Positions 1 through 64,000 of a stretch of 64,000 nt of DNA are shown here, piece by piece. The position numbers and the translations under genes were made by a program. Origin of the DNA: Clostridia bacterium (GTDB taxonomy: Bacteria; Bacillota; Clostridia; Peptostreptococcales; JAAYPU01); assembly GCA_016278615.1 (NCBI GenBank), contig JADQBM010000029.1, positions 22,668 to 86,667 of the forward strand, read 5' to 3'. The notes under the pieces are model-generated. The model was not told the origin of the DNA. It did no database searches and saw only the letters and a list, made by a program, of their open reading frames with translations. How positions within the stretch are numbered: position 1 is the first letter of the stretch; every line of letters begins with the position of its first letter.

Positions 1-461
1 TCCATGACTTTGGCGTGTGAATGGACTTCTTTTTCATTTTTCTTCATTTCTTCCCATGTATGCAATGCCTCATTTAAATCATTTGCCTGGAGATTACCAA
101 AAACATGAGGATGCCTGTCAATCATCTTCTTTGATACATTTTTTATGACATCATCGAGATTAAACCATCCCTGCTCGTCTGCCAAATTTGCATGAAAGAC
201 GACTTGCAACAATAAATCTCCTAATTCTTCTTTCAAAGATCCTATATTCTTCTTATCAATGGCATCTATCACTTCATATGCCTCTTCTATTAAGCATGGT
301 TTTAAGCTTTCATGTGTCTGCTCTTTATCCCATGGACATCCATTCTCTCCTCTCAATTCCTTTAAAATCTCAACAAATTCTTTCATGAACTGCTCCGTGT
401 TTATATTATTATCATTGTTTCCACGGGATATACATTTTTTGTTATTTGCTTCTTGTTTCAT
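1..461 (-). CDS. mazG: MazG-family nucleoside triphosphate pyrophosphohydrolase, N-terminal part (ORF runs off the left edge)
   Basis: Absent from the ORF track because there is no stop in the window. My minus-strand translation from ATG 461-459 gives [46 protein letters not shown], the MazG signature. SD AAGGAAG lies upstream. Synteny matches Bacillus yabN-yabM-spoVT-mfd. Confidence 0.85.
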
Positions 462-492
462 CTAAACCACTTCCTTGTAATTGTATAATAGT

Positions 493-2103
493 TTATTTGG
501 ATAACAGTCTCAACTTAATGAGGAGCTGCGCTATTTTCTTTCCTTTTGGCAACATTTTGAAGTCTTCATAGGTGATGGCTTTAACAGCAATTAATACGAT
601 GCCATAAACAAATACCCCTATTAATATGGAAAGGGCAGTGGCCATGTTGGAGCTGGTAACGCTAGCAAATATATTATAGCTTCCAATCACTGCTATGGTC
701 ATGAACATTACAGAAATCAATGGACGTATAACTGTAAGATTAAAATTAAGTTTGGCACCTGTATATTTTTTAACGGCATATAAATTGAGAGCTGTTGCGG
801 TTATGTAAGCAATTAAAGTGCCTGTTGCCGCCCCTTTAATATTTATAGAAGGTATCCCTGTTAAGATGTAGGTTGTTGTAATCTTTAAAATCCCACCAAT
901 TAATAAATTAATAACTGGAATAGCTGGTTTTCCTAATCCCTGTAAAATCCCTGTCAGTGTTTGTACCAGCGTAAGAAATATCACCCCAAATGCTAAAATT
1001 GAAAGACTGGAAGCCGCACTAATAGCACTGGCCTTTTGCATAGGATATAAGAGCAACATAATTTGCTCAGACAATACCATGATTCCAAATGCACTGGGCA
1101 GTCCTATGAGCATAGATATTCTGACACCAGATTCCACATTATATCTTAAAAATTTGTGATCTTTTCTTTCAAACGCATCGGATATTACTGGCACCAAACT
1201 CATGGCAATCCCCATGGAAAGAACTTGAGGAAAATTAATAATGGGACCTGCCATTCCTGTAAGTTGCCCATACAAACTATTTGCAGTTTCCGCCGAAAAC
1301 CCTACAGATTGCAATCTTCTCATTACAATAGCGACATCTATCATATTCATAATTGGCATAATGGCGGCACCTATGGTAATGGGAATCGCTATTATAAAAA
1401 CACGCTTCAATATTTTTCCCGCACTTTCTATGCTATGGGTGGTCGCAGAATGAGCGATCTCAAGACTTATGGATTTTCTTTTTCTTAAGTAAATCCATAT
1501 GAGAAGAGCGGATCCGCCAACTGCCCCTGCAGCAGCACCAAAAGATGCACCTGCAGCTGCTTGCTCCAATCCTTTAGATGCCAATAAAAACGCCAAGGTA
1601 AAGCCTGTGGCAACTCTTACAAATTGCTCCGCTATTTGAGATACAGCCGTTGGTTTCATATCTTGAAGTCCTTGAAAGTATCCCCTGTAAGCAGCCATTA
1701 TGGGTGTGAAAAGGAGTGCCGGTGCAATGGCTACCATGGAATAATAAGCACCAGGATTCCCTAATATGTCAACGATATACCCAGCACCAAAGAATAAAAT
1801 AGATGAGGTAGTAATACCAATGGCGAACATCAAAATAAAAGAAATCTTAAATACTCGATGGGCACCATATCTATTTCCTATTGCATTTTTCTCTGATACA
1901 ATTTTCGATATCGCTGTTGGAAACCCTGCTGTTGATAATACTAAAAGAAATACATATATTGGATAAGCTGTTTGATAGTACCCCATTCCCTCATCGCCTA
2001 TCATGTTGGCTAAAGGAATTCTAAAAAACGCACCTAATATTTTTACAACGATGCCGGCAGCACCTAGAATAATTGCACCTTGCACGAATGACTTTCTACT
2101 CAT
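493..2103 (-). CDS. SpoVB/MurJ-type MOP-superfamily flippase (polysaccharide biosynthesis protein, YabM-like)
   Basis: 536 aa polytopic membrane protein. N-terminus MSRKSFVQGAIILGAAGIVVKILGAFFRIPLANMIG is typical of SpoVB/MurJ. It sits next to spoVT as in Bacillus. Confidence 0.8.
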   Translation of the reverse strand: MSRKSFVQGAIILGAAGIVVKILGAFFRIPLANMIGDEGMGYYQTAYPIYVFLLVLSTAGFPTAISKIVSEKNAIGNRYGAHRVFKISFILMFAIGITTSSILFFGAGYIVDILGNPGAYYSMVAIAPALLFTPIMAAYRGYFQGLQDMKPTAVSQIAEQFVRVATGFTLAFLLASKGLEQAAAGASFGAAAGAVGGSALLIWIYLRKRKSISLEIAHSATTHSIESAGKILKRVFIIAIPITIGAAIMPIMNMIDVAIVMRRLQSVGFSAETANSLYGQLTGMAGPIINFPQVLSMGIAMSLVPVISDAFERKDHKFLRYNVESGVRISMLIGLPSAFGIMVLSEQIMLLLYPMQKASAISAASSLSILAFGVIFLTLVQTLTGILQGLGKPAIPVINLLIGGILKITTTYILTGIPSINIKGAATGTLIAYITATALNLYAVKKYTGAKLNFNLTVIRPLISVMFMTIAVIGSYNIFASVTSSNMATALSILIGVFVYGIVLIAVKAITYEDFKMLPKGKKIAQLLIKLRLLSK

Positions 2104-2195
2104 GATTGCCCTCCATTTATTTTTAACGGATATTTAATTATATCAAATCAATAACCCTATTATATCAAAAAAAAATAACCACATCATGAATAGTT

Positions 2196-2227
2196 AAAAA
2201 ATCTTTAGGGAGACCTAAAGATTTTTT
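2196..2227 (-). terminator. Bidirectional intrinsic terminator after spoVT
   Basis: AAAAAATCTTTAGG-gaga-CCTAAAGATTTTTT perfect palindrome with A and T tracts on both sides. Confidence 0.75.
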
Positions 2228-2253
2228 ATAAAAAGAGTTTTATGAAACTTTTA

Positions 2254-2805
2254 TTATTGTTCCATCTGCTTTGCCAAGAAACTTGCACCCGTTTCTACTA
2301 CTTTTAATTGAACATCTCCGAGTGTCTTTCCTTGTTCTTTGGATAGAAAAATAATTGAGCCAATTGAATCACCTTGTGAGATAATAGGTACGATAATCTG
2401 AGATTCAAATATTAATTCATCTGAACTTTCAGAAATAACCGGCAGGATTTTTTCTTTATCATTAATAACTTGAACTGTCTTTGATAAGATGTTTTTTTCT
2501 ATTTCCTTACTGATACGCTTATCAATAAGGATTTTTTTTGCTCCACCGGCTACTGCTATTACCTGATCTGTATCCGTAACAATCGTAATATTGCCTAAAA
2601 TATCATAAACAGATTCCGCATATTCATTAGCAAACTCATTTAACTCGCTAATTGGTGAATATTTTTTCAAAATAACCTCCCCGTCTCTATCTGTAAATAT
2701 TTCAAGAGGATCTCCTTCACGGATTCTGAGTGTTCTTCTTATTTCTTTTGGAATAACGACTCTTCCCAAATCATCAATACGTCTCACAATACCTGTTGCT
2801 TTCAT
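2254..2805 (-). CDS. spoVT: Stage V sporulation transcription regulator SpoVT (AbrB-type N-domain plus GAF-like C-domain)
   Basis: MKATGIVRRIDDLGRVVIPKEIRRTLRIREGDPLEIF swapped-hairpin AbrB motif; 183 aa length. Confidence 0.9.
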   Translation of the reverse strand: MKATGIVRRIDDLGRVVIPKEIRRTLRIREGDPLEIFTDRDGEVILKKYSPISELNEFANEYAESVYDILGNITIVTDTDQVIAVAGGAKKILIDKRISKEIEKNILSKTVQVINDKEKILPVISESSDELIFESQIIVPIISQGDSIGSIIFLSKEQGKTLGDVQLKVVETGASFLAKQMEQ

Positions 2806-2925
2806 TTCAAACCTCCTCCGGGAAACTTTCTTTCTCTTTTTAATTTTCCTTAAATATATTATTTTACCAAAGGTCTTTTTTTATGCAGAAGGTTTAAAAT
2901 ATATCTATTAATATGATTTTCTCTT

Positions 2926-3621
2926 TTACCTATTATATTGCTCATAGTTTTTTTCTCTTGATATTATGCTACGTGAATAAGATGTCTCGTATGTATGATG
3001 CTTTTCATAATATTTTTTTAAATTATAAGGCCCGCGATTATATTCTGATAAAATTCTGTTTATATTTTCTTCTCCATATGCCTCTTTTAGTAAATAAATA
3101 TAGGCTGCTCCCAATCCAATATTGTAATCAGGATCAAATATTTTATCGGGATTATATTCAATATTGAGTTCTTCTCCGAAAACACTTACCAACCATTCTT
3201 CTGTAGGAGGAATAATTTGAAGATATCCCCTATCTTGATGTATTCCAACACAATACTGTTCAAAATTGCTCTCCAATTCAATCATTGCGAGAAGTAATGA
3301 AGGCCTAATGTCAAATTTTCGTGCATAAGCAACAAGTACATATGCTGTATCAAAATCAAGGGATGTGTGCGCTTCAATATCTGAAATAAGTTGTATATCT
3401 TCTTGGTAATCCAATTCTACGTATTTTTGAAGTACCAGTTCGGGATTTATATCCTTAACACTTTCATTTATTATTTGTGCTTTCATTTCAGACTCAGATA
3501 TAGCTTCAACTGTCGCAGGCTCACAAGATGACATACTTGTTTCTATTAACAATATGATTAATGAAACAAACATTAGAATGAAAAGTATTTTATAATATTT
3601 GTTTCTTTTTATTATTTCCAA
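2926..3621 (-). CDS. Lytic transglycosylase (SLT) domain protein, membrane anchored
   Basis: N-terminal TM segment; SLT catalytic region LLLAMIELESNF; 231 aa. Confidence 0.7.
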   Translation of the reverse strand: MEIIKRNKYYKILFILMFVSLIILLIETSMSSCEPATVEAISESEMKAQIINESVKDINPELVLQKYVELDYQEDIQLISDIEAHTSLDFDTAYVLVAYARKFDIRPSLLLAMIELESNFEQYCVGIHQDRGYLQIIPPTEEWLVSVFGEELNIEYNPDKIFDPDYNIGLGAAYIYLLKEAYGEENINRILSEYNRGPYNLKKYYEKHHTYETSYSRSIISREKNYEQYNR

Positions 3622-3774
3622 TTGTATCCTTCCTTTCTAAAAAAAAATATAATAGGCACGTCATATGCCTATTATTTCCAACTTACAAGATTCTAACACA
3701 TTTTTCCATAATGTCAACAAAAAAATGATAAGACTAAAAATTCGGAAAATTAAGAATTGTTGACAAAATAAGAT

Positions 3775-3834
3775 AAAAACAGACAAAAAGAGGACGGTTT
3801 TTTTGCTTCAGTTTGAAACAAATGAACCGTCCCC
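3775..3834 (-). terminator. Intrinsic terminator after prsA
   Basis: Minus strand GGGGACGGTT..AACCGTCCTC stem with a large loop, followed by TTTTTGTCTGTTTTT. Confidence 0.6.
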
Positions 3835-3863
3835 TTGTTTTTTTGGGTTCTATGTTATGGTGT

Positions 3864-4769
3864 TTAGCTTAACTTTTCAGGGTATTTTTCTATGGTCATG
3901 GTGGTCATAATATCATCAATATTTTTTTGAATGACATCATTATACATGGCGTTAAGTACTTGGTCATATATTTTTTCCAATGGTTGAAGGCCTTCCATTT
4001 TATCTGTTAATTTGATAATATGAAATCCAAATTCACTTTCAACAATGTCACTGACTTCATTAACTTCTAAAGCAAATGCCGCCTCTTCAAAAGGTTGCAC
4101 CATTTTGCCTCTTGAGAAATAGTCTAAGTCTCCTCCAACCTGAGCGGAACCATCAATGGAATACTGTTGCGCCAATTCAGCAAAATCTTCTCCTGCTTGT
4201 ATCTTTTTTTGAATATCTTCGGCCTCTTCCTTAGTTTTTACAAGAATATGGCTGGCCCTTACTTGGTTAAGGACAAACTCATCTTCGTGGCTTTCATAGT
4301 ACTCTTGGACTGCAGCCTCTGTATCTTCAATGTCTTCAATGACCTTTTCGTTAAATTTTTCTGCATAGAATTGGTCCATCATAACGCGTTTTAAAAACTC
4401 ATTGGTAATATTGTTGTCTGAAAAAAACTTTTGTGTTTCAGTATTTTCTTTTAATGACTCAACATAATCATTATACTGTTTCTCTATCACACTTTCATCC
4501 ACTGGAATATTGTTCTGAACCATATATTCTTTCATAACTTCTAACTGCACAATATTATCAAGAATTACTGCTTTCGCTTCTTTATTAGATGTTTCAGAAT
4601 CAGGATGAGTACCGGTTATAAGAAAATAATATTGGGAAAATTGGTCATTGGTTATAGTTCTATCATTTATTTTGGCTACCACCTCTTCATCCGATGATCC
4701 ACAAGCTGTAACAAATAAGGTTAAAAAACAAATCAATATTAGTTTTATAAATATTCTCTTTTTTATCAT
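3864..4769 (-). CDS. prsA: PrsA-like lipoprotein peptidyl-prolyl isomerase (parvulin)
   Basis: Lipobox LFVTAC-GSS. Parvulin core ASHILVKT..GGDLDYFSRGKMVQPFEEAAF..FGFHIIK. Confidence 0.8.
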   Translation of the reverse strand: MIKKRIFIKLILICFLTLFVTACGSSDEEVVAKINDRTITNDQFSQYYFLITGTHPDSETSNKEAKAVILDNIVQLEVMKEYMVQNNIPVDESVIEKQYNDYVESLKENTETQKFFSDNNITNEFLKRVMMDQFYAEKFNEKVIEDIEDTEAAVQEYYESHEDEFVLNQVRASHILVKTKEEAEDIQKKIQAGEDFAELAQQYSIDGSAQVGGDLDYFSRGKMVQPFEEAAFALEVNEVSDIVESEFGFHIIKLTDKMEGLQPLEKIYDQVLNAMYNDVIQKNIDDIMTTMTIEKYPEKLS

Positions 4770-4843
4770 AAGTAAACTCCTCCAAGCTCTCTTTCGCTTA
4801 ATACTTTTTTATTATATTACAATTTTTATAAATGATAAACCTA

Positions 4844-7800
4844 TTATCTGTCCTTAAGTATTTTTTCTAAAAACAAAATTAATTCATTTAACCGATTATC
4901 AAATTGCCTATAGGTCAGTTTGATAAATGGCTTTTTCCCTGCATTAATATGCATTCTTGTGGCATATTCAAAGGCTAAACTATTAATAATATAAGGTTTA
5001 AGTACATTATTTTCATAAAACTCAAAAATAATGCGTCCCTTTTCTTCTCTTATACATGAAATGCCCGCTTTCTCTGCTAAAGATTTGATGTAAGAGATCT
5101 TCATTAAGTTGTACATTTCCAATGGAAGATCCCCGAATCTATCAACCAACTCATCTTCAACTTCAGCCATTTCTTCCTTACATTGAATAGAGGCAATTCT
5201 CTTATATACTTCTACTTTGATGATTTCATCCTGTATGTAATCCTTTGAAATATAGGCATTTATTTCTATTTCTATGGAGACTTCTTTGTGTTTTATATAG
5301 GCTTCGCCTTTGATTTCTTTTACAGTTTGATCCAATAATTTACAGTACAATTCATATCCAATTATCATTAGATGCCCATGCTGTTCAACACCTAACAAGT
5401 TTCCAGCGCCCCTTATCTCTAAATCTCGCATGGCAATCTTAAATCCAGACCCAAACTCAGTAAACTCTTTAATCGCCTTCAATCTTTTTTCAGATTGCTC
5501 TGTTAGCACTTTGTCCTTTTGATAAGCGAAATAAGCATACGCCATACGATTGGATCTTCCCACCCTTCCTCTGAGCTGGTAAAGTTGAGAAAGTCCGAAT
5601 TTATCAGCATCATAAATAATAATGGTATTTGTGTTTTGAATGTCTATTCCTGATTCAATGATGGTGGTACAAACAAGCACATCGTATTTTTTACTCATAA
5701 ATGATATCATAATATTTTCAAGTTCTTTTTCATTCATCTGACCATGTGCAACCGCTACAGAAACATCAGGGACCAATTCTTGTAAATGGGCAGATATTCT
5801 TCGAATCCCCCTTACCCGATTATAAACAAAGAAAACCTGTCCCCCTCTTTCTACTTCTCTTAGAATAGCTTCTTTAATAATTTCTTCTTCATATTCTATA
5901 ACAAAAGTCTGAACCGGAAATCTTTCTTCTGGAGGTTCTTCGATGGTGCTCATATCCCTCAAACCAAGCAGGGACATATGGAGGGTTCTGGGAATTGGTG
6001 TTGCTGACAAGGTCAAAACATCCACATTTTGCTTGAGAAGTTTTATGATTTCTTTGTGTTGAACACCAAATTTTTGCTCTTCATCTATAATCAAAAGCCC
6101 TAAATCTTTAAAAGAAATATCCTTAGATAGGAGACGATGCGTTCCTACTAAAATATCTATGTTGCCATCTTTAACCTTCTTTATGATTTGTGTCTGTTCT
6201 TTTTCTGTTCTAAATCTACTTAACATTTCTATGTTAAAGGGAAACTTACCAAAACGATCTATAAAAGTTGTGTAGTGCTGATTGGCTAATATGGTCGTTG
6301 GCACTAAAACGGCTGCCTGCTTCCCATCTACAGCACATTTAAAAACTGCTCTTGCGGCAACTTCTGTTTTACCATAACCCACATCTCCGCAAAGAAGTCG
6401 ATCCATGGGAATATCGTTTTCCATATCTTCTTTGATTTGTTCAATACACTTCAATTGATCTTCTGTCTCTTCATATGGAAAAGCATCCTCAAACTCTTTT
6501 TGCCAAGACGTGTCTGGGGAAAAAGCATATCCTTTATTGGAATTTCGAATAGCACTCAGTTGGAGAAGCTCTTTTGCCATATCTACAATAGCGCCCTTTA
6601 CCTTTGCCTTTGTTTTTTTCCATTCAACACTGCTTAGTTTATTAATTTTTGGCGTTCCACTATCGGCTCCAATATACTTTTGAACCAAGTCCATTTGCTC
6701 CACGGGAACATATAACATGTCTTCTCCGCCATATTTGATTTTAAAGTAATCTTTTTTAATATTTTGAATTTCCAACTGCTGAATGCCCAAATATTTTCCA
6801 ATGCCATGATTCTCATGAACCACATAGTCCCCTACTCTTAAATCTGTAAAAACCTTTATAGGTTTAGCATCTTTATTGGAAGGTTTATTTTTTTTGATTT
6901 TAGCATTGGCAAAAATATCCGAATCTGTAATGAGTAAAATTTTATCATCAAGATATTCAAAGCCAGTGCTCAAACTGCCTTCTCCTATAACAATCTGGCC
7001 CGGTGATATTGCATAATCTGTAGATGTATACGAAGATGTGTATAGGGTGCAGTTGTGATGATTGCGGTCAAGAAATTCCTTAATATTCGTCATTCTTTCT
7101 GTAGTTGAGCAAGTAATAAATATTTTATACTTTCGCAGGACATATTTTTTTATTTCTTCTTCAAACATATCCATTCTCCCTTGAAATGAAGGTATGGACT
7201 TGGTTGAAGCATTAAGGTTTCCTGATATTTGAAATTGGGAATTGCTTCTTTTAATAAAAGGTGTAAAAAAGAAACACAATTGTTTTTCTAGAATTTGCTG
7301 GTAATCATCCAGTGAGGTCACAATATTAAAATCAAAAGGAATGGCTTCACCCTTTTCTAATAAATATTTAAAATCTTCGTGAATTTCCTTATATGCACTC
7401 TGGATTTTATCTCGTATCCTATCTGGGTCTTCCACAACAACTAAAGCATCTTTTTCCATATAATCCAATAGATATTCAACTTCATCATAAAAATAATGAA
7501 TGTAATTTTCTAATATCTGAAGATTTGTTCGTGTTTGTACAAACTCAAGAAGTTGATCCTTTTTTTGCTGAAGCTTCTCTTTGTTTTCAAGTTTCGAAAG
7601 TTGATCCTCATAGTAAGCCTCTATTTTTAATGCAGCCTTTCTAAATCTTTCTTCATCCGCAACCAATTCTTGTGCCGGGTATACAGATAAAAGCCGAACA
7701 TTCTTAATGGATCGCTGTGTTGAGATATCAAAGGTTCTAATGGAATCAATCTCCGTATCAAACATTTCGATTCGATAAGGTTCCGAAGCGTCTAAAGGGA

Positions 7801-8353
7801 ATATATCCACAATCCCGCCTCTAATACTGTATTGTCCTTTCGCTTCCACTTGATGAGCTCTTTCATAGCCCAATAACATGAGTTTGTTTTGTAGGCTCTC
7901 CTGACTTATTTCCCCTCCTGTTTGTAACTTTAAAGCATTCTTCTCAAAGGCTTCTTGTGGCACCATCTTCTTAAGAAAGCCATCAATTGACGATACGATG
8001 ATGGAAGCTTCTCCCTTTATAATGTTAATAATGGCATTAAGACGCTGCTCTAATAGGTTATGACTTTTAGCATCGTACCTAAAAAAAACCGGATCTTGTC
8101 CCGGTATATAATATACTTTCTTCTCTGTAAAAAAAGCAATATCTTCACTAATCCGTCTCGCAGAACTCTCATTTGCAGTAATAATCAGACATTGTCTATT
8201 ACTACTTTCTGCTAAATAAGCTGCCGCATGTGCAAGGCGACTTTCAGAAAAACCTGCAACATTGATGACGCCACTTTTTTGCATCAAATAAGGTTTAAAT
8301 GATTTTATTGCATGGGTATTATTGGTTTGACTTACAAAAAAACTTCCAATCAT
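4844..8353 (-). CDS. mfd: Transcription-repair coupling factor Mfd
   Basis: 1169 aa. CarD-like GDYVVHENHGIGKY; helicase motifs GDVGYGKTEVA and IIDEEQKFGV; conserved position upstream of pth. Confidence 0.95.
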   Translation of the reverse strand: MIGSFFVSQTNNTHAIKSFKPYLMQKSGVINVAGFSESRLAHAAAYLAESSNRQCLIITANESSARRISEDIAFFTEKKVYYIPGQDPVFFRYDAKSHNLLEQRLNAIINIIKGEASIIVSSIDGFLKKMVPQEAFEKNALKLQTGGEISQESLQNKLMLLGYERAHQVEAKGQYSIRGGIVDIFPLDASEPYRIEMFDTEIDSIRTFDISTQRSIKNVRLLSVYPAQELVADEERFRKAALKIEAYYEDQLSKLENKEKLQQKKDQLLEFVQTRTNLQILENYIHYFYDEVEYLLDYMEKDALVVVEDPDRIRDKIQSAYKEIHEDFKYLLEKGEAIPFDFNIVTSLDDYQQILEKQLCFFFTPFIKRSNSQFQISGNLNASTKSIPSFQGRMDMFEEEIKKYVLRKYKIFITCSTTERMTNIKEFLDRNHHNCTLYTSSYTSTDYAISPGQIVIGEGSLSTGFEYLDDKILLITDSDIFANAKIKKNKPSNKDAKPIKVFTDLRVGDYVVHENHGIGKYLGIQQLEIQNIKKDYFKIKYGGEDMLYVPVEQMDLVQKYIGADSGTPKINKLSSVEWKKTKAKVKGAIVDMAKELLQLSAIRNSNKGYAFSPDTSWQKEFEDAFPYEETEDQLKCIEQIKEDMENDIPMDRLLCGDVGYGKTEVAARAVFKCAVDGKQAAVLVPTTILANQHYTTFIDRFGKFPFNIEMLSRFRTEKEQTQIIKKVKDGNIDILVGTHRLLSKDISFKDLGLLIIDEEQKFGVQHKEIIKLLKQNVDVLTLSATPIPRTLHMSLLGLRDMSTIEEPPEERFPVQTFVIEYEEEIIKEAILREVERGGQVFFVYNRVRGIRRISAHLQELVPDVSVAVAHGQMNEKELENIMISFMSKKYDVLVCTTIIESGIDIQNTNTIIIYDADKFGLSQLYQLRGRVGRSNRMAYAYFAYQKDKVLTEQSEKRLKAIKEFTEFGSGFKIAMRDLEIRGAGNLLGVEQHGHLMIIGYELYCKLLDQTVKEIKGEAYIKHKEVSIEIEINAYISKDYIQDEIIKVEVYKRIASIQCKEEMAEVEDELVDRFGDLPLEMYNLMKISYIKSLAEKAGISCIREEKGRIIFEFYENNVLKPYIINSLAFEYATRMHINAGKKPFIKLTYRQFDNRLNELILFLEKILKDR

Positions 8354-8388
8354 ATGATCACCTTATGAATTTATGTTCCTATTATCAT

Positions 8389-8943
8389 TTAATTATATTC
8401 ATTCATGGCACTGTCTATACTATTAATAATCCATGTCTCTACTGCCGCGGAGGCAGATTTCACCGCATTTTCCATGACTTCTTTTTCTTCTTTGCTAAAA
8501 TTCTGTAGCACATAGTCGCTTAATTGCAAATTTTCATTTCTGCCAATCCCAATACGAATTCTTGGAAAATCATCTGTCATTAAATCATAGATAATGGAAC
8601 GCATGCCGTTATGCGTCCCTGCACTTCCCTTTTTTCTCATTCGAATGGTGCCGGATTCAATATCAATGTCATCATATATCACAATAAGATTTTGATTCTC
8701 TTCTTTATAATATTCCATAATCTCTCTTACACTGTTTCCGCTAAGATTCATAAAAGTTTGAGGTTTCACAATCATTACTTTTTTTCCGCCAATCATGCCC
8801 TCACCTATTAACGCCTTATGCTTAATTTTATTAACTTTTATATTATTTTTACTGGCAAGATAATCCACTGTTATAAAGCCAATGTTATGCCGAGTATTTT
8901 CATACTTTCTTCCCGGATTTCCTAGTCCCACAATTATATACAT
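8389..8943 (-). CDS. pth: Peptidyl-tRNA hydrolase
   Basis: MYIIVGLGNPGRKYENTRHNIGF signature. Start moved to ATG 8943 (GGAG 8 nt upstream) because the track start GTG 8952 abuts the SD. Confidence 0.95.
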   Translation of the reverse strand: MYIIVGLGNPGRKYENTRHNIGFITVDYLASKNNIKVNKIKHKALIGEGMIGGKKVMIVKPQTFMNLSGNSVREIMEYYKEENQNLIVIYDDIDIESGTIRMRKKGSAGTHNGMRSIIYDLMTDDFPRIRIGIGRNENLQLSDYVLQNFSKEEKEVMENAVKSASAAVETWIINSIDSAMNEYN

Positions 8944-8968
8944 TTTCAACACTCCAAACCGTTAACTT

Positions 8969-9164
8969 GAAAGATAATAGATAACAGGTGACAGATAATA
9001 GATGAAAGATAATAGATAATAGTTAAGGTTGGAAATTTGCCATAGCAATTTCCTCATATATTTCTTCAAATTCTTTATAGTATAACTGAAGATTTTGAGT
9101 AACAAAATCATCCACAACTGTTATCTATTATCTGTTATCTATTATCTATCCCTAATCTCTGATC
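8969..9164 (-). repeat. HATH element copy A (heptamer-armed twin-hairpin palindrome), prs|pth spacer
   Basis: Left arm 8969-9028 (AANAGAT heptamers ending AGTTAAGG). Hairpins GGAAATTTGC/AGCAATTTCC (9031-9053) and GATTTTG-agtaa-CAAAATC (9091-9109). Right arm 9113-9164 (TTATCTN heptamers). Strand is orientation relative to copy G. Confidence 0.9.
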
Positions 9165-9174
9165 TTTGTTTTAC

Positions 9175-9199
9175 GGACAACCGCAAGGGTTGTCCCTAC
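9175..9199 (-). repeat. GC-rich TGTAG-hairpin mini-motif embedded in the outer arm of HATH-A
   Basis: The minus strand reads GTAGGGACAACC-cttgc-GGTTGTCC. Arm-like sequence (CTATCTATTGCTATC, carrying the prs stop) resumes on the far side. Confidence 0.7.
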
Positions 9200-9205
9200 G
9201 CATCC

Positions 9206-10162
9206 CTATCTATTGCTATCGAACAATTTGCTCACTGAATCATTGGTATAAATACGGCTTATGGCTTCAGCGAAAATAGGCGCTACAGATAGAACCCTTA
9301 TCTTGTCCATAATCTTACTCTTATTTAGAGGTATTGTATTTAAGACCACCAACTCATCAATAACAGAATCTTGAATTCTACTAATGGCAGGGCCTGAAAG
9401 AACTGGATGGGTGGCACAAGCATATACCTTTTTTGCGCCCAGTTCTTTTAATGACTTGGCACTGTTTGTTATGGTTCCTGCTGTATCAATCATATCATCC
9501 ACTAAGATAACATTCTTATTCTTTATCTCTCCAATAACATTCATGACTTCTGCAACATTTGCTTTTGGCCTTCTTTTATCAACGATCGCTATGGGTGCAT
9601 CAAGGTAATTAGCAAAATTTCTAGCTCTTGTAACACTTCCAATATCTGGGGAAACAACAACAATATCCTCCAACTGAAGATCGCAGAAATATTTGACTAA
9701 AATAGGAACACCCAACAAATGATCTACTGGTATGTCAAAATAGCCTTGGATCTGAGAAGCATGCAAGTCCATGCTTAAGACTCTATTGGCTCCTGAACTT
9801 GTAATAAGATTCGCTACAAGCTTAGAGGTAATGGGATCTCTTGCCTTTGTTTTCCTATCTTGTCTTGCATACCCATAATATGGCATAACTGCTGTAATTC
9901 GTCCGGCTGAAGCCCTTTTCATAGCATCCGTCATGATTAAAAGCTCCATGAGATTATTGTTAACAGGCTCACACGTGGATTGAATGATGTAGACATCTGC
10001 CCCTCTAACGGTCTCATTTATATCAACAGATATCTCTCCATCACTAAAAACGCCAACTGAGGAATTACCCAATTCCTTGCCCATGCATAATGCAATTTCC
10101 TTAGCAAGTTCTTTGTTTGAATTCCCTGTAAATACTTTAATTTCTCGACCAAGATTTCTCAT
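9206..10162 (-). CDS. prs: Ribose-phosphate pyrophosphokinase
   Basis: [11 protein letters not shown] and PRPP loop [13 protein letters not shown]; 318 aa. Confidence 0.95.
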
Positions 10163-10175
10163 TTGTCAATCTCCT

Positions 10176-11549
10176 TCATTCTCTGCTTAGTTTTTTTCTA
10201 TCCACCCAACCCTTAATATGTTTTTGTTTCTCTCTTCCGATACATAATGTGCCTTCTGGCACCTCCACTGTAACGGTGGTTCCAGCAGCCACATACCCTC
10301 TTTTATGAACTTTCAAAGGTGCAACGAGGTTCACATTGCTTCCAATAAAAGCATTGTCCTCGACAATTATTTTTTGCTTCTCTTTTCCATTATAATTGAC
10401 AAAAACAACGCCGCACCCAATATTGACGTTTTTTCCTACTTCAGCATCCCCCACATAGGCCAAATGTGAAGCCTTTGTTCCATCTCCAATAATTGAATTT
10501 TTTATCTCAACAAAATCTCCAATTTTAACATTTTTCCCAATACAACTCCCGGGCCTTAAATAGGCAAAAGGACCTATGGTCGTCCCTTGTTTAACGCTAC
10601 TGTCAATTAGAACTGAATTCTGAATCTGAACATGATCCTCTATGGTTGAGTTTTCTATTCTGCTGTTACTCCCAACCATACAATTCTCTCCGATTACAGT
10701 ATTCCCCTTAATGATCACACCAGGATATATGATTGTATCCATTCCAATGGATACTCCAGAATCTACATATGCATGCTCTGGATTAATAAAAGTTACCCCT
10801 TGATCCATATGCTTTTCCACGATTCGTTTGCGCATAATCCCTTCAGCCTCAGCGAGTTGCCTTCTTGAATTAACCCCTAGTATTTCTTCCGTATTTAAAA
10901 GGCTATAAGTTCCTAATGCATACCCATTCTGAACACCTATTTCAATTAAGTCTGTCAGATAATATTCTCCCTGAACATTATTGGGACAAATTTCTGAAAG
11001 GTGCTTCTTCAATAAATCTCCACGAAAACAATAAACACCTGAATTTATTTCTTTGATTAAGCGTTCTTGATCCTCTGCATCTTTTTCTTCTACAATCTTA
11101 ATAAGCTTCCCATCTGATTCCTTTACAATTCTACCATATCCAAAAGGGTTTTCAACCATTGCCGTAAGAACTGTCATGTCTAAATGGTTGTCTTCATGAA
11201 ATGCCATTAAAGAAATGATGGTTTCCCGTTGAATGAGGGGCATATCACCACACAAAACAATTACATGCCCCTCCTCAGGAATATTTTTTTCTGCCATAAG
11301 TACTGCGTGCCCGGTTCCCATTCGTTTTTCCTGAAAAACAAATTGCAAATTAAAATCCTTCAGACTACTTTCAACTTCTTGTGAACCCTCTCCAATGACT
11401 GCTGTAATATCTTCTACATTTGAAGCTTTTACTTCTTCAAGAACCCGCTCAATCATACTCTTTCCACATATTTTATGCAAAACTTTTGGGAGTCTTGATT
11501 TCATACGGGTACCTGCTCCCGCAGCTAATACAATCGCACTATTTGCCAT
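10176..11549 (-). CDS. glmU: Bifunctional UDP-GlcNAc pyrophosphorylase / GlcN-1-P acetyltransferase
   Basis: N-terminal LAAGAGTRMKS nucleotidyltransferase motif and C-terminal left-handed beta-helix hexapeptide repeats; 457 aa. Confidence 0.95.
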   Translation of the reverse strand: MANSAIVLAAGAGTRMKSRLPKVLHKICGKSMIERVLEEVKASNVEDITAVIGEGSQEVESSLKDFNLQFVFQEKRMGTGHAVLMAEKNIPEEGHVIVLCGDMPLIQRETIISLMAFHEDNHLDMTVLTAMVENPFGYGRIVKESDGKLIKIVEEKDAEDQERLIKEINSGVYCFRGDLLKKHLSEICPNNVQGEYYLTDLIEIGVQNGYALGTYSLLNTEEILGVNSRRQLAEAEGIMRKRIVEKHMDQGVTFINPEHAYVDSGVSIGMDTIIYPGVIIKGNTVIGENCMVGSNSRIENSTIEDHVQIQNSVLIDSSVKQGTTIGPFAYLRPGSCIGKNVKIGDFVEIKNSIIGDGTKASHLAYVGDAEVGKNVNIGCGVVFVNYNGKEKQKIIVEDNAFIGSNVNLVAPLKVHKRGYVAAGTTVTVEVPEGTLCIGREKQKHIKGWVDRKKLSRE

Positions 11550-11711
11550 ATGGATACACTCCTCTTTTTTTCCTGATATTCGGTCGTCCTATATTTAACA
11601 TATTATCCGTTTTTATACTTCAGTATAAGTTTTTCTGAATATTATTTAAAATTAGCAAGGTCTAAATAACAAAAATAGTATATCATTTTTATTTCTCTTC
11701 TAAAAGCGTTT

Positions 11712-11746
11712 AAAAAAGAAACCTCAAATATTTGAGGTTTCTTTTT
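11712..11746 (-). terminator. Bidirectional intrinsic terminator after spoVG
   Basis: AAAAAGAAACCTCAAAtatTTGAGGTTTCTTTTT. Confidence 0.8.
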
Positions 11747-11770
11747 GACAATAATATTATTTCATATGTA

Positions 11771-12073
11771 CTATTCTTCAGCAACTGCTAAAACACTGAT
11801 TTCCGAATCTTCCATCTCTAATCTTGCTTTATCGTATTCACTAAATATCGCTTCTTTTATTTTATTTCTTGTCTCTGAGTTTAAAGGGTGTGCAATATCT
11901 CTATAATCTCCTTCTCCCATCTTCCTACTAGGCATTGCAATAAACAATCCGTTCTGCCCTTCGATTATTTTGATATCATGAACAACAAATTCATCATCGA
12001 ATGTTACAGATACGATTGCTTTCATCTTACCTTCATCGCTAACCTTTCTTACTCTTACGTCAGTTACTTTCAC
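11771..12073 (-). CDS. spoVG: Septation/sporulation regulator SpoVG
   Basis: [40 protein letters not shown] is near-canonical SpoVG. Confidence 0.95.
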
Positions 12074-12190
12074 ACTGACTCACCACCTTTCTTAGCCATC
12101 CTTTAATGTTTTAAAGACTATAAAACAAAAACACGAATTTTTTGTTATATTCTCCATATTTCGTAAATATCCTTCTTTTTTTTTCGAATT

Positions 12191-12997
12191 TTATAGATTA
12201 TTATTAGGATGTGCCCGGATAATCTTGTTTTCCACATCCACTTCTTCTATAAAAATTAAAGAAACATACTCTTCTACGAGCTTCTTCTCTGGCTTTTTGG
12301 TTGAAATCAGTACGCCAATTCCTACAACTTCTATATCAAATTCAGTTAAAATATCAACGATCCCTCTTGCAGTGCCGCCGCCCTTCATAAAATCATCAAT
12401 TATAATGGCTCGACTTCCAGGCTTAATGGCTCTTTTGGATAAAGACATTTTTTGTATCCTATCAGTGGAACCGGATATGTAATTAATGCTAACAGTCGAT
12501 CCTTCGGAAACCTTGCTTTCTCTTCGTGCAACCACAAGGGGTAAATTTAGAGCATCTGCTGTCATAACAGCAAGAGGAATTCCCTTTGTTTCCACCGTTA
12601 CCACATAGTCCGCTTTTTTATCAGAAAACTGAGTCGCAAAAACCTCTCCTGCTCTTTTAATAATAGACGAGGTAAACATAATATCTGAAGTATATAAAAA
12701 ACCACCTGCCAAAACTCTATTTTCATCCCTTAATTTCAAACATAAATGATCCAGCAGAATTTTTGTGTCTTCTTTGGAAATAACGGGCATATACTTCACG
12801 CCTCCGGCAGCTCCTGAAAGTGTCTCTATTTTTCCCAGCTTCATATTTTCCATAATCTTCTTTGCAATTACAATATCTTCGCTGATACTGGATTTAGCAG
12901 AATCAAACTTATTTGTAAAGAAGTTAAGGGTAAATATTTTATTTGGATTTGAACTGAGTATTTTAATAATGGCACCAATTCTTTCGTTCCTTTTCAT
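12191..12997 (-). CDS. purR: Purine operon repressor PurR
   Basis: PurR N-terminal DNA-binding domain plus PRT fold with IIDDFMKGGGT; 268 aa; sits next to spoVG as in Bacillus. Confidence 0.9.
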   Translation of the reverse strand: MKRNERIGAIIKILSSNPNKIFTLNFFTNKFDSAKSSISEDIVIAKKIMENMKLGKIETLSGAAGGVKYMPVISKEDTKILLDHLCLKLRDENRVLAGGFLYTSDIMFTSSIIKRAGEVFATQFSDKKADYVVTVETKGIPLAVMTADALNLPLVVARRESKVSEGSTVSINYISGSTDRIQKMSLSKRAIKPGSRAIIIDDFMKGGGTARGIVDILTEFDIEVVGIGVLISTKKPEKKLVEEYVSLIFIEEVDVENKIIRAHPNNNL

Positions 12998-13097
12998 CTC
13001 AATCCTCCAAAGACTAAATAAATCACTTATTTATCAATCTCGCTCTATGTTTTCATGTGTATATTCTTGGATATATGTGGGAAATATTATTTTAATA

Positions 13098-13127
13098 TTG
13101 ACAATAAATACATATCAATCATACTAT
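13098..13127 (+). promoter_or_regulatory. Candidate murC promoter
   Basis: TTGACA (13098-13103), 18-nt spacer, TACTAT (13122-13127), in the purR/murC divergent region. Confidence 0.3.
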
Positions 13128-13213
13128 ATAATAATGATACCCTATCTACTGTTAATGAACAAGATGAACTTTAGTATAAACAACAGGTTTTCTATACTAG
13201 GAGGTATTCTAAA

Positions 13214-14614
13214 ATGAATTGCGATCAAGAAGCAAAATATTATCACTGTATTGGAATAGGCGGCATCGGGCTTAGTGCAATAGCGGAAATCTTATTAGCC
13301 AAAGGTTATAAAGTATCGGGTTCCGATATAAAAGAATCTGATATCACTCAATCTTTGGAAAACCATGGCGCTACTATTTACATAGGACATGATGAATCCA
13401 ATATTTCAAATTGTGACACTGTCATTTATACCTCAGCAGTATCAGATGACAATCCTGAATTAATATCAGCTAGAAAAAAGAATATTCCTACTTTATCTCG
13501 TGCTGAAATGCTGGGTCAAATTATGAAGGATTATTCTCACAATATCGCTGTTTCTGGAACTCATGGAAAAACAACAACGACTTCTATGGTCTCGCTAATA
13601 TTGGAAGATGGCCATTTTGATCCTACTATTTTAGTAGGTGGAAAATTAGATAAAATTGGGGGAAATGTTAAAATTGGAAAAGGTCCTTTTTTAATAACGG
13701 AAGCCTGTGAATATATGGATAGTTTCTTAGAACTAAATCCAAAAATAGAAATCATCCTAAATATTGATTCAGATCATTTGGATTACTTTAAAGACATTGA
13801 TCACATCGTAAGTTCTTTCCAGAAATTTGCGAATTTAGTCCCTATAGATGGTTTAATTGTGGCTTATAGTGCCAATGCTTTTGTGAAAAGTATCATCCAT
13901 AATGTATCTTGTAAGACCGTTACTTTTGGTTTTGATGATAGCTGTGACTACTACGCAAACCATATAGAATTCAACTCTGAAGGAATGCCTCTATTTGATG
14001 TATATTATTCTGGCGAAAAATTATGTGCCATACAACTGCTGGTTCCTGGAGAACATAATATTAGCAATTCTCTTGCAGCCATTGCATGTTGCCATACTTT
14101 AGGGGTCTCTATAGACGTAATTGTTAAAACCCTTGAAAGCTTTGAAGGGACTAAAAGAAGATTTGATATCATAGGCATTACGCCAGATCTTTTAAAGGTA
14201 GTGGATGATTATGCACATCATCCAGAAGAAATCAAAGCAACGCTGAGCGCCTGTAAAAATGTCCCCCATAAAAAATTATGGTGTGTCTTCCAGCCCCATA
14301 CTTATACAAGAACAAAAGCTCTTTTCGAGGAATTTACAGATGCTTTTGATTTTGCGGATGGTATTATTATTACAGATATTTATGCCGCCAGAGAAAAAAA
14401 TATCTATAAAATAAAAGCATCAGACTTAATCGATGAAATTAAAAAGAAACATCCTAATAAAAAAGATATTTATTATATCTCAGATTTCGAAGATATCGCA
14501 GATTTTATAATAGAAAAAACCAACCCAAAAGATCTTGTCATAACCATGGGTGCTGGGGATGTTTATAAGGTAGCAGAGCGGATTATGGAGAAGACGAAAA
14601 CAACCGAGAACTGA
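13214..14614 (+). CDS. murC: UDP-N-acetylmuramate--L-alanine ligase
   Basis: GIGGIGLSAIAE Rossmann motif and P-loop GTHGKTTTTSM, with Mur ligase middle and C-terminal domains. The last codons and stop lie in the outer heptamers of HATH-B. Confidence 0.95.
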   Translation: MNCDQEAKYYHCIGIGGIGLSAIAEILLAKGYKVSGSDIKESDITQSLENHGATIYIGHDESNISNCDTVIYTSAVSDDNPELISARKKNIPTLSRAEMLGQIMKDYSHNIAVSGTHGKTTTTSMVSLILEDGHFDPTILVGGKLDKIGGNVKIGKGPFLITEACEYMDSFLELNPKIEIILNIDSDHLDYFKDIDHIVSSFQKFANLVPIDGLIVAYSANAFVKSIIHNVSCKTVTFGFDDSCDYYANHIEFNSEGMPLFDVYYSGEKLCAIQLLVPGEHNISNSLAAIACCHTLGVSIDVIVKTLESFEGTKRRFDIIGITPDLLKVVDDYAHHPEEIKATLSACKNVPHKKLWCVFQPHTYTRTKALFEEFTDAFDFADGIIITDIYAAREKNIYKIKASDLIDEIKKKHPNKKDIYYISDFEDIADFIIEKTNPKDLVITMGAGDVYKVAERIMEKTKTTEN

Positions 14615-14786
14615 GAACTGGAAACTTAAAACTGAGAGATAATAGATAAGAGATAATAGATAACAGTTAAGGAAGGCTTTTGCGTAGAATACGCAAAAGC
14701 CCTCTTTTTTATCTGATGAAAGTTTTGTTATACAAAACTATCCTCAACTCTTATCTATTATCTGTTATCTTTTATCTCTCACTTAT
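14606..14786 (-). repeat. HATH element copy B, murC|amidohydrolase convergent spacer
   Basis: Ten in-phase heptamers at 14606-14672, starting inside the murC 3' end. Hairpins GGCTTTTGCGTA-gaa-TACGCAAAAGCC (14675-14701) and AGTTTTG-ttata-CAAAACT (14721-14739). Right arm 14740-14786. Confidence 0.9.
14675..14710 (+). terminator. murC terminator formed by the first mini-hairpin of HATH-B
   Basis: 12-bp perfect stem GGCTTTTGCGTA/TACGCAAAAGCC followed by CTCTTTTTT. Confidence 0.75.
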
Positions 14787-14795
14787 GCCTTTTAT

Positions 14796-15950
14796 TTATA
14801 TCTTTTGACGGTAGACGATCTTCCCATCTATCAGGGTCATTTTAACTCTGCTATCGAGTTCAAAAGGGTGTTTATCCCATATGACGATGTCTGCGTCTTT
14901 GCCTTCTTTGAGGCTTCCTATTTTGTCGTCTACTCCTAATATTTCAGCAGGATAGAGGGTAATTGCTTTTAATGCCTCATCTCTATCTAAACCTGCTTTA
15001 ACGGCAAGTGCCGCGCATAAGGATAAGTATTGAATGGGGATAACACCATGGTCTGTCATAATGGCAATCTTAATCCCTGCTTTATTCAATATTCCCGGCG
15101 TATCAAAGGTCAGATTTCTAAGTTCAACTTTACTTCTTTCAGAAAGGGTGGGACCAATAATGGCAGGATACCCCTCTTCTTTTAAATATTCCACAATAAG
15201 ATGTCCTTCTGTGCAATGATCCAAAGTCATTCTTAAGTCAAACTCTTTTGCAATGCGAATCGCTGTAAAAATATCATCCGCCCTATGCACATGTGCCTTC
15301 ATGGGTATTTCCTTTTTTAACAAAGGAATTAACACTTCATATTGCATGTCGTAGTCTGGATGCTTTTCTTCATCATCCAATTCTTTTTTCCTAAGGTACT
15401 CTTTTGCTTCTAGAAGGGTTTCTCTGAGTATTGCTGCCGTCGCCATCCTTGTTAAAGGTGTTTTATGTTGATCTCCATAGACCCTTTTGGGGTTCTCGCC
15501 AAAAGCACACTTTATTGCTGCAGGCTCCATAACCACCATATCATCTATTCTTTTACCAAAGGTTTTAATAACAGCAAATTGCCCTCCAATAACATTTGCA
15601 CTTCCAGGACCTGTAGCTGTAGCTGTAACACCTGCTTGATATGCTTCTTCAAAAGCTCGGTCCATTGGATTTATAGCATCTATTGCTCTAAGGTGTGGTG
15701 TCACCGGGTCTGTCGATTCGTTACCGTCTGCACCCTCAATATCAATTCCATCTTCCCACATGCCCACGTGACAGTGGGCATCAATGAATCCTGGCATCAC
15801 AATGCACCCTTCTGCATCAATTATCTCTCCTTCATTGACATGTATCTCAGTGGCGATTTCTTTGATTTTTCCATCTTCTATTAAAATACACCCTTTTTCA
15901 AGGTTCTTTCCCTCCATGGGAAATATGGCAGCATTTTTTATAAGAATCAT
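14796..15950 (-). CDS. Metal-dependent amidohydrolase family protein
   Basis: Amidohydrolase HxH motif GFIDAHCHVGM; 384 aa; substrate not assignable. Confidence 0.7.
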   Translation of the reverse strand: MILIKNAAIFPMEGKNLEKGCILIEDGKIKEIATEIHVNEGEIIDAEGCIVMPGFIDAHCHVGMWEDGIDIEGADGNESTDPVTPHLRAIDAINPMDRAFEEAYQAGVTATATGPGSANVIGGQFAVIKTFGKRIDDMVVMEPAAIKCAFGENPKRVYGDQHKTPLTRMATAAILRETLLEAKEYLRKKELDDEEKHPDYDMQYEVLIPLLKKEIPMKAHVHRADDIFTAIRIAKEFDLRMTLDHCTEGHLIVEYLKEEGYPAIIGPTLSERSKVELRNLTFDTPGILNKAGIKIAIMTDHGVIPIQYLSLCAALAVKAGLDRDEALKAITLYPAEILGVDDKIGSLKEGKDADIVIWDKHPFELDSRVKMTLIDGKIVYRQKI

Positions 15951-15970
15951 TTTACCCCTCCTTGGATGGT

Positions 15971-16294
15971 TAAGGATATAAGATAAGAGATAATAGATAA
16001 TAGATAATAATTATGGATGATTTTGTTTCACAAAATCTAGATTGTCTCATAATCTGTCCTGAATTATTACCAAGATTTAATCTTTAGTATCAATAAAAAT
16101 GAAGATTCTGGAACAAAATCCACCTCAACTCTTGAAGCCCTAGCTCAAATCTTCGATTTGATGTGCAGGTGTCATACAAGTGGAACTTTCTAATCTATGA
16201 TTAGTTAAAGTTGCCATTCGCTCTGTGGAAACTCTCCAATCTTTGATTGGTAAGAGTTTTTCAGTTATCTGTTATCTATTATCTATCTCTAACC
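15971..16294 (+). repeat. HATH element copy C (long variant with nested module), HAD|amidohydrolase spacer
   Basis: Left arm 15971-16016. GATTTTG-tttca-CAAAATC (16018-16036). Second degenerate GATTCTG-gaa-CAAAATC (16104-16120). Nested module 16131-16263. Right arm 16264-16294. Confidence 0.85.
16131..16263 (+). repeat. Nested hairpin module (long form) inside HATH-C
   Basis: CTTGAAGCCCTAGCTCAAATCttcGATTTGA..CATACAA, then two related hairpins (AACTTTCTAATCtatGATTAGTTAAAGTT and AAACTCTCCAATCtttGATTGGTAAGAGTTT), ending GTTTTTCAG. It sits between the junction and the right arm. Confidence 0.8.
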
Positions 16295-16305
16295 TCTCCT
16301 CTATT

Positions 16306-16953
16306 CTATCTTTCTAAAATCTTAATAATATCTTCCACCTTCTCTATGACATAATCAGGACTTTCTATCATGTACTCCTCTGCTGAAAGCTCGCTCCATG
16401 CGACAATGGCTGATTGAACGCCAGCATTTTGAGCGCACTTAATATCAAACAAGCTATCGCCTATCATTAAAGTTTGTTCAGGTTTACTCTGTAGCTTTTT
16501 TAGAGCCATGTTTATGGGTTCTGGGTCCGGCTTATGTTTTTTGGTATCATCTGCTGTAATAATACATTGAAAGTATTCCATTAAGTGATACTTTTCCAAA
16601 CCTCTAATAGATGTATTTCTTAGCCTTGATGTTACAACACCCAACTTATAGCCTTTGTTAAATAAGCTGATGACAGCCTCTGCCATACCCGGAAAAATTT
16701 CAATCAGGTTTTCGAAACTCTCGTGATGAAAACTTCTATAAATTTGTATTGCCTCTTCAACGGGAACATTAAATTCTCTTTTCATGGTAAGCGCAAGTGG
16801 CTCACCAAAAGATTTAACGATATATTCCCGATCCTTTTCTATACCTGATACCGTTCTATAAGTATGTTGAAAGGATTGTACAATAAGATTATTGGTATCA
16901 AGAACCGTTCCATCCAAATCAAAAAGTATGGTATCTATCTTCACCTTTGCCAC
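16306..16953 (-). CDS. HAD-IA family phosphatase (PpaX/phosphoglycolate phosphatase-like)
   Basis: Motif I FDLDGTVLDT and motif IV GDSLFD; 215 aa. Confidence 0.75.
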   Translation of the reverse strand: MAKVKIDTILFDLDGTVLDTNNLIVQSFQHTYRTVSGIEKDREYIVKSFGEPLALTMKREFNVPVEEAIQIYRSFHHESFENLIEIFPGMAEAVISLFNKGYKLGVVTSRLRNTSIRGLEKYHLMEYFQCIITADDTKKHKPDPEPINMALKKLQSKPEQTLMIGDSLFDIKCAQNAGVQSAIVAWSELSAEEYMIESPDYVIEKVEDIIKILER

Positions 16954-16954
16954 C

Positions 16955-19243
16955 TCAATTACTTAAATTTATCATACTGAGAGAGACTCTTCCTCTCTCA
17001 TGATCTATATCAATGATTTTAACTGTCACCACATCTCCTACGCCTATTATGTCCGTAGGATGCTTGATATAGTTTTCACTTATTTGGGAAATATGTACCA
17101 AACCATCATTTTTAACACCAATATCTACAAAGGCGCCAAAATCCACAACGTTTCGAACGGTTCCAGTTAACTCCATATCTAATTTCAAATCCTCAAATTT
17201 TAGAACATCACTTCTTAAAACCACTTTTGGCATTTCTTCTCGGGGGTCTCTCCCTGGCTTAATATACTCTTTTACGATATCTTCCAAAGTAGGCAATCCT
17301 ATGGTTAACTCAGAAGCGATTTTTGATAAGTTGTAACGCATTTTTTCTTCTTTTGAAAGGCTCTTTTGTTGTTTTCCTTCCGCCATTTTTAGGTCAGCCA
17401 TTTCCTGAAAGTTCTTTATTCTTTTTTTAGGCTGCTTCAAGGCGGGTTTTTCAGGTTCCTCTTTAGCAAAGGATATTATTTTTTCTTCAATCATTTTATT
17501 GCCACCCTTGCGAAGGGTTGCATGGTCTATTTCTAATAAAGACATCAATTTTTCTGCAGCCTCATAAGATTCCGGATGAACAGCGGTGGCATCTAGAGCA
17601 TTTATGCCATCTGAAATTCTTAAAAACCCAGCACATTGTTCATATGCTTTATTCCCTAACTTAGATACTTTTTTTAGTTCTGTTCTTTTCTTGAACTTTC
17701 CGTTTTCTTCTCTGTATATAATAATATTTTTTGCAATAGAGGCATTGATTCCAGAAATGTATTTAAGTAGAGATGATGATGCTGTATTTAGATCTACGCC
17801 TACTCGGTTTACGCAATCTTCAATAATATGGGTAAGGGACTCGTCTAACATGGATTGGTTCACATCATGTTGATACTGTCCTACTCCAATATGTTTTGGG
17901 TCAATTTTTACAAGTTCCGCTAATGGGTCCTGAAGCCGCCGTCCAATGGATAACGAGCCTCGTGTGGTAACATCTAAATCCGGGTATTCTTCTGTTGCTA
18001 ATTTAGATGCTGAATAAACAGACGCCCCTGCTTCACTTACAATTGTGAAATGTACTTCTCTATCAATTTCTTTAAGGACTTCCGATATGAAGTGCTCTGT
18101 CTCTCGAGATGCCGTGCCATTTCCTATTGCAATAACATCTATATTATATTTATTGATGAGGTTCATTATAACCGTTTTGGATTTTTTCACTTCGTTTTGA
18201 GGAGGATTTGGGTAAACAGTGGTAAATTCCAACAGTTTTCCAGTCTCGTCCAAAACTGTAATCTTACACCCAGTTCGAAAACTGGGATCCACACCCATTA
18301 CCTTTGCCTCTTTGATAGGCGGAGACATAAGAAGCTTCTCTGTATTCTTTGCAAAAACCTTTACAGCTTCTTTCTCTGCTCTTTCTGAAAGTATATTTCG
18401 CACTTCCCTTTCTATAGAGGGTGCTATGAGTCTTTTATAAGCGTCTTCAATGGTTTTTTCTATATAGGGAGTAGACTGGGCATGAGAATTTGTTACCACA
18501 TGTTCATTGAGTTTAAAAAGAATCTGTTGAGCAGGCGCTACTAATTTGACCTTAAGTTTCTTTTCTTTTTCTCCCCTATTAATTGCCAGGATTCTATGGT
18601 TGGGAATTTTAGAAACTGATTCAGTATAATGGTAATACATTTCATAAACTGTTTTCTCTTCTTCATCAACTGCTTCAGATAATATGGACCCTTCCTTCAA
18701 GGTCAGATTGCGGATTTCATCTCTAAACTGAGGGTTATCAGAAATTTGTTCAGCTATGATGTCCATTGCACCACCAATGGCCTCTTCCACTGTATGGACA
18801 CCTTTTTCTTCATCAAGATAGGCTTTGGCAAGATCTTCAATATTATCCGTATTCATTTCTTGAGCTAACAAAAAGCTTGCAAAAGGTTCTAGTCCTTTTT
18901 CCTTTGCCTTAGATGCCCGTGTGCTTTTTTTCTGTTTATAGGGCCGATATAAATCTTCCACTCTTTGGAGCACTTGGGCAGCAGTAATTTCTTGTTTTAA
19001 TTCTTCTGTTAACTTTCCCTGTTCCTCAATAAGCTTTAAGACTTCTTGTTTTCTTTCTGCAAGATTTCTCAGGTATTGAAGACGTTCATGTAAATCTCTC
19101 AAAATGACATCGGACAGGCCGCCTGTCATTTCTTTACGATATCTGGCAATAAAGGGAATGGTATTGCCATCATCTATGAGTTGTATGGTGCTTTCAACTT
19201 GGGACACTTTAATATGAAATTCTTTAGCAAGCTGTTGTATCAT
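16955..19243 (-). CDS. tex: Tex-like RNA-binding transcription accessory protein
   Basis: 762 aa. Tex N-terminal, YqgF-like and HhH regions; C-terminal S1 domain GTVRNVVDFGAFVDIG. Confidence 0.9.
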   Translation of the reverse strand: MIQQLAKEFHIKVSQVESTIQLIDDGNTIPFIARYRKEMTGGLSDVILRDLHERLQYLRNLAERKQEVLKLIEEQGKLTEELKQEITAAQVLQRVEDLYRPYKQKKSTRASKAKEKGLEPFASFLLAQEMNTDNIEDLAKAYLDEEKGVHTVEEAIGGAMDIIAEQISDNPQFRDEIRNLTLKEGSILSEAVDEEEKTVYEMYYHYTESVSKIPNHRILAINRGEKEKKLKVKLVAPAQQILFKLNEHVVTNSHAQSTPYIEKTIEDAYKRLIAPSIEREVRNILSERAEKEAVKVFAKNTEKLLMSPPIKEAKVMGVDPSFRTGCKITVLDETGKLLEFTTVYPNPPQNEVKKSKTVIMNLINKYNIDVIAIGNGTASRETEHFISEVLKEIDREVHFTIVSEAGASVYSASKLATEEYPDLDVTTRGSLSIGRRLQDPLAELVKIDPKHIGVGQYQHDVNQSMLDESLTHIIEDCVNRVGVDLNTASSSLLKYISGINASIAKNIIIYREENGKFKKRTELKKVSKLGNKAYEQCAGFLRISDGINALDATAVHPESYEAAEKLMSLLEIDHATLRKGGNKMIEEKIISFAKEEPEKPALKQPKKRIKNFQEMADLKMAEGKQQKSLSKEEKMRYNLSKIASELTIGLPTLEDIVKEYIKPGRDPREEMPKVVLRSDVLKFEDLKLDMELTGTVRNVVDFGAFVDIGVKNDGLVHISQISENYIKHPTDIIGVGDVVTVKIIDIDHERGRVSLSMINLSN

Positions 19244-19279
19244 CGTTTGTTTCCTCCTAATAGGGGTGAGTCTATAGTA

Positions 19280-20764
19280 TTATTTATTTGAGAGTATTTT
19301 CTCTATCTGCGCCATCATCTGGTCTTTTTGGATTGTGGTATTATGAAGTATTTCCTTTTTATCCAAATCTTTTAATGCTTTGGGGATGGGGCTATGGGTC
19401 ATTTCGTGAAGCTTCTCAACCAATTCAAAATCCGTTCCTTTCATTGAAGGGGCAATGGCATTAATGACACTGTTGGTAAATTTATAGGGGCTCGCCGTAG
19501 AAGCTATCACAGTAGGCGTCTTATCCTGAGTCTCCTGCTTATATTTCATATACACATTGTATCCTACAGCTGTGTGGGTATCCATGAGGTAGGATTCTTC
19601 TCTGTATAAGGATTCTATGGTCTCTAAAGTTTTTTGGTCATCTGCATATCCCCCAACAAATTGGTTCATTTCGTTTTTCATAAAATCAGGCAGCTCATAT
19701 TTTCCTTCCTTTTCAAGATTTTCCATCAGTTCTTTTATGATATCGGACTGACCGCCACTAATGTGAAACAAAAATCTCTCAAGATTACTTGAAATGAGAA
19801 TATCCATTGAAGGAGAATTGGTCACATGAAATTCCCTATTGATGTTGTAAACACCTGTATTTATAAAGTCTGTAAGCACTTTGTTCTTATTGGATGCACA
19901 AATGAATTTATTAACGGGTATTCCCATCTGACTGGCATAGTATGCGGCTAATATGTTGCCAAAATTGCCTGTTGGGACTACAATATTAATTTGATCCCCT
20001 TCTTGTATTTTTCCGTTTTCCAAAAGTTTTACGTAGGCATAGACATAATAGGAAATCTGAGGAATCATTCGTCCAATATTTATGGAATTAGCAGAAGAGA
20101 GTATGAATCCTTCTTTCTGTACTTTTTCATTGAAAAGTCTATCATTAAATATTTTTTTCACACCATTTTGGGCATCATCAAAATTTCCGTCTATTGCTAT
20201 TACATGGGTATTTTGCCCTTGTTGTGTAATCATTTGTCTTTTTTGAATTTCACTGACCCCTTCTGAAGGGTAAAATATAATAATTTCTGTATTCTTTACA
20301 TTGGCAAAACCTTCTAAAGCAGCTTTTCCTGTATCTCCTGAGGTAGCTGTGAGAATGACAATTTTTCTTTTTTCTTCTTCTTTTTCCAAGGCTGTGGTCA
20401 ATAGATGAGGAAGAATTGAAAGGGCTACATCCTTAAAAGCCGCAGTTTTACCATGATAAAGCTCTAAAAAGAATGCGCCTCCTTTTTCATTGAAAGGTAT
20501 GATTTCTTTTGCCTCAAACTTTTCATCATATGCCTTCTCAATAGCATCCTGCAACTCTTCTTTGGAGAAGTCCTCAAAGTATTTTGACATGACTTCATAA
20601 GCGATAGTTGCATAATTCATACCTTTAAACTCAGAGATTTTTTTATCAAAAACAGGAAAATGATCCGGGACAAAAAGCCCTTTATCTTTAGCAATACCCT
20701 GAATAATTCCTTGGGCAGAACTTTTTCCTTCATCGTTTCCCCGAGTGCTCATGTAGTGTATCAT
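19280..20764 (-). CDS. thrC: Threonine synthase (long form)
   Basis: 494 aa; PLP-lysine region GKTAAFKDVAL; typical N-terminal MIHYMSTRG. Confidence 0.9.
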   Translation of the reverse strand: MIHYMSTRGNDEGKSSAQGIIQGIAKDKGLFVPDHFPVFDKKISEFKGMNYATIAYEVMSKYFEDFSKEELQDAIEKAYDEKFEAKEIIPFNEKGGAFFLELYHGKTAAFKDVALSILPHLLTTALEKEEEKRKIVILTATSGDTGKAALEGFANVKNTEIIIFYPSEGVSEIQKRQMITQQGQNTHVIAIDGNFDDAQNGVKKIFNDRLFNEKVQKEGFILSSANSINIGRMIPQISYYVYAYVKLLENGKIQEGDQINIVVPTGNFGNILAAYYASQMGIPVNKFICASNKNKVLTDFINTGVYNINREFHVTNSPSMDILISSNLERFLFHISGGQSDIIKELMENLEKEGKYELPDFMKNEMNQFVGGYADDQKTLETIESLYREESYLMDTHTAVGYNVYMKYKQETQDKTPTVIASTASPYKFTNSVINAIAPSMKGTDFELVEKLHEMTHSPIPKALKDLDKKEILHNTTIQKDQMMAQIEKILSNK

Positions 20765-20826
20765 ATGTTTTCACCTCTGTTCATTTTCATAAATTTTTTA
20801 TATTTCATTTCAGAATAACATGAATT

Positions 20827-22011
20827 CTATCCTAAAAATTCTTTCATTACTTCCCCTAAAATCTGAATGCCCTTAACAATTCTTTCTTCTGACATATTGG
20901 AGTAATTCAACCTAATTTCATTTTCCTTTCCCTTGGTTGTATAAAAGGAACCCCCTGGTACAAATGCCACTTTTTTAAGAAGTGCACGCTCTAAAAGTGT
21001 TCTGGTATTCTTACCTTCAGGAAGTCGAATCCACACAAACAAGCCTCCTTTTGGCAGATCAAATTCTACACACTGGGGAAAACTCGTTTTCATGGTCTCA
21101 ATGGCTAAATCACGCCGCTTCTTATAGAGCTCTATGACTTCATTAATATGATCCTCTAAACTAAACTTTTCCATATAGACATCTATCATTCTTTGATTGA
21201 TGGAAGATGAGCTTAAATCAATGCTTGGTTTTAGGAGCATATATTTCTCAATCATTTGTTTTTTTGCGCATATCCATGCAACTCTGAAGCCAGGGCAAAA
21301 TATTTTAGAAAAGGATCCACAGTTGATAACTTGTCCTTTTACATCCAAGGAAATCAGGGGTGGTCGTTCCATCTCTTCATAAGCAATATCTGAGTATGCC
21401 GAATCTTCTAATATCGCAATGTCATAATCCTGCATAATACTCATAAACTCTTTTCGCCTCTTAGCCGTCCAACACCGACAGGTAGGATTTTGGAAATCAG
21501 GTATGACATAGGCTAATTTAATTCTATTTCTGTACTCTTTGACCCTCTCTTCAAGGGCTTCAGGAATCATTCCCTCTGAATCTGTGGGCACTGCTAAAAA
21601 TTCTGCTCCATATGCTTTGAAGATATTTAACGCACCTAAATAGGAAGGCGTCTCACATAAAATAATATCTCCTTTATCAATAAATAGCATGCCACTCATA
21701 TCCAGCGCCTGCTGGGAGCCGCTGGTAATAATCACTTCTTCTGCAGTCAGCATTGTATTATATTGGTCATTCATTCTTTTAGCAAGCTTTTTTCTCAAAG
21801 GCAAATAGCCACTTGTGGCGCTATAGCTTAAAGCATCACGCCCTTGAGAATCCAAAACTTCTAAAAAGGATTCTCGAATCTCTTTCAATGGATAAGTCTC
21901 TGGTGACGGAAAGCCCCCTGCAAAAGAAATCATATCCGAATCATCGGCCAGTTCCATAAGCCGCAAAAGTTCCTTGTCCTGCATTTTTTCCATTCTTTTA
22001 GAAAGTCTCAT
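20827..22011 (-). CDS. PLP-dependent aminotransferase, class I/II
   Basis: PLP-lysine motif SFSKIFCPGFRVAW; 394 aa. A 4-nt ATGA overlap with the upstream ORF suggests translational coupling. Confidence 0.8.
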   Translation of the reverse strand: MRLSKRMEKMQDKELLRLMELADDSDMISFAGGFPSPETYPLKEIRESFLEVLDSQGRDALSYSATSGYLPLRKKLAKRMNDQYNTMLTAEEVIITSGSQQALDMSGMLFIDKGDIILCETPSYLGALNIFKAYGAEFLAVPTDSEGMIPEALEERVKEYRNRIKLAYVIPDFQNPTCRCWTAKRRKEFMSIMQDYDIAILEDSAYSDIAYEEMERPPLISLDVKGQVINCGSFSKIFCPGFRVAWICAKKQMIEKYMLLKPSIDLSSSSINQRMIDVYMEKFSLEDHINEVIELYKKRRDLAIETMKTSFPQCVEFDLPKGGLFVWIRLPEGKNTRTLLERALLKKVAFVPGGSFYTTKGKENEIRLNYSNMSEERIVKGIQILGEVMKEFLG

Positions 22012-23018
22012 TTATGCATCACCTCATTATTCAAAAGTCCTACGGACTCCGCTTGGATTTGATTTTCTTGTGAATTCCAAATAAAGTTAGTAAGATAAGA
22101 CCGATTTCCTATTATATCTGGATTTACTGGCACGCCTTTCTTAAGGGCTTTTACCGCCTGAGAAAGCATCCTATCACCTTCAAATTTTGCATTATTATAA
22201 ATATCCAGGAAAGATGAATTGTATACCAGGGAAGCATCCAAAGGATGTGTCCAAAAGTTCTTTTCTAAATTTAGGTACTTCATACTTGCCTCAACAGCCC
22301 ATGTATACATAGGCTTCCCTATTTCAAAGTTCTTTCCTCTCAACTGTTTGAGTCCCTTTAGTATCCCTTTTTTAATATTCAGAGGATCAAATAAAAGCTT
22401 CAATGCTCTTACCATGTGGTCATACGAAGCCTCAATTTCTTCTTGGGAAAGCTGTAGCTGATAAACATGTGTGATATTCTTTAGTAAATGGGTTTTTATG
22501 CTAAGGGGTAGGCCCTTTTTTAAAAAAATAAGTTTGTCGACCCGCTCTTTATAGGCGTGCTGATGCTTTTTTTTATGCCAGATATAAACATCAATATGAT
22601 TTTCCATCTTTTTATGTGGGGTGCTATATAATCCTTTTTCTTTTCCCTTTTCAAAGGAATATCCTGAATAACAATAGATAAAAGGATGTGCATTCTTATC
22701 TAAAATATAATGGCATAAGAACCCTATATAATAACTCAATAAATCAAAATAGTCATCATTATTGACTTTGTTAAAAGAAAGGTCATGGAAACACTTTGCA
22801 AGAAATTGTCCTGTTTCTTTTTCATGCATAAAATTCCCAACGCTTCTAACCTTATCTTTTTTATTATATAAGAAATTATGATAAAAAAAGAAGTCCGGAC
22901 CTTGAGCTCCAAACCTGAAAATTTCAATCCTTTCTTGAATTTGCTTTTTCAGCGGGCAATCTTCCATATGCTCTAAAACATCATCTGCAAATGCAATATG
23001 TGTCAATATATCCGGCAT
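22008..23018 (-). CDS. Zinc-dependent phospholipase C-like family protein (tentative)
   Basis: 336 aa with a His-rich N-terminus MPDILTHIAFADD resembling Zn-dependent PLC-family proteins. Assigned from memory of the family only. Confidence 0.45.
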   Translation of the reverse strand: MPDILTHIAFADDVLEHMEDCPLKKQIQERIEIFRFGAQGPDFFFYHNFLYNKKDKVRSVGNFMHEKETGQFLAKCFHDLSFNKVNNDDYFDLLSYYIGFLCHYILDKNAHPFIYCYSGYSFEKGKEKGLYSTPHKKMENHIDVYIWHKKKHQHAYKERVDKLIFLKKGLPLSIKTHLLKNITHVYQLQLSQEEIEASYDHMVRALKLLFDPLNIKKGILKGLKQLRGKNFEIGKPMYTWAVEASMKYLNLEKNFWTHPLDASLVYNSSFLDIYNNAKFEGDRMLSQAVKALKKGVPVNPDIIGNRSYLTNFIWNSQENQIQAESVGLLNNEVMHK

Positions 23019-23119
23019 ATTCTCACCCCTGTCTCTTTTAGCACGATTCTTTTCTCCTTATTATACCCTAAGTTTTCCATTGTTTAAACTTCAATATTCG
23101 GATAATAATTAAGTGAATC

Positions 23120-24403
23120 TTAAATCTTAAATTCTTTGATATATGCCATAGCTTTTTCAATATCAACGGTCTTCAATTCTCGTTTCTCCATAAGAATTTT
23201 ACCATTGACCAAGGTGGTATCCACATCAGAAGCTTGAACAGAATAAACCATAGCGGACAAATGATTTCTGAAAGGTTGAAGATGCGGCTTATTTAAATCC
23301 ACAAGAATTAGATCCGCTTCTTTTCCCTCTTGGATTTCTCCAGTATTATTAAACCCTAAGGCTTTTGCACCATTGACTGTTGCCATGGTCAACACATCTC
23401 CTGCTTTCATAAGCTCCGGATTCATGTGAAGCCCTTTATGAATTAAAGAGGCCATATGCATTTCTTCAAACATGTTGAGATTGTTATTGCTTGCAGCGCC
23501 ATCGGTTCCTAATGCTACAGGAATTTTCTCCTTTTCCATCATTTCAACTATGGGTGCTATTCCACTTCCTAAAATAAGATTGCTGGAAGGGTTATGTACG
23601 GGAATGATATTTTTTTTCTTAATTAACTCTAAATCCCTTCCTTCCAAATGAATACAATGGGCTGCAGTAACTGGCACGTCCAAAATTCCATATTCAAGAC
23701 AAGCTTCCAAGGGACTCATTTTATGCATTTCCATACTCATTTTTCTTTCTCCTACACCTTCCAGAATATGAATATGAATACTGGTATTAAATGCCTTTGC
23801 AACATTTGCCGCTTCTATTAGAGACGCTTTATCATACAAAAATACAGAATGAATTTCTGTATTAACTTTTATTCTATTGTCGAAGTTGTGCCATTGGTCA
23901 TAAAATTGTTTAAATCCTTCTTTATCTATGACTACTTGGTTGTTTCTCACTTGAGACTTAATTACGTCTTTTGACAAACATGCTTTAATGCCTGTTTCAG
24001 AAACAGCCTCAGCAACTCTTTCCATATGCAAATACATATCTAAGAAAGCAGTGGTACCTGATTGTATCATCTCCGCAATGGCTAATGTTGTGCCCCAATA
24101 GATATCTTCAGAAGACAATCGGTTTTCTGCTGGAATAATATAATCAAAAAGCCATTTATTAATGGGATAATCGTTAGAGAAGTTCCTCAGAAGTACCATG
24201 GCGCTATGGGTATGGGCATTGACCAACCCAGGTGCAGCCATCATGTTTTTTTTATCCATGATATTCTTATACGCCGCCTTCAGAATTTCTTCTTTCTGTT
24301 CTCCTACATAATCAAAGACCCCATTGTCAACGACGATACACCCGTTTTCTATTATCCCTTTTGGGGTAATAATATCTACATTTTTAATTAAAATATCTTT
24401 CAT
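23120..24403 (-). CDS. mtaD: 5-methylthioadenosine/S-adenosylhomocysteine deaminase
   Basis: Amidohydrolase with LVNAHTHSAM and the typical MtaD layout. Start moved to ATG 24403 (AGGAG 6 nt upstream). Confidence 0.85.
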   Translation of the reverse strand: MKDILIKNVDIITPKGIIENGCIVVDNGVFDYVGEQKEEILKAAYKNIMDKKNMMAAPGLVNAHTHSAMVLLRNFSNDYPINKWLFDYIIPAENRLSSEDIYWGTTLAIAEMIQSGTTAFLDMYLHMERVAEAVSETGIKACLSKDVIKSQVRNNQVVIDKEGFKQFYDQWHNFDNRIKVNTEIHSVFLYDKASLIEAANVAKAFNTSIHIHILEGVGERKMSMEMHKMSPLEACLEYGILDVPVTAAHCIHLEGRDLELIKKKNIIPVHNPSSNLILGSGIAPIVEMMEKEKIPVALGTDGAASNNNLNMFEEMHMASLIHKGLHMNPELMKAGDVLTMATVNGAKALGFNNTGEIQEGKEADLILVDLNKPHLQPFRNHLSAMVYSVQASDVDTTLVNGKILMEKRELKTVDIEKAMAYIKEFKI

Positions 24404-24445
24404 AGCGCACTCCTGCATCAAATAATGGATTTATTATTTTATATG

Positions 24446-24466
24446 GCGGGAGACCCGCCCCTACAA
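24446..24466 (-). repeat. GC-rich TGTAG-hairpin mini-motif next to HATH-D
   Basis: The minus strand reads TGTAGGGGCGGG-tct-CCCGCC. Confidence 0.7.
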
Positions 24467-24490
24467 ATACTTTTCAGATGACATAATGAG

Positions 24491-24632
24491 AATTTTGTGT
24501 AACAAAATATCCTTAATTATTGAAGACCTAACTCAAATCTATGATTTGAAATGTAGGTCTCATACAGAAACTCTTCAATCTTTGATTGGCTAAGAGTTTT
24601 TCAGTTAATTGTTAATTCTTAATTCTTCATTG
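24491..24632 (-). repeat. HATH element copy D (partial: one hairpin, nested module, TTAATTN arm; no left arm), ahcY|mtaD spacer
   Basis: ATTTTG-tgtaa-CAAAAT (24492-24508). Junction CCTTAATTA. Module 24520-24603. Four TTAATTN heptamers at 24605-24632, ending 8 nt from the ahcY stop. Confidence 0.75.
24520..24603 (+). repeat. Nested hairpin module (short form) inside HATH-D
   Basis: TTGAAGACCTAACTCAAATCtatGATTTGAAATGTAGGTCTCATACAG, then AAACTCTTCAATCtttGATTGGCTAAGAGTTTTTCAG. The ends are colinear with the C module, and one hairpin unit is missing. Confidence 0.8.
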
Positions 24633-24639
24633 ATATTTA

Positions 24640-25887
24640 CTATACGTTCCAGCTTGCTAAATACTCTATCTGATGGGGTGTTAATGAATCGATTTCCATT
24701 CCCCAACTTTCTAATTTCATTTTTGCTACTCTTAGGTCGATCTCTTTGGGCACACCTAGAACATTGTTTCCTAATTTTCCTTTGTTTTTAACAAGATATT
24801 CAGCTCCCAACGCTTGTAGTGCAAAACTCATGTCCATGATTTCTGCTGGGTGCCCATCTCCTGATGCTAAATTAACTAAGCGCCCTTCAGCCAATACATT
24901 CAACCATCTTCCATCCTGCATTTTATATCCCATTATATTCTTTCTGCGTTCTTTCATCTCCACCGCTAGGGCTTCAATCCCCATCATATCAATTTCTGCA
25001 TCGAAGTGCCCTGCATTACAAAGAATGGCGCCATCCTTCATTTTTTCCATATGCTCTTTTGTAATAATCCTATCACATCCTGTTACGGTAATAAAAATAT
25101 CGCCTACTTTAGCCGCGTTTTCCATTTTCATAACTTCGTAACCATCCATTACAGCTTCTACCGCTTTGATTGAATCGATTTCTGTAACAATAACTTTTGC
25201 CCCTAGTCCTTTGGCTCGCATTGCGATACCTCTACCACACCAACCATAGCCTGCTATAACGACATTCTTGCCAGCTGTAATCAAATTGGTAGTTCTATTG
25301 ATTCCATCCCAGACAGACTGTCCTGTTCCATATCGATTGTCAAACATATGCTTACAATAAGCATCATTTACAGCAACCATAGGATTTTCCAAAACGCCTT
25401 CTGCTTCCATAGCTCGTAGCCGAATAATTCCCGTAGTGGTTTCTTCACATCCTCCTATGAGGTTTTCCATTAAGTCACGACGTTTATTATAAAGGAGGTT
25501 GATAAGATCCCCCCCATCATCAATAATAATATGTGGCTTGTTCTCTAAGGCCATTTCTATATGCTTAAAGTATTCATCCTTTGAAGCATTGTATTTAGCG
25601 TAAACTTTCATTCCTTCAGATGCCAAAGCGGCTGCAACATCGTCTTGAGTAGAAAGGACGTTGCTTCCGGTTACAGACATATCTGCGCCACCTGAAGCTA
25701 AAACTTTACACAAATATGCCGTTTTGGCTTCTAAGTGAACTGACAGTGATACTTTAATATTGTTAAAAGGTTTTGATTCAGCAAATTCATCTTCTAACCT
25801 TCTCAACAATGGCATGTAGCTTTTTACCCAATCTATTTTCTGTTTTCCTGAAACAGCTAAAGTAATATCCGCAACATCATATTTCAT
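24640..25887 (-). CDS. ahcY: Adenosylhomocysteinase
   Basis: 415 aa; NAD-binding AGYGWCGRGIA; conserved HFD/EID motifs. Confidence 0.95.
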   Translation of the reverse strand: MKYDVADITLAVSGKQKIDWVKSYMPLLRRLEDEFAESKPFNNIKVSLSVHLEAKTAYLCKVLASGGADMSVTGSNVLSTQDDVAAALASEGMKVYAKYNASKDEYFKHIEMALENKPHIIIDDGGDLINLLYNKRRDLMENLIGGCEETTTGIIRLRAMEAEGVLENPMVAVNDAYCKHMFDNRYGTGQSVWDGINRTTNLITAGKNVVIAGYGWCGRGIAMRAKGLGAKVIVTEIDSIKAVEAVMDGYEVMKMENAAKVGDIFITVTGCDRIITKEHMEKMKDGAILCNAGHFDAEIDMMGIEALAVEMKERRKNIMGYKMQDGRWLNVLAEGRLVNLASGDGHPAEIMDMSFALQALGAEYLVKNKGKLGNNVLGVPKEIDLRVAKMKLESWGMEIDSLTPHQIEYLASWNV

Positions 25888-26120
25888 TTTGATACCTCCA
25901 TGTTTTCTTTTAATAAATATAACACAATCATTTATTGTAATAAAGACATTGAAAAGAATCTGTTTAACTTTTCCATTTTTTCTGATAAACTAAAATAATC
26001 TAAGATTCATAGGAACGGAGCTTTGACTCCCTTTGCGCAATAGTTTATAATTCTTAACTCTTGGGCAAAATAGTCACAAAGAACAATAGAGTCTAAATAT
26101 CATCGTGTAAGGAGGAACTA

Positions 26121-27344
26121 ATGCTAAATTTAAAAAATCTGTTATTTGATAAGCAATATATTAAACTATGTGCTTATCTTGTTGTAACTGCTTTGGTCTT
26201 CTATATTCTTTACTCTGTTCTTTCTAATATAAATTCCATTTTTGCATTTATGGGCACTCTTATTATGGAAATCCTCAGTGCTCTGGCACCCCTTATTTAT
26301 GGACTCATTATTGCCTACTTTTTCAGCCCTTTGGTGAATCTCATAGATTACCGATTATTGAATCATTCTCACAAAAAACCATCTTTTAAAGGTTATACCC
26401 TTGCAAAACAAATTGAGAAAAAAAGAAGAACATTGAGCATTGCCATGGCTTTTATCATTGTTATTATCATTTTTTCTTTGTTGTCTTATACACTTTACAG
26501 TATGATTATTGGAAAAGTTACTGTTGAGAAAATTGATACCATGAGCGAAAATATTATAAGCTATTTTTCTAAATACCAAGAACTCTTCAATACCATCAAT
26601 GATAAGTTGGCTTCAAGTGGCCTTGCAGATAAAATCAAAAACCCTTTAGAAATATTTTTTGATTGGCTTTCCTCAGGTTTTTTTATGAATGAGGGCAATA
26701 TCACTGGATGGCTTTCCAGTATTGGAAGTAACTTATTAAATGTTTTATTAGGGCTGGTCATTGCTTTTTATCTCCTTAAAGATCAGGAGTTCTTTCTAAG
26801 GCTTTGGCGAAAAATTTTATCAAGTATCTTGCCAAATCAAGCAAAAGAATCTTTTTTAGGCATTCTTAAAGATATCCACGCCGTCATTTCTAAGTTTTTC
26901 AGAGGACAGCTTTTGGACGGCCTTATTGTAGGAATTCTTTCTTCTATCGGTCTTTTTATTGTGGGTATTGACTTTGCAATATTTATTGGGATGTTTGCAG
27001 GTATTGCAAATGTTATTCCTTATTTTGGTCCTATTATCGGTACCATACCTGCAGTCTCAATGGCTTTATTAGATGGCAGTATTTCCAAAGCACTTTTATC
27101 TGTTATTGTACTCCTTGGTATCCAGCAAGTGGATGGCGCCGTGATCGCCCCCAGGGTTGTGGGCAAAAGTGTTGGCCTTCACCCGGTTTTTGTTCTTCTT
27201 GCCGTTATTATTGGAGGAAAATATTTTGGAATTATTGGAATGCTCGCTGCCGTACCCACCGCTGCTATTTTAAAGTTATTTATAATAAGATTTTATGAAT
27301 CGAATCATGAGATAGATGAGATGGATTTAGATAAAAGAGAATAA
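26121..27344 (+). CDS. AI-2E (PerM) family transporter
   Basis: 407 aa polytopic membrane protein with the conserved NVIPYFGPIIG region. Confidence 0.85.
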   Translation: MLNLKNLLFDKQYIKLCAYLVVTALVFYILYSVLSNINSIFAFMGTLIMEILSALAPLIYGLIIAYFFSPLVNLIDYRLLNHSHKKPSFKGYTLAKQIEKKRRTLSIAMAFIIVIIIFSLLSYTLYSMIIGKVTVEKIDTMSENIISYFSKYQELFNTINDKLASSGLADKIKNPLEIFFDWLSSGFFMNEGNITGWLSSIGSNLLNVLLGLVIAFYLLKDQEFFLRLWRKILSSILPNQAKESFLGILKDIHAVISKFFRGQLLDGLIVGILSSIGLFIVGIDFAIFIGMFAGIANVIPYFGPIIGTIPAVSMALLDGSISKALLSVIVLLGIQQVDGAVIAPRVVGKSVGLHPVFVLLAVIIGGKYFGIIGMLAAVPTAAILKLFIIRFYESNHEIDEMDLDKRE

Positions 27345-27487
27345 TGAAGTCATTATTCTGAAAGGCATTCTAATAAACACTGTTCAATAACTTCTCTTGT
27401 GAGCGTACCATTGTTTACAGTCAAGTCATTTAAATCTATAATAATCATTTTATCACCCCTAAATAATATATAATAATTAGTATATTA

Positions 27488-27523
27488 AAATTCCTGAAAA
27501 CATTTCCGTTTCCAGGAATTTTT
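27488..27523. terminator. Bidirectional terminator between the convergent AI-2E transporter and DUF1836 genes
   Basis: AATTCCTGAAAAC-atttcc-GTTTCCAGGAATT followed by TTTTTT, with an A-tract upstream. Confidence 0.7.
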
Positions 27524-28195
27524 TTATTCTTCTGTTTCCTTTCTTTCTTTCGGTTCCTCTGGTTTTTTCTTTTTCTCTTTCTTTTTCTCTTTTTTCCCCG
27601 TATCTTCTTTTCTTATAAAATATTCATCTATAAGTTTTTCCGCAAAATGCTTATTAATATTTGCCCGAACAGTTAACATCACAACAAGGGTAAATATTTC
27701 TAATATATCATCATCTTGAAGATTTATTTCTTTAAGATATTCTTTAACACTATCTGTATCTTCCTTCATCTTAACATCCAATTTTTCACGCTCATCCTTT
27801 TGGATTTCTTGCAAGATAGAATAAATATCTTCCATGTTGATTTTTTCTTCTAACTCAGAATTATAGTTTTCAAGAATTGGCGCCATCAAATGTTGCATAT
27901 CCTTAATAGAAATACTACCTTTCATGTGGTAGATTAAAATAAGAATAATCAGATGATCCCGCGAGTATTTTTTATTGATGGGTTTTGGTATAATATTATG
28001 TTTTGTATAATTATTGATCATAGTTTTGGTCAATATTTTATCTTTTTCATCTCTTTTATAAATAGATAATTTTTCATCCATAAATGTCGTTATCTGATCC
28101 ATATAAAGATCCAAATCTGGCATATCCAATAGTCTAATTTGACCATTTTTTGTTATCTCATCCACTATTTTTTTTGCGTAACCCTCATATCTCAT
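27524..28195 (-). CDS. DUF1836 domain protein with Lys/Glu-rich tail
   Basis: LDLYMDQITTFMD..TKTMINNYTKHNIIPKP..KKYSRDHL matches my memory of DUF1836; function unknown. Confidence 0.6.
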   Translation of the reverse strand: MRYEGYAKKIVDEITKNGQIRLLDMPDLDLYMDQITTFMDEKLSIYKRDEKDKILTKTMINNYTKHNIIPKPINKKYSRDHLIILILIYHMKGSISIKDMQHLMAPILENYNSELEEKINMEDIYSILQEIQKDEREKLDVKMKEDTDSVKEYLKEINLQDDDILEIFTLVVMLTVRANINKHFAEKLIDEYFIRKEDTGKKEKKKEKKKKPEEPKERKETEE

Positions 28196-28283
28196 ATTTC
28201 TTTCCTTTCTTGTTGTAAATAATAATTAATCTCACTGTTAATAACTATATTATATGGTTTTGACTTCTATGTGTCAACATCAG

Positions 28284-28790
28284 GGAAATCGAAATTTAAG
28301 TTTAAGCTTGAGTTAAGTAGCTTTATGTTTATTTTAATCATTTTTTTCTGTTTCATTGATTATTTTTTGAAAAATATATAAACTAAGTGATGTGATAAAA
28401 AATGGAAATTGAAGTTTAAGTGTAAGTTTAAGTAAAAATGTGGAAGCTTAAGTGTAAGTTCAAGTGAAAAGTGGAAGTATAAGTGTAAGTCATGTAGGGG
28501 CTGGTCCTGTGCCTGCCCGAAGTAAGTAGGAGTGAAAGTGAAAGTTTAAGTTTAAGTATAAGCGAAAAGTTTGTAGGGGCTGGTTCCTGTGCCTGCCCGA
28601 AGTAAGTAGGAATGGTGGAAGTGTAAGTGTAAGTAAAAGTGGAAGTTTGAGTTTGTAGGGGGCTGGTCCTGTGCCTGCCCGACAAAGAGAAGCTGGAGTC
28701 TAAGTTTATGTGGAAATATAAGTATAAGCGGATTTACACTTAACACTACAACTCTAAGTGTTGTTCAACTATACTTATACTTCATAATAT
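28284..28790. repeat. AAGTNN-hexamer repeat region with three ~80-nt tandem units and a terminal mini-palindrome (HATH-related variant J)
   Basis: Two tracts both start GGAAAT(C/T)GAA(A/G)TTTAAGT (28284, 28404). Three units of hexamer tract plus a 38-39-nt GC motif start at 28493, 28572 and 28654. Terminal inverted arms GAAATATAAGTATAAG (28713-28728) and CTATACTTATACTTC (28769-28783) surround the hairpin ACACTTA/TAAGTGT. Confidence 0.85.
28493..28682 (+). repeat. Three copies of the GC-rich TGTAG-hairpin motif in region J
   Basis: TGTAGGGGCTGGTCCTGTGCCTGCCCGAAGTAAGTAGG at 28493-28530 and 28572-28610 (one extra T); truncated copy at 28654-28682. Stem GGGC(T)GG/CC(T)GCCC. Confidence 0.85.
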
Positions 28791-28805
28791 GGAAGGATGA
28801 TAAAT

Positions 28806-29954
28806 ATGCCAAAATTAGAACTCATAGCCACCACAACCTTTGGCTTGGAAGCAGTGGTGAAACGAGAAATTGAAAAATTAAATTATCAAGTCTCACAAGT
28901 TGATAACGGTAGAATCACCTATATAGGGGATGAATCTGCTATCATTAAATCCAACCTATGGCTCAGATGTGCAGACCGGGTGCTATTGAAGATGGGGGCT
29001 TTTCCCGTTTACTCCTTTGAGGAACTTTACCAACAGACAAAAGCATTACCTTGGGAAGAATGGATTCCCATTGATGGCAAGTTTACGGTGACAGGTTCAT
29101 CTGTAAGATCAAAATTATTCAGTGTTCCGGATTGTCAATCTATTGTTAAAAAAGCCATTGTTGATCGCTTAAGAGAGTTTTATCAATGTGAATGGTTTGA
29201 TGAAACAGGTGCAGATTTTACCACTAAAGTCTCAATATTGAAAGACATAGCTACTTTAACCATTGATACCAGTGGCACAGGGCTTCATAAAAGAGGATAC
29301 CGGGTCAGAGATGTTGCTGCACCCATAAAAGAAACTCTGGCATCTGCCATGGTTCAATTAAGTTTTTGGAAATCTGGGCGTATTTTAGTAGATCCTTTTT
29401 GTGGGTCGGGAACCATTCCCATCGAAGCAGCCATGTTGGCCAAAAATATAGCACCTGGACTAAATAGAAAATTTGCCTCAGAAGAGTGGCCTGCTGTACC
29501 CTCGCATTTATGGAAGGACCATCGCAAAGAAGCTTATACTGCTATGAATTACGATCTGCCTTTGGATATTTATGCATCAGACATAAATCCCGAAGCTATT
29601 GAAGCAGCAAAAGAAAATGCTGTTGAGGCAGGCGTGGATGACTGTATCCAATTTAAAGTGATGCCTGCATCAAAGCTTACGCTTATGGATAAGCACGGTA
29701 TCATCATCACTAACCCTCCTTATGGGGAGCGCATTGGAGAAAAAGAAAATCTTATTGCAATTTATAAGGATTTAAGAAAACTTCTTATAGAGGATAAAAC
29801 TTGGTCTTTATATCTTCTCACTTCCGATGAAAGATTTGAAAATCTTTTTTCTGAAAAACCTGCTCATAAAAGACGGAAACTATATAATGGTAGAATTGAA
29901 GTAACTTATTATCAATACTATGGTGAAAAGCCAAAACGCGAGGAGAGGATATAG
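28806..29954 (+). CDS. THUMP-domain class I SAM-dependent RNA methyltransferase (RlmL N-terminal/YpsC-like)
   Basis: THUMP region followed by DPFCGSGTIPIEAA and NPPYGER motifs. ATG 28806 is preferred over the track start 28797, which lies inside the SD GGAAGGA. Confidence 0.85.
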   Translation: MPKLELIATTTFGLEAVVKREIEKLNYQVSQVDNGRITYIGDESAIIKSNLWLRCADRVLLKMGAFPVYSFEELYQQTKALPWEEWIPIDGKFTVTGSSVRSKLFSVPDCQSIVKKAIVDRLREFYQCEWFDETGADFTTKVSILKDIATLTIDTSGTGLHKRGYRVRDVAAPIKETLASAMVQLSFWKSGRILVDPFCGSGTIPIEAAMLAKNIAPGLNRKFASEEWPAVPSHLWKDHRKEAYTAMNYDLPLDIYASDINPEAIEAAKENAVEAGVDDCIQFKVMPASKLTLMDKHGIIITNPPYGERIGEKENLIAIYKDLRKLLIEDKTWSLYLLTSDERFENLFSEKPAHKRRKLYNGRIEVTYYQYYGEKPKREERI

Positions 29955-30787
29955 TGTATAAATTAATTGTATCAGATATGGACGGGTCCTTATTAAATAG
30001 TCAAAACACAATATCTCAATACAGTAAAAACACCATTGAAAAAGCCATAAAAAAAGGTGTTATCTTTGTATTGGCTACAGGAAGGATGTATGGATCTGCA
30101 AGGGTTTATGCAAAACAGCTGAGTTTAAATACCCCTATTATGGCTTGTAATGGGGGTATTATTCGTAATTCCATTGATGGTAAAGTACTTTTTGATGTTC
30201 CCATAGAAGAAAAAGCCTGTCAGCAGGTCTTTGACTTTTTAAAGGAGACAGATACTTATTTTCATTTTTATGGTCCTGATACTTTTTATACTGAAAAGCT
30301 CGAAAATGAATCCTATGAATATGCTGTTTGGAACAATTCACTCTCTGAAGAAGATAGGATCATCATTAAAGAAGTCGAAAATGCTTCCCATATATTGACC
30401 CATGATAAAATATATAAAATATTGCTACACTGTAAAAAAGATATCAAACGAAGCTTTTATTCTAATGAATTAAACAAGATTTCTAATATTACCCTTACTA
30501 GCTCATGGCATGATAATTTTGAAATTTGCGGAAAAAATGTTACCAAGGGAAATGCCGTTAAAAGATTTGCCCAAGAAATGAATATTGTCCCTGATGAGAT
30601 CATCTGTATCGGCGATAACATCAACGACATTAGCATGATCGAATATGCAGGAATGGGTGTTGCTATGGGTAATGGCGAAGAAGCCGTTAAAAAAGCCTCC
30701 AAATATACTGCCCCTTCCAATGATGAAGATGGGGTTGCAGAGGTTATAGAAAAATTCGTATTAAATTCTAATACTTCATTCAAATAG
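29954..30787 (+). CDS. Cof-type HAD-IIB hydrolase
   Basis: VSDMDGSLLN motif I and GDNINDISM motif IV. The GTG start overlaps the upstream stop. Confidence 0.85.
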   Translation: MYKLIVSDMDGSLLNSQNTISQYSKNTIEKAIKKGVIFVLATGRMYGSARVYAKQLSLNTPIMACNGGIIRNSIDGKVLFDVPIEEKACQQVFDFLKETDTYFHFYGPDTFYTEKLENESYEYAVWNNSLSEEDRIIIKEVENASHILTHDKIYKILLHCKKDIKRSFYSNELNKISNITLTSSWHDNFEICGKNVTKGNAVKRFAQEMNIVPDEIICIGDNINDISMIEYAGMGVAMGNGEEAVKKASKYTAPSNDEDGVAEVIEKFVLNSNTSFK

Positions 30788-31474
30788 ATCAATACCCAGC
30801 TTCTTGTAAAAGTCCATATCAACATTGTGACTAGCATGCATTCCATGACTTTTTCTGAATTTTAACACCCATATCTTCATGCCTTCTCCATAAATTCCAT
30901 CTACTCTCAATGGATAAAACTCTTGTTCCTTCATAATTCTTTGCACTTCAAAAACATCAGAACCTCTGTCCCCAGGTTTTAATGTTCTTAGTCCACTACC
31001 GAAAGGTCCAAAGGGCCCTCCATTAATGATTACTTTTGTTCCAATGGCAACCAATTGGTATAGCTCATCAATGTCTTTATTATTCATTCGTATGCATCCG
31101 TGAGAGGAAGCCCAACCAATGGAGTTGGGCTTATCTGTACCATGTATGCCATATTTCCCCCAGGGCACGTTAATCCCCATAAAATGAGTCCCGAACCCTT
31201 CTCCCCATTTTGCTTTAAAGGTTATTTTAAAAGACCCAATGGGAGAGGGGGAGTCATGTTTTCCTCCAGCTACTTTATATTTTTTTATGACTTGATTGCT
31301 ACTTAAATCAATTAATTCCAAGGTTTGGTCCACAAGATCTACATAAATGACTTGTTTTTCTGATAAGGAGTTCGTGGGTTCAATATCATTGGGTTCAATA
31401 TCGTAAAAATTCCCATAAATTAGAATACAAGCCAATACGATTCCCGCCACCAAAATAGTCCATACTTTTTTCAA
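30776..31474 (-). CDS. L,D-transpeptidase (YkuD) with C-terminal peptidoglycan-binding domain
   Basis: YGIHGTD..SHGCIRM catalytic motif plus a PG_binding_1-like tail. TTG 31474 is preferred (GGGGGAAG SD, product starts MKKVWTILVAG). The 3' end overlaps the convergent Cof gene by 12 nt. Confidence 0.8.
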   Translation of the reverse strand: MKKVWTILVAGIVLACILIYGNFYDIEPNDIEPTNSLSEKQVIYVDLVDQTLELIDLSSNQVIKKYKVAGGKHDSPSPIGSFKITFKAKWGEGFGTHFMGINVPWGKYGIHGTDKPNSIGWASSHGCIRMNNKDIDELYQLVAIGTKVIINGGPFGPFGSGLRTLKPGDRGSDVFEVQRIMKEQEFYPLRVDGIYGEGMKIWVLKFRKSHGMHASHNVDMDFYKKLGIDLFE

Positions 31475-31778
31475 GGCATCTTCCCCCTGACAGCTTCTCA
31501 TAATACTATATGCAGGGAATTAAAAAAAATAGAACTTTATTATCAATTGAGAATAATGGATAAGCGGATTTTATAGAGAAGTATCTTAAAATTCCTAGTT
31601 ATGGAATAAATATATTAGTAATTCGCCTTGTTTATTATCAACGTTTATGTTAAGATTAAAAAGCTAATCATTGTTTTTGATTGGTGGATTAATTTATTTT
31701 TGACCAAACTCTCTTTGATTTATTAGAGCGAGTCTCAGGAATTTTGAAATCCCAATAAATCATGGAGGTACACTATAT

Positions 31779-31961
31779 ATGGCAGACAAATCAATAACTT
31801 GCAAAGATTGTGGATCAGAATTCATTTTTAATGAAAGTGAACAAGCTTTCTACAAAGAAAAAGGTTTTGAAAACGAACCTCAAAGATGTCCTGATTGCAG
31901 AGCAGCAAGAAAACAACAAAGAGGAAACAGAAACTACAACAGTGGTGGAAATAGGTATTAA
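31779..31961 (+). CDS. Small zinc-ribbon protein (CxxC..CxxC, zf-trcl-like)
   Basis: ITCKDCGSEFIF..EQAFYKEKGF..PQRCPDCRAARK; SD GGAGG upstream. Confidence 0.75.
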   Translation: MADKSITCKDCGSEFIFNESEQAFYKEKGFENEPQRCPDCRAARKQQRGNRNYNSGGNRY

Positions 31962-32014
31962 TTAAAACCTATCGACAGTCATAGCGTAGTCAGAATTGTT
32001 GTGTATTAAAACAT

Positions 32015-32049
32015 AAAAGTGGATTTTGTAATCCGCTTTTATATTTTAT
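32015..32049 (+). terminator. Terminator after the zinc-ribbon gene
   Basis: AAAAGTGGATT-ttgt-AATCCGCTTTT followed by ATATTTTAT. Confidence 0.65.
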
Positions 32050-32106
32050 AATTTTTAGAAATAAGTTTATATTAGATATTAAGTAGTAATATAGGAGGTG
32101 CTTTTT

Positions 32107-32625
32107 ATTAGAACGAATAAATTGCAAAAAAACGAAGAAATTACAGATAAAGAAATTCGCGTCATTGGTGCTGACGGTTCCATGTTGGGTATTTTACCAA
32201 CAAAAGAAGCTCAGGAATTAGCTGATTCAAAAGACCTTGATCTTATAAAAATTGTTCCCAATGCCGTTCCACCGGTATGTAAAATCGTAGATTATCAAAA
32301 GGATATATATGAACGCGCTAAGAAAGATAAGGAAGCTAAAAAGAATCAAAAAGTTGTATCTCTTAAAGAAATCAGATTATCTGTCAAAATCGATACCCAT
32401 GATTTTGAATTTAAAATAAAAAATGCAAACAAATTTTTAAAAGAAGGCAACAAAGTTAAAGCGACCATAAGGTTCAGAGGTCGAGAGCAAAAATCTACAC
32501 TTATGGGAAAAGAAGTACTTGACAAATTTGCAGAAGCACTAAAAGAAATTGGAGAAGTTGAAAAACAAGCCTATCTTGAAGGCAGAAGTATGACCATGAT
32601 TATATCTCCTATAAAGCAAATATAA
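32107..32625 (+). CDS. infC: Translation initiation factor IF-3
   Basis: IF-3 N- and C-domains (ITDKEIRVIGADG..). In-frame ATT at 32107 lies 8 nt after AGGAGG. The track GTG at 32098 lies inside the SD. Confidence 0.9.
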   Translation: MRTNKLQKNEEITDKEIRVIGADGSMLGILPTKEAQELADSKDLDLIKIVPNAVPPVCKIVDYQKDIYERAKKDKEAKKNQKVVSLKEIRLSVKIDTHDFEFKIKNANKFLKEGNKVKATIRFRGREQKSTLMGKEVLDKFAEALKEIGEVEKQAYLEGRSMTMIISPIKQI

Positions 32626-32641
32626 CTAGGAAGGAATTGCT

Positions 32642-32845
32642 ATGACAAATCCGTCTATTAATGAATTGTTAGAAAAAGTTGATAACCGATTTATGCTCTG
32701 CATCATTGCAGGCAAAAGAGCGAGACAACTACTAGGAGGCGCACATCAACAAACTGGTGTCACCTCTTATAATACCATAACCACTGCCGCAAACGAAATA
32801 AACGAAAACAAAATCACTTATAAAGAAGTACAAGTTAAAACCTAA
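32642..32845 (+). CDS. rpoZ: DNA-directed RNA polymerase subunit omega
   Basis: MTNPSINELLEKVDNRFMLCIIAGKRARQL matches the omega/YloH N-terminal helix pattern; 67 aa; SD AGGAAGGA. Confidence 0.75.
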   Translation: MTNPSINELLEKVDNRFMLCIIAGKRARQLLGGAHQQTGVTSYNTITTAANEINENKITYKEVQVKT

Positions 32846-32850
32846 ACATA

Positions 32851-32885
32851 AAGATTCTTCGTGTCCGAAGAATCTTCTCTAAGTT
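32851..32885 (+). terminator. Terminator after rpoZ (shared with convergent pgm)
   Basis: AAGATTCTTCG-tgtc-CGAAGAATCTT followed by CTCTAAGTTTTT. Confidence 0.7.
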
Positions 32886-32906
32886 TTTAAATATTTTAGT
32901 TGGGTA

Positions 32907-34571
32907 TTATATTTTCAACAATTTTGTTATTTCTTGTTTCATCCTTTCACATTTTTCTTTAGCCTCTTTCTCTGATTTGGCAACACTTGAAAAGTATAGC
33001 TTCAACTTTGGCTCTGTCCCAGATGGCCTAATGGCTACCCATGAATCACTTTTCATCTTGTATTTCAATACATTTTCTTCAGGAAGTCCTGTCTCATCCT
33101 TTAAATAGTCCGTAATACTAACTATTTCTCCATCAATCTCTGATAAAGGATTTTCTCTCAATTTTGTCAATATCTTTCTCATTTTTTCCATGCCATTAAC
33201 CGTATCAAAGCGGACATTATGTAAAATCTCATAATAAAAACCAAATTGCTCATATAATTCAGCGAGTCGATCATAGATGGTTTTTCCTTGTAACTTATAG
33301 CACGCTGCCATTTCTGCTAAGAGCAAGCATGCGTTGACAGCATCTTTATCTCGTGCATGGGTGCCCGATAAATATCCATAACTTTCTTCATACCCAAAGA
33401 TGTAAGCGTTAGATTGCTGTTTTTCAAATTGTGTTATCTTTTCACCGATGTATTTAAAGCCTGTCAAAACCTCCATAACTTCAATGCCAGCACTTTCAGC
33501 AATTCTTTTACCCAGATTACTGGTAACCACTGTTTGAATCATAACTGCTTTTTCCGGAATATGGGCGCTATATTGAATCAAATAGTCTAAAAGAAGCGCT
33601 CCTATTTGGTTGCCATTTAGCAAAAGATAGTTTCTCTTCTGATCTCTTACAGCAATACCCACTCGATCACAATCTGGATCTGTTGCCATGACCAAATCTG
33701 CATCAATTTTCTTTGCTAAGATCAAGGACATATCAAGGGCTTCTTTATTCTCCGGATTGGGGGCCTTTACAGTAGAAAAATTGCTGTCCCGATTATTTTG
33801 CTCTTCTACAATGTTCAGATTGTTTAAACCACTTCTCCTAAGTATTTCAGGCACACAGGTTATTCCTGTACCATGAAGAGGTGAATACACAATTTTAACT
33901 TCTTTATCTACCCGAGTTCCCGTTCTGAGTTTTAAAACCTCTTTATAGTATGCTTCATCTATTTCGTCTCCCACCTCACTATAAAGTGAATGTGTCTTCA
34001 AATTTCCTTTATATATTTTAATTTTATTGAAGCTATCAATGTCAGAAAAAGCTTTGATTATAGGCCTCATATCTTCTGGAACCAATTGACCTCCATAGTC
34101 ACTGTACAATTTATATCCGTTATCAGTCTTGGGATTATGACTGGCTGTTATGACAATGCCTCCCGCCGTTTTTAAATATCTCACTGCAAAAGAAAGTTCG
34201 GGGACGGGCCGAACATCTTTAAACAAATAAACACTTATATTATTTCCTAAAAACACTTTAGCAGCTGTTTCAGCAAACTCTCTCGACTTGTGCCTTGTGT
34301 CATAAGCAATAACAATACCTGCGTCCCCTACACCAGACGCATTTAAATGAGCAGAAAAAGCTTGGGTCGCTTTTGCAACTTGATATTTATTAATTCTATT
34401 GGTTCCAATGCCTATTTTACCACGCATACCCGCCGTTCCAAAAGATAAGTCCTGATAAAAAAGCTCTTCTATAAGCGTTTTATTTTCTTTTATGGACTGT
34501 AAGGTTTTTTTATCCTCTTCATCAATAAATGGATCTTTAATCCATTGATCATAAGTCTCTTCATATCCCAT
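32907..34571 (-). CDS. Phosphoglucomutase/phosphomannomutase family protein
   Basis: Active-site loop ITASHNPKTDNGYK and Mg loop ATDPDCDR; 554 aa. Confidence 0.9.
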   Translation of the reverse strand: MGYEETYDQWIKDPFIDEEDKKTLQSIKENKTLIEELFYQDLSFGTAGMRGKIGIGTNRINKYQVAKATQAFSAHLNASGVGDAGIVIAYDTRHKSREFAETAAKVFLGNNISVYLFKDVRPVPELSFAVRYLKTAGGIVITASHNPKTDNGYKLYSDYGGQLVPEDMRPIIKAFSDIDSFNKIKIYKGNLKTHSLYSEVGDEIDEAYYKEVLKLRTGTRVDKEVKIVYSPLHGTGITCVPEILRRSGLNNLNIVEEQNNRDSNFSTVKAPNPENKEALDMSLILAKKIDADLVMATDPDCDRVGIAVRDQKRNYLLLNGNQIGALLLDYLIQYSAHIPEKAVMIQTVVTSNLGKRIAESAGIEVMEVLTGFKYIGEKITQFEKQQSNAYIFGYEESYGYLSGTHARDKDAVNACLLLAEMAACYKLQGKTIYDRLAELYEQFGFYYEILHNVRFDTVNGMEKMRKILTKLRENPLSEIDGEIVSITDYLKDETGLPEENVLKYKMKSDSWVAIRPSGTEPKLKLYFSSVAKSEKEAKEKCERMKQEITKLLKI

Positions 34572-34600
34572 GCATTTCTCCCCTTCAACTAAGCTATTTT

Positions 34601-34738
34601 TAGATAACAGATAATAGATAACAGTTAAGGTGAGTTTTGCTATGCAAAACTTAATCTTAATTTATAATAGATGAAATTTTGCTCATGCAAAATATTCCTA
34701 AACTATTATCTGTTATCTGTTATCTATTATCTTTATGG
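34601..34738 (-). repeat. HATH element copy E, fabZ|pgm spacer
   Basis: Left arm 34601-34630. AGTTTTGC-tat-GCAAAACT (34633-34651). ATTTTGC-tcat-GCAAAAT (34676-34693). Right arm 34705-34738, ending 3 nt from the fabZ stop. Confidence 0.9.
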
Positions 34739-34740
34739 GC

Positions 34741-35172
34741 CTATTCTGCCTCTACCATAGCAAAGGACAGTTCGGCTTCACAAACCAAGTTCTCCCCAAC
34801 ATATGTAAAAGCTTTTGCTTTTCCAATGGTTTTTCTGATACGTGTAATTTCTACCTCTATCCTTAGGGTGTCTCCTGGGACGACCATCTTTCTGATTTTG
34901 CAATTATCTATTCCCGTAAATACCCCTAACTTATCTTGCAATTCACTTTGATATTTAATGGTAATGGCACAAACCTGAGCCATGGCCTCAAGAATCAGCA
35001 CCCCTGGCATAATAGGCATCCCAGGGAAATGCCCTTGAAAAAATGGTTCATTGATGGTGACATTTTTAATGCCTATAGCTCTTTTTTGAGACTCTATTTC
35101 CGTTATCTTATCCACTAGCAAGAATGGATAGCGATGAGGAAGTAGTTTTAATATATCCTTAGTATCTAACAC
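34741..35172 (-). CDS. fabZ: 3-hydroxyacyl-ACP dehydratase FabZ
   Basis: LLPHRYPFLLVD..FFQGHFPGMPIMPGVL hotdog signature; 143 aa. Confidence 0.95.
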   Translation of the reverse strand: MLDTKDILKLLPHRYPFLLVDKITEIESQKRAIGIKNVTINEPFFQGHFPGMPIMPGVLILEAMAQVCAITIKYQSELQDKLGVFTGIDNCKIRKMVVPGDTLRIEVEITRIRKTIGKAKAFTYVGENLVCEAELSFAMVEAE

Positions 35173-35189
35173 TATTTTTCCACCCTTCG

Positions 35190-36212
35190 TTAATACATAT
35201 TCCTTTTTCTATTGATTGTATTTTTTTCTATGAGTTCAATAGCATTAAGGGATTTCCCAGTTCCGATTGCGACACAAGAACAAGCATCTTCTGCAACAAT
35301 GGCTTTTATACCGGTCCTCTCTTCTATGCGCTTATCGATGCCTGTTAGCAAGGACCCACCCCCAGTCATAACAATTCCTTTATTGCTAATATCTGAAGCC
35401 AGTTCAGGAGGTGTGTTTTCTAATACAGAATGAACTGCCTCACAAATCGCTTCAAGAGGTTCATCTAGTGCTTCAAGCATTTCTTTTGATGAGATTTCAA
35501 TGGTCTTGGGAAGTCCTGTTACCAGATCACGTCCTCTACATTCCTTAGTGATGACTTCTTCTCTTGGGTATGCAGTTCCTATGGTGACTTTCAATTCTTC
35601 GGCAGTTCTTTCTCCAATATATAGTTTATGCTCTTTTCTCATGTATTTTATGATGGCATCATCAAATTTATCACCTGCAATTTTCACAGAAGCACTTACA
35701 ACAACCCCTCCTAATGAGATGACCGCTACGTCTGTAGTTCCTCCTCCAATGTCAATGACCATAATACCATCTGGTTGAGAAATATCTAATCCTGCCCCAA
35801 TCGCCGCCGCTATAGGTTCTTCTATTAAGTATGCTACTTTTCCTCCGGCCATGGTCGCTGCTTCCCTAACAGCTCTTTTTTCAACTTCCGTTACACCACT
35901 CGGTACGCAAACAACAATTTTAGGTCTAAAAAATCGATTTGATCCACAGGTCTTTTTTATAAAATACTTTAACATTCTTTCTGTGATATCGTAGTCAGAA
36001 ATAACGCCATCTCTCAAAGGACGAATTGCAATAATATTACTTGGCGTTCTTCCTAACATTTTTCTGGCTTCATCGCCTACTGCTAATATCTCATTTGTAT
36101 CTTTATTGATGGCAACAACAGAAGGTTCATTTAACACAATTCCTTTTCCCTTAACATAGACCAGTACATTAGCCGTTCCTAAATCAATGCCTACTTCAGT
36201 CGACAGTCCCAT
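35190..36212 (-). CDS. mbl: MreB-family rod-shape protein (Mbl-like)
   Basis: Actin-fold motifs IDLGTANVLVY and DIGGGTTDVAV. Adjacent to spoIIID as in Bacillus and Clostridium. Confidence 0.9.
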   Translation of the reverse strand: MGLSTEVGIDLGTANVLVYVKGKGIVLNEPSVVAINKDTNEILAVGDEARKMLGRTPSNIIAIRPLRDGVISDYDITERMLKYFIKKTCGSNRFFRPKIVVCVPSGVTEVEKRAVREAATMAGGKVAYLIEEPIAAAIGAGLDISQPDGIMVIDIGGGTTDVAVISLGGVVVSASVKIAGDKFDDAIIKYMRKEHKLYIGERTAEELKVTIGTAYPREEVITKECRGRDLVTGLPKTIEISSKEMLEALDEPLEAICEAVHSVLENTPPELASDISNKGIVMTGGGSLLTGIDKRIEERTGIKAIVAEDACSCVAIGTGKSLNAIELIEKNTINRKRNMY

Positions 36213-36433
36213 ATCTCATTCACATCCCCTATTCTAAGTTCTATTTTTTACAAAATTTTTGTTTTCACTTTACATTCTATATAAAAAAAAAGCATCCTTC
36301 AATTAATTTGTAGTTTTTTATCATGAAAACATTCATTTTTTATATTTTAACAAAGAATAAGCATCTGTTTTATTGTTCTACTTATATTTTGCCCTGCATA
36401 TTATTTTACAAAAGAGAGTATTGGAGGAGGCAG

Positions 36434-36712
36434 ATGGTGAAGGATTATATAGAAGAAAGAACCTTGGATGCTGCAAATTATATAATAACTAAAGAGGCCA
36501 CCGTTCGACAGACTGCAAAAGTTTTTGGTGTAAGCAAAAGTACCATACATAAAGATGTTACAGAAAGGCTACCCAAAATCAATCCCTCGGCAGCTAAAGA
36601 AGTTAAGATGATTTTGGATAAAAACAAAGCCGAAAGGCATATTAGAGGTGGTCAGGCTACAAAGTTAAAATACGAGACTGAACATAGAAGTGAATCAGAT
36701 GAAATGAATTAA
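36434..36712 (+). CDS. spoIIID: Sporulation transcription regulator SpoIIID
   Basis: MVKDYIEERTLDAANYII..FGVSKSTIHKDVTERL..HIRGGQATKLKY is near-canonical. ATG 36434 with GGAGGAGG SD. The longer track ORF start is rejected. Confidence 0.9.
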   Translation: MVKDYIEERTLDAANYIITKEATVRQTAKVFGVSKSTIHKDVTERLPKINPSAAKEVKMILDKNKAERHIRGGQATKLKYETEHRSESDEMN

Positions 36713-36743
36713 TGCAGGCTGTATAGTCTGCATTTAATCTTTT

Positions 36744-37544
36744 TTAAAAATTTATAAAGTTTTGAGGATCCTCATGACGTTGGTTTCTCATGACTTCAAA
36801 ATGCAAATGTGGCACTTCCAGTATTTCAAAAAGAGCTGTGTCTCCGACGCCACTAATGACATCCCCTTTTTTAACCTGATCCCCTTCACGGACCATATTT
36901 GCGGTACTAAGGTTTGAGTAAATTGTAACAAAATCATTTTTATGGGATATCCATATGGTGATTCCCATTTTCTTGTCTTCCTCTATCTTAGAGATAACGC
37001 CATCTGCTGCTGCGCATACAGGCTCATTTAAAGGCGCTTCTAAATCGATTCCTTTATGAATGATGTATTGATCTAATGTTTTGGAATAAACCAAGGTGTC
37101 CCCTGAATAGTCCAAACAAATATTCCCTTGAACGGGTACTGAGAAAACAGGCATATTGCTGACGACATCTTCCTGATCCACCACTTCATTAATTTCACTG
37201 TTTTCTACCTCATTGGTTGTGCTGACATCTTCTTGCTCCTCTAAATCAGGGGCATTGCTTTCTTCTTTATCTTCCTTTGAAACAGGTTGTGCATCATTAT
37301 CTTCAGCTACTTGAAAATCATCCATCATATTTTCATTAACAAACTCAATGTTCTCACGTTCATTCATATTCTGTATTCTTTCAACGTTTGCCTTAACTGT
37401 CCAGACAGCCGCAGCCGAGACAATACAAAAACAAATAAACAGGACTAAATAGAACCCCTCATTATTAATTGTTTTTATTATCTTTGTTATAATGGCATTA
37501 TTCCTAATATTAGGATTCTCTGAATCTTTTTTATTAAATCTCAT
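36744..37544 (-). CDS. Membrane-anchored M23/LytM peptidase, SpoIIQ-like by context
   Basis: N-terminal TM, acidic linker, LytM core HKGIDL..PHLHFEV. The position next to spoIIID resembles clostridial spoIIQ. Confidence 0.6.
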   Translation of the reverse strand: MRFNKKDSENPNIRNNAIITKIIKTINNEGFYLVLFICFCIVSAAAVWTVKANVERIQNMNERENIEFVNENMMDDFQVAEDNDAQPVSKEDKEESNAPDLEEQEDVSTTNEVENSEINEVVDQEDVVSNMPVFSVPVQGNICLDYSGDTLVYSKTLDQYIIHKGIDLEAPLNEPVCAAADGVISKIEEDKKMGITIWISHKNDFVTIYSNLSTANMVREGDQVKKGDVISGVGDTALFEILEVPHLHFEVMRNQRHEDPQNFINF

Positions 37545-37639
37545 TATTCTACACCTCCAGATAATATTATTTCCATATAATAGGATTTAATACGCTTTTA
37601 TGCCCTTGATAATGTTTTAGAATTTTTAGATAATTTGTC

Positions 37640-37669
37640 TTGACATATTGTAATAATTACTGTTAACAT
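37640..37669 (+). promoter_or_regulatory. Candidate sigma-A promoter of the riboswitch-controlled transcript
   Basis: TTGACA (37640-37645), 18-nt spacer containing an extended -10 TG (37661-37662), then TAACAT (37664-37669). Confidence 0.45.
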
Positions 37670-37695
37670 AATACTTAGTTTAATAGTCCATTGGA

Positions 37696-37866
37696 AAACA
37701 ACGCGAGATTATACATGATTAGGTATAAGCCGAAGCGGAAATCATAAGGAAGGTCATGTCCTTGTGAGAAACTGACAGGCAAAAGAAACGTTGTTTGATG
37801 GAACTCTGGAGATACTGTATATAAACAGAGCCAACGAGGAAATAACCAACAGGCAAAAAGACAGAG
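37696..37866 (+). promoter_or_regulatory. Tandem glycine riboswitch (two aptamers)
   Basis: Aptamer 1: P1 AAACAACG (37696-37703) pairs with CGTTGTTT (37789-37796); internal GCCGAAGCGGAAA; a 9-bp P3b hairpin; CTGACAGGCAAAAGAAA. Aptamer 2: ACTCTGGAGA..GCCAACGAGGAAA..CAACAGGCAAAAAGACAGAG, with P1 CTCTG/CAGAG (37804-37808/37862-37866). These match the glycine-aptamer signatures CUCUGGAGAG, CACCGAAGGGGCAA and CUCAGGCAAAAGGACAG. Confidence 0.8.
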
Positions 37867-37909
37867 GAGTATAATGACGCTTTTATTAGCGTTGCTATAT
37901 TCTTTTTTT
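37866..37909 (+). terminator. Expression-platform intrinsic terminator of the glycine riboswitch
   Basis: GGAGTATA-atg-ACGC [ttttatta] GCGT-tgc-TATATTCT followed by TTTTTT. Its 5' strand starts at the last base of aptamer-2 P1. Confidence 0.6.
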
Positions 37910-37992
37910 ATTTGTTTAAAACTTAATGGTGAAAACCCATTAAATTTTAATAACATTTTGATTTTTAAAAAAAATAAATCGGAGGTATTTGT

Positions 37993-39330
37993 ATGAAAAT
38001 GTTATTAGTTGGAGCTGGTGGTGTTGGTGAATCTATACTTAAAATATTAAAGGTTCGAGATCCAAATGGCTCATGGCTGAAAAAAGTTATTGTTTCAGAC
38101 TATGATTTAAAACGTGCAGAAGAAGTTGTCAATCACTTAGGAGAAGATTCCAGATTCATTGCAGAAAAAGTCAATGCAAAAGATATTAATGCAATCATTG
38201 ATCTCATAAAAAAACATGAATGTGACTTCGTTATGGATGCAGCTGCACCTTTCGTTTCCAATAATATCTTTGATGCTGCTTTTTTAGGAAATGCGAATTA
38301 TGCTAATATGGGAACTTGGTCGGTCCCTTTAGAAAAGCCAAAGTACGGTTATGGTCTTGAAAACAACTTTAGTGAATCTATGGCAGCATATAATTTCGAC
38401 CAGCATGAAGAGTGGCAAAAAAAAGGTATTATGGCTTGTATTTGCTTAGGCATTGATCCCGGAGTCGTGGATGTATTTGGAAGATTTGCGGCAGAGTATC
38501 TTTTTGATGAAATCCACGAAATCCATGTAAAGGACGGCGGAAATCTTCGAATTCCAGGAACTGGTGATTATGATATTGCCTTTGGTTTTAATGTTTGGAC
38601 CGTTTTAGATGAGGTTTTAAATCCTAATGTGGAATGGAGTAAAGATAAAGGCTTCTTCATAGAACCTGCTTTCGCAGGACAAGAAACGTTCCAACTACCT
38701 GTAAGTGTTGGTTCAAATACAATGGTAAAGGTTGAACATGAAGAAACTGTTCTTATGCCTCGGTTCTTACAAAAATATGGTCTGAAGAAATGTAGCTTTA
38801 AAATTAGTCTAGATGATAGCTTGGTTAATGCACTTAAAGTCATTGATGGTTTAGGACTCCGAAGTCTTGAAGATGTAGATGTGGGGGGTGTAAAAGTTAG
38901 ACCAAGAGATGTTGTTGCTGCAGTTGCACCACAACCTAAGGATCTGGGCAGTGAAATGATAGGGAAAATGGTAGTAGGCATACATTGTATTGGAATTAAA
39001 AATGGCATGAAGCGTGAAATCTTTATGTATCAGCCTTTTGATAATCAAGAATCCATGGAAAAGTGGGGCATGCAAGCAGTGGTTGCTCAAACTGGTTTTG
39101 GTGCTGCCATTGGAATCGAAATGATTGGAAGAGACTTCTGGAAAGATGCGGGTGTATACAGTCCCGAGTACTTCAATCCCATCCCCTACCTTGAAATTAT
39201 GGATGAGTCCGATTTTGAATACGGCATCGTTGAAATGGATTCAGAATATAAAGCAAAACAAGATAAAGAAACAATGGCAGAAATATTTGAGAAAGCAAAA
39301 ATGAAAAACGTAATGAACAATGAAAAATGA
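37993..39330 (+). CDS. Saccharopine dehydrogenase-family NAD(P)-binding oxidoreductase
   Basis: N-terminal Rossmann motif MLLVGAGGVGESI; 445 aa with family-typical length and layout. Preceded by a glycine riboswitch. The last codons lie in the HATH-F arm. Confidence 0.75.
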   Translation: MKMLLVGAGGVGESILKILKVRDPNGSWLKKVIVSDYDLKRAEEVVNHLGEDSRFIAEKVNAKDINAIIDLIKKHECDFVMDAAAPFVSNNIFDAAFLGNANYANMGTWSVPLEKPKYGYGLENNFSESMAAYNFDQHEEWQKKGIMACICLGIDPGVVDVFGRFAAEYLFDEIHEIHVKDGGNLRIPGTGDYDIAFGFNVWTVLDEVLNPNVEWSKDKGFFIEPAFAGQETFQLPVSVGSNTMVKVEHEETVLMPRFLQKYGLKKCSFKISLDDSLVNALKVIDGLGLRSLEDVDVGGVKVRPRDVVAAVAPQPKDLGSEMIGKMVVGIHCIGIKNGMKREIFMYQPFDNQESMEKWGMQAVVAQTGFGAAIGIEMIGRDFWKDAGVYSPEYFNPIPYLEIMDESDFEYGIVEMDSEYKAKQDKETMAEIFEKAKMKNVMNNEK

Positions 39331-39507
39331 ATAATGAACAGTGAGTAATGAATAATGAACAATGAATAATGAATAATGGAGGTTGGTTTTGCTTTTAGCA
39401 AAACCTTCTTTTATAAATGCAAGCTTTTGGAACAAAAGCCTCCATAATTATTCATTATTCATTATTCATTATTCATTGTTCATTGTTAATTGTTCATTGT
39501 TAATATT
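39310..39507 (-). repeat. HATH element copy F (ANAATGA/TCATTNT arm flavour), saccharopine-DH|lrgB convergent spacer
   Basis: Ten in-phase ANAATGA heptamers at 39310-39379, including the CDS stop TGA at 39328-39330. GGTTTTGC-tttta-GCAAAACC (39385-39405). GCTTTTG-gaa-CAAAAGC (39423-39439). Nine in-phase TCATTNT-type heptamers at 39445-39507. Confidence 0.9.
39385..39414 (+). terminator. Terminator of the saccharopine-DH-family gene formed by a HATH-F mini-hairpin
   Basis: GGTTTTGC-tttta-GCAAAACC followed by TTCTTTTAT. Confidence 0.6.
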
Positions 39508-39531
39508 TTTTACAGAAAAATATTAACAATG
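39495..39531. repeat. Perfect 16-bp inverted repeat centred on the lrgB stop codon
   Basis: CATTGTTAATATTTTT-tacag-AAAAATATTAACAATG. The left half is the last arm heptamers of HATH-F. The right half encodes the last lrgB codons (FIVNIFL-stop on the minus strand). Confidence 0.9.
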
Positions 39532-40208
39532 AACGGTGCCGCAAGTGCCGTAAAGATCCCTGCAATCCCCATGGCAAGAGAACTCATAGCCCCTTCGATT
39601 TCTCCTTCTTTAAAGGCTCTTGCTGTTCCTACAGCATGACACATACTGCCTAATGCAATTCCTTTTGCAATTTTGTTTTTTATCCCAAGGAACTTGATGA
39701 CTTCTGGGCCAAAACTTCCTCCAAATATTCCGGTAAATACAACCAATGCAATTGTAAGCTCTGGTATACCTCCAATAATTTGGGAGACTTCAATGGCAAT
39801 GGGATTTGTTACACCTTTAGGTACCATGGAAACTATGATTTCCTTATTAGTTCCTAAAATTTTTCCAAAAATAATACAACTTCCCATGGTCACAATACTT
39901 CCACAAACAATTCCCATAACAACTGGCACTACATTTTTCTTGAGAATGTGTATATTTTTATAAAGGGGTACAGCAAGTACAACAGCTGCCGGAGCCAGCA
40001 TAAAATTCAAAAAAGCATTTTGCGCTTTATAGACTTCATAATCAATATTTCCGATTTTTAAAACAACTATAATCAGTATGGTAGCGGTCAAAATCGGCTG
40101 AAGAAAAGAAAATTTGAATTTATTGTATATGAGAATGCCTACCCAAAACCCACTTAAAGTAAGCAACACTCCGAAAACGGGTATGTTCACCAATATATCA
40201 ATCATCAT
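39510..40208 (-). CDS. lrgB: LrgB-family (CidB/LrgB) membrane protein
   Basis: 232 aa polytopic protein that overlaps the upstream lrgA-like ORF by 11 nt. Confidence 0.85.
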   Translation of the reverse strand: MMIDILVNIPVFGVLLTLSGFWVGILIYNKFKFSFLQPILTATILIIVVLKIGNIDYEVYKAQNAFLNFMLAPAAVVLAVPLYKNIHILKKNVVPVVMGIVCGSIVTMGSCIIFGKILGTNKEIIVSMVPKGVTNPIAIEVSQIIGGIPELTIALVVFTGIFGGSFGPEVIKFLGIKNKIAKGIALGSMCHAVGTARAFKEGEIEGAMSSLAMGIAGIFTALAAPFIVNIFL

Positions 40209-40554
40209 GATTCCCCCTACCCATAAGTAATTCTGTGACCTTTCCTGCTACCAGTAACCCCAGGATAATGCTAATAAATACGGGGATGATAATCTTAATA
40301 AATTCATTCTTTAATAAATCAAGATAAAGAATAATGCCTACAGAAGGCACCAAATAAAATACAGCTAAATATTGTATAACGAAATTTGAAGCGTCTTCAA
40401 CTTTTTCTAATTTAACTACTTTGGTAATGAGAGCTAAAAATAAAAAAACCATTCCAATAACATTCGCCGGAACAGGAATATTAAAAATTCTTTCTGTGAG
40501 ATATCCAAAATATAAGAATAAAAGGATGATTGCAAATTGTTTTACTATTTTCAT
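40198..40554 (-). CDS. lrgA: LrgA/CidA holin-like protein
   Basis: 118 aa with four hydrophobic segments, paired with lrgB. Confidence 0.8.
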   Translation of the reverse strand: MKIVKQFAIILLFLYFGYLTERIFNIPVPANVIGMVFLFLALITKVVKLEKVEDASNFVIQYLAVFYLVPSVGIILYLDLLKNEFIKIIIPVFISIILGLLVAGKVTELLMGRGNHDD

Positions 40555-40698
40555 TTTCTAAGCTCCTTGACATTCATTACGAGTGCTTCTTGAAATATAT
40601 TATCATATTTTCTTCAATTATATATTGAAATTTGTGTAAATTATAAGATATATTATAATAATAGTTTATAAAACTATATAGAGAAGGAGGAATTTATC

Positions 40699-41943
40699 TT
40701 GAATCAATACTTGATGGCTGCACCAGGAACTCGCCAAATTAGCGGTGATGATAAAATATTTGGTATTAATAAATCTGCTCATGATATGTCAAAAATAATA
40801 GGGCCTGAGAATGTGGTTAATGCTACCATCGGTGCACTATTAGATGACGAAGGAAAACTAATGGTATTGCCAAGCATTGTTGAAGCATATAAAAGCTTAT
40901 CTCCATCTGAAATAGCTGAATATGCACCTATCGCAGGCGTTCCCTCCTTTTTAACAAATGTCAAAACCGCTGTCTTTGGACAATATATTCCTAATGGATA
41001 TATTGAAGCAATTGCAACCCCTGGTGGCACCGGGGCCATTCATAATACCATCCAGAATTATTCATTATCAAAAGATACGATATTGACGACTGATTGGTTC
41101 TGGGGGCCTTATAAGACCATCTCCGATGAATTAGGGAGAAACCTGCAAACTTTTACCATGTTTGATGAAAACAAAAAGTTGAATATATCTGCTTTTGAGA
41201 CAGAAACAAAAGCGTTATTGAAAAAGCAGTCCCATTTGGTTATTTTATTTAATGCACCTGCTCATAATCCAACAGGGTTTACCCCCGATGACAAAGAATG
41301 GGATGTATTGATGGATGTTTTGAAAAAAGAGGCAAAAAATACTGAGAAAAAAATTACATTATTTGTAGATGCAGCCTATATTGACTTCGCTGGAGATCCA
41401 GATACCAGTAGAAAGTTCTTTACAAAATTTTCGAATCTCCCAGAAAATATCTTAGTGATTGTTGCTTTTAGTATGTCTAAGGGCTATACCTTGTACGGTA
41501 TGAGAAGTGGTGCCATGGTTTGCATTACACCAAACAAAGCCATTGCAGAAGAATTTAAAACGATTAATATGTACTCAAATAGGGCCACCTGGTCCAATGG
41601 TACGCGTCCTGCTATGAGTATATTAAGTAGAATATTTGAAAATACTGACCTGTATAAAAAGGTTGCACAAGAAAGAGCTGATTTTAAAAGTGTTTTAGAC
41701 AAACGTGCTCAAGCCTTTCTAGAGAGTTCAAAGAAATGCGGATTGGAACTATGTCCTTATGAATCCGGCTTCTTTATTACCATTCCATGTGAAAATGCCG
41801 AAGCAATTGGTCAAGAATTACAAAAAGAAGCTATCTTTATTGTTCCCATTGGGAAGGGACTTCGATTTGCTGTTTCCGCTGTATCACAAGACAAATGCAA
41901 AATCGTACCAGAAAAAATTGCATCCCTTATAAAAAATTTATAA
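40699..41943 (+). CDS. Aspartate/aromatic aminotransferase (AspC/TyrB type)
   Basis: GGTGAIH, HNPTG and PLP-lysine SMSKGYTLYGMRSGA motifs. TTG start 7 nt after GGAGGA. Confidence 0.85.
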   Translation: MNQYLMAAPGTRQISGDDKIFGINKSAHDMSKIIGPENVVNATIGALLDDEGKLMVLPSIVEAYKSLSPSEIAEYAPIAGVPSFLTNVKTAVFGQYIPNGYIEAIATPGGTGAIHNTIQNYSLSKDTILTTDWFWGPYKTISDELGRNLQTFTMFDENKKLNISAFETETKALLKKQSHLVILFNAPAHNPTGFTPDDKEWDVLMDVLKKEAKNTEKKITLFVDAAYIDFAGDPDTSRKFFTKFSNLPENILVIVAFSMSKGYTLYGMRSGAMVCITPNKAIAEEFKTINMYSNRATWSNGTRPAMSILSRIFENTDLYKKVAQERADFKSVLDKRAQAFLESSKKCGLELCPYESGFFITIPCENAEAIGQELQKEAIFIVPIGKGLRFAVSAVSQDKCKIVPEKIASLIKNL

Positions 41944-41957
41944 TCTTTAGAAATAGT

Positions 41958-42010
41958 AAAAGCACTAAAAGAGTTTTTCGAAAACGAAATCCTTTTAGTG
42001 CTTTTTAATT
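41958..42010 (+). terminator. Terminator after the aspartate aminotransferase gene
   Basis: AAAAGCACTAAAAG..CTTTTAGTGCTTTT 14-bp stem with an inner GTTTTCGAAAAC palindrome, followed by TAATTTT. Confidence 0.75.
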
Positions 42011-42173
42011 TTGAAGCTTCAAGAATATTGGTGTCTGTTTAACAAATTGTAATAAGCAATTTTTATTTGTAAAAAATCTTTTCTTTTCCTTCTTTAAGTT
42101 TGTCTTTTTTTGAATCCACAATCATAGAATTTACAATGAAATAAAAACAAGGGAAAAAATAGAAAGGAAAAAT

Positions 42174-42202
42174 TTGCAATTTATTAGAAAGGGATGTATA
42201 AT
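42174..42202 (+). promoter_or_regulatory. Candidate sigma-A promoter P1 far upstream of the hydrogenase operon
   Basis: TTGCAA (42174-42179), 17-nt spacer, TATAAT (42197-42202). It lies about 460 nt before the hydC start. Confidence 0.4.
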
Positions 42203-42395
42203 GATAATTAATTAACAATGACATTTAAGTGCACTTCTAAAAAATTAATTTCGTTCTAAATTTTCTAACAATCTACTTGTTAAAGTAAAATTTTTACCAT
42301 TGAATATTCTTTTCTATAACAATTTTCTTTCTAAATGAATTACTATTTAATTCTCTCTCAACTAAGTTTAGTTATCCGGCATAGCTGACAATTTT

Positions 42396-42404
42396 TGTTA
42401 TAAT
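42396..42404 (+). promoter_or_regulatory. Candidate extended -10 promoter P2 upstream of the hydrogenase operon
   Basis: TGtTATAAT (42396-42404). The -35 is poor (CCGGCA). Confidence 0.3.
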
Positions 42405-42666
42405 TTTATAAAGTTTTCAGCTATTGGAATAAACAGAGTTCTTTGCTTAAAGTGACATTTTTATCAGCACTTGAAGCTTAGAAATCGTTATCCAGGGGCT
42501 TTTCAATTCTTTCTTCAATGCTTACTTCAATGCTTTGAAGCATTAGAATTGTTAGCCATCGGGTAAGTGTTTCTTTGGATTCAACAATCATTTCTTATGA
42601 ACCCAAAGAAACGATAACAGTACCTTTTATTCTTAAAGTACTTTTAAAAAGAGAGGTGATTTAATC

Positions 42667-43179
42667 ATGAAAGAATCATCACAATGCTGCTGTGATGAAG
42701 GTCTCGAAGAAAAGTTGAAGCATGTAGAAAGAATCGTAGATGATTTCGTAAAACAAGAAGCAAACTTGATTCAAATTTTACACACGGTACAAAATGTTCA
42801 CGGAGCTCTTCCTTTAGAAATCCAGCAAACGATTTCACAAAAAACTGGAATTGCTTTATCCGAAATTTCTGGTGTCATAAGCTTCTATTCTTTCTTTTCT
42901 ACAAAGCCCAAAGGAAAACATATTGTTAAAGTATGTATGGGCACTGCCTGTTATGTAAGAGGTGGCAAAAAAATTGTGGACAGACTTCAAGAACTCTTGG
43001 ATGTAGAAATTGGCGAAACGACTGGTGATGGATTGTTCACTTTAGAAGTCGTAAGGTGTATGGGTGCATGTGGTTTGGCTCCGGCAGTTTCCATCGATGA
43101 AAAAGTTTTCAAGCAGGTAAATCCGGATAAGCTTCATACCCTCTTGAGTAAATACTATCCAAAGGAGGGACAACAATGA
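42667..43179 (+). CDS. hydC: [FeFe]-hydrogenase NuoE-like [2Fe-2S] subunit
   Basis: Thioredoxin-like 2Fe-2S cysteines CMGTACYVRG..CMGACGLAP. The 4-nt overlap with the next gene suggests translational coupling. Confidence 0.85.
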   Translation: MKESSQCCCDEGLEEKLKHVERIVDDFVKQEANLIQILHTVQNVHGALPLEIQQTISQKTGIALSEISGVISFYSFFSTKPKGKHIVKVCMGTACYVRGGKKIVDRLQELLDVEIGETTGDGLFTLEVVRCMGACGLAPAVSIDEKVFKQVNPDKLHTLLSKYYPKEGQQ

Positions 43180-46100
43180 AAAAAATCAATTCCTTAGAAG
43201 CTTTAAAACATATTGCAGAGAACATTAAAAAGAAAGAAGCCCAATACGAATATATTCTCCATGTTTGCTTCGGAGCTGGCTGTGTTTCTTCTGGCAGTGA
43301 AGAGATTACGGATGCTCTGGAAGAAGCTCTTGCTCACAATGGTATTCGAAACAAGGTACTGGTTCGAAAAACCGGATGCATTGGTGCTTGTGATAAAGGA
43401 CCTTCCCTTTATATCACCCCGGATAATACTTACTATACAAATCTGGAACCTGAAGATATGGAGCGAATCGTGTCCCAGCACCTCATTTCTAAAAATGTTG
43501 TTGAGGATAAATGTTATTTTGATTTAATCAGTAAACAACATATTAAAGATATTAATAAAATTCCTTTCTTTAGCAGACAAAGTAAAGTTGTATTAAACAA
43601 CTGCGGCATTATTGACTATTCATCCATCGAAGAATATATCGCAAGGGATGGCTACAAAGGTCTTGCCAAGGCTCTATTCAAAATGACCTCAGATGAGGTC
43701 GTTAATGAAATAAAGGAATCCGGTCTTAGAGGAAGAGGTGGCGGTGGTTTTCCCACTGGAACCAAATTAGAATTAGCCTCAAAGGAAAAAGACCCCCATA
43801 AATATATGGTCTGTAATGCTGACGAAGGCGACCCGGGTGCTTTTATGGATCGTGCACTTTTAGAAGGCGATCCCCATTCTGTTTTGGAAGGTATGCTCTT
43901 ATCTGGCTATGCCATTGGGGCCTCTAAAGGTTATATTTATGTGCGTGCGGAATACCCCCTTGCCATAGAAAGAATTGAATTAGCTATTCAGCAAGCACGA
44001 GAGAATGGTATTTTAGGAACTAAAATAATGGATAGCGGTTTTTCTTTTGATATAGAAATCAGAATAGGCGCAGGCGCCTTTGTCTGTGGAGAAGAAACTG
44101 CTCTAATTCACTCTATAGAGGGAAAACGTGGCGAACCTCGTCAAAAACCTCCTTTTCCGAGTACCAGTGGTATTTATGGAAAGCCTACGGTTATTGACAA
44201 CGTAGAAACATTAGCCAATATTTCAAAAATATTAATCAATGATGCAAAATGGTTTCATCAGTATGGAACCAAGAATAATAGGGGCACAAAAATATTTGCA
44301 TTAGCAGGCGCTGTACAAAACACAGGGATAATCGAAGTTCCCATGGGCACTACTTTAGGAGAAGTTCTTTTTGATATTGGCGGAGGCACTAAAAATAATA
44401 AGAAATTTAAAGCTTCTCAGACCGGTGGTCCTTCTGGTGGATGTTTAACCTCGGAGCATCTTAATACTGAAATCGATTATGACTCCTTGAAATCATTGGG
44501 AACCATAATGGGATCCGGTGGATTGATCAGTATGGATGAAGATAACTGCATGGTCGATGTGGCCCGATATTTTATGGAATTTGTTAAAGAAGAATCATGT
44601 GGAAAATGTCTGCCTTGTCGTGTTGGTACCACAAGGATGCTTGAAATTTTGGAAAGAATTACAAGGGGAGAAGGCGAAGAAGGGGACATCGAAAAGCTCA
44701 TAGAATTAGGAGAAAATATTAAAGAGTCCGCTCTATGTGGTCTTGGACAAACAGCTCCAAATCCTGTTCTTAGCACCATTCGATGGTTCCGTGAAGAATA
44801 TGAAGAGCATATTAAGCTTAAATATTGCAAAGCGGGCATATGTCAGGATCTCATGATTTCACCTTGCGAGAATTCTTGTCCTGCCGGTGTCAATGTTCCT
44901 GGTTATATTGCTCTTGTGGCAGCAAATCGAGTCAGAGATGCTTATAACCTTATACGCCAGGATAATCCTTTCCCAGCCGTTTGTGGCAGAGTTTGTACCC
45001 ACCCCTGTGAATCAAAGTGCAGGAGAGGCCAAGTGGATGATCCTATCGCCATCTCAGCTTTAAAGCGATATGCTGCAGATATTGTATTGAGCTTAGATGA
45101 ACCATTCCAAGAAGAAAAAATCCCATTAAAGGACAAAAGCGTTGGTATCATCGGGGGAGGTCCTTCAGGTCTTTCAGCAGCCTATCATCTTGCAAGATTA
45201 GGGTATGACGTTACTGTATACGAAGCTGCTGCTCATGCAGGCGGCTGCTTAACATTAACCATTCCTGAATACAGGCTCCCAAGGGATATTCTTCATAAAG
45301 AAATAAAAGCCATTGAGCAAGTGGGGGTTAAGGTTCTCAGAAATATGCGTGTGGGAAAAGATATTGCTTTTGACGAAGTCAAGAGAAGACATAATGCCAT
45401 TTACATCGCTACAGGAACTCATATTGCACGAAAAATGGGTATCGAAGGCGAAGGTTTGGCAGGCGTGTATCCCGGCTTTGAAATATTGCAGATGCCTAAG
45501 GAACAAATTAAATCAATCGTACAAGATAAAAAAATTGCAATTATCGGGGGCGGTAATACAGCGATTGATGTGGCACGTGTGGCCATAAGATTAGGTGCAA
45601 AAAGTGTTGAGATTATCTATAGGAGAACCATTGATAATATGCCGGCTGACGAAATGGAAATTGAAGAAGCGCAACGAGAAGGTGTTGTGATTCATACAAT
45701 GGTAACGCCTATATCCATCGTTGGTAAACGGAATGTTGAAAAACTAAAGCTTATTCGGCTTGAGCCCGGAAAGTTTGATTACACTTCTAGAAAAGTGAGC
45801 GTTCCTATACCCGGATCAGAATTTGAAATAGAAGAAGATATTGTCATACCTACTATTCGTCAAAATGAAGACTTATCCTTTATGGGTCTTGGCAATGGTG
45901 AAACCCTTAACTTGAAAAATGTAAGGAAAAGTGTCAGCAACTCTATGACTGAAATAGAAGGTGTTTTTGCTGGTGGGGATGTTCTTCAGAGATCTAATAC
46001 CGTTATTCACGCAATCGCTGACGGAAAGAAGGCCGCAACGGATATTGACATTTATTTAGGTGGCAAAGGTATTCTGAATAAAGGAAAGGAAATCGAGATT

Positions 46101-46265
46101 CCAAAGCCAGATGAAGAGGAAGATCTCGCAGAACATAAGAGATTCACTTTCAAAAGCTTACCTTTAGAAGAGCGTCAGAATAATTTTAATGAAGTCTTCA
46201 GTAGATATGATAAGCTGAGTGCAATTGCAGAAGCTATGCGTTGTCTCAGATGCAACAGGCGATAG
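43176..46265 (+). CDS. hydB: NuoF-like flavoprotein subunit fused to a GltD/NfnB-like FAD/NAD(P)H oxidoreductase module
   Basis: 1029 aa. N-terminal 2Fe-2S domain. NuoF core GLRGRGGGGFPTG and ESCGKCLPCRVG. Then GltD-type Cys region CPAGVNVPGY..GRVCTHPCESKC and two dinucleotide folds VGIIGGGPSGLSAA and IAIIGGGNTAIDVA. Confidence 0.85.
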   Translation: MKKINSLEALKHIAENIKKKEAQYEYILHVCFGAGCVSSGSEEITDALEEALAHNGIRNKVLVRKTGCIGACDKGPSLYITPDNTYYTNLEPEDMERIVSQHLISKNVVEDKCYFDLISKQHIKDINKIPFFSRQSKVVLNNCGIIDYSSIEEYIARDGYKGLAKALFKMTSDEVVNEIKESGLRGRGGGGFPTGTKLELASKEKDPHKYMVCNADEGDPGAFMDRALLEGDPHSVLEGMLLSGYAIGASKGYIYVRAEYPLAIERIELAIQQARENGILGTKIMDSGFSFDIEIRIGAGAFVCGEETALIHSIEGKRGEPRQKPPFPSTSGIYGKPTVIDNVETLANISKILINDAKWFHQYGTKNNRGTKIFALAGAVQNTGIIEVPMGTTLGEVLFDIGGGTKNNKKFKASQTGGPSGGCLTSEHLNTEIDYDSLKSLGTIMGSGGLISMDEDNCMVDVARYFMEFVKEESCGKCLPCRVGTTRMLEILERITRGEGEEGDIEKLIELGENIKESALCGLGQTAPNPVLSTIRWFREEYEEHIKLKYCKAGICQDLMISPCENSCPAGVNVPGYIALVAANRVRDAYNLIRQDNPFPAVCGRVCTHPCESKCRRGQVDDPIAISALKRYAADIVLSLDEPFQEEKIPLKDKSVGIIGGGPSGLSAAYHLARLGYDVTVYEAAAHAGGCLTLTIPEYRLPRDILHKEIKAIEQVGVKVLRNMRVGKDIAFDEVKRRHNAIYIATGTHIARKMGIEGEGLAGVYPGFEILQMPKEQIKSIVQDKKIAIIGGGNTAIDVARVAIRLGAKSVEIIYRRTIDNMPADEMEIEEAQREGVVIHTMVTPISIVGKRNVEKLKLIRLEPGKFDYTSRKVSVPIPGSEFEIEEDIVIPTIRQNEDLSFMGLGNGETLNLKNVRKSVSNSMTEIEGVFAGGDVLQRSNTVIHAIADGKKAATDIDIYLGGKGILNKGKEIEIPKPDEEEDLAEHKRFTFKSLPLEERQNNFNEVFSRYDKLSAIAEAMRCLRCNRR

Positions 46266-46276
46266 GAGGTGATACA

Positions 46277-48055
46277 GTGAAAAGCGTTAATATTAATATC
46301 AATGGTTTGCCTTTTCAGGCAGATAAAAACGATACCATCTTAGAAGCTGCTAAAAAAAATGGTATCATCATTCCAAGTTTATGCCATCTTGAAGGTGTAC
46401 ACGACGGAGGGTATTGCAGAATCTGTGTCGTTGAAGTTGAAGGAGAAAGGAATCTCAGAACTTCATGCAATACAAAAGTTAAAGAAGGCATGATTCTTCG
46501 AACAAACACACCTAAGGTTAAGCAAGTCAGAAAGATAGTTTATGAACTGATGCTGTCCAATCATCCTAAGGATTGCTTGAGCTGTACAAGGAACCAGCAC
46601 TGTGAGTTTCAAAGCTTAGGCGAGTTGATTCAAACAGAAGAAGATCGATTTACAGGGACCCTTTCCAATGTCTACGTAGATACCTGTAACCCTTCTATAG
46701 AACGAGATATATCTAAATGTATTTTATGTAGAAGGTGTATAACCATCTGTAACGAAATACAAGGCGTTGGTGCCATTAACATGCAAAACAGAGGTTTTGA
46801 TTCTTTTGTAGGGCCTCCTGAGACATTGAACTTAAATGACGTTAATTGTGTTTTATGCGGTCAGTGTACAACTGTTTGTCCAGTTAATGCTTTGAAAGAA
46901 AAAGATTCCATTGAAGACGTGAAGAAAGCATTAAATGATCCTACAAAAAGAGTCCTGGTTCAAACCGCTCCTGCAATACGTGCAGCATTGGGGGAAGAAT
47001 TTGGATATGAACCCGGAACATTGGTAACAGGAAAAATGGTTACAGCGCTTCGACTTATGGGGTTTGATGATGTCTTTGATACCAATTTTGCTGCAGATTT
47101 GACTATTTTAGAAGAGGGAACGGAATTCTTGGGTAGAGTGAAAAAGACTTTGTCAAAAGATCCCGTAACACTTCCCATGATAACCAGTTGCAGTCCTGGT
47201 TGGATCAAATATATTGAGCATACTTATCCTGATTTGCTTCCCCATCTTTCCACTTGTAAGTCGCCCCATATGATGCTGGGTGCCCTTGCAAAGAGCTATT
47301 ACGCGGATATAATCAACGAAAAACCTGAGAATATCTATGTGGTTTCTATTATGCCGTGTACCGCAAAGAAATATGAATGCACCCGAGAAGAAATGATTCA
47401 AGATGTAGATGCTGTGCTCACTACCCGGGAATTAGCAAGGATGATAAAAGATTATGGTATCGACTTTGTTAATCTGAAGGAAGAAAAATTCGATGACCTA
47501 TTAGGATTTTCTTCGGGAGCAGCTGATATATTTGCAAATACAGGTGGTGTTATGGAAGCAGCCGTACGAACAGTATATGAAATAATAACTGGAAGAGAAA
47601 TTCCTTTCGAAGACCTTCATATTCAACCTATTATGGGACTTGAATCTATAAAAGAAGGCTCTCTTACCATTGAAGATCCTGGTGAAGACTGGAAAGCTCT
47701 TGAAGGCTTTGAGGTCAAGATTGCTGTTGCCAGCGGGCTTAAGTCTGCTAAAAAATTACTTCAACAAATTGAAGACGGAACTTCTCCTTATCATTTCATT
47801 GAGATTATGGCATGCCCCGGCGGATGCATCAGTGGTGGAGGCCAACCAAGGCTCACAACAGATGAAATACGCCAAAAGAGATTAGAGGCCATATATCGAG
47901 AAGATGAGGGAAAATCTATCAGAAAATCTCACCTGAATCCAGAAGTCAACAAACTATACGAAGCTTACTTAGGCAAGCCCAATGGGGAGCTCTCTCACAA
48001 ATTGCTCCATACACATTATGTTGCCAGAGGCACTTATAACGAGCAGGTTAAGTAA
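46277..48055 (+). CDS. hydA: [FeFe]-hydrogenase catalytic subunit (multi-cluster, CpI-like)
   Basis: H-cluster motifs TSCSPGW, MPCTAKKYE and ACPGGCISGGGQP, plus N-terminal 2Fe-2S and 4Fe-4S cysteine motifs. GTG 46277 lies 5 nt after AGGAGGTGA and is preferred over the track start 46241. Confidence 0.9.
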   Translation: MKSVNININGLPFQADKNDTILEAAKKNGIIIPSLCHLEGVHDGGYCRICVVEVEGERNLRTSCNTKVKEGMILRTNTPKVKQVRKIVYELMLSNHPKDCLSCTRNQHCEFQSLGELIQTEEDRFTGTLSNVYVDTCNPSIERDISKCILCRRCITICNEIQGVGAINMQNRGFDSFVGPPETLNLNDVNCVLCGQCTTVCPVNALKEKDSIEDVKKALNDPTKRVLVQTAPAIRAALGEEFGYEPGTLVTGKMVTALRLMGFDDVFDTNFAADLTILEEGTEFLGRVKKTLSKDPVTLPMITSCSPGWIKYIEHTYPDLLPHLSTCKSPHMMLGALAKSYYADIINEKPENIYVVSIMPCTAKKYECTREEMIQDVDAVLTTRELARMIKDYGIDFVNLKEEKFDDLLGFSSGAADIFANTGGVMEAAVRTVYEIITGREIPFEDLHIQPIMGLESIKEGSLTIEDPGEDWKALEGFEVKIAVASGLKSAKKLLQQIEDGTSPYHFIEIMACPGGCISGGGQPRLTTDEIRQKRLEAIYREDEGKSIRKSHLNPEVNKLYEAYLGKPNGELSHKLLHTHYVARGTYNEQVK

Positions 48056-48070
48056 GTTCAAAATTAAAAA

Positions 48071-48107
48071 GCAGCTTGTGGGTAATATCCGCAAGCTGCT
48101 TCTTTGT
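48071..48107 (+). terminator. Terminator of the hydrogenase operon
   Basis: GCAGCTTGTGG-gtaatat-CCGCAAGCTGC followed by TTCTTTGT. Confidence 0.8.
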
Positions 48108-48300
48108 CAGATAAAAGATAATGAAAAGAAAAAAGAGATAAGAGATAACAGATAATAGATAACAGTTATGGAGGATTTTGATTCTCAAAATCTTCATTTT
48201 ATTTTAATAGAATTGCTAGTTTTGCCTAAGCAAAACTTACCTTAACTATTATCTGTTATCTGTTATCTCTTATCTTTCTTTAACCTATTATCTCTTATCT
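48108..48300 (+). repeat. HATH element copy G (reference orientation), hydA|trmB convergent spacer
   Basis: Left arm 48108-48171. GATTTTG-attct-CAAAATC (48174-48192). AGTTTTGC-ctaa-GCAAAACT (48218-48237). ACCTTAACT junction. Right arm to 48300, containing the trmB stop codon. Confidence 0.9.
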
Positions 48301-48939
48301 TTCGTATTCAAGCGTTGCTTTGCAATAGTTTATTTTCATTCCCCTACGCGAAAATTTTTGTTCGTATTCTGTCATTACATTATCCATAAGTATGCTATGA
48401 AGGTCATTGGTAACGTCTTGCACTGTAAAACCGCAGAGTTCGAATTCTTTTAAAGAAAAATCAAACAAATCCTTGTTATCTGTCTTAAATTCAATAATTC
48501 CTTCAGGCTTTAGTATCCGTTTATAGGATTCAAGAAAGTTCTTATGTGTCAAGCGTCGCTTAGCATGTCGTATTTTGGGCCACGGGTCACTAAAATTGAG
48601 GTAAATCTTATTGATTTCATTTTCCCCAATATATTCGCATATTACATCTGCAAATCTCCATGCACACTTTACATTATTAAGCTCACTTTTCTCAATTTTT
48701 TCAAGTGCTCTCAACAAGACAGTACCAATTGGCTCAATGGCAATATAGTTGGTGTCTGGGTTCATCTCTGCCAAAGACGTGATAAATCTCCCTTTTCCGC
48801 ATCCTATCTCTATATGGATTTCATTTTCATTCTTAAAAAATTGATTCCATTTCCCTTTATGATCTTCTGGTTTTATTGCAAGAATTTGTGAGTAACTCAT
48901 TACTTTTTCTTTTTCATTTTTAACACGTCTCTGTCGCAT
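48295..48939 (-). CDS. trmB: tRNA (guanine-N7)-methyltransferase
   Basis: EIGCGKGRF SAM motif and DPWPK motif. ATG 48939 is preferred (the track TTG lies inside the GGAGGA SD). The stop codon lies inside the HATH-G arm. Confidence 0.9.
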   Translation of the reverse strand: MRQRRVKNEKEKVMSYSQILAIKPEDHKGKWNQFFKNENEIHIEIGCGKGRFITSLAEMNPDTNYIAIEPIGTVLLRALEKIEKSELNNVKCAWRFADVICEYIGENEINKIYLNFSDPWPKIRHAKRRLTHKNFLESYKRILKPEGIIEFKTDNKDLFDFSLKEFELCGFTVQDVTNDLHSILMDNVMTEYEQKFSRRGMKINYCKATLEYER

Positions 48940-48950
48940 TGTATCCTCCA

Positions 48951-49126
48951 AGAATTAGAGATGTGAGATAATAGATGAAAGATAATAGTTAATAGTTAAG
49001 GTGAGTTTTGCTTAGGCAAAACTACAATTTGAATAAAATATAATGGAGATTTTGAGTATCAAAATCATCCTAAACTATTATCTGTTATCTCTTATCTGTT
49101 ATCTGTTATCCATTTATCTTACTAAG
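48951..49126 (-). repeat. HATH element copy H, nrdG|trmB spacer; close inverted copy of G
   Basis: Left arm 48951-49001. AGTTTTGC-ttag-GCAAAACT (49004-49023). GATTTTG-agtat-CAAAATC (49048-49066). Right arm 49077-49126. The reverse complement aligns with G through arms and core. Confidence 0.9.
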
Positions 49127-49156
49127 TTAAACAAAGAGCAGTCTCCACTGCTCTTT
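49127..49156 (-). terminator. Terminator after nrdG
   Basis: AAAGAGCAG-tctcca-CTGCTCTTT overlapping the stop codon. The minus strand continues TGTTTAAC. Confidence 0.7.
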
Positions 49157-49838
49157 ACCGTACAATTACTTCCTGAACATAGCTTGCCAAACTTTGCTTC
49201 ATTTTATTTAGCTCATTTTGAGCAAATGGGGTATAAGCTTTATTGTCATCTAAAAGTACGCCACTTCTTTTAAAATTTTGAATGCAAAACCGCTTGGCAT
49301 TTAAAATTGATTGAGCAATATCAACCAAATCCTCTTCTTTTATTATTTCTTTATGGACCGTGGTCCGAAACTCATAAGAAATATGAGAATGCTTTATTAT
49401 ATCAATACTTTCTTCAATCTTTCGTATGTCTACACTTGCACCCACTACCTTCTGATATTGTGATAAAGGTGCCTTCACATCCATTGCAATATAATCTATT
49501 ATATCTTCGTCTAATAGTTTTTTAAATAATATAGGGTTCGTCCCATTTGAATCTAATTTTACAAGAAACCCCATGCTCTTTATTTCTGCTATAAAATCAG
49601 CAAGATCCCCGTTTAAGGTGGGTTCTCCTCCAGAAATACAAACACCATCTAGATATTTTTTTCTCTTATTCAGATGCTTGAAAATTTCATCTGGGTCCAT
49701 GACGTTCTTTGTTTTATTTACCAAATCAGGATTGTGGCAATACCCGCAACGAAAATTACACCCTCCAGTAAAAAGCACTGTGCATATTTTTCCCGGATAA
49801 TCAATAAATGAAGTCTTAACTTGTCCTAAAATCTCCAT
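49155..49838 (-). CDS. nrdG: Anaerobic ribonucleotide reductase activating protein (radical SAM)
   Basis: CNFRCGYCHN radical-SAM cluster motif; directly downstream of nrdD. Confidence 0.9.
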   Translation of the reverse strand: MEILGQVKTSFIDYPGKICTVLFTGGCNFRCGYCHNPDLVNKTKNVMDPDEIFKHLNKRKKYLDGVCISGGEPTLNGDLADFIAEIKSMGFLVKLDSNGTNPILFKKLLDEDIIDYIAMDVKAPLSQYQKVVGASVDIRKIEESIDIIKHSHISYEFRTTVHKEIIKEEDLVDIAQSILNAKRFCIQNFKRSGVLLDDNKAYTPFAQNELNKMKQSLASYVQEVIVR

Positions 49839-49840
49839 GT

Positions 49841-51970
49841 TTACCCTACTTGAGTGATGGTTTTAATTTTCTGGTTATTTTTTAAGCTATTTTCCACAGA
49901 AAATTCAATTCTATCTTTGAATTCCTCCTGTTTTCCTCTGTTCCAAGACTGTACTGGGCGATGAAATCCTACAACTCTGGACCAGACTTCCGCTTCTTTA
50001 CCGCAAGTAGGACATTCAAAATGTTCTCCTGCAATATAGCCATGCTCCAAACAAATTGAAAAAGTTGGTGTCACCGTAATATAAGGAATGGCTGTATTTT
50101 CCATTACTTTCTTAATAAATGATTTGCAAGTCTCAATGTCCTCAATTTGTTCACCTAAGAAGCCATGGAGAACAGTTCCTCCCGTATAAAGAGTTTGAAG
50201 TTTTTCCTGCCTTTCGACCGCTTCGAATATATCATCCGTACTATTCACTGGAAGCTGCGTTGAGTTTGTATAGTATGGCTCATCTTTACCTTGTGTGAAA
50301 ATATTTGGGTAAACCCTTTTATCCAGCCTTGCAAATCTATAGGATGCTCCTTCTGCTGGAGCCGCCTCCAGATTCCATAGGCTTCCCGTTTCTTCCTGAT
50401 ATATCTGTATCACTTTATTCATGAATTCCATAATTTCAACTGCAAATTCATTGCCTTCATCTGTATTTAGATCTACACCTAAAAGATTTAGACAGGCTTC
50501 ATTCATTCCATTAAGTCCAATAGTGGAGAAGTGATTTTTAAAGAATTCGCCCGTTGCATTTTTGATATCTTGTAGGTAATACTGTGAATAAGGATACAAT
50601 CCTAATCCCATGTACTGTTCCAAAATGATCCGCTTACTTTCACATATTTCCTTAGCATATCCCATGAGCTGATGCACCTTTTGTTTGAATTCTTCTTTTG
50701 TCTTGGAAACATGCCCAATTCGTGCCATATTAAGGGTAACCACGTTAATGGACCCTGTTAATGGATTCGCCCCAAAAAGTCCGCCTCCGCGTTTACGAAG
50801 CTCTCTGTTATCTAACCTAAGCCGACAGCACATGGAACGAATGTCTTCTGGAGATAAATCTGAATTTAAGAAATTAGCAAAATAAGGGGTTCCAAACTTT
50901 CTTGTCATTTCCATAATTTTATTAACGGAATCCGATTCCCATGGAAAATCTTCGGTAATGTTCACGGTTGGGATAGGAAAACTAAAAGCCCTTCCTGCAC
51001 CATCCCCCTCCATCATTACTTCACTATAAGCGATGTTAAACATATCCATTTCTTTTTGGAATTCCCCATAGGTTTTATCTAACAACTCCCCGCCAATCAT
51101 AACCGCCTGATTTTTCAAAATAGCATGGGGGGTAATATCAAGGGTTATGTTTGTAAAGGGTGTTTGAAACCCTACTCGCGTGGGGACATTTAAATTGTAT
51201 ATAAATCGTTGCACCGCTTTTTTAACTTGCTTATAATCAAGCTGATCATAGTGGATAAATGGAGCAAGGTAAGTATCTACACTTGAAATCGCCTGAGCAC
51301 CAGCAGATTCTCCTTGCAATGTATATAACAGATTGGCGATTTGCATTAGGGCTGATTCAAAATGTTTGGGTGGCTTAGACTCAATTTTGCCCTTTGCACC
51401 TCTAAACCCATTTCTTAAAAAGGCCTCTAAATCCCAACCACAGCAATAAGGTGCCAGAAGTCCTAAATCATGTATATGTAAGTCACCTTTGATATGAGCA
51501 TCTCTTAATTCTTTTCTATATATTTTATGAAGCCAATACTTCTTGGTAATGCTTTCAACAATATGATTGTTAAGCCCTTGAAGGGAAAATCCCATATTGG
51601 CATTTTCGTTGACGCGCCAATCTTCAAGAGATACGTATTCTTCAATCATTTTTTCCGCATCCATAAATAGATTTTTAACTTCACGAATTTCCTCATGTTT
51701 CTTTCTGTAGATGATATAAGCTTTAGATGTCTTTGCATGGCCTTCTTCTATAAGGACCTTTTCAACAATGTCCTGTACATCTTCCACAGACGGTATACTG
51801 GCATTATAAGTTTCATTAAGGATTTCTTCCACAATATTGGAAAGCCTCTGTGCCTGCATCTCATCTTGGCCACCAACAGCATGTGCTGCTGAAAAAATGG
51901 CATTTTTTATTTTGATTAAGTCAAAATCAACAATTTCCCCTGTTCTTTTCTGAATCTTTGTTACTGCCAT
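49841..51970 (-). CDS. nrdD: Anaerobic ribonucleoside-triphosphate reductase
   Basis: ATP-cone N-terminus, class III core, C-terminal CPTCG zinc ribbon and glycyl-radical loop. ATG 51970 (AAGGGAG 7 nt upstream) is preferred over the track TTG at 51991. Confidence 0.95.
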   Translation of the reverse strand: MAVTKIQKRTGEIVDFDLIKIKNAIFSAAHAVGGQDEMQAQRLSNIVEEILNETYNASIPSVEDVQDIVEKVLIEEGHAKTSKAYIIYRKKHEEIREVKNLFMDAEKMIEEYVSLEDWRVNENANMGFSLQGLNNHIVESITKKYWLHKIYRKELRDAHIKGDLHIHDLGLLAPYCCGWDLEAFLRNGFRGAKGKIESKPPKHFESALMQIANLLYTLQGESAGAQAISSVDTYLAPFIHYDQLDYKQVKKAVQRFIYNLNVPTRVGFQTPFTNITLDITPHAILKNQAVMIGGELLDKTYGEFQKEMDMFNIAYSEVMMEGDGAGRAFSFPIPTVNITEDFPWESDSVNKIMEMTRKFGTPYFANFLNSDLSPEDIRSMCCRLRLDNRELRKRGGGLFGANPLTGSINVVTLNMARIGHVSKTKEEFKQKVHQLMGYAKEICESKRIILEQYMGLGLYPYSQYYLQDIKNATGEFFKNHFSTIGLNGMNEACLNLLGVDLNTDEGNEFAVEIMEFMNKVIQIYQEETGSLWNLEAAPAEGASYRFARLDKRVYPNIFTQGKDEPYYTNSTQLPVNSTDDIFEAVERQEKLQTLYTGGTVLHGFLGEQIEDIETCKSFIKKVMENTAIPYITVTPTFSICLEHGYIAGEHFECPTCGKEAEVWSRVVGFHRPVQSWNRGKQEEFKDRIEFSVENSLKNNQKIKTITQVG

Positions 51971-52004
51971 ATCCACACTCCCTTGTGACAAACTTTTTGA
52001 AATA

Positions 52005-52020
52005 GTACAATATATAGTAT
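52005..52020 (-). promoter_or_regulatory. Candidate NrdR box upstream of nrdD
   Basis: GTACAATATATAGTAT matches acaCwAtATaTwGtgt at 13 of 16 positions, including all strongly conserved ones. It overlaps a TATACT -10-like hexamer on the minus strand. No second box was found. Confidence 0.35.
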
Positions 52021-52140
52021 AACACTGCCTATCCTATTTAAACAACAATTAATTATGATAGTTTCTGAGTAATTCTAGGAGGTTTTTCTTCATTTTTCTT
52101 CTGTTTTCTTTAATATTCATCAAGTTTTGCATTCCAAATA

Positions 52141-52170
52141 TAAAAACTGCTGATTCTTCTCTCAGCAGTT
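52141..52170 (-). terminator. Terminator after the small L,D-transpeptidase gene
   Basis: Minus strand AACTGCTGA-gagaagaa-TCAGCAGTT followed by TTTTATATTT. Confidence 0.75.
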
Positions 52171-52254
52171 CAAAATTCAACAAATAATTATTAAATATTT
52201 CCGAAATATTTTTTATGTATAACACAGATATTAGGTCCATGGTTTGAATGCCTT

Positions 52255-52743
52255 CTATTCATATATGAATACAGGAGTACCCAATTCAACTCGATCCCAT
52301 AAATCTTTTATATCTTCATCATCCAGGGAAATACATCCTGCAGTCCAGTCAAATACACTGCTTTTACCATGAATTCCTAGTTTTCCTCCCAATTGCGTTG
52401 ACCAATCCGGTCTTTTTTTATCTTCTATTGCCTTTTTGATTTTATCATATTCATCTTCATTAATGAGGCCATCTTTTAAGCCTCTTTCTGCATCTTTTAG
52501 ATTAGGATAACTTAGCCCTAAAAATAAGGTGAATCGGCTCATTTGATTTTTAGTGCAGATATAATATTCACCTTCAGGGGTTCTTCCATCCCCTTCTCTT
52601 ATCTTGTTTCCATTGGGTGAAAACCCTAATCCAATCTGAAAATGTCGGGTACATCCACCTTTCTCCCACAATTCCAGTTTCCGATCTGATTTATATATTT
52701 TTATGATTCCTTGGGAATTATTCGTTTCCATGGTTTCTTCCAA
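52255..52743 (-). CDS. Small L,D-transpeptidase-fold protein (YafK-like)
   Basis: LGIHGKS..TAGCISLDDEDI resembles the YkuD/YafK catalytic His and Cys region; 162 aa. Confidence 0.7.
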   Translation of the reverse strand: MEETMETNNSQGIIKIYKSDRKLELWEKGGCTRHFQIGLGFSPNGNKIREGDGRTPEGEYYICTKNQMSRFTLFLGLSYPNLKDAERGLKDGLINEDEYDKIKKAIEDKKRPDWSTQLGGKLGIHGKSSVFDWTAGCISLDDEDIKDLWDRVELGTPVFIYE

Positions 52744-52772
52744 CTCTTCCCCCTCCTTTACTTTCTACTTGG

Positions 52773-52901
52773 TTAGATAATAGATAAATAGATAATAGTT
52801 GTGGTAGGATTTTGTTGCACAAAATCTTCATTATAAGATGAAAGTTTTGCGTGCAAAACTATCCGTAACTGTTATCTCTTATCTATTATCTCTTATCTTT
52901 G
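52773..52901 (+). repeat. HATH element copy I, DUF4015-like|L,D-transpeptidase spacer
   Basis: Left arm 52773-52804. GATTTTG-ttgca-CAAAATC (52808-52826). AGTTTTGC-gt-GCAAAACT (52843-52860). Right arm 52871-52901. Confidence 0.9.
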
Positions 52902-52930
52902 AAGGGCAATTAACAATTGCCCTTTTAAGC
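52902..52930. terminator. 10-bp perfect hairpin between the DUF4015-like gene stop and HATH-I
   Basis: AAGGGCAATT-aac-AATTGCCCTT. The T-tract (TTTAAGC) is on the plus side only, so function for the minus-strand gene is uncertain. Confidence 0.4.
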
Positions 52931-54376
52931 TTATTTCAACGCATCTGTATGATACTTATTATGGGGATTCCAAATCATATATTCATGGACTCCCAAATCT
53001 TCTAATGCCTGAATTTGAGCTTTTAATTCTTTTGCTTCATATCGAATATATCCTTTAACCCAAGTTGCAGTAAAGTCCTGAATCCAAGGTCTAATTTTAG
53101 CTGGTGTGCTGATATTCTCATTACGTTCTAAAGCATCTTTTGTACCTTGGTAAATGGTTTCATAAGGATACGCATCTGGAACACTGAGCCCATAGACACC
53201 ATTTCCATAATGACTGGGGTACATCATGGGTGCAATGTAATCCACTTCATTGCTTACTGCCTCCCAATGTTGACCAATACCCATATCATCCGCTACAGAC
53301 CCTACCTGTCCATAAATATCTGCAGCAACATAAACTTCCTTCGCAGATAATTCATCATAGGCATAATTTAAAAAACTTTGAATGGTTTCAGCTTCTGTTT
53401 CTTCTTCGGTATTTCTAAAGTCCAATTGAGCATCCTTCGCTGGCGGTAAGGCAGGGAAACGGACGTAGTCAAACTGAATTTCATTAAAGCCATGATCCGC
53501 AGCTTCTTTCGCTATCGCCACATCGTACTCCCATAGCTTTCTGTCATGGGGGCTCGCCCAGTACATATTATCTGTGCTTTTATAAGGTTTTGCACCATTT
53601 TTATATACAATAATTCTCTCAGGATATTGATTCACATATAACGTGTCTTTAAAGGTTACGATTCTTGCTATTGCATAGATATCATTGTCCTTAAGCTTTT
53701 TCATAAATGCATCCATATCTTTTATGAATGCTTTGGAATTGGCATCTGGACAGAACTCTTCTGCTGCTTTTGAATTAAAAAGGACATATCCATAGTCATT
53801 TTTAACATCTATGACAAATGAATTAATTTCAGTTTCCTTTGCCAGTTCAATAAAGCGGTCGATGTTGGATATGGCACTGTGCAACGAAACATAAATTGCT
53901 TTCGCTTCAACCTTAGGATTGTTTTCATAATTTTCAACTTTATATTTTGGTTTGAAATTAAGATGTGTGAAGGCTTCTCTGAAATTCTCTCCAATATTTT
54001 TCAAAAGAGTTTCAGAGGGCACCCACCCTTCAATAAAATGGTCTATAATGACATATTTTATTTTACTCCAGGATTCGCCATTATCCAAAGTTATTTCATC
54101 TGAAAGCTCAACTGCTGAAAATTTAACGACATTTCCTTGAGCTTCCGATTGTATAGAAGTGTCACTGTATAGTATGACATCTGAGTTGGTATATCGTATG
54201 GCATCGGGGTTGTATTCTCCCAATGCAGCACGTGCCGCCTCTTGCTCTGTTATACTGTCAACTACCTGACCTTCAGTAGGTACTGCTGCCTCATTCGAAC
54301 ATGCTGTAAATGTAATGATAGCAGTCATCATGCTGATTGCTACCACATGCCATACTTTTTTCTGCAAGACAATCAC
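52931..54376 (-). CDS. Putative glycoside hydrolase-like TIM-barrel protein (DUF4015-like), secreted/lipoprotein
   Basis: Signal/lipobox ITFTAC-SN. Central INSFVIDVKNDYGY..FNEIQFDYVRFP resembles DUF4015 proteins, from memory. Confidence 0.6.
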   Translation of the reverse strand: MIVLQKKVWHVVAISMMTAIITFTACSNEAAVPTEGQVVDSITEQEAARAALGEYNPDAIRYTNSDVILYSDTSIQSEAQGNVVKFSAVELSDEITLDNGESWSKIKYVIIDHFIEGWVPSETLLKNIGENFREAFTHLNFKPKYKVENYENNPKVEAKAIYVSLHSAISNIDRFIELAKETEINSFVIDVKNDYGYVLFNSKAAEEFCPDANSKAFIKDMDAFMKKLKDNDIYAIARIVTFKDTLYVNQYPERIIVYKNGAKPYKSTDNMYWASPHDRKLWEYDVAIAKEAADHGFNEIQFDYVRFPALPPAKDAQLDFRNTEEETEAETIQSFLNYAYDELSAKEVYVAADIYGQVGSVADDMGIGQHWEAVSNEVDYIAPMMYPSHYGNGVYGLSVPDAYPYETIYQGTKDALERNENISTPAKIRPWIQDFTATWVKGYIRYEAKELKAQIQALEDLGVHEYMIWNPHNKYHTDALK

Positions 54377-54489
54377 TCTCCATCGTCAATTTTTTATGAT
54401 ATGAAACAATTATATCATCTTTAAGTAAAATTACTAAGCATAATTTTTTGTTTTCATTACATTTTTTCCTATTCTACGACAATAACTTC

Positions 54490-55761
54490 CTATTCTATAA
54501 CAATAACAATGGTTTTTCCAATTTCTACCCAATCATATAGGAATTTGGCATGAGAGGTATAATTTCTGACACATCTATGAGATAAAGGTGTAGTTCCAAT
54601 GGTACTGGTGTACTCAATATGCCCAGGGTCGATTCTTTTTTTTCCTGTTATCTTATAGTTTACGGGAATACCATGTATATAAGTTCCTCCTGTAAATCTC
54701 ACTGCATAGGGCGCATATCCTGCTATGACTTTTGTTACATCATTTAAATAGATAAATTTTTCTCTTTTTTCTATTACATAATAATACCCAAGGGGTGTTT
54801 CTATTTTGTACTTTGCATTTGCTCCTGTAGTAGCAAGGGTATAGGATACCAATACCCACTTTTGATTCGTTTTTTCAAAGACACCTTCGTTTTGATTATT
54901 TCTATCTATTATAACAATTTTTTTTAATTCATTAAGGCTTTGTGATTTCAAATAGACCTTCGGCACCCAGCATTGCAACCCATTATTTTCTACAAGCACC
55001 TTATAATAGCCGTTAACATCGTCAAGCACTCTTAACAAAGAACCGTCTTCAATATAAATGAAGTTCTCTTTATTTGATAAGGAGAAGTATCCCGGCGCAC
55101 TTTGTGCCCTTCTATTTCCATAATCATCGTATACTCTCCCTTTATTCCTTGGTGGATATCCAGCTCTATTTTTATAATTGTTCACATAAGTAATCCTTCC
55201 CAATTGGGCCTCAGCCTCCATTTTTTCAATTTCTGAGTACATCTTGTCAAATTGAAACTTTCTCATTTCTACTACAGAAGACAAAATAAATCCAAATTGC
55301 TGTTCCTCATTTTGCCACCAATAGACATGGTACCATACATCACTCCCATATTTTTCGATATACTCGCCTTTAACCGTTTCATATAAATTCAGTTTCTCAT
55401 ACATGCTTGCAGTTCTTATAACATTTCCTGAAAGTGCGGGTGATTCTCGAATATTGACTTCTCCCTTATTGGCTACTATGTAATCATAGTTTATAAAATA
55501 TTTATCATATTTCAAACTTACTTCTATCTCTTCTGGAATCAAAGTCCCACTGTCTTCCAGCATAATGCTCTCTTGTAATAAATCTTTCTCCTCTGTTTCT
55601 TCCTGGGCTGTTTCTTCCTTTATTATTTCTTCCTCGGTTATTTCTTCGTCCGTTACAACAGTTACAACCACCTCTAAGTCATGAGATTTATCTTTGCTCT
55701 CTAATGCAAAGCAACTTGAAAAAGAAAAAATACACATTATTACTAAAAAAATTTTTTTCAT
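54490..55761 (-). CDS. L,D-transpeptidase with N-terminal SH3-like domains
   Basis: Signal peptide. C-terminal YkuD-like YIHGIP..TPLSHRCVRN. SH3b-like segment GEVNIRESPALSGNVI. Confidence 0.7.
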   Translation of the reverse strand: MKKIFLVIMCIFSFSSCFALESKDKSHDLEVVVTVVTDEEITEEEIIKEETAQEETEEKDLLQESIMLEDSGTLIPEEIEVSLKYDKYFINYDYIVANKGEVNIRESPALSGNVIRTASMYEKLNLYETVKGEYIEKYGSDVWYHVYWWQNEEQQFGFILSSVVEMRKFQFDKMYSEIEKMEAEAQLGRITYVNNYKNRAGYPPRNKGRVYDDYGNRRAQSAPGYFSLSNKENFIYIEDGSLLRVLDDVNGYYKVLVENNGLQCWVPKVYLKSQSLNELKKIVIIDRNNQNEGVFEKTNQKWVLVSYTLATTGANAKYKIETPLGYYYVIEKREKFIYLNDVTKVIAGYAPYAVRFTGGTYIHGIPVNYKITGKKRIDPGHIEYTSTIGTTPLSHRCVRNYTSHAKFLYDWVEIGKTIVIVIE

Positions 55762-55929
55762 TTACTCACCTGCACAATCTATACTTATCGTTAATTAATA
55801 TGAAAAAAAAGCTGTCTTAATAACCGTCTAACACGATTATTCTGAAATTTAACAGATTCTATGAGGTCAATTCGAATGATTCTTGCAAGAATGCAGTATG
55901 TAACAATTACAGTGTTTCCATCTTTTTAA

Positions 55930-56826
55930 TGTAATTCTTTAGCAATAGGTGCTATGGTGGCTTTTGCTGAAGCCATTAATGAAAGCGGCTATGAACCTGA
56001 TAGAACGATTGTCTTTTGCGCTTTTGACTCTGAAGAATTTGGTGCAATGGATGTAGGTACAGATTGGTTGGTTGGATCTTGGAATCTATTAAAAGAGAAG
56101 AGTGATGATTGAGCGGCATACGGATCCTGAAGTAACTGAAACCTTCTATCATTCTCAGTTTGATACCGAAGAAAGAGCTTCTATTGATAAATATAAAGAG
56201 TGTTTATCAACTTATGGAAGCTTGTTGATTAAAATCGTCTGATTACTAAGCTATTGGACGAGGCCCTTTCTTCAGGCAAGGATCTCAGCACTGTAGAGAG
56301 CTTAATTGCTGATTATAATCAAGGTCAAAGGGATGCTGCAAAAACAATCATTATGGGTACTCAATACTTAGACGTTGAATCAGTTGCTTATCAAGCACAT
56401 TACTATGCAAACCTTCCTCAAATGTTTGATACAGCCATAAGCGCATTAAATGATGGCGACGCAGCAGCAGCCATTTCTGCATTAAAGCTTAGTGGCAAAT
56501 ATTATTCAGAGTTTCTTGATAAAGAAACTTGGTACAAAACCTATCAAGACAGTATTGTTTTAGATGCTCCAGATAGAGAAATTCTCTGGGCAAAAGGCAG
56601 AAAGTTAAAAGCTTATGATCATTATGATTTATTTGAAAGCTTAAGAGCAAAAGCTGAAAATGGAAGAACTGACTTTGCTGATGAAATAGAGACACTTCAA
56701 ACCTTTAAAGTAGATGCTTTACAAAGAGTCGCATCAAGTTATGCATCGGATAAAGCTGTTTTTGAGAAAGCATCAAAAGAGCTTCCTTTAACCCTCGCCG
56801 ATGAATTGATTGAAGCCCTTAAATAA
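55930..56826 (+). pseudogene. Decayed M28B (PA/transferrin-receptor-like) peptidase gene: 5'-truncated, two frame breaks, internal deletion
   Basis: Three fragments in three frames. 55942-56112: AIGAMVAFAEAINESGYEPDRTIVFCAFDSEEFGAMDVGTDW, the M28 metal-ligand region. 56114-56242: ETFYHSQFDTEE, matching the YHS..ET motif of GCPII-type enzymes. 56254-56826: a helical TFR-dimer-like tail. No N-terminal half is present. Confidence 0.65.
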
Positions 56827-56827
56827 A
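56785..56827 (+). repeat. 43-nt direct repeat, left copy (3' end of the M28B pseudogene)
   Basis: CCTTTAACCCTCGCCGATGAATTGATTGAAGCCCTTAAATAAA. It matches the right copy at 63049-63091 at 41 of 43 positions. Confidence 0.9.
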
Positions 56828-56850
56828 TAACTAGAAAATAATATTTTACC

Positions 56851-56886
56851 AAAAAAGTCCTGAAAATTTTTTCAGGACTTTTTTAG
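56851..56886 (+). terminator. Terminator after the M28B pseudogene
   Basis: AAAAAAGTCCTGAAAA/TTTTCAGGACTTTTTT. Confidence 0.7.
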
Positions 56887-57118
56887 CTTAACAACGTCCC
56901 CTCGTATAATGTATTGACTGCTCCTAGTTGGCCTTGTCTTTCTCCTTCTTATTTTAGCCAAGACATATGCATTGCATACTTATTCTTGTTTAACATCGAA
57001 CCCTTATCAAAGGATTAAGTTTCTTGTTTTAATAGTATAATCACCCGAATGGGTGATAGTTTTTAAAGCTGATATTGATTAGAATTAGAGAAGATATAAG
57101 ATATCGAAAGGAGAATAA

Positions 57119-60100
57119 ATGATGTGCATGAATTGGAAATATTCTAAATCGATAAGCATGACTCTAATTTTCATGATGGTTTTTTCATTATTAATTACTA
57201 TCAGCTATGGTGAGGACTTAAATCAATCTGTAGATTTAGCCCAAAATGATGGACCACAAAACATCGAAGAAGTAAATATGAGCGATATTAGTAACCATTG
57301 GGGATATGAAGCAATATCCAAATGGGTGGATAAAAATCTGATTTCAGGATATCCTGACGGGACATTTAAACCAGACGGCAAAATTACAAGAGCAGAGTTG
57401 TTAACTTTAATAAATAGACTATATGGGTTTTATGAAACATCAGATAAAAACTATAGTGATGTAGCTGAGGATGATTGGTACTATGATGAAGTAAGCATTG
57501 CGAAGAAAAATATGTATTTAGATTGGTACAAAGAAAAAGCGTTTTATCCCAATAAAAAAATCACTAGACAAGAAGCATGTGCAATCTTATCAGCTATAAA
57601 CAACTTGGATTTATTGCAGGAATCAGCATCTATGCAGGCTTATTCAGATTATGCTAGCATTCCGGAGTGGAGCAGAGAATATATAGATGCAGTTGTTAGT
57701 AAAGGATACATAAAAGGCTATGAAGATAAAACTTTAAGACCAGAAGGAGAGATCACCAGAGCAGAGGCGGTCACAATGCTGGATAGGGTTATAGGAAAAT
57801 TGATCAATAAAGAAGGAACGTATGGTCCTGAAGAAGGACAACAAATTATTGAGAGTAATCTTACAATAAACAGTAAAGATGTTATATTACAAAACACTAT
57901 CGTAAAAGGAGATTTAATACTTGCTGCTGGAGTCAAAGAAGGAAATGTTGATTTGCAAAATGTCATTGTTGAAGGTAAAACTATTATAAATGGTGGCGGA
58001 GAAAATTCAATTACATTTGACAGCAGTGTTCTAGGAGAAATCATTGTCTTTAAAGTCAATGGAATGATTCGAGTGGTATCAAAAGATAGTGAAATAGGTA
58101 GATCAATACTAAAGTCCGGAGGGAAGTTGGAAGGACAATTTAATGATTCTAAAATTGAGATACTAGGTGATGGGCAAAAAATAGAATTGGATGGAGATTT
58201 TGATGAGATAAAGGTTGAAGCGGAAATAACAATAGAAGTTACAAATGATACAACAGTGAATGTTCTAGAAATCGCAAAAAATGGTAATGGGACACAAATT
58301 GATATTGAGAAGAATGCACAAGTTAGGGAGATTATATTTAATGAATCTGCAATAGTAACAGGTAAAGGAAATGTAATTATTGCTAAGATAAATGCAGATG
58401 AAGTTACTATGGAACAACAAGTTGAACAGAAAATAGTACAAAGTGGAGTTGACGGCAGCGGCGTAAAGGAAAAAACAAAAAGTACTGGTTCTTTTGGTGG
58501 CACTTCTAGGGATAATACCGCACCAACGCCAGGAAATAACGGAAACATTGATATAGAGTGTAGAACACAATCAGCTATACTAAGTTGGGTAGAAGCAACA
58601 GATAATAAAACGGATCAGAATGAATTAGAATATTTAGTTTATTATTCTGAAAATGACAATATAGATACAGTATCCGACATAGAATTAAACGGAGATGCTA
58701 TTGGAACTTATGAGGCTGATATAAGAACAAAATCAGCTATAGGGCTCACTTCTGATACAACATACTATTTCAATGTCATAGTAAAAGACGAATCAGGAAA
58801 TAAAAGCTCATATGAAAGCATTTATGCAAAGACGGATGCACTGGAAGATATGACTACACCAACTGTTAACACATATTTTCCGGTAGCTGATGCAAATGAC
58901 ATAGCAGCAGACAGCGATTTAGCACTAGAATTTAATGAAACTGTAGTAAAAGGAATCGGAAATATTACAGTCAAAAAATCAGATAATACTACAGTAGAAA
59001 CGATCAATGTCACATCAAGTGCTGTGACAATCAATTCTGATGAAGTAACCATTAATCTATCTAGCAATTTAGAATATGGAACAGGGTATTATATCTATAT
59101 TGATGCAGGTGCGTTTTTAGATTTGTCAGGAAATCAATATGCAGGTATAGATGATGCGACAGTCTGGAACTTTACTATAGAAACTGCGCCAGATACAGGT
59201 CCACCAACTGTGAACACATATTTCCCAGCTGATAATGCAAATGACATAGCAACAGACAGCGATTTAGTAGTAGAATTTAATGAAACTGTAGTAAAAGGAA
59301 TCGGAAATATTACAGTCAAAAAATCAGATAATACTACAGTAGAAACGATCAATGTCACATCAAGTGCTGTGACAATCAATTCTGATGAAGTAACCATTAA
59401 TCTATCTAGCAATTTAGAATATGGAACAGGATACTATATCCTTTTAAATGCAGGCGCATTTTTAGATTTATCAGGGAATACGTATGCAGGTATAGACGAT
59501 AGTGTAACATGGAATTTTACAGTTGTATCTTCAAAAGAAATGACAGGGGAAGGAACAAGTGATAATCCGTTTATTATTAACAGCATTGAAGATTTGGTAC
59601 TTGTAGGTAGTGGTGTGAATAGCGATGGCAATGATTATAGCTTTTCAGCATACTATGAATTAGGACGTGACCTAGACTTTGAAGCAACTGGAAGTTATGA
59701 ATCAGAAACTGTAAATACTTCCCTTACTAAAGCAGGTGGTGGCTCAGGCTTCACGCCTATAGGAAGTAATAGTGACGCATTCAATGGTTCTTTTGACGGC
59801 AAAGGTTATGTAATTTCCAACCTATATATGAATACATATAAATCAGGAGAAGTAAACTATGCTGCCTTATTTGGATATGTTATTAATGGGCAAATAAAGA
59901 ACTTGGGAATCGTAGATGCTGATATAACTGCAAGCGCATACAATCATAATCCTATATCAAGTATATTAGCTGGAGCTAATATTGGAGGGACTATCACAAA
60001 TTGCTATGTAACTGGTAATTCTAACGCTGTACGAACAGGTACAAGTGGAAGTAGCTATGCTAGTGGATTGATCGGTTCAAATGATGGTAGCATTACAAAC

Positions 60101-61258
60101 TGTTATGCGGAGGTAGATGTTGAATCTTCAGCTGGAACATATACTGCGTATGCAGGTGGATTGGTGGCTGCTTCTGGGGGCGGTAGCGTTATTAGTGATT
60201 GTTATTCTATGGGCGATGTGACAGTATCAGGTGGAAGCGTTGATGGTGGAGGTATTGCAGCATATAATCACGGTACAATAACACGCTGCTATTCCACTTG
60301 TGATATATCTGCCACAGGAACAGGCGGATTAAGAGTTGGAGGAATAGTTGGATACAATGGCAGTAACAGCATAACAAGTTCTATTGCATATAATAACACA
60401 TTAACAACTTCTACTACTGGAACCAGTTATATTGGCAGAGTTGTTGGAAATAATACAGCGACACTTTCCAATAACTATGCTAAAGAGAATATGATAGGTG
60501 GAGGCGGAACGGCTACCCATGACGACACTGGTGGTGCGGATATCTCGATGACACAATTAAATGAGATTAGTAGTTATGATAATACGGGTACTGCCCCAGA
60601 TCTTAACTGGGATTTTGATACCATATGGCAAATGGGTTTAGACAGACCAATAATTCGAGGTGTGGGAGACGATAATGGCGGATTACCTTTCAATTATTTA
60701 ATCAATGATGATTTTGAGGATGATACAGCAGGTTCTGCCCCTTCTGATTGGACTATAAAATATACACCGGTAACAGTATCTAATACAATTAGTAAAAATG
60801 GTAGTCATTCCCTAAGCCTTGATGGTGTAAATGGGTCAGCAGCAGCTTGCTATAAGCCAATTGATATTTCAGGATTAAACACCCTTATTTTTGAAGCTTT
60901 TCTATACCCGACTTCCGAACAAGAAAATGGGACTATGGAGTTTTCAAATAATTACGAAAACAGGAAATTAAGAGTGACGGTTTTAAATGGAAAAATACAA
61001 TACAGCACAAGCGCCCATGATAATAACAATTTAGTTGAGCTAGCAGATTATACCGTCAATACTTGGTATCATGTAAAAATAGTAACGGACTTAGTAGCAA
61101 AAACTTTTGATGTTTATACTGATGGTATAAAGCGAAATAATGATCCAATATCGCTAATTAATATGTTAACGCCACTAAATGCAGCAGGAATGTCTTCGGG
61201 TAACTCTGGTGGTAGTAACCTAATATACTTCGATGATGTCAAGGTATACGGTTATTAA
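57119..61258 (+). CDS. Giant cell-surface protein: signal peptide, 3 SLH domains, beta-helix region, FN3, 2 tandem Ig-like domains, GLUG-motif repeats, LamG-like C-terminus
   Basis: 1379 aa. SLH motifs (..ISGYPDGTFKPDGKITRAEL.., ..IKGYEDKTLRPEGEITRAEA..). Repeated GLUG-type segments (GGLVAASGGGSVISDCYSMGDV and others). C-terminal concanavalin-like domain. Confidence 0.9.
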   Translation: MMCMNWKYSKSISMTLIFMMVFSLLITISYGEDLNQSVDLAQNDGPQNIEEVNMSDISNHWGYEAISKWVDKNLISGYPDGTFKPDGKITRAELLTLINRLYGFYETSDKNYSDVAEDDWYYDEVSIAKKNMYLDWYKEKAFYPNKKITRQEACAILSAINNLDLLQESASMQAYSDYASIPEWSREYIDAVVSKGYIKGYEDKTLRPEGEITRAEAVTMLDRVIGKLINKEGTYGPEEGQQIIESNLTINSKDVILQNTIVKGDLILAAGVKEGNVDLQNVIVEGKTIINGGGENSITFDSSVLGEIIVFKVNGMIRVVSKDSEIGRSILKSGGKLEGQFNDSKIEILGDGQKIELDGDFDEIKVEAEITIEVTNDTTVNVLEIAKNGNGTQIDIEKNAQVREIIFNESAIVTGKGNVIIAKINADEVTMEQQVEQKIVQSGVDGSGVKEKTKSTGSFGGTSRDNTAPTPGNNGNIDIECRTQSAILSWVEATDNKTDQNELEYLVYYSENDNIDTVSDIELNGDAIGTYEADIRTKSAIGLTSDTTYYFNVIVKDESGNKSSYESIYAKTDALEDMTTPTVNTYFPVADANDIAADSDLALEFNETVVKGIGNITVKKSDNTTVETINVTSSAVTINSDEVTINLSSNLEYGTGYYIYIDAGAFLDLSGNQYAGIDDATVWNFTIETAPDTGPPTVNTYFPADNANDIATDSDLVVEFNETVVKGIGNITVKKSDNTTVETINVTSSAVTINSDEVTINLSSNLEYGTGYYILLNAGAFLDLSGNTYAGIDDSVTWNFTVVSSKEMTGEGTSDNPFIINSIEDLVLVGSGVNSDGNDYSFSAYYELGRDLDFEATGSYESETVNTSLTKAGGGSGFTPIGSNSDAFNGSFDGKGYVISNLYMNTYKSGEVNYAALFGYVINGQIKNLGIVDADITASAYNHNPISSILAGANIGGTITNCYVTGNSNAVRTGTSGSSYASGLIGSNDGSITNCYAEVDVESSAGTYTAYAGGLVAASGGGSVISDCYSMGDVTVSGGSVDGGGIAAYNHGTITRCYSTCDISATGTGGLRVGGIVGYNGSNSITSSIAYNNTLTTSTTGTSYIGRVVGNNTATLSNNYAKENMIGGGGTATHDDTGGADISMTQLNEISSYDNTGTAPDLNWDFDTIWQMGLDRPIIRGVGDDNGGLPFNYLINDDFEDDTAGSAPSDWTIKYTPVTVSNTISKNGSHSLSLDGVNGSAAACYKPIDISGLNTLIFEAFLYPTSEQENGTMEFSNNYENRKLRVTVLNGKIQYSTSAHDNNNLVELADYTVNTWYHVKIVTDLVAKTFDVYTDGIKRNNDPISLINMLTPLNAAGMSSGNSGGSNLIYFDDVKVYGY
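58857..59525 (+). repeat. In-frame 345-nt tandem duplication inside the SLH surface-protein gene (two Ig-like domains)
   Basis: Copy 1 is 58857-59180 and copy 2 is 59202-59525. 58926-59085 is identical base-for-base to 59271-59430 (160 nt). Confidence 0.95.
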
Positions 61259-61409
61259 AACCATGTATAGGTAAACCATAGTTTGATTGACTTTTGAAAA
61301 CTTCGGAGTTCAAGGCACGGCGAGAGTGAGTAGCGGAGCTTACTTCAGGTAAGTGAGCATTCTCACTTGAAGGCAGTAACGCAGGAATTCGGAGTTTTTC
61401 AACAGTCTG

Positions 61410-61440
61410 AAGTCCCAAGAATATTTCTTGGGACTTTATC
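61410..61440 (+). terminator. Hairpin after the SLH surface-protein gene
   Basis: AAGTCCCAAGAA-tat-TTCTTGGGACTT 12-bp perfect stem with a weak T-tract (TATCATT). Confidence 0.5.
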
Positions 61441-61469
61441 ATTGATTGATAAATATATAAGGAAGATTT

Positions 61470-62909
61470 TCAATTGGGGTATGCTTCCGTTTGGCTGTCT
61501 GTGCCAAATAATTGAATAAGCTGATATTTAGAGTTTATTTCTAATTTTCGATAGATATTTTTTATATGTGTTTTTACAGTGTTTTCACTAATAAATAATT
61601 CTGTAGATATTTGCTTATATGTACAACCTTTAAGAACGAAGGTTACAATTTCTTTTTCTCGTTCTGATAATTCAGATGTTAATGTATATGACTCAAAAAC
61701 ACTGTCTTGTTTGGGCATGCTTAGAGAGGAGAAAAATCTAAAGAAGGCATGATTGCTCAAGAGCTTAGACATTTGATGATTGAGTATGGGGAGTAAGAGT
61801 AATACCACAAAAAGAATACCAATTGAAAAAGCAGATACAAGAAGATGGTCCCCTTGAGATTTATGCATAATTGTCTGTCCAATTAACCCGCCACACCATA
61901 CACCAAATACATTTGTGCCTAATCCTAAGCCAAGGACTTTTGAAGGATTACGGGTATATTCGAAAAGATCACCCATTATGCGCCACCAGAAAAAATCAAA
62001 GACACCATAAGCGAAAAGTAAAGGCGTCATTATTAGAAAGAAACTTATTACTGTCTTGGGCAATAGAAAAAATCCAATATATGAAATGCCTAAAAAAAAC
62101 ATGCCCATATAAAGTGTATAAGCTTTATTTTCTCTAGTTGTAAACAATCTCATTATCAATAGTCCTAGCATGTAAGGTATATTTGTATAAACGCTTGAAA
62201 GCGTTTCGAATTCTCCAAAATAAGGATACACTACGGAGAACATGGTTCCAGAGGTTAAGGTAATGAGAAAAATAAAAAAATAAAATACAAGCATAGGATG
62301 GTATAAAGATCTTTGTAAAGATATACTTGTTCTCACAGAAGTGGATGAATCCATGCTAGCCTTAGGACCCGTTTCAAGTCTTAAAGTAAAATAGAAAGAA
62401 AGGAGTAACATAGATAGTATGAAAAAGAAGCCCCAATAACCAGACACCTTCATTGATAGGAAAGCGGCTATGGTGAGTACGATATTTGCGAGAATCAGTA
62501 CATCCGCAGATACTTTGCCTCGATCTTTTGGAATAGAGCAAAGTTTATAAAAAAATGCCCAGCTGGTAACGTAAGTGCCGGCAATAAAGGAAATTGGAAC
62601 GATAAGTAAATGCCAAATATTAGGACTGGCAAAGATTAATGCAAAGCTTCCTATAAAGCATGTTAGACTTGAATACAACATAATCTGCTTAGCCATAACA
62701 GAATTCTTTACAAAAAAAGCAGCCAGAAGAATCCCCGAAAAGTGAGCTGCAACTGTTGCATTATTCATCATAGTACCGTTAAAACCTAATTGATCTGCTA
62801 AACCATACAATACAGGACCCTCGTAGGGTAGTGACATAATCCATCCTAGAAAAAGTGCAAAGCTAATACGCATTATAATACTTTGCGTTAATTTCATATC
62901 TTTTTTCAC
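61470..62909 (-). CDS. Polytopic membrane protein with C-terminal LuxR-type HTH (one-component membrane regulator)
   Basis: About 400 aa of hydrophobic helices, then LSEREKEIVTFVLKGCTYKQISTELFISENTVKTHIKNIYRKL. Confidence 0.8.
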   Translation of the reverse strand: MKKDMKLTQSIIMRISFALFLGWIMSLPYEGPVLYGLADQLGFNGTMMNNATVAAHFSGILLAAFFVKNSVMAKQIMLYSSLTCFIGSFALIFASPNIWHLLIVPISFIAGTYVTSWAFFYKLCSIPKDRGKVSADVLILANIVLTIAAFLSMKVSGYWGFFFILSMLLLSFYFTLRLETGPKASMDSSTSVRTSISLQRSLYHPMLVFYFFIFLITLTSGTMFSVVYPYFGEFETLSSVYTNIPYMLGLLIMRLFTTRENKAYTLYMGMFFLGISYIGFFLLPKTVISFFLIMTPLLFAYGVFDFFWWRIMGDLFEYTRNPSKVLGLGLGTNVFGVWCGGLIGQTIMHKSQGDHLLVSAFSIGILFVVLLLLPILNHQMSKLLSNHAFFRFFSSLSMPKQDSVFESYTLTSELSEREKEIVTFVLKGCTYKQISTELFISENTVKTHIKNIYRKLEINSKYQLIQLFGTDSQTEAYPN

Positions 62910-63048
62910 CCAACCTTATCTATATCTCGTAATAATATCATTCTTTATTTACTTGAAATTTCCTCTAATTACTTTTAACTATTATAACAAGATTGTAGAT
63001 TTACGTAAAGCGAAAGTGATAGCAAAATAAATTTGATCAGAAAAACTA

Positions 63049-63091
63049 CCTTTGACCCTAGCCGATGAATTGATTGAAGCCCTTAAATAAA
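63049..63091 (+). repeat. 43-nt direct repeat, right copy (orphan gene 3' end)
   Basis: CCTTTGACCCTAGCCGATGAATTGATTGAAGCCCTTAAATAAA, followed by a 15-bp GC-rich terminator. Confidence 0.9.
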
Positions 63092-63110
63092 ACTTTTTAA
63101 GAAAGCCAAG

Positions 63111-63144
63111 AAGGCCAAGGGGACGTAAACGTCCCCTTGGCCTT
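63111..63144. terminator. GC-rich bidirectional terminator between the orphan repeat copy and the alcohol dehydrogenase gene
   Basis: AAGGCCAAGGGGACG-taaa-CGTCCCCTTGGCCTT 15-bp perfect stem followed by TATTATTT. Confidence 0.75.
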
Positions 63145-63150
63145 TATTAT

Positions 63151-64000
63151 TTATTCCGCTAGCTTATAGATATTGACAATATCTTCTTTATAGAGTTTTT
63201 TGAAGCCTCCCCCTACATATCCCAATCCATTATCGATTGCTCTTTCTGCCATCTTTTCAAACCCGTCCGTAGGAAGATTTGCATTTTTAAAGGTTGTTGG
63301 GATTCCCAGCTCATGAATAAAGCTTTCCATTCTTTTTATACCTTCCAATGCGGTTTTTTCAGGATTATCGGAATCGTATGTTACATCCCACACATTAACA
63401 GCAAACCGGCAAAATCTATTGATGTCTTCTTTATAGACATGCTTTGCCCAAGCGCACATAGTGATTCCCAATGACCCACCATGAGATAAATCATATTCGG
63501 CACTGATTTCATGACCGGTTCTGTGTGACCCGAAATCTCCCATTATTCCTAAAATATCATTATGGGCAATGGAACTGGCCCACATAATCTCGCCAGTTGA
63601 TTTATAGCCTCTCTCATAAACCGCTGACGGGCCTTCCGTAATCAGCGTTTTAAATACACCTTCACATAATCTGTCCAAAAGCTCAGAATGCTCTGATTTT
63701 ATAAAATAACGCTCCCAAACATGAGCGAAGATATCTACAACACTGGCAGCCATATAGTATTTAGGAAGTGAATAGGTGAGCTCTGGGTTCAAGATTGCAA
63801 AAACCGGCTTCAAAACGTCACTCTTTAATCCTCTTTTATACATGCCTGTTTCGTTGGTCAGTACCGCACAACCATTAGTTTCGCTTGCTGTTGCGGGAAC
63901 TGTTAAAACGGCCCCAACGGGTATTGTTTTTTCAATTTTTGCTTTCCCTGAATAAAAATCCCAGACATCTCCTTCATAAGGAACCCCTATGGCAATTGTC
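63151..64000 (-). CDS. Iron-containing alcohol dehydrogenase (butanol dehydrogenase/YqhD-like), C-terminal part; ORF continues past the right edge
   Basis: Fe-ADH motifs HVWERYF and GSHRTGHEISAEYDLSHG. The reading frame stays open upstream of the track Met at 63843 to position 64000 (..TIAIGVPYEGDVWDFYSGKAKI..). Confidence 0.85.
   Translation of the reverse strand, partial: TIAIGVPYEGDVWDFYSGKAKIEKTIPVGAVLTVPATASETNGCAVLTNETGMYKRGLKSDVLKPVFAILNPELTYSLPKYYMAASVVDIFAHVWERYFIKSEHSELLDRLCEGVFKTLITEGPSAVYERGYKSTGEIMWASSIAHNDILGIMGDFGSHRTGHEISAEYDLSHGGSLGITMCAWAKHVYKEDINRFCRFAVNVWDVTYDSDNPEKTALEGIKRMESFIHELGIPTTFKNANLPTDGFEKMAERAIDNGLGYVGGGFKKLYKEDIVNIYKLAE

Follow-up and report, generated by a model that had tools for sequence, protein, structure and literature searches.

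Short hairpins built on a TTTTG/CAAAA stem recur in the spacers of the window, a stretch of 64,000 nucleotides from a Clostridia bacterium. What are these hairpins part of, and what keeps them? An earlier note, made from the letters of the window, listed 17 of them and held that structure rather than sequence is conserved. All 17 mini-hairpins were found to be present as listed; they are 17–27 nt long and all of them are intergenic in the 64 kb. The host is a spore-forming member of the Clostridia (SpoIIID, SpoVT, and an [FeFe] hydrogenase are encoded), and its closest named relative is a metagenome-assembled genome labelled Anaerovorax odorimutans (TrmB 71% identical). The genes of the window are all housekeeping genes, and no transposase, nuclease or recombinase was found among them.

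The Mini-Hairpins Are the Tips of a Palindromic Intergenic Repeat

The mini-hairpins form the stem-loops at the two tips of a palindromic intergenic repeat and are parts of a larger structure rather than stand-alone units. Nine of these non-coding elements, approximately 125–325 bp long (190 bp for the one with the hairpins at 48174–48237), were identified in the window (Table 1). They are lettered A, B, C, D, E, G, H, I, and J, with G–J corresponding to F–I of the earlier note. Each half-site has an array of 7-nt units in tandem, followed in turn by a T(T/A)NNGG box, a linker of 2–5 nt, the hairpin, and an AT-rich spacer. The box is present in all half-sites, the linkers 5' of the stems read ATGA, ATAG, TGAG, AGGA, TAAG or AATA, the stem of the hairpin has 7–12 bp with T4/A4 at its base, and TTCAT often opens the spacer. 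The inverted arms of the elements are 76–89% complementary. As two half-sites are opposed, a single strand is predicted to form a T or Y in which array and box make up the stem and the two mini-hairpins the caps. For element H (48128–48282) the predicted folding energy was -64.5 kcal/mol as RNA (z -12.8) and -38.2 kcal/mol as DNA (z -10.6), and the T/Y fold was seen again in B, E, G, H, and I.

Table 1. Positions of the elements, their parts, and the GTAGGG hairpins in the window.
Feature	Position	Details
Element A	8966–9150	Hairpins 9031–9053 GGAAATTTGC/AGCAATTTCC (degenerate) and 9091–9109 GATTTTG/CAAAATC
Element B	14630–14785	Hairpins 14675–14701 GGCTTTTGCGTA/TACGCAAAAGCC and 14721–14739 AGTTTTG/CAAAACT
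Element C, long variant	15975–16300	Hairpins 16019–16037 and 16104–16120 (degenerate GATTCTG/CAAAATC)
Element D, one half-site	24480–24632	Hairpin 24492–24508 ATTTTG/CAAAAT; array of GTTAATT units
Element E	34600–34736	Hairpins 34633–34651 AGTTTTGC/GCAAAACT and 34676–34693 ATTTTGC/GCAAAAT
Element G, AATGAAN arms	39310–39505	Hairpins 39385–39405 GGTTTTGC/GCAAAACC and 39423–39439 GCTTTTG/CAAAAGC
Element H, left arm, AGATAAN array	48109–48163	Four clean units 48136–48163, degenerate ones before; TRF period 7, 7.9 copies
Element H, left box AGTTATGG	48164–48171	Pairs with box 48240–48247
Element H, mini-hairpin H1	48174–48192	GATTTTG-ATTCT-CAAAATC; -6.4 kcal/mol as DNA, z -4.0; R1 65.4 bits
Element H, AT-rich inter-hairpin spacer	48193–48217	TTCAT first
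Element H, mini-hairpin H2	48218–48237	AGTTTTGC-CTAA-GCAAAACT; -7.1 kcal/mol, z -4.2; R1 39.1 bits, minus strand
Element H, right box and inverted array	48240–48300	Box CCTTAACT 48240–48247, then (NTTATCT)n
Element I, inverted relative to H	48955–49115	Hairpins 49004–49023 AGTTTTGC/GCAAAACT and 49048–49066 GATTTTG/CAAAATC
Element J	52774–52900	Hairpins 52808–52826 GATTTTG/CAAAATC and 52843–52860 AGTTTTGC/GCAAAACT
GTAGGG hairpin, minus strand	9170–9199	
GTAGGG hairpin, minus strand	24440–24464	
GTAGGG hairpins, plus strand	28494–28520, 28573–28600, 28655–28682	

Taken individually, 16 of the 17 mini-hairpins gave the predicted fold; the exception (16104–16120) is degenerate (z -0.1). Each stem carries its T-run 5' and its A-run 3' on both strands, and the mini-hairpins are therefore not terminators; a T-rich tail, as an intrinsic terminator would have, was found only at B1 and, weakly, at H1. 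The stem-end positions differ between the two hairpins of every complete element. With two hairpins unlike at their stem ends, cross-pairing should be disfavoured and the T/Y favoured, although the copies that suggest this are not independent. The element reads alike on both strands, and a comparison of sense and antisense folding, taken as a test of selection at the RNA level, gave no advantage to the sense strand; in elements I and J the antisense strand folded better by 8–11 kcal/mol.

Of 19 period-7 arrays in the window, 18 belong to elements. The units were AGATAAN, AATGAAN, AATTAAC, GATTTAG, GGTCTMW, and TCATAGA in the window and its relatives, and AGTGAAC, AGAGGTT, and GTAGTTG in other genomes. 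Hence the 7-nt period is constant while the unit sequence is free; the same unit is usually, not always, found in both arms of one element.

Elements were found in 6 of 30 tandem, 3 of 8 convergent, and none of 8 divergent spacers, a bias which is not significant alone. H and I lie in opposite orientations on one replichore, and I has the nrdG terminator on one side and the trmB ribosome-binding site on the other. The trmB stop codon (48295–48297, minus strand) falls inside the outermost heptamer of H, and ORF 37993–39330 terminates within the array of G (39311–39330). Five AACTGAG units (14602–14637) adjoin the left arm of B. Elements C and D have in common an extra module of approximately 95–125 nt with two hairpins between array and box (16125–16260 and 24515–24600), which was missing from the orthologous spacers of relative L167 and gave no Rfam match.

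Pairing at the Stem Ends

The TTTTG-N3-12-CAAAA pattern occurs 23 times in the window compared to 6.0 ± 2.8 times in shuffled sequence. Fifteen of these sites lie within elements and the remaining eight correspond to the chance level; thus 15 of the 17 mini-hairpins have the exact TTTTG...CAAAA. In these 15 the base immediately 5' of TTTTG (position -1) pairs with its partner 3' of CAAAA in 15/15 cases, position -2 in 13/15, and position -3 in 2/15. The drop at -3 indicates that the stem has a defined end. The eight TTTTG/CAAAA hairpins outside elements pair at these positions in 4/8, 2/8, and 2/8 cases, respectively. Counted over -1 and -2, 28 of 30 stem-end cells are paired, whereas shuffling of the 3' flanks gave a mean of 12.5 and none of 20,000 shuffles reached 28. 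The flanks are of the types GA/TC (five hairpins), AG/CT (five), GC/GC (two), GG/CC (one), and AA/TA (two). The proposal that the two bases 5' of TTTTG change together with their partners is therefore correct at -1 and for all types at -2 except AA/TA, where an A.A mismatch is found. The loops are variable and 3–11 nt long, in agreement with the claim that they are free.

A MAFFT alignment of all 17 half-sites put the 3' stems out of register. We therefore used a half-site covariance model, R1, built from eight half-sites of equal loop length. In the window R1 matched exactly the 17 half-sites and nothing else, and it found no copy in approximately 680 kb of unrelated gut Clostridia loci. In the resulting alignment of the window copies 99.2% of the cells were paired, a percentage that is inflated because covariance-model alignments are fitted to the structure, five of eight pairs had changed on both sides, and the covariation score was reached by 0 of 500 shuffles.

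The earlier note spoke of compensatory change in many independent copies. This overstates what the window holds: 10 of the 17 hairpins represent two stem variants, GATTTTG (GA...TC) and AGTTTTGC (AG...CT), which leaves only about three independent compensatory events in the window. It is the other genomes that give compensatory change its real support.

Conservation of Orthologous Elements

A relative with a 76% identical TrmB (L161) was found to carry elements at both the H and the I sites. At 4-fold degenerate sites the window and L161 are identical in 387 of 674 positions (57%) and differ in 287 (43%). In the hairpin stems of H and I, none of 60 positions differed. The boxes had changed in 2 of 32 positions, while the linkers (3/8), the loops (6/19; 32%), and the spacers (11/50) had changed more often. 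The difference between stems and 4-fold sites was significant (p = 2.5e-14), as was that between stems and loops, spacers, and linkers combined (p = 3e-6). The orthologous arrays differ in length by 14 and approximately 21–22 nt, which equals whole units.

These comparisons of aligned sequence show purifying selection on stems and boxes in place, and short-patch gene conversion among copies could partly explain the identity. The orthologous copies are closer to each other than to copies in the same genome, which argues for vertical descent under constraint, and as the stems are preserved by evolution the fold is real. The statement that structure rather than sequence is conserved needs amending accordingly: the structure is conserved, but between orthologues the stems are also invariant in sequence. 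A metagenome scan with TrmB gave relatives of at most 54% identity, too distant for further comparison of orthologues.

Turnover at Individual Sites

Deeper divergence could be followed at site B, the amidohydrolase–murC spacer. Besides the window, four of five relatives examined (amidohydrolases 75–85% identical) have an element there; the fifth, L180, had only a long terminator-like hairpin. In the window the arms consist of AGATAAN units, the first stem is AGTTTTG/CAAAACT and the second GGCTTTTGCGTA/TACGCAAAAGCC. L179 has the same unit with GTTTTAT/ATAAAAC and GGCTTTTGC/GCAAAAGCC, L171 has AATGAAT and AATTAAN units with GATTTTC/GAAAATC and AATTTTGC/GCAAAATT, and L169 has GATTTAG units with GGATTCTTCGC/GCGAAGAATC and again AATTTTGC/GCAAAATT. 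L167 has a remnant only, with one long hairpin (AAAGTTTTGTATATTT...) and no second stem. The top pair of the T-run is G:C, A:T or C:G depending on the species, and the stem-end pairs swap with compensation. Over this deeper divergence the site shows other complementary sequences taking the place of the stems.

Presence at a site also varies. L162 has no element at site I, and L167 has two right-arm units only at site A (16690–16715) and the mini-palindrome AGATAAC-AAACTC-ATTATCT only at site D (1185–1215). These remnants resemble footprints of a deleted hairpin core, or else seeds from which a new element could grow. Comparison of filled and empty sites (the window against L162, L167, and L171) revealed no clean boundary and no target-site duplication. 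At site C, L167 has no hairpin but only some nine TCATAGA/TCATAAA units in a direct array (9925–9985), which lies just upstream of the ribosome-binding site.

Related Elements in Other Genomes

A scan of representative genomes for AGATAANAGATAANAGTTNNGG gave at least 79 loci. The loci listed cover many Clostridia, i.e., Ruminococcus, Acutalibacteraceae, Oscillospiraceae, Dysosmobacter, Anaerocaecibacter muris, and Tissierellales. Some are from bins labelled Bacteroidales, Chitinophagaceae or Patescibacteria, where the label rests on metagenomic binning; at least one locus, L054, which is nearly identical to L058, looks mis-binned. In the 79 listed loci a hairpin was found within 8 nt of the box in 47 of 86 array-plus-box sites compared to 2 of 86 after shuffling, and an inverted arm within 260 nt in 21 of the 86. 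The 35 copies that R1 recovered from other genomes were paired in 98.8% of cells, again a model-fitted and thus inflated percentage, with six of eight pairs changed on both sides. Together with the paired cells in the window, the turnover at site B, and the unchanged stems of H and I, this bears out the central claim that the stem ends covary and that a hairpin is maintained.

The TTTTG/CAAAA core is less general than was suggested. Although fixed in nearly all copies in the window and recognizable in Anaerocaecibacter muris (TTTTGC/GCAAAA), it is replaced by GC-rich stems in Ruminococcus and Dysosmobacter (GAAACGC/GCGTTTT, GCGGGC/GCCCGC, and TGTCCGGC/GCCGGACA). The stems thus differ by genome while the position of the hairpin is kept, from which we conclude that a core of TTTTG is particular to this lineage.

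In viral contigs, seven matches to box plus TTTTG were chance matches with neither arrays nor hairpins, and array plus box matched once. With matches so few or due to chance, phages are not an evident carrier.

Five loci from Bacteroidales and Prevotellaceae bins (L009, L013, L021, L061, and L070) have an AGATAAN array that runs straight into a start codon (AGTTATGG...), with no hairpin; this matches the placement reported for TAACTGA repeats.

Comparison with Known Repeats

The elements resemble the REPs, BIMEs, and REPINs, known mainly from Proteobacteria, in several respects. Those are imperfect palindromes of 17–33 nt that occur in many copies outside genes and downstream of them; BIMEs (Y and Z REPs) and REPINs are inverted pairs of two palindrome types with a linker between them; compensatory changes conserve their structure, and their presence varies among relatives. 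The elements described here differ by their AT-rich stems with a T4/A4 base, the flanking 7-nt arrays, the T(T/A)NNGG box, and the Clostridia host. The GTAG/CGTC tag of REPs was not conserved at the hairpins, with GTAG occurring once only (J1), and no RAYT turned up among the genes of the window or when 1.55 Mb of loci were searched by tblastn with two Y1 transposase sequences as queries. The hairpin-binding enzyme genes that the earlier note had suggested looking for thus gave no match there. Firmicutes are not mentioned in a survey of REPs (PMC3733652). The window does hold a second class of hairpins, GTAGGG plus a GC-rich stem-loop, in five copies similar to canonical GTAG-tagged REPs (Table 1). 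Three of them, at 28.4–28.7 kb, are set apart by period-6 arrays, (AAGTNN)n, and L162 has a hairpin of this type (approximately 10660–10700) where the window has element H.

Similarity was also found to Correia/NEMIS elements of Neisseria and to ERIC, RUP, and BOX, which are non-coding, 100–200 bp long, and have long inverted arms that fold when transcribed. Like Correia elements and MITEs, the elements may be located between genes that are transcribed together, and promoter-like or processing sites could be part of them. The general description of a MITE, terminal inverted repeats on a non-coding sequence of under 300 bp, fits them. However, their arms are variable tandem arrays rather than a fixed terminal inverted repeat, there are two internal mini-hairpins, and no parent insertion sequence with the ends of the element was seen. 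They do not fit the description of the IS200/IS605-derived PATEs, which have hairpins near their ends but no terminal inverted repeats, insert 3' of a fixed target of 4–5 nt, and show a strand bias; the elements have long inverted arms, no fixed flanking motif was found, and H and I are opposite in orientation.

Intergenic TAACTGA arrays have a scattered distribution in Beggiatoaceae, Cyanobacteria, and Bacteroidetes, with an unknown mechanism (PMC4679880). As in these and in cyanobacterial STRRs, which often lie directly before a start codon or a ribosome-binding site, the arrays here are intergenic tandem repeats of 7-nt units, and the AACTGAG array beside element B is close to TAACTGA. TAACTGA arrays and STRRs are reported as direct arrays alone, whereas the arrays here form inverted pairs bounded by box and hairpins. 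In the literature on heptamer arrays, REP/RAYT, and MITEs we found no description of the element, the only relevant sources being MacGregor (2015) and the REP survey; matches to literal array strings were ClosTron primers. At the gathering threshold Rfam gave only a glycine riboswitch elsewhere in the window, and at E ≤ 10 only chance matches to miRNA and snoRNA models.

A number of known motifs were compared and rejected. The polarity of the box (5'-GTTAAGG ... CCTTAAC-3', on both strands) is opposite to that of integron attC sites (5'-RYYYAAC ... GTTRRRY-3'). By eye, the CodY box was dropped for its wrong spacing and a CsrA-binding or Shine-Dalgarno-like reading of GGA in the box was considered and dropped. 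Fur GATAAT arrays have a period of 6 and their unit is not conserved here; DnaA boxes have only TTATC in common with the arrays. HutP-type NAG-N4 sites fit AGATAAN but not the other units, and a HutP-family gene was found only in the relative locus L162. Tiny ORFs starting from the TTG were not conserved.

Origin and Function of the Elements

Based on these observations we consider it about as probable as a coin toss (roughly 0.5) that the mini-hairpins belong to a REP/BIME-like structured repeat of an apparently undescribed family. The hairpins would be recognized single-stranded, by their shape and the T4/A4 base, and the folded module would be kept for a host role in spacers downstream of genes. 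For that role an RNA option may be favoured (approximately 45%), in which the structure in the transcript would serve 3'-end or intercistronic protection, processing or insulation. A single-stranded DNA option, with spread or resolution through a structure-specific enzyme, could account for approximately 35%, and something else for 20%. As a family, the elements were probably dispersed as mobile DNA of a non-autonomous kind, and the arrays would change in length by slippage in 7-nt steps. The REP/BIME-like reading does not account for a period that stays at 7 nt while the unit is free.

The elements could instead be purely selfish mobile DNA, comparable to a REPIN or PATE and without a function for the host, whose hairpins are the sites on single-stranded DNA that are bound and cleaved by an IS200/IS605- or RAYT-type transposase (HUH, Y1) encoded elsewhere in the genome. 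Small palindromes in inverted pairs, extragenic and in high copy number, are what this would give; presence at the same sites varies among relatives, and canonical GTAG-tagged, GC-rich REP-like hairpins occur in the same genome. The origins of HUH enzymes made of iterons and a hairpin also place short tandem repeats beside a hairpin. However, inactive selfish copies should decay, and the stems are invariant where neutral positions differ by 43%. The missing tag, the lack of a conserved flanking target, the mixed orientation of H and I, and the failure to find a Y1 gene in the loci searched also argue against it. As the array unit varies among the elements of one genome, several specificities would have to be assumed. 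We therefore regard purely selfish DNA as unlikely, if worth keeping in mind.

The fixed period is addressed by a bolder and distinctly improbable proposal. Here, the half-site would be the recognition module of a structure-specific protein or enzyme system of many Clostridia, and perhaps of other phyla, the T/Y would be processed like a viral inverted terminal repeat, and the arrays would be made or bound by that system. Binding of one subunit per 7 nt, or production of the arrays, would explain why the period is fixed and the unit free. The inverted terminal repeat of adeno-associated virus is likewise T-shaped, with a long stem containing short tandem repeats and two different internal palindromes. 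In the virus, however, this repeat lies at the end of a linear genome, where it acts as the replication origin and has a defined nick site and a Rep protein, whereas the elements are chromosomal and dispersed with variable loops and no Rep known, so that the resemblance is one of shape only.

It is quite improbable that the elements are a mutational by-product, in which quasi-palindrome template switching keeps the stems perfect, slippage at the stalled hairpin grows the arrays, and the covariation reflects templating. The whole-unit differences between orthologous arrays, the use of mostly one unit in both arms although units vary among elements, and the footprint-like remnants in L167 are in agreement with such an origin, and heptanucleotide repeats are described, in work cited in PMC4679880, as the commonest long-unit repeats in prokaryotes. 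Templating does give pairing, but it does not give unchanged stems beside 32–38% change in loops and linkers, and the conserved box, the stem end at -2, and the common architecture across many families are left unaccounted for.

We also considered a portable promoter, with the TTG of TTTTG as the -35 and a -10 in the spacer 16–18 nt downstream, driving the gene past the opposite arm. Hexamers resembling a -10 do face the gene at A2 TACTAT (17), E2 TATAAA (18), I2 TATTTT (16), and J2 TATAAT (15–16), and element I, flanked by a terminator and the trmB ribosome-binding site, has a suitable location. A scan gave seven sites compared to 6.1 ± 2.4 in shuffles, however, and only 7–8 of the 17 half-sites fit, TANNNT being common in AT-rich DNA. 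The -10 at the I site lacks its final T in L161, three elements lie between convergent genes, and a promoter would give no reason for the stem to have a complementary 3' half, which makes this reading very unlikely. A double-stranded operator, i.e., TTTTG...CAAAA as the inverted-repeat site of a dimeric DNA-binding protein, is suggested by the palindromic motif with its conserved T4/A4 core and by its resemblance to the CodY box AATTTTCWGAAAATT, but is hardly credible since the distance between half-motifs (3–11 nt) and the stem length (7–12 bp) vary, the stems at orthologous sites have quite different sequences, and approximately one element per 7 kb beside unrelated housekeeping genes ill suits a regulon.

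If the elements are a REP/BIME-like repeat, the structured repeats of this type would extend to Clostridia. Intergenic heptamer arrays, a known oddity, are now tied to a conserved box and to hairpins under measurable purifying selection. What was a loose observation on arrays becomes a defined module with testable predictions on binding partners, transcript processing, and array dynamics, and experiments are possible since a cultured species, Anaerocaecibacter muris, has related copies. The elements could affect how neighbouring housekeeping genes are expressed. They also break short-read assemblies: the Logan contig with ORF 37993–39330 (L001) breaks off at element G.

Other Features of the Window

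The glycine-GGAnGA riboswitch (37688–37868; 144 bits) is located upstream of a saccharopine-dehydrogenase-like gene that is missing from the syntenic region of relative L163. The gene for a 1379-aa SLH/Big_5 surface protein contains a tandem duplication of 345 nt (58846–59490; 90% identity). A direct repeat of 56 nt (89% identity) was found at the 3' end of an ORF (56772–56827) and again in a spacer 6 kb away (63036–63091).
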